Assembly: GCA_032250835.1 (NCBI GenBank)
Contig: JAVVEA010000024.1
Coordinates: 1 to 41,484, forward strand
Source of the DNA: a bacterium
GTDB taxonomy: Bacteria; SAR324; XYD2-FULL-50-16
Length of the DNA: 41,484 nt
Direction: 5' to 3'
Part shown: positions 1 through 41,484 of the stretch, piece by piece
Position numbering within the stretch: the stretch's first letter is position 1
How the letters are laid out: the number at the start of each line of letters is the position of its first letter
Notes under the pieces: model-generated
Told to the model about the DNA's origin: nothing
Databases searched by the model: none
What the model saw: the letters and a program-made list of their open reading frames with translations, nothing else
Position numbers and translations under genes: made by a program

Positions 1-148
1 CTAAATCGAGGTTCGTTACCGCAATTCAGAAATAACGCCTAATTCAAATTTTGTCTGAACTTTTCGGTCCACTATAAAGGTCACCCCTGGGTTGGGAGAG
101 TACTCATCCCATGATACGCCTCCATATTAGATTGATTTTGCCTATCTA

Positions 149-436
149 ATGTCATACAATCTAAACATGAAGAAACAATCCTTACGCTGGAGCGACGACA
201 AAAATGAATGGTTGATCGCCGAGAGGGGGATCTCCTTTGAAGAATTGGCGCAAGCAATACAATCGGGAGCCCTGCTGGACGACATCAAACACCCTACGAA
301 GGAACACCAACGGGTTTTGCTGGTTTGGTGTCAGAATTACGTTTGGGCGGTGCCCTATGTGAAACAGGAAGAGGGTGTTTTCTTTAAAACCGCGTTCAAA
401 AGCAGAAAGTACAACCAGAGGTACGGACATGAGTGA
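149..436 (+). CDS. brnT: BrnT/DUF497-like (RelE-fold) toxin; true start may be the ATG at 167
   Basis: W-x-x-x-K-N-x-x-L-x-x-E-R-G-I-S-F-E N-terminal motif and C-terminal KTAFKSRK; overlaps the downstream antitoxin-like ORF by 8 bp. Confidence 0.75.
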   Translation: MSYNLNMKKQSLRWSDDKNEWLIAERGISFEELAQAIQSGALLDDIKHPTKEHQRVLLVWCQNYVWAVPYVKQEEGVFFKTAFKSRKYNQRYGHE

Positions 437-701
437 GGTCAAACAAAAGCCTTTCGATGAAGCAGAGGCTGAGTTGATGGAATCCCTTGAGCATGACGAG
501 TGGGTTTCAAACCCTCAGTTTTCGAAAACCGAGTGGAAGCATATGGCTGAAGAGGCCTTGAAAAAGTCAGCTAAGGTCAACCTTCGCTTAGCGCCGAATG
601 ACCTAGAAGGAATTAAGGCGAAGGCTGCTCGGGCCGGATTGGGATACCAAACCTATATCAGCATGATCTTGCACAAACATGTGACCGGGCAAGAAATCTA
701 G
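429..701 (+). CDS. CopG/BrnA-like ribbon-helix-helix antitoxin
   Basis: ATG at 429 lies inside the toxin 3' end; C-terminal VNLRLAPNDLEGIKAKAARAGLGYQTYISMILH is an RHH antitoxin pattern. Confidence 0.75.
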   Translation: MSEVKQKPFDEAEAELMESLEHDEWVSNPQFSKTEWKHMAEEALKKSAKVNLRLAPNDLEGIKAKAARAGLGYQTYISMILHKHVTGQEI

Positions 702-823
702 CCTGTTTGGCCTGTTCGGCCCAGGTTACCCTTGCTTAACCTTTGTACGTGGGGGATTGGTCGGGAGCGGGGTCCCTGAATCATTCGGAGGGGCTTAAAA
801 AACTCTTAAGTCATTGAAATTGA

Positions 824-900
824 TGGCGGGGTTGACGGGACTCGAACCCGCGGCCTCTAGCGTGACAGGCTAGCGTTATAACCAACTTAACTACAACCCC
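824..900 (-). tRNA. tRNA-Asp(GTC)
   Basis: Reverse complement is GGGGTTGTAGTTAAGTTGGTTATAACGCTAGCCTGTCACGCTAGAGGCCGCGGGTTCGAGTCCCGTCAACCCCGCCA; full cloverleaf, anticodon GTC, CCA encoded. Confidence 0.97.
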
Positions 901-923
901 GTAATGCGACTTCCAACGAGCGG

Positions 924-999
924 TGGTGGGCGGTATTGGACTTGAACCAACGACCTACGGCTTGTGACGCCGCCGCTCTACCAGCTGAGCTAACCGCCC
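924..999 (-). tRNA. tRNA-Val(CAC)
   Basis: Reverse complement is GGGCGGTTAGCTCAGCTGGTAGAGCGGCGGCGTCACAAGCCGTAGGTCGTTGGTTCAAGTCCAATACCGCCCACCA; anticodon loop GT-CAC-AA, CCA encoded. Confidence 0.92.
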
Positions 1000-1014
1000 G
1001 CAGCGGAATATCGC

Positions 1015-1043
1015 ATTAGAGCAGCGCGTCTTTTATTTGTCAA
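1015..1043 (-). promoter_or_regulatory. sigma70 promoter of the tRNA-Val/tRNA-Asp pair
   Basis: Minus strand TTGACA (1043-1038), 17-bp spacer, TCTAAT (1020-1015), 15 bp upstream of tRNA-Val. Confidence 0.75.
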
Positions 1044-1078
1044 TCAGATTGCAGCGGTTTTCTTGTCCTTTCCCCGCC

Positions 1079-1427
1079 CCCTGGGCGCTTGGGTCGCAAG
1101 GCGCTTTAGCCAAAGCTCAATTCCCCTTTATCGTTGGGCCTTCGCCCCTCCCCTGCCGGTTGGCTTGGGTTGTTAGCGGTGGTTTTCTTGCAGCGGCCCT
1201 GGGCGCTTGGGTTGCAAAGCGCTTTAGCCAAAGCCCAATTCCTCCTTGTCTTTGGGCCTTCGCCTCTCCCCAACCGGTTGGCTTGGGGTGTTGGCGGTGG
1301 TTTTCTTGCAGCGGCCCTGACTCCTTGGCCCCCTTGGGGCGGGCCTTTGGTGGCAAGGCGCTTAAGCCGAATCCTAATTCCTCCTTGTCTTTGGTCTTTT
1401 GGCGTTCCCCTACTTGTTGGCTTGGGC
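1079..1427. repeat. Imperfect 118-bp tandem repeat, two full copies plus a degenerate third
   Basis: Unit starting CCCTGGGCGCTTGGGT at 1079 and 1197, with CCCTG again at 1315; AATTCCTCCTTGTCTTTGG and TTGGCTTGGG blocks recur up to about 1427. Confidence 0.85.
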
Positions 1428-1476
1428 TTTAATCTGTTAGAATGGTTCTCAAAACCCCGTAACTTGAGGACCGGCC

Positions 1477-3129
1477 ATGAAAGCCTCTGATCTGTTTGTT
1501 AAGTGTTTGGAAGAAGAAGGTATTGAGTATATCTTCGGTGTGCCCGGTGAGGAAAACGCCGATTTTATGATCTCCCTAGAGGCTTCCAAAACCGTCAAGT
1601 TCGTTTTGACCCGGCACGAGCAGGGCGCGGCGTTTATGGCCGAGGTATACGGGCGGCTGACCGGCAACCCGGCGGGCTGTCTGGGTACCTTAGGCCCCGG
1701 CTCGACTAACTTGATCACCGGCGTCGCCGACGGGAACATGGACCACTCCCCCATGCTGGTACTGACCGGGCAAGGCTCGACCAAGCGGCTGCATAAGGAA
1801 AGCCATCAGGTGATGGACGTGGTGGGGATGTTCGAGCCCGTCACCAAATGGTCCACCACCGTGCGCCATGCCGACAACATCCCCGAACTGGTCCGCAAGG
1901 CCGTAAGATTGGCGCGTACAGAAAAGCCGGGGGCCTGCCATATCGAGCTGCCCGAAGACATCGCCAAAAACCCGACCGAAGAGCGGCCCATCCCGCCGCG
2001 CCGCTTCCGCCGCCCGGTCCCGGACGACAAAGTAACCGATCAGGCCTGGGATATCCTTAAACGAGCCAAAAAGCCGGTGATCTTAGCGGGCAACGGCTGC
2101 ATCCGCAAGCGGGCGAGCAAGCAACTGCGAAAGTTCTGTGAGCTGACCCAAATCCCGGTGGTTAGTACCTTCATGGCTAAGGGTTGTGTGGATATGGACG
2201 CCGATTATTGCCTCTTTACCATTGGTCTGCAAGCCAAAGACATCATTGCCTGCACCCTTGACGAGGCGGACTTGGTTCTGACCTTGGGTTACGACATGGT
2301 CGAGTACCACCCGAGCTTTTGGAACGCGAACCGCTCGAAGGTGATCTTACATGCTGACTTCGTTCCCGCCGAGATTGACGACCATTACCTCCCCCAAAAG
2401 GAGCTGGTCGGCGATTTGGCCCATACCCTCTGGATGCTCAACGAGCGGGCCCAGCGCGACCCCCGCGACTGTGGGCAAGCGGGGCACCATCTGGCGGTGC
2501 GTCGCGAGATGTTGGCAGAATTTGCGCAATATAAAGACGACCTAACCACCGGGACCATCAAGCCCCAAAAGGTGCTCTGGGATGTGCGCCAAGAGATGGG
2601 GCCCGAAGATATTGTGCTTTCCGACGTAGGTGCGCACAAAATGTGGATCGCCCGGTATTATCAATGCCATGAGCCCAACACTTGCCTGATCCCCAATGGC
2701 TTTTGCAGTATGGGCTTTGCGCTGCCCGGCGCGATTGCCGCCGCGCTGGTCCACCCGGACCGGAAGATTCTGGCCATCTGCGGTGACGGCGGTTTTTTGA
2801 TGAACGTGCAGGAGATGGAAACCGCCAAGCGCCTGGGCGTGAAGATGGTGGTGATGGTCTGGCAAGACGGCGGGTACGGCCTGATTTCCTGGAAACAGCA
2901 AAACCAATTTAGCCAACATACGGACCTCAGCTTCAGCAACCCCGACTGGCTCAAACTGGCCGAGGCTTTCGGGTGGGGCGGTTATTGGGTGGAAAAGAGC
3001 CAAGACTTGGCCCCCACCCTGGCCCAGGCCTTTGCCGACGACGGGCCTAGCCTGTTGGTGTTACCCATCGACTACCGGGAAAACCTCAAACTCACCGAAC
3101 GCTTGGGCAACATCGTGTGCCCAATTTAA
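1477..3129 (+). CDS. ilvB: Acetolactate synthase large subunit-like thiamine-diphosphate enzyme
   Basis: IFGVPGEEN, RHEQGAAFMA, GPG and the TPP motif GDGGFLMN; GAGG RBS; extended -10 TGtTAGAAT at 1435-1443; no small-subunit gene adjacent. Confidence 0.85.
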   Translation: MKASDLFVKCLEEEGIEYIFGVPGEENADFMISLEASKTVKFVLTRHEQGAAFMAEVYGRLTGNPAGCLGTLGPGSTNLITGVADGNMDHSPMLVLTGQGSTKRLHKESHQVMDVVGMFEPVTKWSTTVRHADNIPELVRKAVRLARTEKPGACHIELPEDIAKNPTEERPIPPRRFRRPVPDDKVTDQAWDILKRAKKPVILAGNGCIRKRASKQLRKFCELTQIPVVSTFMAKGCVDMDADYCLFTIGLQAKDIIACTLDEADLVLTLGYDMVEYHPSFWNANRSKVILHADFVPAEIDDHYLPQKELVGDLAHTLWMLNERAQRDPRDCGQAGHHLAVRREMLAEFAQYKDDLTTGTIKPQKVLWDVRQEMGPEDIVLSDVGAHKMWIARYYQCHEPNTCLIPNGFCSMGFALPGAIAAALVHPDRKILAICGDGGFLMNVQEMETAKRLGVKMVVMVWQDGGYGLISWKQQNQFSQHTDLSFSNPDWLKLAEAFGWGGYWVEKSQDLAPTLAQAFADDGPSLLVLPIDYRENLKLTERLGNIVCPI

Positions 3130-3269
3130 GGTGAATTCCGGCTTGAGTCGCAACAAAAAGCCTTTTCAGTCAAATGCCTAGGGACTTGCCCCGGTTGACC
3201 TTTGAGCCTGCGCTGCCTTAGAATAGCCACCTAAGCGTAAATTAAAAGGCCTGATCATGAGGGGGTGCG

Positions 3270-3656
3270 ATGGCTGAGGAAATGGATATGACACCCATAT
3301 TGGTCGTTGATGACCAATCGGCCATGCGGCGGATCATTAAAAATCAATTAAAATCAGCTGGATACGGGTCTGTTGACGAGGCGGGCAGCGGGGCCGCAGC
3401 ATTGGCGCGACTAGCGGAAGTCCACTATGCTCTGGTGATCTTAGACTGGACGATGCCCGGAATGACGGGCATTGAAGTACTCGAAGAAATCCGTCGGCGT
3501 CCCGAGTTGCAAAGGATCAAGGTGGTTATGGTTACCGCAGAAGGCCTGCGAGAAAACGTATTAAAAGCGGTGCAAGCCGGGGCCAATAATTATGTGGTAA
3601 AACCCTTTTCTCCGGCGGCTTTGATCGAGCGGATCAATGAAACGCTAGGCGGCTAA
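3270..3656 (+). CDS. cheY: CheY-like single-domain response regulator
   Basis: ILVVDD, phospho-acceptor LDWTMP, VTAE, YVVKPF; upstream TTGACC-18-TAGAAT (3195-3224). Confidence 0.85.
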   Translation: MAEEMDMTPILVVDDQSAMRRIIKNQLKSAGYGSVDEAGSGAAALARLAEVHYALVILDWTMPGMTGIEVLEEIRRRPELQRIKVVMVTAEGLRENVLKAVQAGANNYVVKPFSPAALIERINETLGG

Positions 3657-3658
3657 CC

Positions 3659-5428
3659 TTAGGTGTGCCAAGGAAGGGTGATCTGGAAGCTAGTGCCCTG
3701 CTGTAACCGGCTGGTGATCCCAATCTGGCCGCCAATAGTACCCAACGCCTGACGCACCGCATGCATGCCCACCCCTCTGCCGGAAACTTGGGTCACCGAA
3801 CCTGCGGTGGACAAGCCGGGATGGAAGATCAATTGATATAATTCCGGCTCCGTCAATTCTTGGCCTTCCTCTAAAAGCCCCGCTTGAATCGCCTTACCTA
3901 AGATTTTGGTGGCATCCAAGCCTGCGCCGTCGTCTTCAAAATTCAGGTAAATTCCTTGGCTATCTGAAGAGGCATCAATAAAAATTTTCCCTGCCGGTGG
4001 CTTGCCTGCCGCTAATCTGTCGTCAGGCGATTCAATCCCGTGGTCTACTGCATTGCGGACTAGGTGGATCAGGGTCGAGAGCGGGTCTAACATGACTCTG
4101 GGGATCATTAAGTCCGTTTGGCGCTGCTCAAATTCGATCTCTTTACCCAACTCGGCCGCCAGATTTTCTGCGGCTACCTGAAACCTTTGGGTCAGGGTTG
4201 AAAAGGGGTGGCTATCGGCCATTTCTACTATTTTCAGGCTAACATCCAACAATCCCTGGCCTAAAGCCGAGCGCAAGGTTTCGAATCGTTCCCTAGAAAG
4301 GACTACGCCTTCTAAACGGACCCGCAATTCCGGTGGGATCGATTCCAGATAGCCTCTGGCCGTTTCAACGAAACTTAGGAATAGGTTCAGCGAGTCGGCT
4401 TGGACCGAGCCTGTTTTAAGCTCTTCTTCAAGCTGGTGGCATTGGTGGCTCAGTTCGGAAAAGTCGAGGAGTCCGGCGATGCCCTTGAGGGTGTGCAGGT
4501 TGGCCTTTAGGTCTTGGGGTTCTTCTTGTAATCCCTCGATGACCGCATTGCAGAGCTGCAAAACCGAAAAATAGGCCTCGGGATCGGCAAAGATGCGTTG
4601 CTTGCGGCGTTCCTCGCGCTCTAGCGTTTCTAATAATTTTTGGCTGGTGATGTCGATCAACCCGACATCCAGCCCGGTCACCATGCCTGAACTATCTATA
4701 CAGGAATAATAACAAAGCTCATAGGTGCGCTTGCGCGGGCCCTGCCCAAAGGTGACTTCTCTAGGCAAAATGGACTGGATCATCCGCCGTTGGCTCTCGT
4801 CCAGTTTGGGGTCAAAGAGCAATTCGAATCCTTCCCACTCCCGCTGAAACCCCGGTGACAAACTTTCCATCACCTCATCAAAGCGCTTAAAACGGACTTC
4901 ATAGACCTCTTTTGCACCCAGGTATTCTAGGCACTTCTTCGAAATATCGGCGGTGATGCAGCCCTGTGAATCGATTTTTACAAGCCCCTGGGGCGTGTGC
5001 TGCAACGATTCGGCAAGGCGCAGGCCGAGTTCGAGGCGGCGTTGGCCGGTGGATTTAAGCAGTTTTAATAACGTTTTGCGGGGGACCACTTCTTGAAACC
5101 TGTCGTGGGAAATCACCAGGGCCTCTAGGTCTTCTTCGGCCCGTACCGTTGCCGAAGCGGGTTCGTCTAAGAGCGTGCCCATTTCGCCTAAAAAGTCCCC
5201 AGACTTTCGGTAGGCCACCACTTCGCCGGAGACTAAGATCCCGGCGATACCTTGGCGGATTAAAATAAACCAAGGAACGGGCTGCCCTGCTTCTAACATC
5301 AGCTCGCCTTTATTAAAACACTTAACCTCAAAGGATTCGGCCATGTGTTCCAATGCAACGTTCCCCAGGCCTTCAAATAAAGAGATATGGGCAAGGGATT
5401 CAGATATCTGGGGCATAAAAACATTCAT
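3659..5428 (-). CDS. CheA-like kinase: cNMP-binding domain, PAS-like linker, Hpt, HATPase_c; no CheW domain
   Basis: N-terminal GDFLGEM..PASATVRA; Hpt LHTLKGIAG; CheA-type HLVRNAVDHGIE, DDGAG, VSGRGVGM; ends immediately after the ATPase domain. Confidence 0.85.
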   Translation of the reverse strand: MNVFMPQISESLAHISLFEGLGNVALEHMAESFEVKCFNKGELMLEAGQPVPWFILIRQGIAGILVSGEVVAYRKSGDFLGEMGTLLDEPASATVRAEEDLEALVISHDRFQEVVPRKTLLKLLKSTGQRRLELGLRLAESLQHTPQGLVKIDSQGCITADISKKCLEYLGAKEVYEVRFKRFDEVMESLSPGFQREWEGFELLFDPKLDESQRRMIQSILPREVTFGQGPRKRTYELCYYSCIDSSGMVTGLDVGLIDITSQKLLETLEREERRKQRIFADPEAYFSVLQLCNAVIEGLQEEPQDLKANLHTLKGIAGLLDFSELSHQCHQLEEELKTGSVQADSLNLFLSFVETARGYLESIPPELRVRLEGVVLSRERFETLRSALGQGLLDVSLKIVEMADSHPFSTLTQRFQVAAENLAAELGKEIEFEQRQTDLMIPRVMLDPLSTLIHLVRNAVDHGIESPDDRLAAGKPPAGKIFIDASSDSQGIYLNFEDDGAGLDATKILGKAIQAGLLEEGQELTEPELYQLIFHPGLSTAGSVTQVSGRGVGMHAVRQALGTIGGQIGITSRLQQGTSFQITLPWHT

Positions 5429-5810
5429 GGTTAAACTCCAGGGTCAAGGCAAGGTCTATAAGTAATTCTACTGCCATTGAGGGGAGGTTTCAATGAGGCA
5501 TTGTTCCTAAATGTGTGGATTTATTACCAATTATTCCCGACTTACATCCTAAGGAAAGTAGACTAGCCAGAGGCGTGGTGATTTAAACTTGCGTCGGTGG
5601 GGATGCGTTGATGGAGCGGGGAATTGGGTCAGGCAAGAGACTATTTTTACTTTGTTTAGTAATCCATGGCTGATTGCAGTCAGGTAGATAGGCCCGGGTT
5701 CAGCGGTGAGTCCAAAAACGTTTTTAAGGTTGAAAGCTTAAGGGGAATGCCCTAAAATTGGGGCATAAGAAAAGCCGATTCTTAAGGACCAGTTTTTCGA
5801 AGGGGAACCG

Positions 5811-7571
5811 ATGAAGGCTTTGATGAACGCGCTCAGCCCGAGCCAGCAGGTCTGGTTCGCCGACCTGATGATCCAGGCGATCTGGGCGGACCAGCGGGTG
5901 GCGCTGAGGGAGTACGAATATTTTTTGCGTCTCGCCAGCAGTCTGGAAGACAAACTTTCTTCTTCGCGTTTGGTGCGCCGTTTGGAACGGGGCAACCCCC
6001 GCGCCCAGGCGATCCCGCGTGATTTCCCGAAGGAACTACTGCCCCAAATCTACATGGAAGTGGTCTCTCTGGTGGTTTGCGATTGGGACCTAGACCCCCG
6101 CGAACGCCGGTTTTTAGAAGACCTTTCGCGCCGTTTCGGTTTTGAGGCCAACTACCACGCCCACTTGATCGAATGGGCCGAACAGGGGCTAAGTTGGCAG
6201 GTGGCGGCCCGTAATTTTTTGCCCGAGTCCTTAGAACTCAAGCACAAATGGGTGCCCGTCCACCAGATGAGCCAAGCCCAACAGGTCTGGTACGCAGAGG
6301 TGCTGGTCGGGGTGATGCTGATTGACGGGATCACCGATCCTTTAGAGGTCAAGCTCCTCAAAAAAGCACTATATTTCTTACCGGCGGCCCACAAAAAACG
6401 CTTAACCGGGCATTTTACCAGCCGCCTCCGCCCGCCGTTGCTTTCGCCGCCTAGCTTGAACCGCGAGACGGTCTTTCAGGTGCTCTTTGAAGTGCTCGAA
6501 ATCATTGGCTTGAACGAAGAGATCAGCCCCAAAGAAGCGGACTTTTTGGGCGACTTTATCCGGGTATGCAATCTGCCCCGTGCCCTAGAACAACGGTGTC
6601 TAGACTGGTGTGAGCAGGGAATCTTCTGGCGGCAGCAACGCCGCGCCTTGGGCCATCAAGTCCGCTTCGCCAACGGGCCCGATGCGTTGCCCGTCGACCG
6701 GACCCTCTGGCGGCCCCATCCGCAAACCTCTCAGGTTTTGGTCCGGGAGCAGAGCTGTTTTATCTGCGGCGATCAGGCCCCTCCGGTCTTGGTACACCGC
6801 CTCAGCACCCAAGCCTCCAAAGGACGCAGCAACTTCTTTGGGGTGGTTTCTTATCCCTTGGAGCTGCTGGGCGAGTCGGCCGAAGCTGATTTCAACGGCC
6901 TGCGGGTGCATTTCTGCCCCAGTTGCCTCTTTGCCAGCCCCCGTAAGGAATTGTTCCGCGCCACCAGTGACGACGCGGTCCCCAGCCCCTTCTTGCAGGA
7001 AAGTTTTTTAAAGGAATGGCGCGATGGCAGCCAGCACCGGCTGCGGCTCGACCGCGCTTTGCTAAAAGAGCAAGGCAGCCTTGCCCCCTCGCCCCATTGG
7101 GTGCGCAGCCTCTACCAATTGGCCATCGATAGCCACAAATTGATGCTGAACCACCATGCCTCAGATGAAAACCGCTGGTCCCTGATTTCTCTGCAACTGA
7201 CCCTCGGGGAGCAGTTGATGAACCAAGGCCAACCCGAAGAGGCCGATGCCTGGGTGGAAGCGGCGGCCGACGAGGCCCGCCAGATGGTTTTAGCGGCCCA
7301 ATTGCAGCGTTGGCGGCTCAAGGCCCACCGCCTGCTCTTTAAAGTCGCCCTTTATCAAGGCGACAGCCGCGCTGCCGGGGCGGTGATCGACCAACTAGTC
7401 CGCCTGAGGATCGAAAAAGGAGCCTTAATGAACGAGGCAGACCGAAATTTGCTGGGCGCTACGCTCAGCGAATCTCGGCGCGATTTTGCGGAGCGCAACC
7501 GGTTCGCTAAGGAGCTATTGCAGGGCTTTCATCTCCGCGAAGCGCCGGGTAAAGCGATTCAGGAGGCCTGA
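5811..7571 (+). CDS. Tandem TerB-like repeats plus a DUF2225-like Zn-ribbon/helical domain (paralogue A)
   Basis: Duplicated QQVW(F/Y)A..(A/I)D....E modules; CFIC and CPSC cysteine pairs; helical TPR-like C-terminus. Confidence 0.6.
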   Translation: MKALMNALSPSQQVWFADLMIQAIWADQRVALREYEYFLRLASSLEDKLSSSRLVRRLERGNPRAQAIPRDFPKELLPQIYMEVVSLVVCDWDLDPRERRFLEDLSRRFGFEANYHAHLIEWAEQGLSWQVAARNFLPESLELKHKWVPVHQMSQAQQVWYAEVLVGVMLIDGITDPLEVKLLKKALYFLPAAHKKRLTGHFTSRLRPPLLSPPSLNRETVFQVLFEVLEIIGLNEEISPKEADFLGDFIRVCNLPRALEQRCLDWCEQGIFWRQQRRALGHQVRFANGPDALPVDRTLWRPHPQTSQVLVREQSCFICGDQAPPVLVHRLSTQASKGRSNFFGVVSYPLELLGESAEADFNGLRVHFCPSCLFASPRKELFRATSDDAVPSPFLQESFLKEWRDGSQHRLRLDRALLKEQGSLAPSPHWVRSLYQLAIDSHKLMLNHHASDENRWSLISLQLTLGEQLMNQGQPEEADAWVEAAADEARQMVLAAQLQRWRLKAHRLLFKVALYQGDSRAAGAVIDQLVRLRIEKGALMNEADRNLLGATLSESRRDFAERNRFAKELLQGFHLREAPGKAIQEA

Positions 7572-7978
7572 TGGCGGTGGACCGAAAGATTTGGATTCTG
7601 ATTGCCGATGAAGCCCCCGAAGCCCGCCGCATTTTGCGCGAAACCTTAGAAGAGCTTTATTTCGAGCATATCGAAGAGGCCGCAGACGGTGAAGACGCCT
7701 GGGATCAGCTCACCCAGGGGCATTTTGGGCTGGTGCTTTGTGAATGGCTTTTGCCGAGGCGCTCGGGCTTGGACCTGCTCGAAGCCATGCAGGCCGACGA
7801 AAATTTACGCAGCACCCCCTTGGTCTTGGTCACCACCGAGTCCGACGCCGAGACGGTCCAAAAGGCCGTCGCCGAAGGGGCCGCCGGGTTTGTGGTCAAG
7901 CCCTTCGACCACTTCACGCTAGGAGAGCAGCTCGAAGAAGCCTTCATCCGCCAAGCCAACCTCTTTCCTTTTCAGTAG
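7571..7978 (+). CDS. CheY-like receiver protein with Glu at the phospho-acceptor position
   Basis: ILIADE...LVLCEWLLP...VTTE...FVVKPF; TGATG stop/start overlap with the upstream gene. Confidence 0.8.
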   Translation: MAVDRKIWILIADEAPEARRILRETLEELYFEHIEEAADGEDAWDQLTQGHFGLVLCEWLLPRRSGLDLLEAMQADENLRSTPLVLVTTESDAETVQKAVAEGAAGFVVKPFDHFTLGEQLEEAFIRQANLFPFQ

Positions 7979-7990
7979 CCCCCTAGCCGC

Positions 7991-9676
7991 TTAGACCCGT
8001 TGTTTGGACTTGGGGTGTAGGCCTTCTAGGGCATCTCGCTTGTAGTCGTCGGCTTTGTCCATAATCGCCTTGGCCTGGGCCAGTGTCTTTTCGGACATAG
8101 CCCGCAGTGCCTTGTCCTTGGCTCCGTCTTTCATGCGCTCTATAAACTGTAAGGCATAAACAGATTCCTCACGGTTCGAAAAATAGAGCGAAAGGATCAA
8201 ATGGAATTTGGCGGCCTGCAAGAGGATCTTGTTGTCCCGGGATTCCTCCAAAAGCTTCCGGGTCAGTTCCATCACTTCTTTTAGGCATTCCTCCCCACCT
8301 TCTTGGTCTTTGAGGTTCATGCGCGCTTCGGCTTCGTCGAGCTTTACCTTGGCCCGTTCCCAGTCCGAAAGCCCTGACTTGCCTGCCATCAAGGTCATGG
8401 CCTCAAGATTGGTGGCAAAAGCGGCGGCTACATAGTCTAAGTTAGGGTCGATCTGCCCGATTTGCGATTGGCTGTCACCGAAGACTCTACGTCGGGCCAG
8501 TAAGCCTTTGATCCAGTTGGGCTTAAAATCTGGGTTGTCTAATACCACCGGAACCGGTTCCCCTAAGCGCTTGCGGAATAGGCTCTTGTCCCCGGAGGTG
8601 AAGAGGCAGTGTGGGCAAACGATCAGGCGGTTGCGGTTGTAGTCATAGGCCTCGTTGGTTCCGGGCACGACCACTACCGCTGGACGCCCTAAGAGGTTGG
8701 GGGTGGTGCGGGTATGTTGGCGGAAGTGGACCTGGGGTACAGCTTCTTCGCCGCAGACAAAACAGCCGAAGAGGCGCTGAATCCAGGGCTTTTTTTCCGG
8801 CTCCACGTCTTTTTTGACGGAGCGCAACTTGACCCGGGCGATCAGCGGGTTTTTGCGGTTGCGCCATTCCATGCCCCGGATGGCCCAACTGACCATGCGG
8901 TTAAATTCTTGGGGAGGGATGTCCGCAAGTTGGGCGACCTGCTCTAAAAATCCCCGTTCCTGGGTGCTGATCACCTCATCGGTAGCAATCAATTGCAGGA
9001 TACTCAAGAAGACCTGAATCCGTTCGGTTAAGGTCGTCTCTGGCGGTGGGGCGCTTAGCTGGGGGGCGAAGCGGTTTTTTACGTGGGCCATCAGGCTGTT
9101 GCGCGACTTAGCTTCGCCCACCATGCCGATGGCCATTTTTAGGAAGTTCATCTCCAAGTTATCAATCTGCCGGTCCATCAGGATGGCCGCCACCAGCGTC
9201 TGGGCATACCAAAAGCGTTGGCCTTCGTTAAATTCCTGGAGCCAGTTGGCGTCTTCGGCGGGGGTGAGTTTGAGTCCTTCGGACTTCCAGTCTAGTCCCT
9301 CTTCCATCCAGGCATACCATTCGGCTTGGTAGCGTGGCTCAAAGCCCACCACTTCGCTGACTTCTTCTAAAAACTCCCGCTCCGTCTCGGCCAAGTCTAC
9401 ATCAGACAGCAAGACCATGATCAATTCGGAAAAGATCGCCGCCAACAGGGTCCCGTGAGTGCCGTCGGGCGGAGGGGTCAGGGGAGGGGCTTTGCAGGTC
9501 TGAATCGCCTGGGCCAGTTGGAGCCGATCTTCAGGCTTGGCGATCAGCGACAAGACGGGTTTGAGGAAGGAGACCTCGGCGCTGTTGATCTCGCCGTCTG
9601 CCAATACTGCCGAGATGACTAGGTTGGCGTACCAGAGTTTTTGCGGGTCTTTTAGTTGGGCAACAGGGACAGACAT
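7991..9676 (-). CDS. Tandem TerB-like repeats plus a DUF2225-like domain (paralogue B)
   Basis: QKLWYANLVISAVLADGEINSAE and QRFWYAQTLVAAILMDRQIDNLE repeats; CFVC and CPHC; collinear with 5811-7571. Confidence 0.6.
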   Translation of the reverse strand: MSVPVAQLKDPQKLWYANLVISAVLADGEINSAEVSFLKPVLSLIAKPEDRLQLAQAIQTCKAPPLTPPPDGTHGTLLAAIFSELIMVLLSDVDLAETEREFLEEVSEVVGFEPRYQAEWYAWMEEGLDWKSEGLKLTPAEDANWLQEFNEGQRFWYAQTLVAAILMDRQIDNLEMNFLKMAIGMVGEAKSRNSLMAHVKNRFAPQLSAPPPETTLTERIQVFLSILQLIATDEVISTQERGFLEQVAQLADIPPQEFNRMVSWAIRGMEWRNRKNPLIARVKLRSVKKDVEPEKKPWIQRLFGCFVCGEEAVPQVHFRQHTRTTPNLLGRPAVVVVPGTNEAYDYNRNRLIVCPHCLFTSGDKSLFRKRLGEPVPVVLDNPDFKPNWIKGLLARRRVFGDSQSQIGQIDPNLDYVAAAFATNLEAMTLMAGKSGLSDWERAKVKLDEAEARMNLKDQEGGEECLKEVMELTRKLLEESRDNKILLQAAKFHLILSLYFSNREESVYALQFIERMKDGAKDKALRAMSEKTLAQAKAIMDKADDYKRDALEGLHPKSKQRV

Positions 9677-9822
9677 GCGCCTCTAGTAAGTAGGGAACCG
9701 AAATAAGATGCTGCCACTAAAGGAACAAGCTACGGCCTGGACGTCAATGGGGGGTTTAACCTAGGTACTTTTTAAAGGCCGGGGTTCAGCTCAGCCCGGT
9801 TCGGCGCGGGCCCTAGAAGGGG

Positions 9823-10128
9823 CTAATACCACTTCTCTTTTCCCTTTTTCTTGAGGTACTTTTTCACCCACTTTTCTATCAATTCGGGCAGAGAATCTTC
9901 GTTGTGCTCGGCGGCGATCTGCCAGCGGCGCAATAGTTCGGGGTCTAGTCCCTCCAAGTCAAAGGGGTTTTTCGGTGCCGGTGCGTCCTGGGGTTGCGCT
10001 AGCGGTTCGCCCAATTCTAAGACCGGGGCACCGCCCAGTAAGTCCTGCATCGGGCTGTTCGATTCGCCGCCCCCTTGGGCAACGAAATGCTCAGGTTGCT
10101 TTAAGCTTTTGAAAGTCTTTTTTGGCAT
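9823..10128 (-). CDS. Small ParA partner protein, ParG-like (disordered N-terminus, RHH-like C-terminus)
   Basis: Overlaps the parA 3' end by 38 bp; C-terminal LDPELLRRWQIAAEHNEDSLPELIEKWVKKYL. Confidence 0.5.
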   Translation of the reverse strand: MPKKTFKSLKQPEHFVAQGGGESNSPMQDLLGGAPVLELGEPLAQPQDAPAPKNPFDLEGLDPELLRRWQIAAEHNEDSLPELIEKWVKKYLKKKGKEKWY

Positions 10129-10753
10129 GGGTCAGGATCTCTTGGGTTAAACTGTCGATTTCTGCGGCTGCCGTTCCGGCGGCGGCATACTCGCCCACCG
10201 TCAAACCGAGGCTCATGGATTCAGCAAAGGCAATGCGTTGGCTGATGGCTTGCTGGAGAGTCGGTAGGCCCAATTCTTTGAGTGCGGCGGCGATGTCTCT
10301 GCCTAAAACACTGCCGACGATCTTGCGGTTGATCACAAATGCGGCGGCTAGGGATTCCTTAAAAATCCGGGCCTCTGCGAGCAGGTCCAACATTTCTTTA
10401 GAAGACCATACATCTAACGCCGAAGGGCTGATCGGTACCAAAAAGAGGTCCGAAGCCAGCAGGATAGAACGCAAGATCCCCGCCGAATGGGGCGGCGAGT
10501 CGATCACCACCCAGTCGTAGGGCTGGGCTAGAGTTTTCAGTTCTTTGTGGATCGTTTCTTTGGGTAGGCCGATGCTGGTAAACAGCGGCTCCACTTCGCG
10601 CACCGAAGCCCAGTCGAGCGCGCTGGCCTGCTTGTCGGCGTCGAGCAGCAAGACCTTCTTTCCTGTCTGGGCCAGCCGGGCTGCCAGATGGACTGCTAAG
10701 GTGGTTTTGCCGACGCCGCCCTTTTGGTTGCCGAAAGCGATGATCTGGGTCAT
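10091..10753 (-). CDS. parA: ParA-family ATPase (short type Ib/ParF-like)
   Basis: Deviant Walker A KGGVGKTT, LLLDADKQ, VVIDSPP; 220 aa with no N-terminal HTH. Confidence 0.88.
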   Translation of the reverse strand: MTQIIAFGNQKGGVGKTTLAVHLAARLAQTGKKVLLLDADKQASALDWASVREVEPLFTSIGLPKETIHKELKTLAQPYDWVVIDSPPHSAGILRSILLASDLFLVPISPSALDVWSSKEMLDLLAEARIFKESLAAAFVINRKIVGSVLGRDIAAALKELGLPTLQQAISQRIAFAESMSLGLTVGEYAAAGTAAAEIDSLTQEILTHAKKDFQKLKAT

Positions 10754-11011
10754 GGAATCTCTCCTGTTAATGTTCTATATATGCCTCAGCTGGGCCAAGG
10801 CCTCAAGGGGTGGGCTCAGATTTTACCCCGATTTGCGTGGCGTAGTTCGGGCCCAAGCAGCGCAACGCCTTTGGCTGGGCCTTAGAGGTGCTTTTGGGGA
10901 TGGGCGTAGAGGTAAGAGGAAGGTTAAGTGGGCTACTTTGCCTGAGCTTTGGGCTTGGCAAGGCAGGCCCAGGCCTTTAATCTAAGGGATAACCTCAATA
11001 AAAAGCTTTCC

Positions 11012-11428
11012 ATGACCGACCCCGCAGACCTAAAGGCCAAACGAGACTATCTAGTCCAGCAGCTAGAGGACGGCACTTTTGAAAACGTGCTGTTGCTTTT
11101 TGAAAGCCTACCGGACTACGACCAACTGCTGCCCGACCTAGCAGCGGACCTAAGCATTCGGGTCCGTAGTGGGATATACCGGTTGTTACTTGAGATGGAG
11201 GGGCGCTTTGACCTACGTCTAGCGCAGGTAGCCCCGGCCATGGCCGCCAAGTTGGATCAGCCTGAGCCGACGCTGCGCGGTGATCTTTGCAGCGCCTTGG
11301 GGCTGGTGGGGACCATGAACGAAATCGAAGCCTTAGAGCCCCTGATCGACGACCCCAACGCGCAAGTCGCCGAGTTGGCCTCCGAGGCAATTGACGAGAT
11401 TTTAGAACGCAATCTTCCGGGCAAATAG
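11012..11428 (+). CDS. HEAT/PBS-lyase repeat protein
   Basis: LRGDLCSALGLVG and LIDDPNAQVAELASEAI helical repeats; start placed at ATG 11012. Confidence 0.65.
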   Translation: MTDPADLKAKRDYLVQQLEDGTFENVLLLFESLPDYDQLLPDLAADLSIRVRSGIYRLLLEMEGRFDLRLAQVAPAMAAKLDQPEPTLRGDLCSALGLVGTMNEIEALEPLIDDPNAQVAELASEAIDEILERNLPGK

Positions 11429-11469
11429 CGCCTTATAGCCCACCCGCCGGGGTCGCTGGGCCGCCAGCG

Positions 11470-14127
11470 CTACTGAGCCGAAAGCTGGCGGATGATGGCT
11501 TGGATCAAATCATGCCGCATAAAGGGCTTGGCTAAGAAGTCTTGCATGCCTGCCGCCAAGGCGCGGGTCTTGGTTTCGCTAAAGGCGTTGGCGGTCAGGG
11601 CAATGATGGGGATTTTGGGCTGGCGGGTTTTTCCGGCGCGGATCAAACGCGCCAATTCTAGGCCGCTCAAGCCGGGCATGTGCAAATCCGTTAAAAGGAG
11701 ATCAAAGTCCCGCTCTTTGAGCAGGCTCATGGCGCGGTCACCGCTTTCGGCCATCACCAAGCTAACCCCTTCATTTTCCAGCCACTTAGCCACCAACTGC
11801 CGGTTGAAGGGTTGGTCTTCGGCGAGCAGAACGGTCAACCCGGTTAAATCAACGGATTCGAATGTTTCCGCCTCCGGTGCGACTTGTCCGGCCCCCGGAG
11901 CTAAGGGGAGGGTGAAAAAGAAGGTAGAGCCCACGCCTTCAGCCGATTCCAGCCAAATTTCCCCACCCATCAACTGCACCAGCCGTTTGCTGATCGTTAG
12001 CCCCAACCCGGTGCCGCCGTATTTTCGAGTCGTCGAGCCGCTGGCTTGAGCAAAGCTCTCGAAGATCGCCTCTTGGCGTTCTTGGGGGATGCCGATGCCC
12101 GTATCGGCGACGGCGAACTCCACTAGTTGGTTGGGTCCCATTTCGCCTACCGGGGCGATGTATAAGGAAATTTGTCCTTCGCTGGTGAACTTTAAGGAGT
12201 TGCTCATCAGGTTCACTAAAATCTGCCGCAACCGGACCGGGTCGCCGACGAGTGACGGGGTCAGGCTGGGGTCGATGTGGATCGAAAAGGCTAGATTTTT
12301 GGTTTGTAGCTTTAAGGAGAAGAAATCAGCGACCCGCTGCAACTCCTCTTGTAGTTCAAACTCTTCTAAAATGATCTCCAGCTTGCCGGACTCGATTTTG
12401 GAAAAATCCAAAATATCGTTGATGATCGCTAGCAAACTATCGGCGGAATCATAAACGATCTGGAGACATTCGGACTGCTCCTCGTCTAGCTCGGTATCAA
12501 GAACCACGCTGGTCATGCCCATGATAGCGTTCATCGGGGTGCGGATTTCATGGCTCATGTTGGCCAAAAATTCGGACTTGGCGCGGTTGGCCGCTTGGGC
12601 TTCCAACTTGGCTTGGACCAATTCTGATTCGTTCTTTTTGCGCGCGGTGATGTCTTCTTTGACGGCCAGGAAGTGGGTCGTTTGGCCCGACTCGTCAAGG
12701 ATCGGCGAAATCAGCGCCGATTCAACAATGATCTCACCGTTTTTCTTTTGGTTGATGAACTCACCGGACCAGACTTTTTGCTGGGAAATGGTCGCCCAGA
12801 GATCGTCGAAGACCTTCGGGTCTGTTTGGCCGCTGTTGAGGATGCGCGGGTTGCGCCCGATCGCCTCGGCAGCATGGTAGCCGGTGAGCATGGTAAAACG
12901 CGGGTTGACGTACTCGATGTAACCTTCGGTATCACAGATCATGATCGAGGCGGGGCTTTGCTCTACCGCCAAGGACAATTTACGGATTTGGTCTTCGCCG
13001 CGTATCCTCTCGGCGATTTCTTCGGTCATCCGGGCGTTGGCTAGCTCTAATGCTTCGGTGCGGCTGGTGACCACCTGACGGCTTTCGCGCAGGTTGGCTA
13101 CTAATTCCTGCTGGGAGGTCATCAATTCGTTGAAAACCAAACCCACCTGTGCCAGCTCGGTCGGTCCTTCGGTAGGCAGACGCAGGCTTAGGTCGTGGGT
13201 TGTGCTGATTTGGCGCAAGCGCTGGACCACTTCTTCCAAGGGGCGGATCAACCGGCGGATGGTGTAGGTTAGGCCCAACAACAACGTGATCGCTAAAAAA
13301 GCCCCGCCGCCGAGAAGCAAACTACGCCGTAGTTGGCCGATCAATTCGATGGTTGAATTGCGGGGCACTTGGATTAGTAGATGGGCCATTTCATGCCCTT
13401 TGTCATCGGTGATGGGGTGCAGCGCGCTGAAAAAGGCGTCCTCTAGGTTTTCTGGGAGTCGGGTAGTGGACTGACCAAAAAGGTGCTTTTCTATGGGCTG
13501 ACGTTCGGCCAGCGGGCGGGTGCTGTGGTGGATTTTGCGGTTATGTAAAATGGAAATTTCCGCACGGGCCAGACGTTTGATTTCATTAGTGAATCTCTGG
13601 TCTGTATGCTGGCCGATTAAGATCACGCCCGAAGGGTCATGAGGCAGGCCTACAGGCGCAAGGGCGACTAGATATAGGTGCTCGGCTACCGAAAGGTATC
13701 CCAGGCTGACGCTGCCTTGTTCTAAGGTCTGGTGGACCATGCCGACCAACGTTGCTTCCTCGGGCGGCTCGGGGCCGAGATTGGCCAAAAAGCGGCCTTC
13801 GTTGTCATAGGCATAAACTAAGTCAAGGTCCAGGCTTTGGCGGTATTCCTCGGCGCTGTCTTGGATGGTCTTTTTGTCCTGGTTCTCGATCACCGTGGCC
13901 ATGATCGGTAATACGCCGATCAGTCGGGCTTGGCGTTCCAGGTTGACCCGCTGGATCGCAAGCAGCCGGTCCACCATGCGGGCGGTACGCTCTAATTGGT
14001 CTTGGCCCGTTTGTTGGCCAAAGCGGGCCAGCAAGGATTCACTGATCAGTAGCCCCACCAACAGGTTACCAATCAGGATCAACCCGATCAAAAAGAGGGT
14101 GCGCGCCTTGAGGCTTAAGAACCACAT
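11470..14127 (-). CDS. Hybrid sensor histidine kinase (TM-Cache-like-TM-HAMP-PAS-HisKA-HATPase-REC)
   Basis: [70 protein letters not shown]. Confidence 0.93.
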
Positions 14128-14133
14128 AGTCCC

Positions 14134-14757
14134 TTAGGGTCCTCGTCTAAAATATACGGTCCCCTTTCCCCGGCCCTTGCGTTCTAAGGGGATGGTTAAT
14201 TCCCCGGCACTGGGCAAACTCGCCTCGATCTCGGAGTACCCAGGCACCAGCAAACGGATCTTGGAGTATTTTTCGGGCAGGTTTTTGAGCGAAAAGCTAA
14301 AGGAGCGTGCCCGGCTGGGGATTTTGAAAGCCTGAGCATAGCGGCTTGAAACGGGCAGGACCCAAGCCCGCATGTTCGGGTGGATGCTGCAACTCAGCTT
14401 GACTAAAGTTCCTTCATTCCAATCGACGGGTACCGAAACGGTAGAGCCCGGCGGGCGTAGGCCGATGTCGAACTGAACCTTTGCCTCGCGGTCGTTGGCA
14501 TAGACGTTATGGTCTACTTCATCGGAATTTTTAATCTTCATCTGAGCACCGGGCGGGATCAAAAGAAATTCGGGCAAAAAGGCCTTATTTTTTTGGTCTA
14601 ACAGTTGTTCGCCCTGGCGGCCCTGGTCTTCAGGTAAATAAACGACCATCCCGGTGGGGGGGCGGGTCGAAAATTCCATCAGGCCGCTCAACTCCCAAGC
14701 CGAAGCCAGAGGAGCGCAAGCGAGTCCCAACAACAACCAAAAGGAAGGCCGAAACAT
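14134..14757 (-). CDS. Exported cupredoxin-domain protein (methylamine-utilisation-protein-like)
   Basis: Signal peptide; type 1 Cu ligand set HNVY...CSIHPNM; TAATG coupling to the upstream peroxidase gene. Confidence 0.75.
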   Translation of the reverse strand: MFRPSFWLLLGLACAPLASAWELSGLMEFSTRPPTGMVVYLPEDQGRQGEQLLDQKNKAFLPEFLLIPPGAQMKIKNSDEVDHNVYANDREAKVQFDIGLRPPGSTVSVPVDWNEGTLVKLSCSIHPNMRAWVLPVSSRYAQAFKIPSRARSFSFSLKNLPEKYSKIRLLVPGYSEIEASLPSAGELTIPLERKGRGKGTVYFRRGP

Positions 14758-15740
14758 TACGGAACCTCAGGGCGCTCAATCACGAGCGGTTGGCTCAGGG
14801 CACCTAAAAAAGCGATGAGGTCAAAGATTTCTTGCTCACTCAACTCCAAAGGCTTGATGGCTTTATCCTTAGCTTTCACTTTTTCACCGCCTTTGTTGTA
14901 AAAACGCACCACCTCTTCGAGGCTCGCTAAGGAGCCATCGTGCATGTAGGGCGCACTAAAAGCCACGTTACGTAAACCCGGGGTTTTAAAGGCCTTATAT
15001 AGGTTGTCCCGTTTTTCGATTCCGTACCGGCCTAGGTCTTTGTCGGGCAAACCGATGTTGTGGAAGCCGTGGTCGGTGAAGTTCGGGCCGTCGTGGCACT
15101 GAACGCAGCGGGCTTTGTCTTTAAATAGCGCCAGACCCCGTTTTGCGGCCGGGGAAAGGGCCTTCAAGTCGCCCTTAAGGTAGCGGTCAAAGGGGGTATC
15201 GTCCACGATCAAGGTCCGCTCAAAAGCGGCTAGGGCTTGGGCCAGCGTTTCGGGAGTCACACCCTGGTCTGGGAATTGTTTCTTAAAGGCCTTTTGATAG
15301 GCTGGAACGGCCTTGAGTCGAGGGAGCAACTCGGCTAAGTCCATGTTCATTTCCGCAGATGAGGCAATTGGACCCAGCGCCTGCTTTTCTAAACTTTCGG
15401 CCCGTCCGTCCCAAAAGAACCGCATCTCCCAGGCGAGGTTGTAGAGGTGTGGCGTGTTGCGGCCCAATCGCTCTCCTTTGGCACCCAAACCGGTCTTCAG
15501 GCCGTCTGAAAAGCCTAGGTCAGGGTTGTGGCAGGTGGCACAAGATTGGGTTTGGTTAAAGGACAGGCGGTTGTCAAAGAACAAAAGGCGGCCTAGTTGG
15601 GCCAGTTCTTCTGTGGGTTCTTCGTCGTCTGGATAGCGGATTTCAAAGCGGTCCGGCGTCGCCAAGGGCACAAAGGCCGCCAAATTAGACGTCCAGAGGG
15701 CGAAGGAAAACAACAGGCTGAAAAAGAGCCGAAGATTCAT
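14757..15740 (-). CDS. Di-haem cytochrome c peroxidase/MauG-family protein
   Basis: Signal peptide, CATCH and CVQCH haem motifs, LFFDNRLS, FFWDGRA, FKTPGLRNV, PYMHDGS. Confidence 0.92.
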   Translation of the reverse strand: MNLRLFFSLLFSFALWTSNLAAFVPLATPDRFEIRYPDDEEPTEELAQLGRLLFFDNRLSFNQTQSCATCHNPDLGFSDGLKTGLGAKGERLGRNTPHLYNLAWEMRFFWDGRAESLEKQALGPIASSAEMNMDLAELLPRLKAVPAYQKAFKKQFPDQGVTPETLAQALAAFERTLIVDDTPFDRYLKGDLKALSPAAKRGLALFKDKARCVQCHDGPNFTDHGFHNIGLPDKDLGRYGIEKRDNLYKAFKTPGLRNVAFSAPYMHDGSLASLEEVVRFYNKGGEKVKAKDKAIKPLELSEQEIFDLIAFLGALSQPLVIERPEVP

Positions 15741-15903
15741 GGGGGCATGTTGGTGGCTGAGGTTGGCAGCTTAAGTTAACGGAGACTACTTAAGCCAACT
15801 ACTGTTAAATACCTCAGTTCGTTTCCTAGGGCAAACATTCCTTGGCAGAGGATGCTTCAGTCAGTAATCTAGCACATAATCCTAGGTGACATTTGGGGGT
15901 TCG

Positions 15904-18246
15904 ATGAGCCTGAAGTTAAAAATATTGGTGTTCTTTTTGGTGACCTCCTTGGTCCCCTTGCTCTTGATGGGCTGGATCGGGATTTATGCCCTGCGGGATA
16001 ATCTCTTGGGCCGGATCGAATCAGAAGAATTGTTGCGCGCTGAAGAGACCGCCAAGGACTTACAACAGGTCCTGCGAGGCCACGTATCCGAAGCGCGGCT
16101 GATCGCCAGCCTGCCAGACATGGCAACGCTGATCCTACAAGCCCAAAAGGGCCCCCCCTACCTGGGTAAAATGTCGCCCGAGCAACTGGCTATCCAAGAC
16201 CGCCAATGGATCGACCGGCATGGTGACACGGAATTTGGCCGCCAGATTGCGGGCAACCCTTTAAGCCTGTATTTAGGTGGACTGCGCGATGAACCAGACC
16301 ATGGTTTTGGTGAAATCTTTGTGACCGACGTCCGGGGTTACATAATAGGGATGTCAGGCCCCACCACCGATTTGTATCAGGCCGATGAAGGCTGGTGGCA
16401 GTCCGCCTGGGACGAGGGGCGAGGGCGGATGATGTTGGATGACCGGGGAATGGATATTTCTTTGGGTACCGTCACTTTAGGGGTGGTCCTGCCGGTGCAA
16501 CGCGAAGGCAAAGTGCTGGGCATCTTGAAAGTTAATTACAAAATCCACGATCTTTTTGCGCAGATTGAAGACCCCCGAAACATATCGGCCTACCCTTATC
16601 TTGCCCGCACCAACGGCAGCATTTTGATCGGCGACCGGCCCGGCGAAAAGGCTTTTGACCTACCGATCCAACAAATCACCGCCCGTGCAGAGCCTTTGGG
16701 GATGTTGTCTTTTGTAGATAGCGGGCGCGACTATTTACTCTTTTTTGCCACCGTTGACCAAGTGGTGCACCAGCGCCAAATCCACCGGGAATCTGAGCAG
16801 GGCATTTCAGGTGAAGCTTGGGAACCGGTCCGCTGGATCTTTATCCGGGTGATCGACTCTCGGCTGCTCAAAGACCCGGTCAACGAGACCGTACGTCGCT
16901 TTGGCTGGATCGGGCTGTTGGTATTGTTGGCGGCGGCGGCCTGGGCTTTTTTGGCGCGCCGGCTGATCGACCGCCCTCTCGCCGTGCTGAATAAAGGGGT
17001 TTCGGCGCTGGCTGAAGGGGACTATAGTGCGCGCATCCAAGATCTAGGCGAGCCGGAGTTGGCTCCGGTGGCCAGCACGTTAAACCGCATGGCAGAGCGA
17101 ATCCAGAAAGAACAGGTCCGGCTTGAAGAAGCGGTACGCAAACGCACCCATGAAGTCCACGAACAAGAAAGGCTCTTCCGCAGCCTCTTTGACGCCAGTT
17201 TTGACGGGATCGTGATCAGCTTTGAGAACCGGATCATCGAAACCAATGAAGCCACCGCCCGCCTCTTTGGCTGTAAAAGCCCCCGCGAACTGGTGGGTAG
17301 TAGCCCCATTGACGTCTGGGATGCCGAGAGTGGGGCTCGGTTGATTGAAGCGATGCGCACCCACCTAGACCGTCCGGTGGCCTTTCAGGGGCACCTGAAA
17401 AATGGCCGGTTTTTGGCCATCGAGTCCATTGGCCGTCAGATGGAATACAAAGGGATGACCGTGCGGGCCGCTGCTTTCCGCGATACCACCGAGCGAATCC
17501 AGCGGGAAGAGGAAATTTTGGCCTTAAACCGGCAATTGACCCAGTTGGTAGACGAATTACACCGCAGCAACTTAGACCTAGAACAATTCGCCTATGTGGC
17601 CAGTCATGACTTACAAGAACCGCTGCGGGCCATAGCCGGATTTTTGCAGATCCTGGTGATGGACCATCAGGCCCATTTGGACCCAGACGCCCAGGAACTG
17701 ATCGAACGGACCCTGGCCGCAGCCAACCGGATGAAGGCGCAGATCGAAGACCTGCTGGCCTACAGCCGGTTGAACACCCGAGCAAAAGATTCGGTGGCGC
17801 TGCCCTTAGGCGAAGTGGTCGACGAGGTTTGCCAGATGTTACAGGCCACGATTACCGAAAGTGGGGCGCAAATCATTGCCGGCAGTTTGCCTGTGGTGCT
17901 CGCCGAACGGTCCCAGATGGTTCAGCTATTCCAAAACTTGATCGGCAACGCCATCAAATTTCGCAGCGAACGCCCGCTTACGATCGAGATCACCGCAACG
18001 GAATTGGCAAAGGAGGTGGAAGTCCAGATTCGTGATAACGGGATCGGTTTTGAGCCCCAGTTTGCCGAGCGTATTTTTGAGATCTTCCAGCGGTTACACA
18101 GCCGTACGAAATATGAGGGGACTGGCATCGGTCTGGCGCTTTGCCGCCGGATTGTGCAACTGCATGGTGGCCACATCGGAGCTACTTCGCAACCTGGACA
18201 GGGGACCTCGTTTTTGTTTACCTTACCAAAACCTAACAACCCATAA
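15904..18246 (+). CDS. Membrane sensor histidine kinase (Cache-HAMP-PAS, phytochrome-type HisKA-HATPase)
   Basis: Two TM segments; LEQFAYVASHDLQEPLR; NAIKF, DNGIG, GTGIGL; start ATG 15904 or GTG 15886. Confidence 0.9.
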   Translation: MSLKLKILVFFLVTSLVPLLLMGWIGIYALRDNLLGRIESEELLRAEETAKDLQQVLRGHVSEARLIASLPDMATLILQAQKGPPYLGKMSPEQLAIQDRQWIDRHGDTEFGRQIAGNPLSLYLGGLRDEPDHGFGEIFVTDVRGYIIGMSGPTTDLYQADEGWWQSAWDEGRGRMMLDDRGMDISLGTVTLGVVLPVQREGKVLGILKVNYKIHDLFAQIEDPRNISAYPYLARTNGSILIGDRPGEKAFDLPIQQITARAEPLGMLSFVDSGRDYLLFFATVDQVVHQRQIHRESEQGISGEAWEPVRWIFIRVIDSRLLKDPVNETVRRFGWIGLLVLLAAAAWAFLARRLIDRPLAVLNKGVSALAEGDYSARIQDLGEPELAPVASTLNRMAERIQKEQVRLEEAVRKRTHEVHEQERLFRSLFDASFDGIVISFENRIIETNEATARLFGCKSPRELVGSSPIDVWDAESGARLIEAMRTHLDRPVAFQGHLKNGRFLAIESIGRQMEYKGMTVRAAAFRDTTERIQREEEILALNRQLTQLVDELHRSNLDLEQFAYVASHDLQEPLRAIAGFLQILVMDHQAHLDPDAQELIERTLAAANRMKAQIEDLLAYSRLNTRAKDSVALPLGEVVDEVCQMLQATITESGAQIIAGSLPVVLAERSQMVQLFQNLIGNAIKFRSERPLTIEITATELAKEVEVQIRDNGIGFEPQFAERIFEIFQRLHSRTKYEGTGIGLALCRRIVQLHGGHIGATSQPGQGTSFLFTLPKPNNP

Positions 18247-18252
18247 AGCAAC

Positions 18253-18681
18253 TTGAAGTCAATCCATCTATTGCTGGTTGAAGACAACCCAGACGATATT
18301 TTTTTAACGCGCCGCGCCTTTAAGGACAGCCAGCGGGTTGAGTCTATATCGGTGGTTGAAGATGGGGTTGCGGCGATTCAGTTCTTGAGACGTCAAGGCG
18401 ACTTTGCCACGGCCCGCAGGCCTGATTTGATCTTGTTAGACCTCAACCTGCCCAAAAAAGACGGACGCGAGGTCTTGGCCGAGGTCAAGCAAGACCCAGA
18501 GTTGCTTTCTATTCCCATTGTGGTTTTAACCACTAGTTCCTCTATCGAAGACATCGAGCAGGCCTATGCGCTACATGCAAATTGTTACCTCACCAAACCG
18601 GTGGACATGCACCAGTTTGTCTCTGTGGTCCAGGGGATCGAGTCCTTCTGGATGTGCCTTGCGCAACTACCGGAGGCTTAA
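18253..18681 (+). CDS. Rcp1-like single-domain response regulator
   Basis: LLVEDNPDD, RPDLILLDLNLPKKDGREVL, LTTSS, ANCYLTKP; TTG start. Confidence 0.9.
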   Translation: MKSIHLLLVEDNPDDIFLTRRAFKDSQRVESISVVEDGVAAIQFLRRQGDFATARRPDLILLDLNLPKKDGREVLAEVKQDPELLSIPIVVLTTSSSIEDIEQAYALHANCYLTKPVDMHQFVSVVQGIESFWMCLAQLPEA

Positions 18682-19808
18682 TGGATAAAACAACCAGCCT
18701 GAATATCCTGTTAGTAGAGGACAACCCGGACGACGCTTTTTTGCTCCGGCGCACCTTCCGCAACGCAACGCATCTAGAGTTTAGGGTAGATTTTGTGGAC
18801 CGCTTGTCCGACGCCTTAGATCAGTTGGACAAAGAAACCTATGATTGCATTCTGTTGGATCTTAGCCTGCCGGATTCATACGGCCTAGATACCTTGGCAA
18901 AGGTGCGCGAGGCACAGCCGGACTTAGCTATTTTGGTCTTAACCGGGAATGCCGATGACGAGGCCTCGATCCAGGCGGTACGCATGGGGGCCCAGGACTA
19001 TTTGGTTAAAGGCAGCCATGACGAAGCCCTATTGGTCCGCGCGGTTCGCTACGCAGTGGCCCGCAAGCGGCAGGAATGGGAGCTAAAGGCCCTGACCATG
19101 GAGCTGAGCCATTCTAACGAAACCAAAGACAAGCTACTCGCCATCATCGCCCATGACATCAAAAACCCGCTCAACGGCTTGCTCGGCTTTTTGGACTTGG
19201 CGTCGAACCGGGCCGAGCGGATGACCGGGGCCGAACTGAGTCCTATGTTGCGCGACGCCAACTCGGCGGCCCACCACCTAGCAGAGTTGATTGAAAACCT
19301 GCTGACCTGGGCGCGGAGCCAGTCGGGCCGTTTGGAACATCGGCCACAGAAGCTGGCGTTGAATCTAGAGGTCGTTGAACGGGTGGTGGAACAATATGAA
19401 AGCCTAATCCACCAAAAGGGCATTGAGCTAGAGGTGGACGTCCAGCCGGACCTGATCGCCTTTGCTGATTGGTTTATGGTTTACACTATTTTATCCAACT
19501 TTTTGGGCAACGCCATTAAGTTCACTAGTAAGGGGGGCAAGATCCGCCTAACAGGCAGTCAGACCGGTGATAAACTCCGTCTCGGCGTTGAAGACCAAGG
19601 GGTCGGCATGACCGAAGCGACCCGCCAACACCTCCTTCAAGGCGACCTGATCGGTTCGAATCGGGGCACCCAAGGCGAGGAAGGGACCGGCCTGGGTTTG
19701 CTGATCTGTCGTGAATTTGCCGAAAAAAACGACGGCCAATTAGGCATCCATTCTGAGGTGGGGAAGGGGTCCCACTTTTGGGTTGAACTGCCCGCCGCCA
19801 CTAAATAG
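18681..19808 (+). CDS. REC-HisKA-HATPase hybrid kinase
   Basis: ATG 18681 overlaps the upstream TAA; LLVEDNPDD..LDLSLPD; IIAHDIKNPL; NAIKFT; GTGLGL. Confidence 0.9.
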   Translation: MDKTTSLNILLVEDNPDDAFLLRRTFRNATHLEFRVDFVDRLSDALDQLDKETYDCILLDLSLPDSYGLDTLAKVREAQPDLAILVLTGNADDEASIQAVRMGAQDYLVKGSHDEALLVRAVRYAVARKRQEWELKALTMELSHSNETKDKLLAIIAHDIKNPLNGLLGFLDLASNRAERMTGAELSPMLRDANSAAHHLAELIENLLTWARSQSGRLEHRPQKLALNLEVVERVVEQYESLIHQKGIELEVDVQPDLIAFADWFMVYTILSNFLGNAIKFTSKGGKIRLTGSQTGDKLRLGVEDQGVGMTEATRQHLLQGDLIGSNRGTQGEEGTGLGLLICREFAEKNDGQLGIHSEVGKGSHFWVELPAATK

Positions 19809-19817
19809 GAGCCCCTA

Positions 19818-20237
19818 TTGTCTGAAGAGTTATTGATCCGATGGGTAAAAGACCAGGAGTCGGTCTTAGACGAGGCGGGCGACGTAAAGGAAAAGAAGCC
19901 CCTAGTTGAGCTCTTTTTGACCAACAATGCCGCCCAGCCGGTATACGTAAACGCGCTAGTTTACCGCGAAAACGGCGAGCCCAAGCCCCTGGCCCTGACC
20001 CGCAACCATGGCTATAAAACGAAGTACGGGTTGCCCTTTCGTATTGAGGCCTATGAGACGGTCCGCGCCAGACCGCAGTATAAAGAAAGCCTGCTCCAGG
20101 CGCTAGCTCAGGGCGAGGCCTTGCAGGTCTTTTTGGCCCACTGGGGTTGGCCCAAACCGATCCGCCCCATTGCTAGCCAATGGATCGGCGGGGCGCTGAT
20201 CGATGCAGATGCCCTGGCGGAACTGAAATCCACTTAA
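19818..20237 (+). CDS. Hypothetical protein at the end of the kinase operon
   Basis: AGGAG RBS before the TTG start, 9 bp after the upstream stop; 139 aa. Confidence 0.6.
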   Translation: MSEELLIRWVKDQESVLDEAGDVKEKKPLVELFLTNNAAQPVYVNALVYRENGEPKPLALTRNHGYKTKYGLPFRIEAYETVRARPQYKESLLQALAQGEALQVFLAHWGWPKPIRPIASQWIGGALIDADALAELKST

Positions 20238-20961
20238 GCCTCGTTGGCGCAGTTGCCGGAGATGGGCTGCTGGTCCCCTGCGGTCCGTTGGGCAGCCCCT
20301 GGTGTCTCATCCTCAATTAAGGCGTTAAGTCTTGCGGTGCCCTGTGCTGCTGAGCCGCACCCGTAGCGCGCTCAGCCAGCGCGCCGCCACCTCGTGCTGG
20401 CTTAGGCCCTCTACCAGCCGCTCCCAACGAAAATCTAGGTTAAATGCAAGGAGCCCTGTTGCCTCAGGTTCCATAAGCTACTGCGCCCCAGGACCTGCCG
20501 GTAACGATGCAGCGCGTCCTGGGGCTTAGTCCGATTGCGGCCAACATTGCGCCAGCCAAAACACCCGCAGAGCTGCCGCCAACCAGAGCGTGGCGGTCAC
20601 CCCCCCACTGACGAGTAGGCTTTGGGCGTAGAGCTTTTCGGTGGCGGTTAAGGTAGCTGCGTTGGCTGCCAGAAACCGGCCGGGCTGAAGCTGCGGGCCT
20701 ACCAAGAGGGGCCCTGTCTCGTTTCAATTTACCTCCTTGCATTGCTCAACAGTTACCTGAGATTCACTAAACCTAGAGGCAAATTCCTGAAGGAGTCTTA
20801 GTCAAATGTAATGAGATGTACCCCCCTGGCTATTCCCCAGTCCAATTACCGGATTTCCCCGGTGACTATCCGGTGCTTTTGGAAAAGATCATTAATGAAA
20901 TCAATTTAATTTTGACCTGCTAACTATTTATGCTAAAAAGTATACAAACTAAAGGAGGAAC

Positions 20962-21159
20962 ATGAAAAACAAGACCGGGGGGCGCGCTCGTATGGGCGAT
21001 TGGATGCTGTTGAGGTACGGGGTTGAGGTAGAGGCGAACCAGTGGGAACTGCCTGCTGAGGCCCAAGCAGGGTTAATGATCGAAACCCGTAACCTGCCTC
21101 GGCGCGGCTTAGGGGGCTCTGGACCTCAAGCCCAGGAATTGGCTGGAGAAGATCGCTAA
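20962..21159 (+). CDS. Small hypothetical protein
   Basis: Strong AAAGGAGG RBS at 20951-20958 downstream of an AT-rich promoter-like tract containing TTGACC. Confidence 0.45.
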   Translation: MKNKTGGRARMGDWMLLRYGVEVEANQWELPAEAQAGLMIETRNLPRRGLGGSGPQAQELAGEDR

Positions 21160-21233
21160 GGGGCGGCTCCAGAGCAGCTCTCTACCACCAACCCCAGAAG
21201 CGCACAGACCCGCGCTTTTTAATCCCCTGGGGC

Positions 21234-21262
21234 TTGCCACATTGGTCCGAATCCGCTAGAAG
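21234..21262 (+). promoter_or_regulatory. sigma70 promoter for tRNA-Pro
   Basis: TTGCCA-17 bp-TAGAAG, 10 bp upstream of the tRNA. Confidence 0.55.
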
Positions 21263-21272
21263 TTATCGATTA

Positions 21273-21349
21273 CGGGGTGTAGCGCAGCTTGGTAGCGTGC
21301 CTGCTTCGGGAGCAGGAGGTCGGAAGTTCAAATCTTCTCACCCCGACCA
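21273..21349 (+). tRNA. tRNA-Pro(CGG), integration target of the island
   Basis: CGGGGTGTAGCGCAGCTTGGTAGCGTGCCTGCTTCGGGAGCAGGAGGTCGGAAGTTCAAATCTTCTCACCCCGACCA; stem CCTGC/GCAGG, loop TT-CGG-GA. Confidence 0.96.
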
Positions 21350-21351
21350 AA
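21304..21351 (+). repeat. attL, 48-bp direct repeat
   Basis: CTTCGGGAGCAGGAGGTCGGAAGTTCAAATCTTCTCACCCCGACCAAA is identical to 41318-41365. Confidence 0.95.
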
Positions 21352-21712
21352 AATTTCAATGGGTTACGGCGGGATTTCCCCCGCTTTTACGGCCCAAATT
21401 CCCCTTCCCTATCTTTTTTCCGCTTAAAACCGATATAACCTATTGGTTTAAAAAGCGATTTGAGCCGAGTTTTGATTCGGTAAAGCCCTATTGTTTCAAT
21501 GGCTTATCTGTTTTTAGCCCTCGCTCTATCTTTCCTCAAAAGTCGGGAATCTAGGTGGGAAAAAGCTTCCCGATTTACCGGCGACCGACATCAGCGAAAA
21601 GCTCAAGGAATCCGTGGTGATTTGCATGCCTTGAAATCCCCGTGCCTTACACCAAAACTCGCGGGATATTTGATGCAGTAATCGGGAATAACTTCGGGAA
21701 GGAGAAAACGAA

Positions 21713-22903
21713 ATGGCCCAACGCATCAAAACCAAATATCCAGGCGTTCTGTATCGCCCCTGCAAAGCTCAAGGTGGGTTTCAGGATGACACATTCTACA
21801 TTGTCTACATCCTCGATGGAAAGAAACATGAAGAAGCGGTGGGACGCAGGAAACGTGATCAAATGACCGCAACTATGGCCAACGGAATCCGAGCCAAACG
21901 GTTGCTGGGCGAAGAACTGCCCAATCGAACAACTCGAAATAAACCCGCCCAGCCTGAGGCAATACTCTTTGAGGAGGAGAAAAGTCCAGACTGGACGCTG
22001 CGCGCGCTTTGGAACAGCTATTTGGAGCATCAGGGCGAATACTCAAGCCGCCGAGACGATACCTACATGTTTAATCGATACCTCAGCAGATTTGGAGACA
22101 AACGCCCCGACGAGTTGGTTTATTTGGATACCCGAAGGCTGAAAATGGAAATGGAGAACGGCGGGTCATCTCCGGCAAGCATCAAATACATGCTGTCTAT
22201 GCTGCGCCGGATCGTGAGATTTGGTAAAAAGGCCCACCAAATCCCAGGACTGACTTTTGAACTGGAATTTCCCAAAGTCCCCAAGAAGATCGAGGAAGAT
22301 CTTTCGCACAGCGAAATTCAGCGGTTAGTTGGGGTACTCGACGAATGCGGCCCTGGAAACACGGCAGCCCACCTCATGCGGATCATGCTATATACAGGCC
22401 GCCGAACGGGAGAACTGCTTAAGCTCAAATGGGAGCATGTTCACTTGGAGGACCGCTACCTTGTTATCTTAGATACCAAAAACGGCGATGACCTTAAGCT
22501 TCCATTGAGCGAAGAGGTCATGAAAATGTTTCTCGCCATCCCGCGTCTTTCTAAAACTTGGGTATTCCCAGGAGCAGATGGACAAGCGATCAAATCAGTT
22601 CGGAGTGGGGCTAATACCATCAAGAAGAGAGCTAAACTCCCCCAACATTACCGGGCTACTTACTGTCTTCGACATACCTTTGCATCTATCGCGGCATCAA
22701 TGGGTATTCCCCTGGATCATATTGGCCGACATTTGGGACATACTCAAAACCCAAAATCGGTGACCGAGCGTTATGCCCGTGTTTCTCAGGATGCATTAAG
22801 GGAAGAGGCCGGACGAATTGCCGACAAGCTCAACGAGATTGCCAAGGGCCCACAACAGGGCAAAATTGCAGCCCAAATCGGCCCCTCTGGCAAAATCGGC
22901 TAG
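21713..22903 (+). CDS. int: Tyrosine recombinase/integrase
   Basis: YTGRRTGEL (R), TKNG (K), YCLRHTFAS (R, with Y in place of the usual H), LGH, TERYA (Y); N-terminal arm-binding-like region; AAGGAG RBS. Confidence 0.93.
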   Translation: MAQRIKTKYPGVLYRPCKAQGGFQDDTFYIVYILDGKKHEEAVGRRKRDQMTATMANGIRAKRLLGEELPNRTTRNKPAQPEAILFEEEKSPDWTLRALWNSYLEHQGEYSSRRDDTYMFNRYLSRFGDKRPDELVYLDTRRLKMEMENGGSSPASIKYMLSMLRRIVRFGKKAHQIPGLTFELEFPKVPKKIEEDLSHSEIQRLVGVLDECGPGNTAAHLMRIMLYTGRRTGELLKLKWEHVHLEDRYLVILDTKNGDDLKLPLSEEVMKMFLAIPRLSKTWVFPGADGQAIKSVRSGANTIKKRAKLPQHYRATYCLRHTFASIAASMGIPLDHIGRHLGHTQNPKSVTERYARVSQDALREEAGRIADKLNEIAKGPQQGKIAAQIGPSGKIG

Positions 22904-22914
22904 GCCTTCACGGC

Positions 22915-23175
22915 ATGGGCCCTCGACAGAGGGCCTACGCTTTTTACGCCCGATTTTTCGGCCAACCTCATTTAAGTACTCTCATGGGACTCAAACGACG
23001 ATGGACCTACCCTTTCCCGGCAGGACTTGTTCAGCAGGGTGCAGGTCGACAAATCAAAACGCTAGGTCCGCATTCCGCTTGGAAAGCTCAAGAACTGGTC
23101 AAAGAAGGTTGGGAGTTTATGGGGGGAGAACTTTCCGGTAGGGGGCGGACGCTTCGGCTGGTCTTTATGCGGTAG
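22915..23175 (+). CDS. Possible small protein; C-terminus weakly DUF4177-like
   Basis: Starts 11 bp after the integrase stop; ELVKEGWEFM...LVFMR resembles the GWE..FKR pattern; RBS weak. Confidence 0.25.
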   Translation: MGPRQRAYAFYARFFGQPHLSTLMGLKRRWTYPFPAGLVQQGAGRQIKTLGPHSAWKAQELVKEGWEFMGGELSGRGRTLRLVFMR

Positions 23176-23393
23176 AAAAGTTTTCGCTGGGGAAAACTTT
23201 GACAGCGCCATCAAAAAATTTAGACAACCAAAACTTTTCGCAACGAATTCTTCGTTCCTGAAGACTCCAAGCAAGGCAATATATGTAGTGGTGCCACATC
23301 CCTTTATACAGGCCGAGGCAGAAGGCTTTTTATTCCTTTCGGAAAGGGGCATCGACATATTGCCTTTTGTCCTGGCCACGCCCAAGGATAAAC

Positions 23394-24080
23394 ATGTCCA
23401 AATATAGCGTCATATTTGAAATTTCGTTGGAAGCCGCCCGCAAGGAGATCGCCTTGAACGCTACGAAGTTGTCCATCGCCGAACGTCAGAGATATACTCA
23501 AAAGCATGTAGGCCTTTTCGTTCGCGAAGCTCAGAAGGAGCTTAAGGAACTGATGGAGTACATCTCCTCTGACTTCAAGGTAGAATTTTTGGCTTCGCAA
23601 AAGGGGTTCGTCCAGCCTTGGATGGCTGCCGACCCGGATTGCGTCCAGGTCTTCACAAGATATGGCTGGCTGGAAAACCTAATGGACGAACTCAAGCGGC
23701 AAGCCCTCAATCCTTGGAGGGAAGCAAATTTAAACCTGATTGAGGAGGTGACCGAAGGGAAGCCTTTTTATCGGGAAGGAGAAGACCCGGAGGATCCTGC
23801 TGTCCAGCAACGGCGATGGTCCATCGTGGTTGCCGACCAAAGGTTTTATAAGGCGATTTGCCGGGCAACCGGCATGAGCGATGCGTTGGTCAAGAAGGCA
23901 ATCGCTGCCCTTGACCGCGCGGGGATCATCGCTAAGAAGCGAAAGTTCAACAAGGTTCAATGTTATGCCATCGGCTATCATGCTAAGAAGTACAATGGCC
24001 AGCACGCCAGATACTTCTTCTTCCTCCGCAAGGAGGAGAAGGAGAATCTGATCGGCTTAAGGTTGAACCAATCCCGATAA
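23394..24080 (+). CDS. Winged-HTH protein, candidate replication initiator or regulator of the island
   Basis: AAGGA RBS; YKAICRATGMSDALVKKAIAALDRAGII HTH followed by a wing-like KRKFNKVQCYAI. Confidence 0.5.
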   Translation: MSKYSVIFEISLEAARKEIALNATKLSIAERQRYTQKHVGLFVREAQKELKELMEYISSDFKVEFLASQKGFVQPWMAADPDCVQVFTRYGWLENLMDELKRQALNPWREANLNLIEEVTEGKPFYREGEDPEDPAVQQRRWSIVVADQRFYKAICRATGMSDALVKKAIAALDRAGIIAKKRKFNKVQCYAIGYHAKKYNGQHARYFFFLRKEEKENLIGLRLNQSR

Positions 24081-24083
24081 TCC

Positions 24084-24300
24084 AACTGCCCGGCCAGGGT
24101 AGAGGCCCGCAAGGGCCGAAACCCCGGCAAGGCCAGTTTGAAAAATGAGTCTGCCGGGAAAAATGGATTGGTTAAGAAAATGGCGACCTCCGGTCGCTCT
24201 TCGTGCTTCTTCGTCCAAGGTTCGTTGCCTGATCGTGCTGTTTGGTCTGCCAAGACCGAACGGCTTCAGGCAATGAGTCCGCAGGGCGGAGGAGTACGAC
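24084..24300 (+). ncRNA. Candidate structured RNA or single-strand origin: two long rod hairpins
   Basis: Rod 1 (24084-24138) capped by GGCCC-GCAA-GGGCC; rod 2 (24201-24299) has 16+12+12 bp stems with 8 G-U pairs, valid only on the + strand. Confidence 0.5.
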
Positions 24301-25283
24301 CTATATAAATATATATAATCAGAAAATGCCGGATCATGGAGAAAACCCTTGGTTTGCAAGGATTCACGCTGAAAGACCGGTATTTCGATCCAGGCTGCGA
24401 AGCCGCATTCTACCGTATAAAAACGGAATAGGACGCAATAAAGATCAGAAGAGTGGGTCCGTTTATTGGGTTTGGAACTGGATCGACAAGGTCGAGGCTT
24501 GTGTTGGTGTCGGCAGGCAAGGGCGCTTCAAAGGCATCCCCTCTGGATCAACAGGGTTTTCTCTCTGTCTACCCCGTAGGCGTACAAGGTCCTACTGACT
24601 TGGAATGGGCTGGACCTGCTTTCCTGGGCTTTGGGGCTGCTCGCCGGATCGACGATCATCTCGTTGCCTTTGGTGGAGCGTTCACAGATTTGTGGTTCGA
24701 TTCAAGTTTGCTGGCGAAGAATCGGACACGCGAACGGAATCCCGTCAGTGAGTTATCCGCAAAGAGTCGCCCTGTTTGTACTGCTGCCCCTTAGGATAGG
24801 GGCTTGGGCAGATTTCAATCCCAGGCCAAATTCGCCGTTAAATGGCCCCATAAGCTGGAACGTGGGTTTCGGCTGGGCATGGGTGAGGGCAGCACGAATG
24901 ATGCGGCTTTAACGTCCCAAAAAAATCCGTTCCTCCTGGGCGGGTACTCGGTTGCTAGTCACCAAACCACCGGAGCCGTTAGCAGGTTGGAACGTCCAAC
25001 CTCGGGAGGTCGGGCTGTCCGGCTTCGAGAGTGCTGCTGTGGTCTACGTGATCCGTACTTTTCTTCTACTGCTTCGCAATTATTGCTGTTCTCCTGATCA
25101 CTGCATGCAGGTGGAGCGTCAGGTTTTTGCTTGTTGATCGATTTTTGGGGCTTTCGGTCGGGAATTGTGTCGGGAAACGAACGCGCAATGCTCGGCGCAT
25201 GCAACTATATGCCAGTAAAACAACCAGATAGACGATAGGCACCCCCTGCTTATAAAGCAGGAAGCCTGTAAATTTTGAGGGGG

Positions 25284-26345
25284 TCAATTGACCGCATGGG
25301 CCTGTTTCATGATTTCGAAAAACCGATCCAAGATTGCGTCTTCCGCTTTGACGTTTCCTTTTTTATCGTGGATGTAGTGATAGGAGCAAAGTACATGTGT
25401 CGGTCGTGCAGGTACCAATGCTTCGCGTATTAAGGTGTCTTGCAAACCGGAAAGCGAAACGTAATAGTCCAAACCTAGTTGTTTGCCCAGTTCCCTGTAA
25501 AAGACTACGTTTGCGGCCATAACAAGATAGCGATCTGTAAAGACCCCTCTGTCCTTGCTTGTTTCCACAAGCCCTCTCTGAACTGATTCCCACAGGTGAT
25601 CTCGTTTCGCAATTTGCTGTGAATTGTCAACATAGCGTGGCTGGGAGCTGCCGAGGGATAGGTTATGTTCGCCAAGGTAGCGCTTTATTTCTTCTTGTTT
25701 GTCGGTTGGATATTGCAGGAGTGCTTGGTAATCTTGATCTCGGGCTGTTTTGGTTTTGGTAAAGCAGACGATTTTTTCAGGATCGGTGAAATCCCATTGA
25801 TTGTTGTTCAGTTTTGGCTTGAGGAAGGTGCCTGAACGACCAAGTTTCTCCCAGGTAGTTGAATCGGCACTTTTCCACTTAACCATCGCCAATAAATCAA
25901 CATCGGCAATTCCAAATAGGTGAACCGGGAGGCGATCTGCTCTCCCGGCATTTTGCTGGATAATGGGAAGCGTGAATTCAAGAAATTCTCGCCGTTCTTT
26001 TTTGCTACGACCTACAAGGCCGCCAAGGGCGAAATATTCGCAGTTTCCAAGCATAATCCGTAAATAATGCTCTGGTTCCATCTCATGCCCTTTTGGAGCT
26101 AGGTGGTAGGCATGCATCGGCCGCAAGCTGAACTCATCGGCCATTCGGCGATAGTTTTCAGCCGTTACCTCTGGGCTCAACAAATCATCAAGCGTTGCAT
26201 ATTCGGAAATCCGATTGTGGTTTCGCTTTATGAACCGGCAGTATTGTTGGAAATAGAATTCACTAATGGGCTTTCCTTTGAAGGAAAAAGCTCCCGAGTC
26301 CACCATAAGGTGGATTTCAACCTTTTTTGTAAAACTGGACATCAT
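25284..26345 (-). CDS. dpdA: DpdA-like tRNA-guanine-transglycosylase-fold protein (candidate 7-deazaguanine DNA insertion enzyme)
   Basis: Ordered motifs LMVDSGAFS, YATLDD, PMHAYH, YFALGGLVG, VHLFGI, SADSTTW typical of DNA-acting TGT homologues; no evident C-terminal Zn-binding CxCxxC of tRNA TGT. Confidence 0.75.
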   Translation of the reverse strand: MMSSFTKKVEIHLMVDSGAFSFKGKPISEFYFQQYCRFIKRNHNRISEYATLDDLLSPEVTAENYRRMADEFSLRPMHAYHLAPKGHEMEPEHYLRIMLGNCEYFALGGLVGRSKKERREFLEFTLPIIQQNAGRADRLPVHLFGIADVDLLAMVKWKSADSTTWEKLGRSGTFLKPKLNNNQWDFTDPEKIVCFTKTKTARDQDYQALLQYPTDKQEEIKRYLGEHNLSLGSSQPRYVDNSQQIAKRDHLWESVQRGLVETSKDRGVFTDRYLVMAANVVFYRELGKQLGLDYYVSLSGLQDTLIREALVPARPTHVLCSYHYIHDKKGNVKAEDAILDRFFEIMKQAHAVN

Positions 26346-27430
26346 TTGTTATTGGAAGGCGGTATACCGATAACAACCTGCGGATTCCCGGCATATTCAA
26401 AATCCGCCATATCCCTTTCGTGGCTTAGCAGCATTTCCAGGAGGTAATATTTGTGTCGTTCCCCATTGGGGCCAATGTATCTGATTATGAGGTCTTCACC
26501 ATCGTCAACAACTCTAAAACCCATACGTCTAAACTTTTCAGTTCGGAAAAAGTCCTCTGGTCTTGTATCGTTTGTGGTTGTAACCACCTCTTGATGATCT
26601 TCCGTTTCGGATAAATCTTCTTTTTCGTTTTCGTCGTTCAAAAACCGTTCGTTCTCTTCTTCCCGCATTTTTTCCAGGACTTTTTCCGGGGAGTAAATTT
26701 CTATTCGCACGGCATCTAGCAGTTGCTTCATTTCCAAAGCTTGCATTTCCTCAACCCCTGCTATCTGGTTTATCCGACTAACCAGTAATTCCATGGTGGC
26801 CGAATTGAAAATTGCCTTGTCTTTCGATGTGATGACCGGAATCCACCAAGCATTGGCCGCACCATGCAAAACAGCCAAGGTCGAAAAATGAATCTTTAGA
26901 TCATTGATAATTAATGTTTTTTGTATTGCAGTTCCAACATACTCCAATACTTCTGCAGCATGTTTGCGAACCGTAACTTGCTTAGGTGACATCCCGATCA
27001 TTTCCCCAAAAGCTTTCAATGAAAGGGAGGAACGATCATATTTTTTGCAGTATTTCAAAGCGTAAAATCCGATTTCATAGTCGGAGTTTGATTTTCCCTT
27101 ATTCAATTTTACCCTGGCCGACATAGCCTCGGCCCCACTCGCTAGGGATTCATGTAGCTCACAAAGGATTTCTCGCACTCCAGCTCTTTTTGCTGCCTCC
27201 CAGCGGGCCATACCATCAATTATTTCCGGTTTTCCTTCATGTTCCCGAATCAGCAAGGGAGGCATCGAGTCCGGCCCTAACATCTGAATTTCCTCGACCA
27301 GTTCAGCAAGTTGTTGCTCATCTTTTCGAAATTCTGGATAGTCTGGATAGGGCTCTAGTAACTCAATCGGGACGCGCAGTATAGATTTTTGCTCTACCGA
27401 AAATCGGTCGCGAAAAGATTCTGGTTGCAT
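26342..27430 (-). CDS. ParB/Srx N-terminal domain plus HTH protein
   Basis: VPIELLEP..LAELVEEI..PPLLIRE..IIDGMARWEAAKRAG; HTH SLKAFGEMIGMSPKQV; AAGGAG RBS; ATGA overlap with dpdA. Confidence 0.8.
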   Translation of the reverse strand: MQPESFRDRFSVEQKSILRVPIELLEPYPDYPEFRKDEQQLAELVEEIQMLGPDSMPPLLIREHEGKPEIIDGMARWEAAKRAGVREILCELHESLASGAEAMSARVKLNKGKSNSDYEIGFYALKYCKKYDRSSLSLKAFGEMIGMSPKQVTVRKHAAEVLEYVGTAIQKTLIINDLKIHFSTLAVLHGAANAWWIPVITSKDKAIFNSATMELLVSRINQIAGVEEMQALEMKQLLDAVRIEIYSPEKVLEKMREEENERFLNDENEKEDLSETEDHQEVVTTTNDTRPEDFFRTEKFRRMGFRVVDDGEDLIIRYIGPNGERHKYYLLEMLLSHERDMADFEYAGNPQVVIGIPPSNNK

Positions 27431-27546
27431 CTGACTCCTTCAAATCTTGCAGTATGCCAGACCATAACATTAACCCGTGATGTTTGGAACAGTTTCGGTG
27501 ATCTTGGGAATCGAACGGAACCCAAATCACCCTTACTGGAGGCATC

Positions 27547-27849
27547 ATGGAACTCAAAACTATCAGCACTAAATCTGTCCGGCAGCGCCTGGGCGGCCAC
27601 ATCACCGAGCTTAAGTTCACCGATACCCTGTTCCTAATCGAGAAGAACGGTGAGATCGTCGGCGGACTTGTTTCCCCGGCGTTTCTGGAAGCGGCGGGTA
27701 TCAAATTGCCCGCTCGTGAAGACAAGCTGGCCCCCAAGGCCGCTGCGGACACTAAGCCTGAGCCCCCGGCAAAAGACGCAGGCGAGCAGCCCGACCCCAA
27801 GGCTTCGAGCGAGCCCGCCCCCAAAGACAGCAGCAAAAAGGCCAAATAA
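27547..27849 (+). CDS. Phd/YefM-like antitoxin-domain protein with a Pro/Ala/Lys-rich tail
   Basis: TISTKSVRQRLGGHITE..FLIEKNGEIVGGLVS matches the Phd N-terminal pattern; GGAGG RBS. Confidence 0.65.
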   Translation: MELKTISTKSVRQRLGGHITELKFTDTLFLIEKNGEIVGGLVSPAFLEAAGIKLPAREDKLAPKAAADTKPEPPAKDAGEQPDPKASSEPAPKDSSKKAK

Positions 27850-27979
27850 CGGCCCCTGGGCCGAGCTTTTACGCTTGGCCCTCAGCTTTCCCCTTACAAT
27901 CCAAATCTAACAGCCCTGCCGCGATTTTGCGACCGTACCTCAAAGGTCGGCGGCGGGGCCTATTCCTTTGTAGAAGACG

Positions 27980-28285
27980 ATGAACCAGAAACGACAATGG
28001 CGGCTCCTTCCGCAGGAGTGCGCGGGCAGCTACGAATTCAACGGTACGCTTTACGTAACCAAGGCCTTGTTTGAAGACCTTGAGCCCGAGGAGATCGGGC
28101 AGATCGTCGGCCTGATCCAGGCCAGGGTGGCCGAACAAGGCGGGGCGGACTACCTGCAAGTCCTTGAGGATGGGCAGCGAAACCGCATCTTCGCCATCGA
28201 CCAGATCAGCCGGGAGATGAAAGCCAGCGGCGACTACCGGCCAGAGGACAACCACTGGACCCTGCTTTGGGCTTGGGAGTACTAG
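27980..28285 (+). CDS. DUF960-like mobile-element protein
   Basis: YVTKA...DYLQVL...IFAID...TLLWAWEY resembles the YxTxG..DYL..LLPEEY family pattern. Confidence 0.45.
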   Translation: MNQKRQWRLLPQECAGSYEFNGTLYVTKALFEDLEPEEIGQIVGLIQARVAEQGGADYLQVLEDGQRNRIFAIDQISREMKASGDYRPEDNHWTLLWAWEY

Positions 28286-28518
28286 GGGATAACCTTGAAT
28301 TTTTCCAGGTTAGCTTTTAGCACGGATTCTTGGGCTTTATAGAAGGTGCCTCCAGAGATGGCTACTTCAAAGCGTTCTTCCTGGGCCTCTACCAGAGAGT
28401 TAAAGTCGGTCCCTGAGTCACCCTTGGACACGTATGTGACTTGGCCATTTTCGACTTTCAATACCAGCCTATGTTGCTTGGTGGAGGTAACATAGACATT
28501 TCCAGCTTCAATTCCCAT
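28282..28518 (-). CDS. Small beta-rich hypothetical protein (78 aa)
   Basis: AAGGA RBS before ATG 28518; MGIEAGNVYVTSTKQHRLVLKVENGQVTY. Confidence 0.55.
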   Translation of the reverse strand: MGIEAGNVYVTSTKQHRLVLKVENGQVTYVSKGDSGTDFNSLVEAQEERFEVAISGGTFYKAQESVLKANLEKFKVIP

Positions 28519-28922
28519 ATAATATCCTTTGAAAACAATAACTGCATTTTGTTTACGGAAGGGCAAGATGAGCATGCCACCCGTTTGCCTTTCGATGCAA
28601 CCCCCAACTAAACAGGCCAACTCGCTCTGCTGAAGACATAGGGGTGTATGCCTGGGCCGTTCGTAGCGTCACTTCAGGATATATGTGGCGGGATGTCCCT
28701 AACCATGAACCCGGTTACCACGCATTTGAAGCCAACCCAGACACGGAAGCAGGGTAACTTAATTTGTTGCCGGAGTCATTCAGTTTTTGGATTCGGTTAA
28801 TGCACACCAGCGCGTTGGAGAATTTTGCTACTCCCATTTGGCTGGGGCTTTTATGTTGGGGGAGTTCTACTGGCTAAATCAGCCTTGTTCCGATAGGCTA
28901 AAGCCGAAAATGCTGGAGAAAT

Positions 28923-29344
28923 ATGGACAAGCTGACTTTTAAAACGCTGCTCCCCCAAGAAGCCTATCGAGCCTACGAGGGCTGGCTTGAACAGGTAACG
29001 GACGCCTACGGCAAAGAGAAGGAAAACCTGGAAGAGTTGAGCGTGACCTTTGCCTATGGCGCAGGGGGCCTACCGCTTGGAACTGGGAGGCCGAAGGCCA
29101 CAAGGCCCGCGTCTTTGAAGCATCCGCCCCCTTGCCAACCGACCTGGAGCCTTTGGGCGTGGTGCCCTACGAGCTGGGCCGGGCCTACTCGACCTGGGAA
29201 CGCCAAGTTTTAGAAGCCTCCCCGGTGCCCCCAACGATTTATCTCACCTTCACCCATACCGCGCCGCTTCAAAGCTGGATGGTCATTGCCCATACGGCAG
29301 TCAACTGGCAGGCGAAGGGGGATCATCTAGTCCTGCTGGGTTAA
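28923..29344 (+). pseudogene. Frameshifted gene with an internally duplicated domain
   Basis: Frame switch near the G5 run at 29064-29068 joins PQEAYRAYEGWLEQV..TF to TAWNWEAEG; second copy PYELGRAYSTWERQV..LTF..TAVNWQAKG. Confidence 0.6.
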
Positions 29345-29404
29345 CTTTTCTTGCTTCGGACTGCCGCTCCACTTCCAAAAGGGAGTTGAAAGGCCAAATG
29401 GGGT

Positions 29405-29728
29405 CTATCGATCGTACTTGCGATCCTGCGCTTCGCGATGAGCGCAGCTTCCACAAAGGCCGTCTTCAGTCATAGCCTCGTAGATTTCATATAGCTCAAG
29501 CTTGCTATTGCATTTTTTACAATATTGATTTCCGTACTTCGCTATAACTTGAGCCTCAAAAACATCTCGTTGTTTTTCACTGAGGCTTTCCAATCCTCTA
29601 TCGACTACTTGTTTAGCTATTCCGGCAGCAGCCCCTTCAAGGTATCCGCCTTCTAATAGGTCAGATACAAATGAACTCAATTCGTCCCGTATCTGCTGTT
29701 GTTCCATTGCGTGTTTCACTTGTCCCAT
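29405..29728 (-). CDS. Small protein with a C-terminal CxxC...CxxC zinc ribbon
   Basis: CKKC and CGSC; AAGGA RBS. Confidence 0.7.
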   Translation of the reverse strand: MGQVKHAMEQQQIRDELSSFVSDLLEGGYLEGAAAGIAKQVVDRGLESLSEKQRDVFEAQVIAKYGNQYCKKCNSKLELYEIYEAMTEDGLCGSCAHREAQDRKYDR

Positions 29729-29920
29729 TCTTTCCTTTTATTGCAGTAGATTAAAGTTGTATTTCCAGGCCGTCGTCTGGAGTTGTTGCAGGCTTGAAAA
29801 GCGTATCAATTTGCTTACCTTTTGTCTTGCAGAAACAAGGCCTTCTTGGCCTGGGTACGCAGAGTGAGTTTGTCTAAGGATAGCCCCTAGGACATCCTCG
29901 GAATGAGGGAATATTGGGGT

Positions 29921-30805
29921 CTAAGCTTTTTGGTTGACCACCTTGCTTAACCGGTGTTTTTCAACCATCCACCGCGCAGCTTCGCCAAGGTCCTCGGGAA
30001 AATCTCTGAAGATGTGGGCAGTCCGTGGCGACATAACCGGCCCCATTTCTGAGTAAGGGAGGTCCCACTTGATTGGATCATAGCGGAACCCAAACTCGTT
30101 GTTAGCCACAGCGGCCAGTTTTAGACCTACCCGAGTCTCCATCAGGCGAGCATAAAAGAACTGCTGCTGCTGAACCGGCATCCGCTCTCCAAGAGTCAGG
30201 CTCTTGATGGCTGCCAGGGGAAGTTCCGCTAGATAGACGTCGGCACCGGAGCCCGTCTCTTTAAAGCAGTTTTTTTGTAGATGGAAGACTCGAACCTCCT
30301 GCTCGACTTCCCACTGGTTTGATTTGAACTGAAGCTCAGCAATGGGAATCGGCTCCCGGCGCATAAAATGGCTTAAAGGCAGAACTGGTCGAGAAGACAC
30401 ATATTCCACCTCGCACCTTGCCTGGAAAAAATCGTGGGTTTCATCGAACTCGATCAAGACTCCCGTATAGTCTTGGGCATAATGGGCCCACATTGAAAGG
30501 GAGTCTGGGTTTTTAGAAAGACACAAGATTCCGATGGTCGAATTCAACTGTTCACGTATCTGCCTTGCAATGAGATCACTTTTGTTACCTGTATCACTAA
30601 GCACCGAAAGGTCCAGAATGGAGTTGCGACGGGGAGCGGTCAGATCGAATGAAAGCTGATGGCTGGCCTGACTGTTCTGCGGCTCGACTAGGATTTCTGG
30701 CAACAATTCAAACGGATCATTGAGAAGATTGGGTTGAGTGAACCTGATTTTCCCATCGATAATCTTTTCTGCGATAGGTGCTGAAACATATTTATACAAG
30801 GGCAT
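29921..30805 (-). CDS. DUF2971-like protein (predicted ADP-ribosyltransferase-like fold)
   Basis: LYKY, NDPFE, ILCLS, MWAHYA, GVLIEFD, K..WEVEQEVR. Confidence 0.8.
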   Translation of the reverse strand: MPLYKYVSAPIAEKIIDGKIRFTQPNLLNDPFELLPEILVEPQNSQASHQLSFDLTAPRRNSILDLSVLSDTGNKSDLIARQIREQLNSTIGILCLSKNPDSLSMWAHYAQDYTGVLIEFDETHDFFQARCEVEYVSSRPVLPLSHFMRREPIPIAELQFKSNQWEVEQEVRVFHLQKNCFKETGSGADVYLAELPLAAIKSLTLGERMPVQQQQFFYARLMETRVGLKLAAVANNEFGFRYDPIKWDLPYSEMGPVMSPRTAHIFRDFPEDLGEAARWMVEKHRLSKVVNQKA

Positions 30806-30809
30806 AAGG

Positions 30810-31076
30810 TTAGTCTCCCTTTAAAAGCCAGTCCAAGCTTACCTCAAGCACCTCGCTGATTGCCAGCAGTTCTTTGTCATTTATTTGCCTCTCCTGCCGT
30901 TCAATCCTGGCCAGGACTCTCGTATCCATTTCAATACCGTGATCAACGGCAAGCGCGGCCATCAGGCTGACAATGGTGAACTTCCGGCCTTCCTTCTTGG
31001 CCTTTGCCTCTCGGGCTTCTCTGATCCTTGCTCCGCAGAGATTCTTGCCCGCTGTGATGCCTTCTTTTCTTTTCAT
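30810..31076 (-). CDS. XRE-family HTH transcriptional regulator
   Basis: GARIREARE...LARIERQERQINDKELLAISEVLEVSLDWLL; 4 bp upstream of the DUF2971-like gene. Confidence 0.85.
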   Translation of the reverse strand: MKRKEGITAGKNLCGARIREAREAKAKKEGRKFTIVSLMAALAVDHGIEMDTRVLARIERQERQINDKELLAISEVLEVSLDWLLKGD

Positions 31077-31233
31077 TGGCTTCCCCTAAAATGGGATAAA
31101 CCTATCAACCTCTAGATAATTATTCTGGCTGTTTCATATGTCTATTTTAGCCATTTTCACTCGACGGCTCCCCTCTCCCGGTGATAAGACAAGCAGGTAT
31201 TTCAGCTTAAAAGTAATATTGCGGGAGAAGAAC

Positions 31234-31779
31234 ATGAACCTAGGCGAGGAAATCTGCGGCGAATGGCTACGGCATGAGCGGGGCTGCGATTTTATTCAGT
31301 ACAACATCCCCCTTAATGACGAGCAGGGGGAAATCGATGTGGTGGGGATCAACCTGGAGAGCAGAACGGTTTACGCCTGTGAGGTGGCTATCCACTTAGA
31401 AACGGGGCTCCAGTATGTGAAAGAGCGCCAACCAGATAACGTGAACCGCTTCGTGGCCAAGTTTGGCAAGGACATTCGGTATATCCGAAAGGCCTTCCCC
31501 GAGGCCGAGGGCTATAAGCACGTGGTCATGCTCTGGACGCCCATCGTCAGAAACAGCCCCAACGCCAAAAACAACCAAACCCAAGACCTAAAAGACATTG
31601 AAACAGCGATCTGCACCGAATTTGGGGTAACAGTGGCAATGGTCGTCAACCGGGAGTATCAGGCCGCCCTGGAATCGTTGCGAGCCGCCGCTAAAAAAGA
31701 AACGGCTGCCTTGGAGTCTCCGGTGATGCGGCTATACCAAATCGAAGAAAAGCTAAAGCGCCACTTGGCCAAATTCTGA
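31234..31779 (+). CDS. PD-(D/E)xK restriction-endonuclease-like protein
   Basis: GEEICGEWL..GEIDVVG..YACEV; GGGAGA RBS before ATG 31234. Confidence 0.65.
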   Translation: MNLGEEICGEWLRHERGCDFIQYNIPLNDEQGEIDVVGINLESRTVYACEVAIHLETGLQYVKERQPDNVNRFVAKFGKDIRYIRKAFPEAEGYKHVVMLWTPIVRNSPNAKNNQTQDLKDIETAICTEFGVTVAMVVNREYQAALESLRAAAKKETAALESPVMRLYQIEEKLKRHLAKF

Positions 31780-31871
31780 ACCGACCTTCTGCAATGGCTC
31801 CTGTTCCAGCGTGAAGAATGCGGGGGATCAGGGGATAATGCTGGGTCTAAACCCCTTCCAAAGGAAATGTC

Positions 31872-32687
31872 ATGAAGAAAACAATCCTCCTGTGTCTCTT
31901 CCTAGCCCCGGCTGCGGGCTTCGCTTTCAACCTGGGCAATCTGCTTCCAGGGGAACCGGAGGCTCACGCTCAAGCCCCCAAAACGGCAGCAATCCAACCC
32001 TTCGGCTCTCTCGCTTGGGACGATAGCCTGTTGGAGGCCTTCCAAAAGCTGCTGGCGATGAACCCGGAAAAGCTCGATCTGGTGAAAGGCGGTGACCGGA
32101 TCAGTCTCAAGGGTGTTTCAACCAAGGCCCAGCTTGAAGCCAAGATGACCGAGTTTCTGAAGAAGCAAAACAAGTTGTACCTGGACCCGACGGACCGGCG
32201 CTTGAAGATGCATTTGGTCGGCTACAAGGGGACTGATGGTGCCGACCGACTATACTTGCGGCGTGGGTTCCACCTGGAAGCCTCGCCGGTCATGATCCAA
32301 GACGTTCCCTTCACGGTGACCGTGAATACCGTCTTCGCACCTGGGATCGAACTGCAAAAACCTGAAACGGTACTCCAAGTCAAGCAAGCCGGATACTCCT
32401 ATCCCTTGGCCATTAAGGATGTCCGGTTGCAGGCCCGCAGCCCCAAGTTGGCGGTCAGCCACAAGGCGATTGCCGACATGTTGAACCAAAAATACGGCCA
32501 TTTAGGGGAAGTGGAGAACGGCGTCAAAGATGGCCAGGGAAATCGGCTGGTGGCTAGTGGAGACGATGCGGTTTTCTACATCGACTATTACAACGGCAAC
32601 CAGCTTCAAGTTTTGGATGCGGTTTACAAAAAGCTTTTGGAAGGCTTGAGTTCGAGCGCCGGACCGGATCAAAGCTCGGGCCTCTAG
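31872..32687 (+). CDS. Exported hypothetical protein
   Basis: MKKTILLCLFLAPAAGFA signal peptide; AAGGA RBS. Confidence 0.75.
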   Translation: MKKTILLCLFLAPAAGFAFNLGNLLPGEPEAHAQAPKTAAIQPFGSLAWDDSLLEAFQKLLAMNPEKLDLVKGGDRISLKGVSTKAQLEAKMTEFLKKQNKLYLDPTDRRLKMHLVGYKGTDGADRLYLRRGFHLEASPVMIQDVPFTVTVNTVFAPGIELQKPETVLQVKQAGYSYPLAIKDVRLQARSPKLAVSHKAIADMLNQKYGHLGEVENGVKDGQGNRLVASGDDAVFYIDYYNGNQLQVLDAVYKKLLEGLSSSAGPDQSSGL

Positions 32688-33021
32688 CCCGCCTTCTCAC
32701 TTCGGGGCCATCCCCTGGCCCCATTTCCCCTCGAAAACGCCCCATAACGGACGAATACCCGCGATTATGCCCCACCTCAAGGGAAAGCCGAGGGGAGGAA
32801 CCACTCTCCCTCAAATTCGGCCCCCAATTTGCGCGAACCGAATTGATGAACCCGGTCACCCCTGGCCGGTAGCGATAGCTTGAGTAAAAGATCATGTAGT
32901 TCAGTCGTCAAGGCAAACATGCGGGCAAGCCCAATATCCTTGTCAAATGATGCGGATTTAAGGTAGGAGGTACGTTGATGTTCTTTTGCCCAGTTTCTGA
33001 CCTACCGAGAGCCAACTGACG

Positions 33022-35778
33022 ATGCCTAAGCCCGAAGAGAAAGCTAGAGCAAAGATTGATACCCTACTGACGGCGGCGGGCTGGGCGATTCAGTCCTATG
33101 CTAAGTTCAAGGCCAGCCCTAGCCCGAAGTTGGGCATTGCCGTTTGTGAGCACCCAGTCGCCGCAGGGGACGCCGACTATCTCCTGTTCATTGGGGGCAA
33201 GGCTGCGGGCGTCATTGAGGCCAAGAAGGCGGGAGAAACGCTGAGCGGCGTTGCTGGGCAGTCGATGAAATACCTGAACTCCTTCCCGGACGATCTCCCG
33301 GCTTGGTATAATCCTCTCCAGCTTCACTACGAGTCCAACGGCGAAGAAATCTACTTCCGCGACCGCCGCGACCCCAAGGCCAAGTCCAGGAAGGTCTTCG
33401 CCTTCCACCAGCCCGAAACCCTAAAAGCCCAGCTTGAGGAAGATAAGACCCTCCGGGGACACTTCCATTCGCTCCCGGCCCTGGTGACCGAACCCTTACG
33501 AGAATGCCAGATCAAGGCGATCAACAAGATTGAAGCCAGTATGGCCAAGGGGAAGCAGAAGGCCTTGGTTCACATGGCCACCGGCTCGGGCAAGACGTTC
33601 ATGGCCTGTAACCTCTCTTGGCGTTTAATCAAACATGCGGGCATCAAGCGGGTTCTGTTCCTGGTAGATCGCCGGAACCTAGGCAAGCAAGCCCTCAAGG
33701 AATTTGAAGCCTTTCAGCCCCCCGCTTCGGCGCACAAGTTCGGGGAGTCCTATATCCTCAAGCGGATGACTTCTAACGGCTTTGACAAAGACGCCAATCT
33801 AGTGATCAGCACGATCCAAAGGCTCTATTCCATGCTGCAAGGGGAGGAACTGACCGAGGAAGATGAAGAGGCCTCAGGATTTGAACAGGACGAACGGGGG
33901 GAAGGCGAGCCTGTACCGGTGAGCTATAACCCCAAGCTACCGATTGAGGCCTTTGACCTGATCATCGTGGACGAATGCCACCGCTCCATCTACGGGCGCT
34001 GGCGGCAAGTCCTGGATTACTTTGACGCCCATTTGGTCGGCCTCACGGCCACCCCCTCTCCCCATACCCTGGCCTTCTTCCAGAGAAACCGCGTTTATAC
34101 TTACGACTATGCCCAATCGGTGCTGGATAAGGTCAACGTGGACTATGAAATCTACCGCATCCGAACCAAGATCACCGAGCAGGGCAGCGAAATCGAAGGG
34201 GAACCGGGCTTTCATGTGCCGGTCCGGCATTTGCGGACCCGGCGTAAAAGGTTCCGTAGGCTAGACCGCAAATTATCCTATTCAGGGAAGCAACTCGACC
34301 GGGCCGTGGTTGCTCCCGATCAAATCCGGCTCGTCCTGCAAACCTTCAAGGACAAGCTCTTTACGGAGATGTTCCCCGGCCGCAGCGGTGAATGGGTGCC
34401 CAAAACCATCATCTTCGCCAAGGACGACAACCACGCCGAGGACATCACCCTGGCCGTCCGGGAAGTCTTTGAGGAGTCCAACGAGTTTTGCCAGAAGATC
34501 ACCTACAAGATCGGCCAGACCGACCCCGAGACCCTGATTAACTCCTTTCGGCTTGACCCGGAGTTCAGGATTGCCGTCACCGTGGACATGATCGCCACGG
34601 GTACCGACATCAAGCCCGTGGAAGCCCTGCTGTTCATGCGGGACGTGCGCTCCGAAATCTACTACGAACAGATGCGGGGCCGAGGTGTCCGCACCCTGCC
34701 CGATACGGACCTGCAAGCGGTCACCCCGGACGCCTCCACCAAAACCCGCTTTGTCTTGGTGGACGTGGTAGGCGTATCGGAAACCAACAAATCCATCCCC
34801 CAGCCGATGGAACGCAAGCGAAGCGTCTCCCTGGAACAGCTTCTCAAGCTGGTCGGCCAGGGCAAGGGGGACGAGGAAGATTTTGTTTCCTTGGCTGCGC
34901 GGCTGACCCGCTTGGCCGAGGAGAAGGGGGAAGACGCCGAAAACCAAGTGTTCAAGAAATGCGGTCGTAGGCTGACCGATCTGGCCCAGGGGTTGTTTTT
35001 CGCTGTTGATCCAGACAGCATTGCCGAAGCAACCAAGAAGAAATATGGGGTGCTTTATACCGATGCCCAGCTTGCCGAGGTAGCCGCAGACCTAAGGTCA
35101 AGAGCGGCCAAGCCCTTCGAGGATGAGGAGCTCATTACCTTGATCCTGGAAATCCGTAGCGAAATCGTGCTGGATGAGTTCAGCGAGGACAGCCTGCTGG
35201 AGTCCGGGTTCTCCCAGAAGGACGCCAAGGACCGGGTGGACAAGCTTTCGAAGTTCCTGGAGGAAAATAAGGACCAGCTAGAAGCCCTGCACTTCCTCTA
35301 CGAGCTGCCCCAAGCAAAAGCCAAACTCACCCATGAGGCCCTTCGGGAACTGGCCGATACCCTCACCTCTCCCCCGTGGACGCTGAACGTCGAGGGGCTT
35401 TGGCGGGCCTACAAACGGCTGGAGCAAGCCAAGGTCAAGGGGGAGCCTATCGTGGGCCTCTTGACGGAGATCATCGCCCTGGTCCGCTTCGCTATCGGAA
35501 AGGCCGAAGACTTGGAGTCCTACTCTATCCAGGCCCAGCAGCGGTACAACCTCTGGATCGGTCGCCAAAAGAAGGCGGGCCGCGAATTCGACGATGAGCA
35601 GATGGCTTGGCTGGAAAAGATCAAGCGCCACCTCATTGCCAACGGGGAGATCGTGCCCGACGACTTCCAGGAGGTGCCCGCCTTTAGTGGCGAGGGCGGC
35701 ATTGTGAAAGCCAGGGAAGTTTTTGGGAAGGACCTCGTTGAGACCATGGATGATCTAAGCAAGGCCTTGATCGCATGA
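33022..35778 (+). CDS. hsdR: Type I restriction enzyme R subunit (compact, EcoAI/EcoEI-like)
   Basis: ADYLLF..VIEAKK nuclease motif, MATGSGKT, DECHRS, LTATP, QMRGRGVR. Confidence 0.95.
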   Translation: MPKPEEKARAKIDTLLTAAGWAIQSYAKFKASPSPKLGIAVCEHPVAAGDADYLLFIGGKAAGVIEAKKAGETLSGVAGQSMKYLNSFPDDLPAWYNPLQLHYESNGEEIYFRDRRDPKAKSRKVFAFHQPETLKAQLEEDKTLRGHFHSLPALVTEPLRECQIKAINKIEASMAKGKQKALVHMATGSGKTFMACNLSWRLIKHAGIKRVLFLVDRRNLGKQALKEFEAFQPPASAHKFGESYILKRMTSNGFDKDANLVISTIQRLYSMLQGEELTEEDEEASGFEQDERGEGEPVPVSYNPKLPIEAFDLIIVDECHRSIYGRWRQVLDYFDAHLVGLTATPSPHTLAFFQRNRVYTYDYAQSVLDKVNVDYEIYRIRTKITEQGSEIEGEPGFHVPVRHLRTRRKRFRRLDRKLSYSGKQLDRAVVAPDQIRLVLQTFKDKLFTEMFPGRSGEWVPKTIIFAKDDNHAEDITLAVREVFEESNEFCQKITYKIGQTDPETLINSFRLDPEFRIAVTVDMIATGTDIKPVEALLFMRDVRSEIYYEQMRGRGVRTLPDTDLQAVTPDASTKTRFVLVDVVGVSETNKSIPQPMERKRSVSLEQLLKLVGQGKGDEEDFVSLAARLTRLAEEKGEDAENQVFKKCGRRLTDLAQGLFFAVDPDSIAEATKKKYGVLYTDAQLAEVAADLRSRAAKPFEDEELITLILEIRSEIVLDEFSEDSLLESGFSQKDAKDRVDKLSKFLEENKDQLEALHFLYELPQAKAKLTHEALRELADTLTSPPWTLNVEGLWRAYKRLEQAKVKGEPIVGLLTEIIALVRFAIGKAEDLESYSIQAQQRYNLWIGRQKKAGREFDDEQMAWLEKIKRHLIANGEIVPDDFQEVPAFSGEGGIVKAREVFGKDLVETMDDLSKALIA

Positions 35779-37328
35779 ACCAGCCGACGGAATCAAAGGA
35801 GCATCTGCCGCAGGGGTGGACAGAAACAACGCTAGAAGCTGTATCCTTGCCGTTTCGCGCCAAGATCAAACCTAGCTCCAGCTCAAAGCTCCCGTTTATT
35901 GGGATGGAAGACATTGAGGCTGGGGCGATGACGCTGAGTTCCGTTGGTCGCTTCGCGGAGATGAAAAGTGCAGCAGCTCCCTTTTTTCCAGGGGATGTCC
36001 TCTATGGAAAGATGCGACCGTACCTAAATAAGGTCCATGAAGCCAACCAAACCGGAGCATGTTCCGCTGAGTTTTTGGTTTTCCCCTCGAACCCCTACTT
36101 GAACAGCTCCTTCCTGCGTTTCTTGCTGCACAACCGGGCCTTCGTTCGGTTCGCAGCCCACCCAGACAAAATGACCGGTGACCGCCCACGCATCGACTTC
36201 GATGACATCAAGGGTTACCAGTTTTTACTTCCCCCCCTGGATGAGCAGGCACGCATCGTAGAGCGGATCGAGCAGTTGTTCCAGCAGGTGGAGGAGGGGG
36301 AAAAGGCCCTCAAGGCTGCCCAGAAGCTGGTGGAAAAGTACCGGATTTCCCTCCTCAAGGCGGCGGTCACCGGCGAATTGACCAAGGAATGGAGGGAGAA
36401 GAATCCGCCCAAGGAAACCGGAGCCGACCTGCTCAAGCGCATCCTTAAGGCCCGCCGAGAAGCCTGGGAAGCCGCCGAACTGGAAAAGTTCAAGGCCAAA
36501 GGCCAGCCCCCCAAGGACGACGCCTGGAAGAAAAAATACCAGGAACCGGCTCTCCCCTCCCCCGAGGCTATTGCCGACCTGCCGGAACTGCCGGAGGGGT
36601 GGGTTTGGGCATCCTTGGATCAACTGGCCTGGGCTTCATCTTACGGAACTTCCGTGAAGTGCTCATATGACTCCAAGGGGATCAAGGTTCTTCGTGTACC
36701 CAATATTCGCCCCGGCAGATTTGATGTCACGGACATTAAGCTGGCGTCTATCGACCTGGAGATTTCTGCGGCGGAACGGGTCCAACAAGGAGACCTTCTT
36801 TTCGTTCGGACCAATGGGAGCAAAGCGATCATTGGTGCAGGTGTGGTAGCGTGTAAGGACTTGGACGACGAGTTTTATTACGCCTCCTACCTGATCCGAT
36901 TTAGGCTGGTCGCATCGGCCTTGCCCTTTGAATGGGTCAATTTGGTCTGGCAGAGCCCAGTGGTTAGAGGGTTCATACACCAAAATGCTGCGACCAGTGC
37001 GGGCCAGTACAACATATCCCAATCTAAGGTCCAGGAACTGCCAATTCCTTTGCCGCCAAGTGAGGAAGCCGTCGAAATCTCTAGTCTGGCCAAGGCAAAG
37101 CTTGACCTCTTTGGAATCCAGAAGGAACTAGCACGAGAACAGGCAGGAGTTTTGGCCCTCCGCCAATCCATCCTCAAGGACGCCTTCTCCGGTAAGCTGG
37201 TCCCCCAAGACCCGGAAGACGAGCCCGCATCGGTGCTGCTGGAACGAATCCAAGCCGAACGAGCAGCCAGGGAAGCCGAAGCAAAGCCCAAAAAGCCCCG
37301 TGGCCGCAAGAAAAAGGGGACTGCGTGA
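35775..37328 (+). CDS. hsdS: Type I R-M specificity subunit
   Basis: LPQGW and LPEGWVW, two TRDs, LPPLDEQARIV, SLLKAAVTGEL, SILKDAFSGKLV; ATGA overlap with hsdR. Confidence 0.95.
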   Translation: MNQPTESKEHLPQGWTETTLEAVSLPFRAKIKPSSSSKLPFIGMEDIEAGAMTLSSVGRFAEMKSAAAPFFPGDVLYGKMRPYLNKVHEANQTGACSAEFLVFPSNPYLNSSFLRFLLHNRAFVRFAAHPDKMTGDRPRIDFDDIKGYQFLLPPLDEQARIVERIEQLFQQVEEGEKALKAAQKLVEKYRISLLKAAVTGELTKEWREKNPPKETGADLLKRILKARREAWEAAELEKFKAKGQPPKDDAWKKKYQEPALPSPEAIADLPELPEGWVWASLDQLAWASSYGTSVKCSYDSKGIKVLRVPNIRPGRFDVTDIKLASIDLEISAAERVQQGDLLFVRTNGSKAIIGAGVVACKDLDDEFYYASYLIRFRLVASALPFEWVNLVWQSPVVRGFIHQNAATSAGQYNISQSKVQELPIPLPPSEEAVEISSLAKAKLDLFGIQKELAREQAGVLALRQSILKDAFSGKLVPQDPEDEPASVLLERIQAERAAREAEAKPKKPRGRKKKGTA

Positions 37329-38035
37329 CGCCCCAGGAAAAAGAGGAGTTGCTGAGGTGGTTCTGGGCCTTGCGAGAGCAAGAGTACTGGCACGGAGCCC
37401 AAGACGCCAAATTTCTTGAGCACGCCCAGGCGAAATGGCCTTTGCCTCAGGGCCTAACCCCGAAGAAAGGCGAGGAGGCCCCCAAGTCCTGGGTTTTCCG
37501 GCAGTTCCTTCAAGTTTTCGCCCTCTATCGGTGGTTGCCAAAGCATACCTATGGGGAGCTGCGGTACATGGCCGATCTTTGTCATGACCTGTTTTTACCC
37601 GAATTGGGAGACAGTCCGGTGAAGGCGGCCCACCAGCGATGGATGACGGCCGTCGCCAAGTTATCCAAGCGATGGACTGGCAAGCAATTGTATTCGGCGA
37701 CCTCCAAGGTTCTCTGGCACTACCACCCGAAACATCTACCGCTTTACGATTCCTACAACTCCAGGGCACTAGCTCTTGCCTTGGGCTTAGACAAGGGGCG
37801 GAAAAGCTACTCCGTAAAGCCCGAAGATTTTCTGGATCAGTTCGCGGCCTTTTTTGAGACCCAAGGCGCAGCCCTGGAATTTTTCCGAGGGGAGCCCGAG
37901 GCCAAATACCCTTACCCCCGACGCGTGGGAGAGAAATACCTATGGCTCCTTGGAACCCAAGACCAAGGGGCCTCGCAACTCGATTCCCTGCGGGCCTACC
38001 TGCGGGCAACTGGACGTTTTCAGGAACTACTATGA
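37325..38035 (+). CDS. Putative HhH-GPD-like (DUF6308-type) DNA glycosylase embedded in the type I R-M operon
   Basis: SATSKVLWHYHPKHLPLYDSYNSRAL and RRVGEKYLWLLG motifs; GTGA and ATGA 4-bp overlaps with hsdS and hsdM. Confidence 0.6.
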   Translation: MTPQEKEELLRWFWALREQEYWHGAQDAKFLEHAQAKWPLPQGLTPKKGEEAPKSWVFRQFLQVFALYRWLPKHTYGELRYMADLCHDLFLPELGDSPVKAAHQRWMTAVAKLSKRWTGKQLYSATSKVLWHYHPKHLPLYDSYNSRALALALGLDKGRKSYSVKPEDFLDQFAAFFETQGAALEFFRGEPEAKYPYPRRVGEKYLWLLGTQDQGASQLDSLRAYLRATGRFQELL

Positions 38036-39510
38036 GCGAAACCCCATCATCCCTGGTTACCAAGGTCTGGAACTATGCCCACGTGCTTCGCGAGCAGGGC
38101 ATTAGCTACGGCGACTACCTGGAGCAGATCACCTACCTGCTCTTCCTCAAGATGGACGAGGAGCGCACCGAGTACCTTGGCCAGCCTTCGATCCTGCCCA
38201 AGGGCTTCCAATGGGAAGACTTGGTAAAGCTGGACGGAGACGACCTGGAAGCCCACTACCGGAAAACCTTGGAGAAGCTGGCGGCTGAACCGGGGATCAT
38301 CGGGACCATCTTCCGCAAATCCCAGAACAAGCTCAGCGACCCGGCCAAGCTCAAACGGGTGGTCTCCATGATCGCCGGTGAAACCTGGATGGGGATTCAG
38401 GTGGACGTGAAGGGGGCGATTTATGAAGGCCTGCTGGAAAAGAACGCGTCCGAGGTCAAATCCGGTGCGGGGCAGTATTTTACGCCCCGTGCTGTGATCC
38501 AGGCGATGGTCGAATTGGTCGCTCCCAAGGTAGGAGAAACCGTCCATGACCCAGCCTGCGGCACCGGTGGCTTCCTTTTGGAAGCCTATGAACAAATGAA
38601 GGAGCAAACCCACGATATTTCCAAGATCAGGCAATTGCGCGAGAAAACCTTCAGCGGAACGGACATTGTTCCCGATGTGGTCCGATTATGTGCGATGAAC
38701 CTTTACTTGCACGGCCTGGGCGGTGGAAACAGTCCAATTGAGGAGGCCGATGCCCTGCTTTCCGATTCGGGGACTCGCTATGACGTGATCCTAACCAACC
38801 CGCCCTTTGGCAAAAAGTCCAGCTACCGCTACGTGGACGAAGAGGGCGACATCCAGACCGAGACCGAGGAATACTCGCGGGAGGATTTCCGGTTCAGCAC
38901 CAGCAACAAGCAATTGAACTTCCTCCAGCACATCATGACGGTGATGAAGCTGACCGGCAAGGCAGGCGTGGTGCTGCCGGACAACGTGCTTTTTGAGACC
39001 GGCCAAGCTGGAGAGGGGATACGAAAACGCCTACTCCAGCAATTCGATTTCCATACCCTGCTTAGGCTTCCTACGGGCATCTTCTATAAGCCGGGCGTCA
39101 AGGCCAACGTGCTCTTTTTCGACCGCAAGCCTCCTCGGGCCGACCAAAAGCCTTGGACCAAGGAGCTTTGGATATACGACCTGCGAACCAACCTGCACTT
39201 CACCCTCAAGAAGAACCCCTTGAAGCGGGCCGACCTGGACGACTTCGTAGCCTGCTACTCGGCCCAGGACCGAAGCAAACGCAAGGAAACCGAGCGTTTC
39301 AAGAAGTTCACTTACGAGGAGCTGATCGCCAGGGACCATACGGACCTGAACATCTTCTGGATTCCCGACGAGAGCCTGGAAGACCTGGATAACCTCCCCA
39401 CGCCGGACATCATCGCCCAGGAGATCGTGGACAACCTCGCCGCCGCCTTGGAACAGTTCCGGGGCGTCGCCGAGGAGCTTGGTGGGGAGCCTATTGAGGA
39501 AGTGGAATAG
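38032..39510 (+). CDS. hsdM: Type I R-M methyltransferase subunit
   Basis: GQYFTPR, DPACGTGG (motif I), NPPF (motif IV); start at ATG 38032. Confidence 0.95.
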   Translation: MSETPSSLVTKVWNYAHVLREQGISYGDYLEQITYLLFLKMDEERTEYLGQPSILPKGFQWEDLVKLDGDDLEAHYRKTLEKLAAEPGIIGTIFRKSQNKLSDPAKLKRVVSMIAGETWMGIQVDVKGAIYEGLLEKNASEVKSGAGQYFTPRAVIQAMVELVAPKVGETVHDPACGTGGFLLEAYEQMKEQTHDISKIRQLREKTFSGTDIVPDVVRLCAMNLYLHGLGGGNSPIEEADALLSDSGTRYDVILTNPPFGKKSSYRYVDEEGDIQTETEEYSREDFRFSTSNKQLNFLQHIMTVMKLTGKAGVVLPDNVLFETGQAGEGIRKRLLQQFDFHTLLRLPTGIFYKPGVKANVLFFDRKPPRADQKPWTKELWIYDLRTNLHFTLKKNPLKRADLDDFVACYSAQDRSKRKETERFKKFTYEELIARDHTDLNIFWIPDESLEDLDNLPTPDIIAQEIVDNLAAALEQFRGVAEELGGEPIEEVE

Positions 39511-39825
39511 CCAGATTTTGGCCCTCCTCCAGTCCTACGATGGTGGGGAGGCTAGCAACATGGCCAATTCGCGGCTTTAACGGCCACATTTGAACTTTTC
39601 AATGCTGGGCCGACGGGGGAAGTGAGGGGAAGGGGCTTTACGGCGTTTTTGGGGGCGATTTTTTGCTCTCCTTGGCTGCGAGATACCTCAAGCGATGCTT
39701 TAGGCGTTCCCATAGAACTGGATACCTATTTGGTTCAATGGATCGAATTGCAGCCAGCGGGTTGATGTGAACTGGTGAGCTTGCCCTGCTTTTGTGGAAT
39801 CCCAAGCGATTGGGAGGGACCGAAA

Positions 39826-40902
39826 CTAACTTAGGTCTTTTTTCTTCTGCTTAGCAGGAGCGACGTCGATGATCACAGCGTTGCGTATCTCCCCTTCGAT
39901 ACTTTTAGCGTTAATGGAAAGGATCACTGGTTTCTTACCCCACTCCGCGTCTCTTATCAGCTCTCTAGTCTCGGACAACAGGGAATCGTCCTGCAGGATT
40001 GCTTCAAACTCTTCTTCGGTGGAAGTATCCATGACGCGAACCTTGAAATCTGCGGGCTGGCGGGAATCGACCCGCAAAATTCGATATTTTCCGTCCAACC
40101 TCACCTCTTCCGATTTTCTGCGGCTCGCCTTGACCAATTCCCCGGCGATGTTTTCCTTTAACTCTGCACCTTGAATGGTCGCCGTCTTTGCTGATGCTCC
40201 TGCATGCAGTAACGCTCTGTGACTGTCCTCACCAGCTTCTACGATCTCCTCAAGAATCGCATGTTTGGAAGCTAGGTTGGCAATAATTTTAGCACGTTTT
40301 GTTTCTTCTTCAGAGGCGAACCTTGAGGCCTTGAGGCGTTCGACTTCGGTTTCCTTGTCGAGTTCCTTCAGGCGAATTTCCTTTTTGTTCTCCAAGTATT
40401 TTTTATAAGCGGAGTGTCCTGCCCAGATGACAGCCGTCGCGATAATTCCAAGGACGGCTATGTTTGGATCCACGCTGGCTCCTATTGTTTTAAATAGATT
40501 TTCAGCAATTGGCTGAAAGTCGACTCCAAGAATAGACGACCCTTTTGAAACCTTAACTTGGATTTCGAACAGTTCCTTTTCTTCTTTCGATAGAATGCGG
40601 ATGTCACTCGAACCATGCAGGGACAAACAACAAGCCCGATAGATGGAACTTTGCAAATCCAACATTGCCCGCATCGTTGCGGGGTTCATGCTTTGGTGAA
40701 ACTTCTTCCCTTTCAGGTCGATCTGGATCGTCCCCCAATCGGTCAGGTCCAGTTTAACATTATCTAGATTGGTTTTTCCAGCTAGGTAGTCTTTCAAAAA
40801 CTCGTAGGCTTGAGCTTCGGACCGGATCAACTTTGTGGTTTTAGGTCCTTTTTTTTGGGAACCCCCGCTGGGTGGGGTACGTCGCGGTTGTGCAGCAGGC
40901 AT
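39826..40902 (-). CDS. Hypothetical protein with one central TM helix and a coiled coil (island cargo)
   Basis: 358-aa ORF, GAGG RBS, hydrophobic IAVLGIIATAVIWAG, beta-rich C-terminal domain. Confidence 0.75.
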   Translation of the reverse strand: MPAAQPRRTPPSGGSQKKGPKTTKLIRSEAQAYEFLKDYLAGKTNLDNVKLDLTDWGTIQIDLKGKKFHQSMNPATMRAMLDLQSSIYRACCLSLHGSSDIRILSKEEKELFEIQVKVSKGSSILGVDFQPIAENLFKTIGASVDPNIAVLGIIATAVIWAGHSAYKKYLENKKEIRLKELDKETEVERLKASRFASEEETKRAKIIANLASKHAILEEIVEAGEDSHRALLHAGASAKTATIQGAELKENIAGELVKASRRKSEEVRLDGKYRILRVDSRQPADFKVRVMDTSTEEEFEAILQDDSLLSETRELIRDAEWGKKPVILSINAKSIEGEIRNAVIIDVAPAKQKKKDLS

Positions 40903-41147
40903 CTTTCCTCGTAATTGGCAGCAAAATTTGTCTTAAACTTAGGTGCTAAGGCTAACGGAATCAAGTTTTTTCTATTTGGAGAAGAAGGAGTTGGATGCCT
41001 CACCTGGTCTCTCATCGCCTGGAATCGCGATAGCGTCGCGACGAAATATCCAAGGTGTAGAATATCAAAGTCTGGATATCGTAGGACAACCCTCTGCTCA
41101 ACAACCAGAGCGTCCGCACTGAACCGCTTGTAAGTCTTTAATTTTAT

Positions 41148-41192
41148 TTGAGTGTGAAACCGGATTCGAACCGGCGACCCTCTGCTTGGAAG
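41148..41192 (-). pseudogene. Degenerate 3' half of tRNA-Gly(TCC), relic att site
   Basis: Reverse complement CTTCCAA-GCAGA-GGGTC-GCCGG-TTCGAAT-CCGGT-TTCACAC-T-CAA gives anticodon loop, T-arm and a decayed acceptor strand; no 5' half. Confidence 0.75.
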
Positions 41193-41317
41193 CTAATGAG
41201 CCGCCCAGGAAAAGCCACTTTTCAGTCGGGAAAAACGGAACAGGAAGCAGGTGCGGGCGCTTTTTATCTAATGCAATATATTGTTAATAAAGGATTAAAT
41301 TTCGTATCAGGCACTTT

Positions 41318-41365
41318 CTTCGGGAGCAGGAGGTCGGAAGTTCAAATCTTCTCACCCCGACCAAA
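41318..41365 (+). repeat. attR, 48-bp copy of the tRNA-Pro 3' half
   Basis: Identical to 21304-21351. Confidence 0.95.
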
Positions 41366-41484
41366 TTCCCGCCTTAAAGGGTGAGCGCTTGCTCGGAGCG
41401 CGCCATCTCGGAAGTTCAAATCTTCTCACCCCGACCAAATTCCCGCCTTAAAGGGTGAGCGCTTGCTCGGAGCGCGCCATCTCG
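41334..41484 (+). repeat. 74-bp perfect tandem repeat containing the tRNA-Pro 3' end (two copies plus the start of a third, cut by the window end)
   Basis: Units start at 41334, 41408 and 41482 (TCGGAAGTTCAAATCTTCTCACCCCGACCAAATTCCCGCCTTAAAGGGTGAGCGCTTGCTCGGAGCGCGCCATC). Confidence 0.92.

Follow-up and report, generated by a model that had tools for sequence, protein, structure and literature searches.

Can two coupled genes, carried by a bacterial mobile element, write a modified base of phage type into DNA? To our knowledge, 7-deazaguanines enter DNA by no route other than DpdA enzymes. What aims and powers these enzymes is understood only in part. The bacterial DpdA is reported to depend on the ParB-fold ATPase DpdB (PMC10164549), and the DpdA of phage 9g is reported to work alone (PMC6884629). 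A compact system in which a DpdA gene is coupled to a ParB-like gene therefore bears on whether ParB-fold helpers are general and have been recruited repeatedly for DNA transglycosylases, and would be well suited to asking which nucleotide the helper uses and whether it sets the choice of sites. Here we analyze such a pair in a window of 41,484 nucleotides (the whole stretch of DNA examined) from a bacterium of the SAR324 lineage.

The gene pair and its junction

The two genes and the elements around them are laid out as follows.

26342..27430, reverse strand: ParB-like gene, ParB_N plus HTH, 362 aa, from the list of open reading frames (ORFs)
25284..26345, reverse strand: predicted phage-type DpdA gene, TGT fold, 353 aa (352 aa from the second ATG)
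26342..26345, reverse strand: ATGA, in which the stop codon of the ParB-like gene overlaps the start codon of the DpdA gene, from the sequence and the ORF coordinates
27431..27546, reverse strand: intergenic region upstream of the ParB-like gene, shared with a divergent 100-aa gene

Both ORFs are intact. At the junction, which reads AAT AAC AAA TGA TG, the TGA of the ParB-like gene overlaps the first ATG of the DpdA gene, and this arrangement indicates translational coupling of the two genes; the earlier note, made from the letters alone, had described a ParB-HTH gene coupled through ATGA to a TGT-fold gene, and both reading frames and the overlap can indeed be read in the sequence. A second ATG immediately follows the first, and the 352-aa form found in the protein collection starts there. 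An AAGGAG ribosome-binding site lies 5 nt upstream of the ParB-like ATG, and a consensus scan upstream of this gene returned 0 sigma-70-like promoter sites. The GC content is 0.449 for the pair, compared to 0.531 for the remainder of the island described below and 0.550 for the window outside the island, in agreement with the original impression that the cassette is AT-richer than its surroundings. Just downstream of the pair, an ORF-poor stretch of 1.2 kb (24081-25283) has no Rfam match even at E<=1 and no further copy in the genome.

An integrative defence island

The pair is part of the cargo of a ~20-kb integrative defence island at a tRNA-Pro gene, with the following features.

21273..21351, forward strand: tRNA-Pro(CGG), by ARAGORN and Rfam
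~21304-21351, forward strand: attL, the 3' part of tRNA-Pro with a 48-nt core (repeat family D1)
21713..22903, forward strand: tyrosine integrase of the island (Pfam Phage_integrase, E 2.5e-19)
29921..30805, reverse strand: DUF2971 protein, PADLOC candidate defence gene PDC-S31 (PDLC04990, E 5.8e-33)
33022..39510, forward strand: type I restriction-modification system (Pfam ResIII, EcoEI_R_C, Methylase_S, N6_Mtase, HsdM_N)
33022-35778, forward strand: hsdR
35775-37328, forward strand: hsdS
37325-38035, forward strand: 236-aa gene without assigned function, between hsdS and hsdM
37942-39510, forward strand: hsdM
41318..41365, forward strand: attR, a 48-nt copy of the 3' part of tRNA-Pro (repeat family D1), 20,014 nt from attL

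A second, partial att copy occupies positions 41385-41458, and it is with this 74-nt tandem that the contig terminates. The gene at 29921..30805 also matches Pfam DUF2971 and phrog_1762 (E 7e-41). No phage structural genes were recognized in the island which, together with attL in the tRNA gene, attR 20 kb away and the integrase, upholds the view that this is a non-phage element. No restriction partner specific to the putative 7-deazaguanine mark was recognized either.

A phage-type DpdA with a permuted barrel

Sequence and structure model concur that the TGT-fold gene encodes a member of the phage-type DpdA family that retains the catalytic residues. The phrog_887 profile matches residues 11-228 (E 1.1e-24), and tblastn retrieved 164 phage records at 25-31% identity with E-values down to 1e-12, including phages 9g, CAjan, BRET, Vid5 and Iggy. 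Identity to the DpdAs of 9g, CAjan, BRET and Iggy is 26-29% (tblastn, E 1e-10 to 1e-11), and gp3 of Mycobacterium phage Bipper matches with E 1e-12 (BLASTP). The model of the bacterial DpdA, NF041059, has no match anywhere in the host genome at E<=0.1; thus, the comparison with DpdA profiles that the earlier note had proposed gives a clear match to the phage profile and none to the bacterial one.

The AF2 model of the protein (pLDDT 87.8, pTM 0.89) has 23 Foldseek matches in BFVD at E<=1e-3 (best 1.2e-11, TM 0.56/0.68), and all the named ones are phage proteins labeled 'queuine tRNA-ribosyltransferase', the rest being unnamed. The best PDB match is 7ui4, 'DNA preQ0 insertase DpdA', with TGT and ArcTGT next in rank. 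These matches have probabilities of 0.97-1.00 but E-values of ~2e-3 and TM of only ~0.33; for a permuted chain, an aligner that follows sequence order is expected to return low TM values. The profile of the protein's family also has 7ui4_A as its best PDB match, aligning DSGAF (within DSGAFS, residues 16-21) with DCGAF and S-x-DST (within SADSTTW, residues 159-165) with SIDST. With the residue numbering of 7ui4 matched after a 20-residue tag offset, D16, F20, D53, H81 and D161 correspond to Asp95, Phe99, Asp130, His181 and Asp256 of the bacterial enzyme, residues that are named catalytic or base-binding in the report on that structure (PMC10164549). Across three alignments of relatives (A1, A2 and A5, with 18, 26 and 42 sequences), D16, S17, G18, A19, D53 and D161 show no variation. 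The same holds for H81 in A1 and A2, and its conservation in A5 is at least 90%. The invariance of D16 and D161, along with the match of the model to 7ui4, bears out the assignment of a TGT fold with both catalytic Asp motifs.

At the same time, this protein is highly divergent. Its best identity to any relative does not exceed 38%, no close relatives were found among one genome per species, and the gene is present in 0 of 40 related genomes. There is no NCBIfam match at E<=1, and no PADLOC model matches the gene pair. A FastTree phylogeny of 209 family members, of the kind envisaged in the earlier note, leaves 86 of its 206 inner branches open and puts the window protein on a long branch; with so little resolution, it points to no nearest clade.

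The barrel is predicted to be circularly permuted. In most relatives, two beta-alpha units form the N-terminal part; here, their counterparts lie at the C-terminus (residues ~291-351), and the usual order, with two beta-alpha units ahead of the DSGAF strand, is absent. An HMM of the N-terminal module derived from 108 relatives matches residues 314-345 of the window protein with 18.1 bits, compared to 4.0 bits for the best of 200 shuffles of the tail. Furthermore, the C-terminus is modeled as a confident beta-alpha-beta-alpha unit only when permuted relatives are included in the alignment; an earlier model from an alignment lacking these relatives had a pLDDT of 69.9 and is superseded by the one cited above. 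The permuted order is found in 15 of the 214 classified family members. Permuted members do not cluster in the poorly resolved tree (14 changes, with 162 of 500 shuffles as low), a pattern that favors neither one origin of the permutation nor many. We found no description of such a variant. The permutation could have consequences for annotation, given that none of Pfam TGT, NCBIfam and PADLOC detects this protein; combined with the strong divergence, it may also have altered the specificity of the enzyme.

Precursor supply

No que or dpd genes were recognized in the island when ORFs of at least 100 aa were scanned against Pfam, PADLOC and NCBIfam, and the same scan identified neither DpdC nor the DpdD-K restriction genes. 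The statement in the earlier note that que and dpdB-K genes are missing thus holds as far as recognizable genes are concerned, but the 'no dpdB' part overlooks the ParB fold reported for DpdB itself. Whole-genome searches located the pathway elsewhere in the host: FolE (2e-73), QueC (5e-72), QueD (8.6e-23), QueF (3.5e-19) and a QueE-like protein (4.5e-16) are all encoded on other contigs (C4 and C22), and the genome also encodes two TGTs. The search of the host for que genes that had been suggested was, accordingly, successful for every one of these steps. The DpdA of phage 9g, when expressed alone in E. coli, is reported to insert host preQ0, and DpdA-only phages that rely on hosts with a full Q pathway are described as a class (PMC6884629). 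Given the lack of recognized precursor genes in the island and the full preQ0/preQ1 pathway in the host, it is plausible that the element draws on host-made preQ0/preQ1, as initially proposed.

DNA as the probable substrate

From membership in the DpdA family, we infer both that the substrate is DNA and which base is inserted. Alternatively, the enzyme could target tRNA, other RNA or protein, or produce a small-molecule signal through which a defence effector is controlled. A role of this kind would be compatible with the location of the gene in a defence island together with PDC-S31 and a type I restriction-modification system, with the divergence and permutation of the protein, and with the precedents proposed in the literature, namely, the TIM-B domain and a deazaguanine transferase acting on a SMODS enzyme of CBASS. 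In a 2026 preprint, TIM-B domains, which are related to TGT, are presented as regulating effectors on mobile elements (10.64898/2026.10.19.760177). However, both the sequence and the fold fall within the phage DpdA family, whose members belong to DNA-modification operons, and the host already possesses two canonical TGTs for tRNA. Moreover, the partner is a ParB-like protein, that is, of a DNA-binding type, and is not among the effectors listed for TIM-B in that preprint (10.64898/2026.10.19.760177); none of these (PAACC, Gop, HigB, REase and others) was recognized beside the pair, in which the ParB-like gene is the only one coupled to DpdA. We consider a target other than DNA improbable. Identity with a TIM-B or P4 Beta-type regulator was set aside on the grounds of family membership and partner type.

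The same data speak to the possibility that the cassette is an inactive, drifting remnant of a phage modification operon that has lost its que genes. The foreign composition, the absence of recognized que genes nearby, the ORF-poor stretch just downstream, the lack of close relatives for either protein and the absence of the gene from the related genomes would all suit such a remnant. Yet neither ORF is broken, coupling and ribosome-binding site persist, all active-site residues are kept in a model that folds with high confidence, and the precursor would be supplied by the host, so that decay of the cassette appears very improbable.

The ParB-like partner

The ParB-like protein consists of a ParB N-terminal domain (residues 16-88, with the box DGMAR), an HTH region that extends to residue ~160, an acidic linker (~255-295) and a C-terminal domain of ~65 aa without relatives. 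Pfam ParB_N (PF02195) matches with 30.8 bits against a cut-off of 26.3 (E 3.2e-7), and TIGR00180 parB_part aligns to residues 19-160 with 32 bits, under its cut-off of 58.45. The best PDB sequence matches are the N-domains of ParB, Spo0J and Noc (E 2.8e-6). The look-alikes in the Atlas are ParB_N+HTH_ParB proteins and phage ParB_N-methylase fusions, with KorB- and HTH_ParB-type proteins among the look-alikes of this protein. The box reads IDGMARWEA compared to IAGERRWRA in Myxococcus ParB; the GERRxRA nucleotide-binding box is altered to GMARWEA, with the Glu and the first Arg replaced, so that the variant GMAR seen at the outset is real. By comparison, the chromosomal ParBs of related genomes read GERRWRA in 7 of 7 cases.

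Searches for relatives of this protein were nearly empty. A collection of 5.8 billion proteins yielded no other relative, full-length or shorter, and no shorter relatives were found for residues 1-180; tblastn against phages gave a single record that covers the N-domain alone, and phmmer against the ORFs of 27 genome loci gave nothing at E<=1. By these searches and those with the DpdA-like protein, both members of the pair are sequence orphans. The DpdB model NF041060 does not match the ParB-like protein; it also has 0 matches in 88 genomes of the phylum (G000 included), a result of little weight because the controls were equally silent. No ParA or other partition gene was recognized in the island (Pfam, ORFs of at least 100 aa), and a search for parS-like palindromes between 24000 and 28000 gave no inverted repeat of 12 nt or longer. 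Two exact copies of the 10-mer CAAGGCCTTG are present in the island, but matches with up to one mismatch are not enriched there (10 of 100 shuffles gave as many). Prediction of a complex between the DpdA-like protein (A5) and the ParB-like protein scored 0.00 in two runs without controls and has no bearing either way.

ParB_N genes beside DpdA

Among 146 immediate neighbors of DpdA relatives on viral contigs, FolE (33), QueF (16) and QueC (7) were found, with ParB_N accounting for 2. Among 81 flanking ORFs at 23 genome loci, FolE appears 8 times, QueC 5, and QueF and QueD 4 times each, with no ParB_N. A purpose-built ParB HMM detected ParB_N near DpdA relatives at 3 of 107 loci, two of which are near-identical. 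The viral contig L111 has the order QueC-FolE-DpdA-ParB_N, L119 has QueE-FolE-QueC-DpdA-ParB_N, and the first seven genes of Mycobacterium phage Bipper read ParB-x-DpdA-x-QueD-QueE-FolE. Bipper gp1 has no pairwise similarity to the window protein (E 1.9). The co-occurrence that the earlier note had suggested looking for therefore exists at a few loci and is missing from the flanks of the genome loci, and the pairing cannot be called unprecedented given Bipper, L111 and L119.

These counts are relevant to the possibility that DpdA acts alone and that the ParB-like protein is a regulator of the KorB/ParB type, a factor for maintenance or partition of the excised element, or an anti-defence protein, in which case the gene coupling would only reflect co-expression. 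Most phage DpdAs evidently work without a ParB_N partner, which is absent from 144 of the 146 viral neighbors and all 81 flanking ORFs. Because the 9g DpdA by itself is reported to insert preQ0 in E. coli (PMC6884629), the ParB-like protein may be dispensable for catalysis. Moreover, this protein is built as a classical ParB_N+HTH protein, like partition proteins and regulators, with KorB- and HTH_ParB-type look-alikes, and lies outside the DpdB family as modeled by NF041060. Against independent action stand the ATGA overlap of the two genes, the lack of a recognized ParA or other partition gene in the island, and the occurrence of ParB_N beside DpdA within three unrelated phage que-DpdA operons. 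There are also published precedents: DpdB is described as a ParB-fold NTPase/ATPase required by the bacterial DpdA (PMC10164549), a dpdB-like role has been proposed for a phage ParB-like gene (mycobacteriophage CRB2 ORF1/ORF2; PMC6392294), and ParB_N domains have been reported alongside other DNA-modifying enzymes (PMC12783734). Although the DpdB model is unmatched, the ParB-like gene would be the obvious analogue of DpdB. On balance, a DpdA that acts alone is a serious but rather unlikely alternative to a DpdA assisted by its ParB-like partner.

A model for the pair

Taken together, these results lead us to a model that we consider fairly probable: the pair is a two-gene module for the insertion of 7-deazaguanine into DNA, with a ParB-like helper, carried as cargo of the island. 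By analogy with TGT and DpdA, the DpdA-like protein would flip out a guanine and displace it, using Asp161 as the nucleophile and Asp16 as the general acid/base, while Asp53 and His81 would recognize the base. The ParB_N+HTH protein would be the helper, in the role that DpdB plays for the bacterial DpdA: through DNA binding and nucleotide-dependent loading or remodeling, it would allow the transglycosylase to reach its sites. The benefit would be an orphan protective mark on island and host DNA, resulting in evasion of restriction upon transfer or in protection from a modification-sensitive effector. Both the cooperation between the two proteins and this benefit are what we infer.

A more specific version of this model posits that the ParB-like protein is a nucleotide-gated sliding DNA clamp that is loaded onto the island or onto incoming DNA and carries or activates the permuted DpdA, so that 7-deazaguanine would be written regionally, in cis, from a loading site. 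We regard this version as speculative and its probability as low. If true, it would imply that DNA base exchange is aimed by spreading rather than at every target motif, and that the island is shielded on transfer using host-made preQ0 alone.

Under the more general model of a helper-assisted DpdA, the locus would represent a minimal module, a phage-type DpdA plus an unrelated ParB_N+HTH protein, without synthesis or restriction genes for the mark. Provided that DNA is the substrate, phage-type DNA hypermodification would thus have reached integrative defence islands of bacteria, where it would act as an 'orphan' mark.

Comparison with known systems

The phage DpdAs of the DpdA1 type (Enterobacteria phage 9g, Escherichia phage CAjan, Pseudomonas phage Iggy; PMC6884629, 10.1101/2023.04.13.536721) belong to the same family (phrog_887, ~27% identity, E ~1e-11) and share the fold. 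The 9g, CAjan and Iggy enzymes are proven DpdAs; Iggy DNA is reported to carry dPreQ0, and its DpdA to have a strict GA target motif. In contrast to these systems, the window gene belongs to an integrative island that is not a phage and has a coupled ParB_N+HTH partner gene, the predicted barrel is circularly permuted, identity to any relative stays at or below 38%, and the preQ0 synthesis neighbors that are common, although not obligatory, in phages are absent from the island.

The operons of Bipper, CRB2 (PMC6392294), L111 and L119 resemble the window in having a ParB_N gene directly beside a phage-type DpdA within one operon. However, these operons carry FolE, QueC, QueD and QueE within phage genomes, whereas the window pair lacks these genes; the ParB_N proteins are 170-219 aa long compared to 362 aa for the window protein; and in L111 and L119, DpdA precedes ParB_N, whereas in the window the ParB-like gene comes first.

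The Dpd system of Salmonella Montevideo (DpdA/DpdB(/DpdC); Gedara 2023, PMC10164549, 7UI4) likewise combines a TGT-fold DNA transglycosylase with a ParB-fold partner and is described as taking preQ0 from the host queuosine pathway, as we propose for the window pair. Its active-site residues Asp95, Asp130, His181 and Asp256 have counterparts in D16, D53, H81 and D161. DpdB has a DGQQR motif and an SspE-like helical C-domain, whereas the window partner has DGMAR and the classical ParB_N+HTH build; the window pair is unmatched by NF041059 and NF041060, and DpdC and DpdD-K are not recognized.

The window protein shares the ParB N-terminal domain with the ParB, Spo0J and Noc CTPases but lacks the GERRxRA box, a full-length match to the family model, a recognized ParA and a parS-like palindrome. 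Where ParB_N domains are fused to, or lie next to, phage DNA methyltransferases and other DNA-modifying enzymes, a ParB_N module accompanies a DNA base-modifying enzyme, as in the window (PMC12783734); the Atlas structural neighbor 'DNA methylase/ParB N-terminal domain' is a methylase, whereas the window encodes a transglycosylase and two separate proteins.

Because DpdB has a ParB fold and ParB_N occurs in phage DpdA operons, the pair can be viewed as a reduced, transplanted form of a known theme: the pairing of ParB_N with DpdA has already been seen in phages and in bacterial Dpd, and the window pair is a stripped-down variant. What is new here, as judged from the searches and the model, is that both proteins are sequence orphans and that the DpdA barrel is circularly permuted.

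Gene pair and its composition

Two genes on the minus strand make up the cassette:

26342..27430, minus strand: ParB-like ORF, 362 aa
25284..26345, minus strand: TGT-fold ORF, 353 aa

Our preferred reading, held with moderate confidence, is that they constitute a two-gene DNA 7-deazaguanine insertion module, with a phage-type DpdA and a ParB_N+HTH helper. The ATGA overlap that the earlier note had described is borne out by the ORF coordinates and sequence, and the motifs it quoted are present (DSGAFS at 16-21 and SADSTTW at 159-165 in the TGT-fold protein; GMAR in the ParB box). Upstream of the ParB-like ORF is an AAGGAG box. The cassette is indeed AT-richer than its surroundings, with a GC content of 0.449 compared to 0.531 in the rest of the island and 0.550 in the flanking chromosome.

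The 1.2 kb stretch directly downstream of the DpdA-like gene (24081-25283) occurs only once in the genome; neither strand has an ORF longer than about 118 aa, and Rfam gave no match up to E<=1. An unknown RNA or a gene of the cassette that has decayed could account for this stretch. Divergent from the AT-rich pair are two small genes (27547-27849 and 27980-28285) with a GC content of 0.59-0.60; neither product has a family match, and that of the former has a tail rich in Pro, Ala and Lys.

Fold and family of the TGT-fold protein

The AlphaFold2 model obtained from an alignment that included permuted relatives has a pLDDT of 87.8 and a pTM of 0.89. Foldseek gave 23 matches to viral models at E<=1e-3 (best 1.2e-11, TM 0.56/0.68), all of them phage 'queuine tRNA-ribosyltransferase' or unnamed proteins, and in the PDB the best match was 7ui4, the DNA preQ0 insertase DpdA of Salmonella Montevideo, followed by ArcTGT and TGT (E about 2e-3, TM about 0.33). 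The family sequence profile likewise matched 7ui4_A best (E 0.026), and the profile alignment, after correction of the 7ui4_A numbering for a 20-residue tag, equates D16, F20, D53, H81 and D161 with Asp95, Phe99, Asp130, His181 and Asp256. According to Gedara et al. (PMC10164549), Asp95 of bacterial DpdA is the general acid/base and Asp256 the nucleophile, Phe99 stacks on the base, Asp130 and His181 recognize it, and D95A and D256A each abolish activity. Across three alignments (18, 26 and 42 relatives), D16, D53 and D161 never vary; H81 does not vary among the 18 or the 26 and is nearly invariant among the 42. The model, the Foldseek matches and the profile alignment support the earlier claim of a TGT fold that retains the catalytic Asp motifs. 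That the pair is a decaying remnant seems to us highly improbable.

Pfam, NCBIfam and PADLOC do not recognize the protein; among PHROGs, it matches phrog_887, 'queuine tRNA-ribosyltransferase' (1.1e-24). A tblastn search retrieved 164 phage records at 25-31% identity, including Enterobacteria phage 9g, CAjan, BRET, Vid5 and Iggy; Iggy is reported to carry dPreQ0 in its DNA, and its DpdA to have a strict GA target motif. HMMER, run exhaustively against 1.84 billion representatives, yielded 1629 relatives at E<=1e-3, only the protein itself falling below 1e-30 and the best others being 32-38% identical. Species-representative genomes contain no close relative, and the gene is present in 0 of 40 related genomes.

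The neighbours of the relatives are those expected of DpdA: at the viral loci, the 146 distinct immediate neighbours include FolE (33), QueF-like (16) and QueC (7), and at 23 genome loci (27 initially, less three without a callable DpdA ORF and one duplicate), the 81 flanking ORFs include FolE (8), QueC (5), QueF (4) and QueD (4). As a preprint proposes for TIM-B, the enzyme might instead act on something other than DNA or have a regulatory function; this appears unlikely beside the preferred DNA-insertion reading.

Circular permutation of the barrel

In most relatives, the DSGAF strand comes after an N-terminal module of some 45 aa with the consensus MKIYLAG...RLESYHYI. In the window protein, this strand comes first and the chain ends in YYVSLSG...HVLCSYHYIHD, and an HMM of the N-terminal module built from 108 relatives matches its residues 314-345 at 18.1 bits (best of 200 tail shuffles, 4.0 bits). 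This C-terminal position is common to 14 other relatives. The 214 classified sequences comprise 15 permuted, 101 N-terminal, 84 with the module at neither end and 14 ambiguous. The 84 relatives without the two-strand module may represent a reduced barrel, split genes or truncated gene calls. When the alignment lacked permuted relatives, the model had a pLDDT of 33-45 over its last 55 residues; with them, a confident beta-alpha-beta-alpha unit appeared (E293-297, H303-313, E317-321, H335-351), from which we infer that the C-terminal strands would close the barrel. The family tree is too poorly resolved to decide on a single origin of the permutation. Our literature search found no description of a permuted DpdA, and the string 'permut' is absent from the 2023 preprint on DpdA.

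The island and precursor supply

The host genome is 3.66 Mb and 97% complete, and the window is one entire contig (C16) of 41,484 bp. The element is an integrative island of ~20 kb:

21273-21349: tRNA-Pro(CGG)
21713-22903: tyrosine integrase, downstream of tRNA-Pro
29921-30805: DUF2971 protein, PADLOC candidate single-gene defence PDC-S31 (5.8e-33), phrog_1762 (7e-41)
about 41318-41365: attR, a 48-nt repeat of the tRNA 3' part, 20,014 nt downstream of the tRNA-borne copy
Island cargo: type I R-M system (hsdR, hsdS, uncharacterised gene, hsdM)

The recognisable cargo consists of the R-M system, the PDC-S31-like protein, an adjoining 88-aa HTH_3 gene and the pair, which would be an orphan modification cassette of this defence island. 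Among the scanned island ORFs (those under 100 aa only partly covered), none was recognised as a phage structural or replication gene or as ParA, que or dpd, in agreement with the earlier note as to que and dpd. Between hsdS and hsdM, and overlapping both, lies a 236-aa gene (37325-38035) without a match in Pfam, PHROGs, PADLOC or NCBIfam. The attR is followed by a second partial copy, so placed that the contig (41311-41484) ends in a tandem of 74 nt repeating the attR copy of the tRNA-Pro 3' end together with its flank, which suggests successive integrations at tRNA-Pro and accounts for the assembly break at this point.

A check of the host for que genes, as the earlier note had advised, located them on two other contigs, C22 and C4, and canonical TGTs on C41 and C39:

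C22: FolE, E 2e-73
C22: QueC, E 5e-72
C22: QueF, E 3.5e-19
C4: QueD, E 8.6e-23
C4: QueE-like radical SAM, E 4.5e-16, below the B. subtilis-type cut-off
C41:14864-15922: canonical TGT, full-length, Pfam TGT 3.9e-158
C39:135781-136839: canonical TGT, full-length, Pfam TGT 1.5e-150

The phage-type DpdA would draw on host preQ0, or preQ1.

The ParB-like partner

Pfam ParB_N covers residues 16-88 of the ParB-like protein (30.8 bits, cut-off 26.3), and TIGR00180 aligns with residues 19-160, HTH region included, at a score below its cut-off. The top PDB sequence matches are N-domains of ParB, Spo0J and Noc (2.8e-6); the Atlas look-alikes are ParB_N+HTH_ParB proteins, and the closest structural cluster there is a phage DNA methylase/ParB_N fusion. 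GMAR replaces the GERR box, which reads GERRWRA in all seven chromosomal ParBs of related genomes. A collection of 5.8 billion proteins, searched with a word-based prefilter, yielded no relatives, full-length or shorter, and the DpdB model NF041060 did not match.

For ATP-dependent preQ0 insertion, bacterial DpdA requires DpdB, a ParB-fold NTPase whose box reads DGQQR (PMC10164549, PMC5699537). As a helper, the ParB_N+HTH protein would be an analogue of DpdB, not an orthologue. Few of the relatives have a ParB_N gene as direct neighbour of DpdA, yet the arrangement recurs in unrelated contexts. By Pfam, 2 of the 146 immediate neighbours are ParB_N genes, and a custom ParB HMM found such neighbours at 3 of 107 loci, although it sees gp1 of Mycobacterium phage Bipper at only 15 bits, so that very divergent ParB-like neighbours could escape. 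The order is QueC-FolE-DpdA-ParB_N in viral contig L111 and QueE-FolE-QueC-DpdA-ParB_N in L119 (L120 is a near-copy). Bipper has ParB-like, small ORF, DpdA, x, QueD, QueE and FolE, its gp1 matching ParB_N below the cut-off (E 1.2e-4); PMC6392294 suggests that ORF1 of CRB2, a related phage, has a dpdB-like role. Compared by eye, the boxes DGEHR (L111), DGEQR (L119) and DGMAR (window) keep the D-G-x-x-R pattern seen in DndB and proteins of the DpdB type. The window protein has no detectable similarity to Bipper gp1, which suggests that the two were recruited independently or have diverged to an extreme degree. Given how seldom the two genes adjoin, DpdA might work by itself while the ParB-like protein acts for the island; we consider this possible but distinctly less probable than the two-gene module.

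Comparison with known systems

The ParB-DpdA module proposed in the earlier note is a real finding and was read correctly at its core, though its novelty was overstated: the pair is a reduced, transplanted variant of the known theme of DpdA with a ParB-fold protein. What is new is that both proteins are sequence orphans and that the barrel is permuted.
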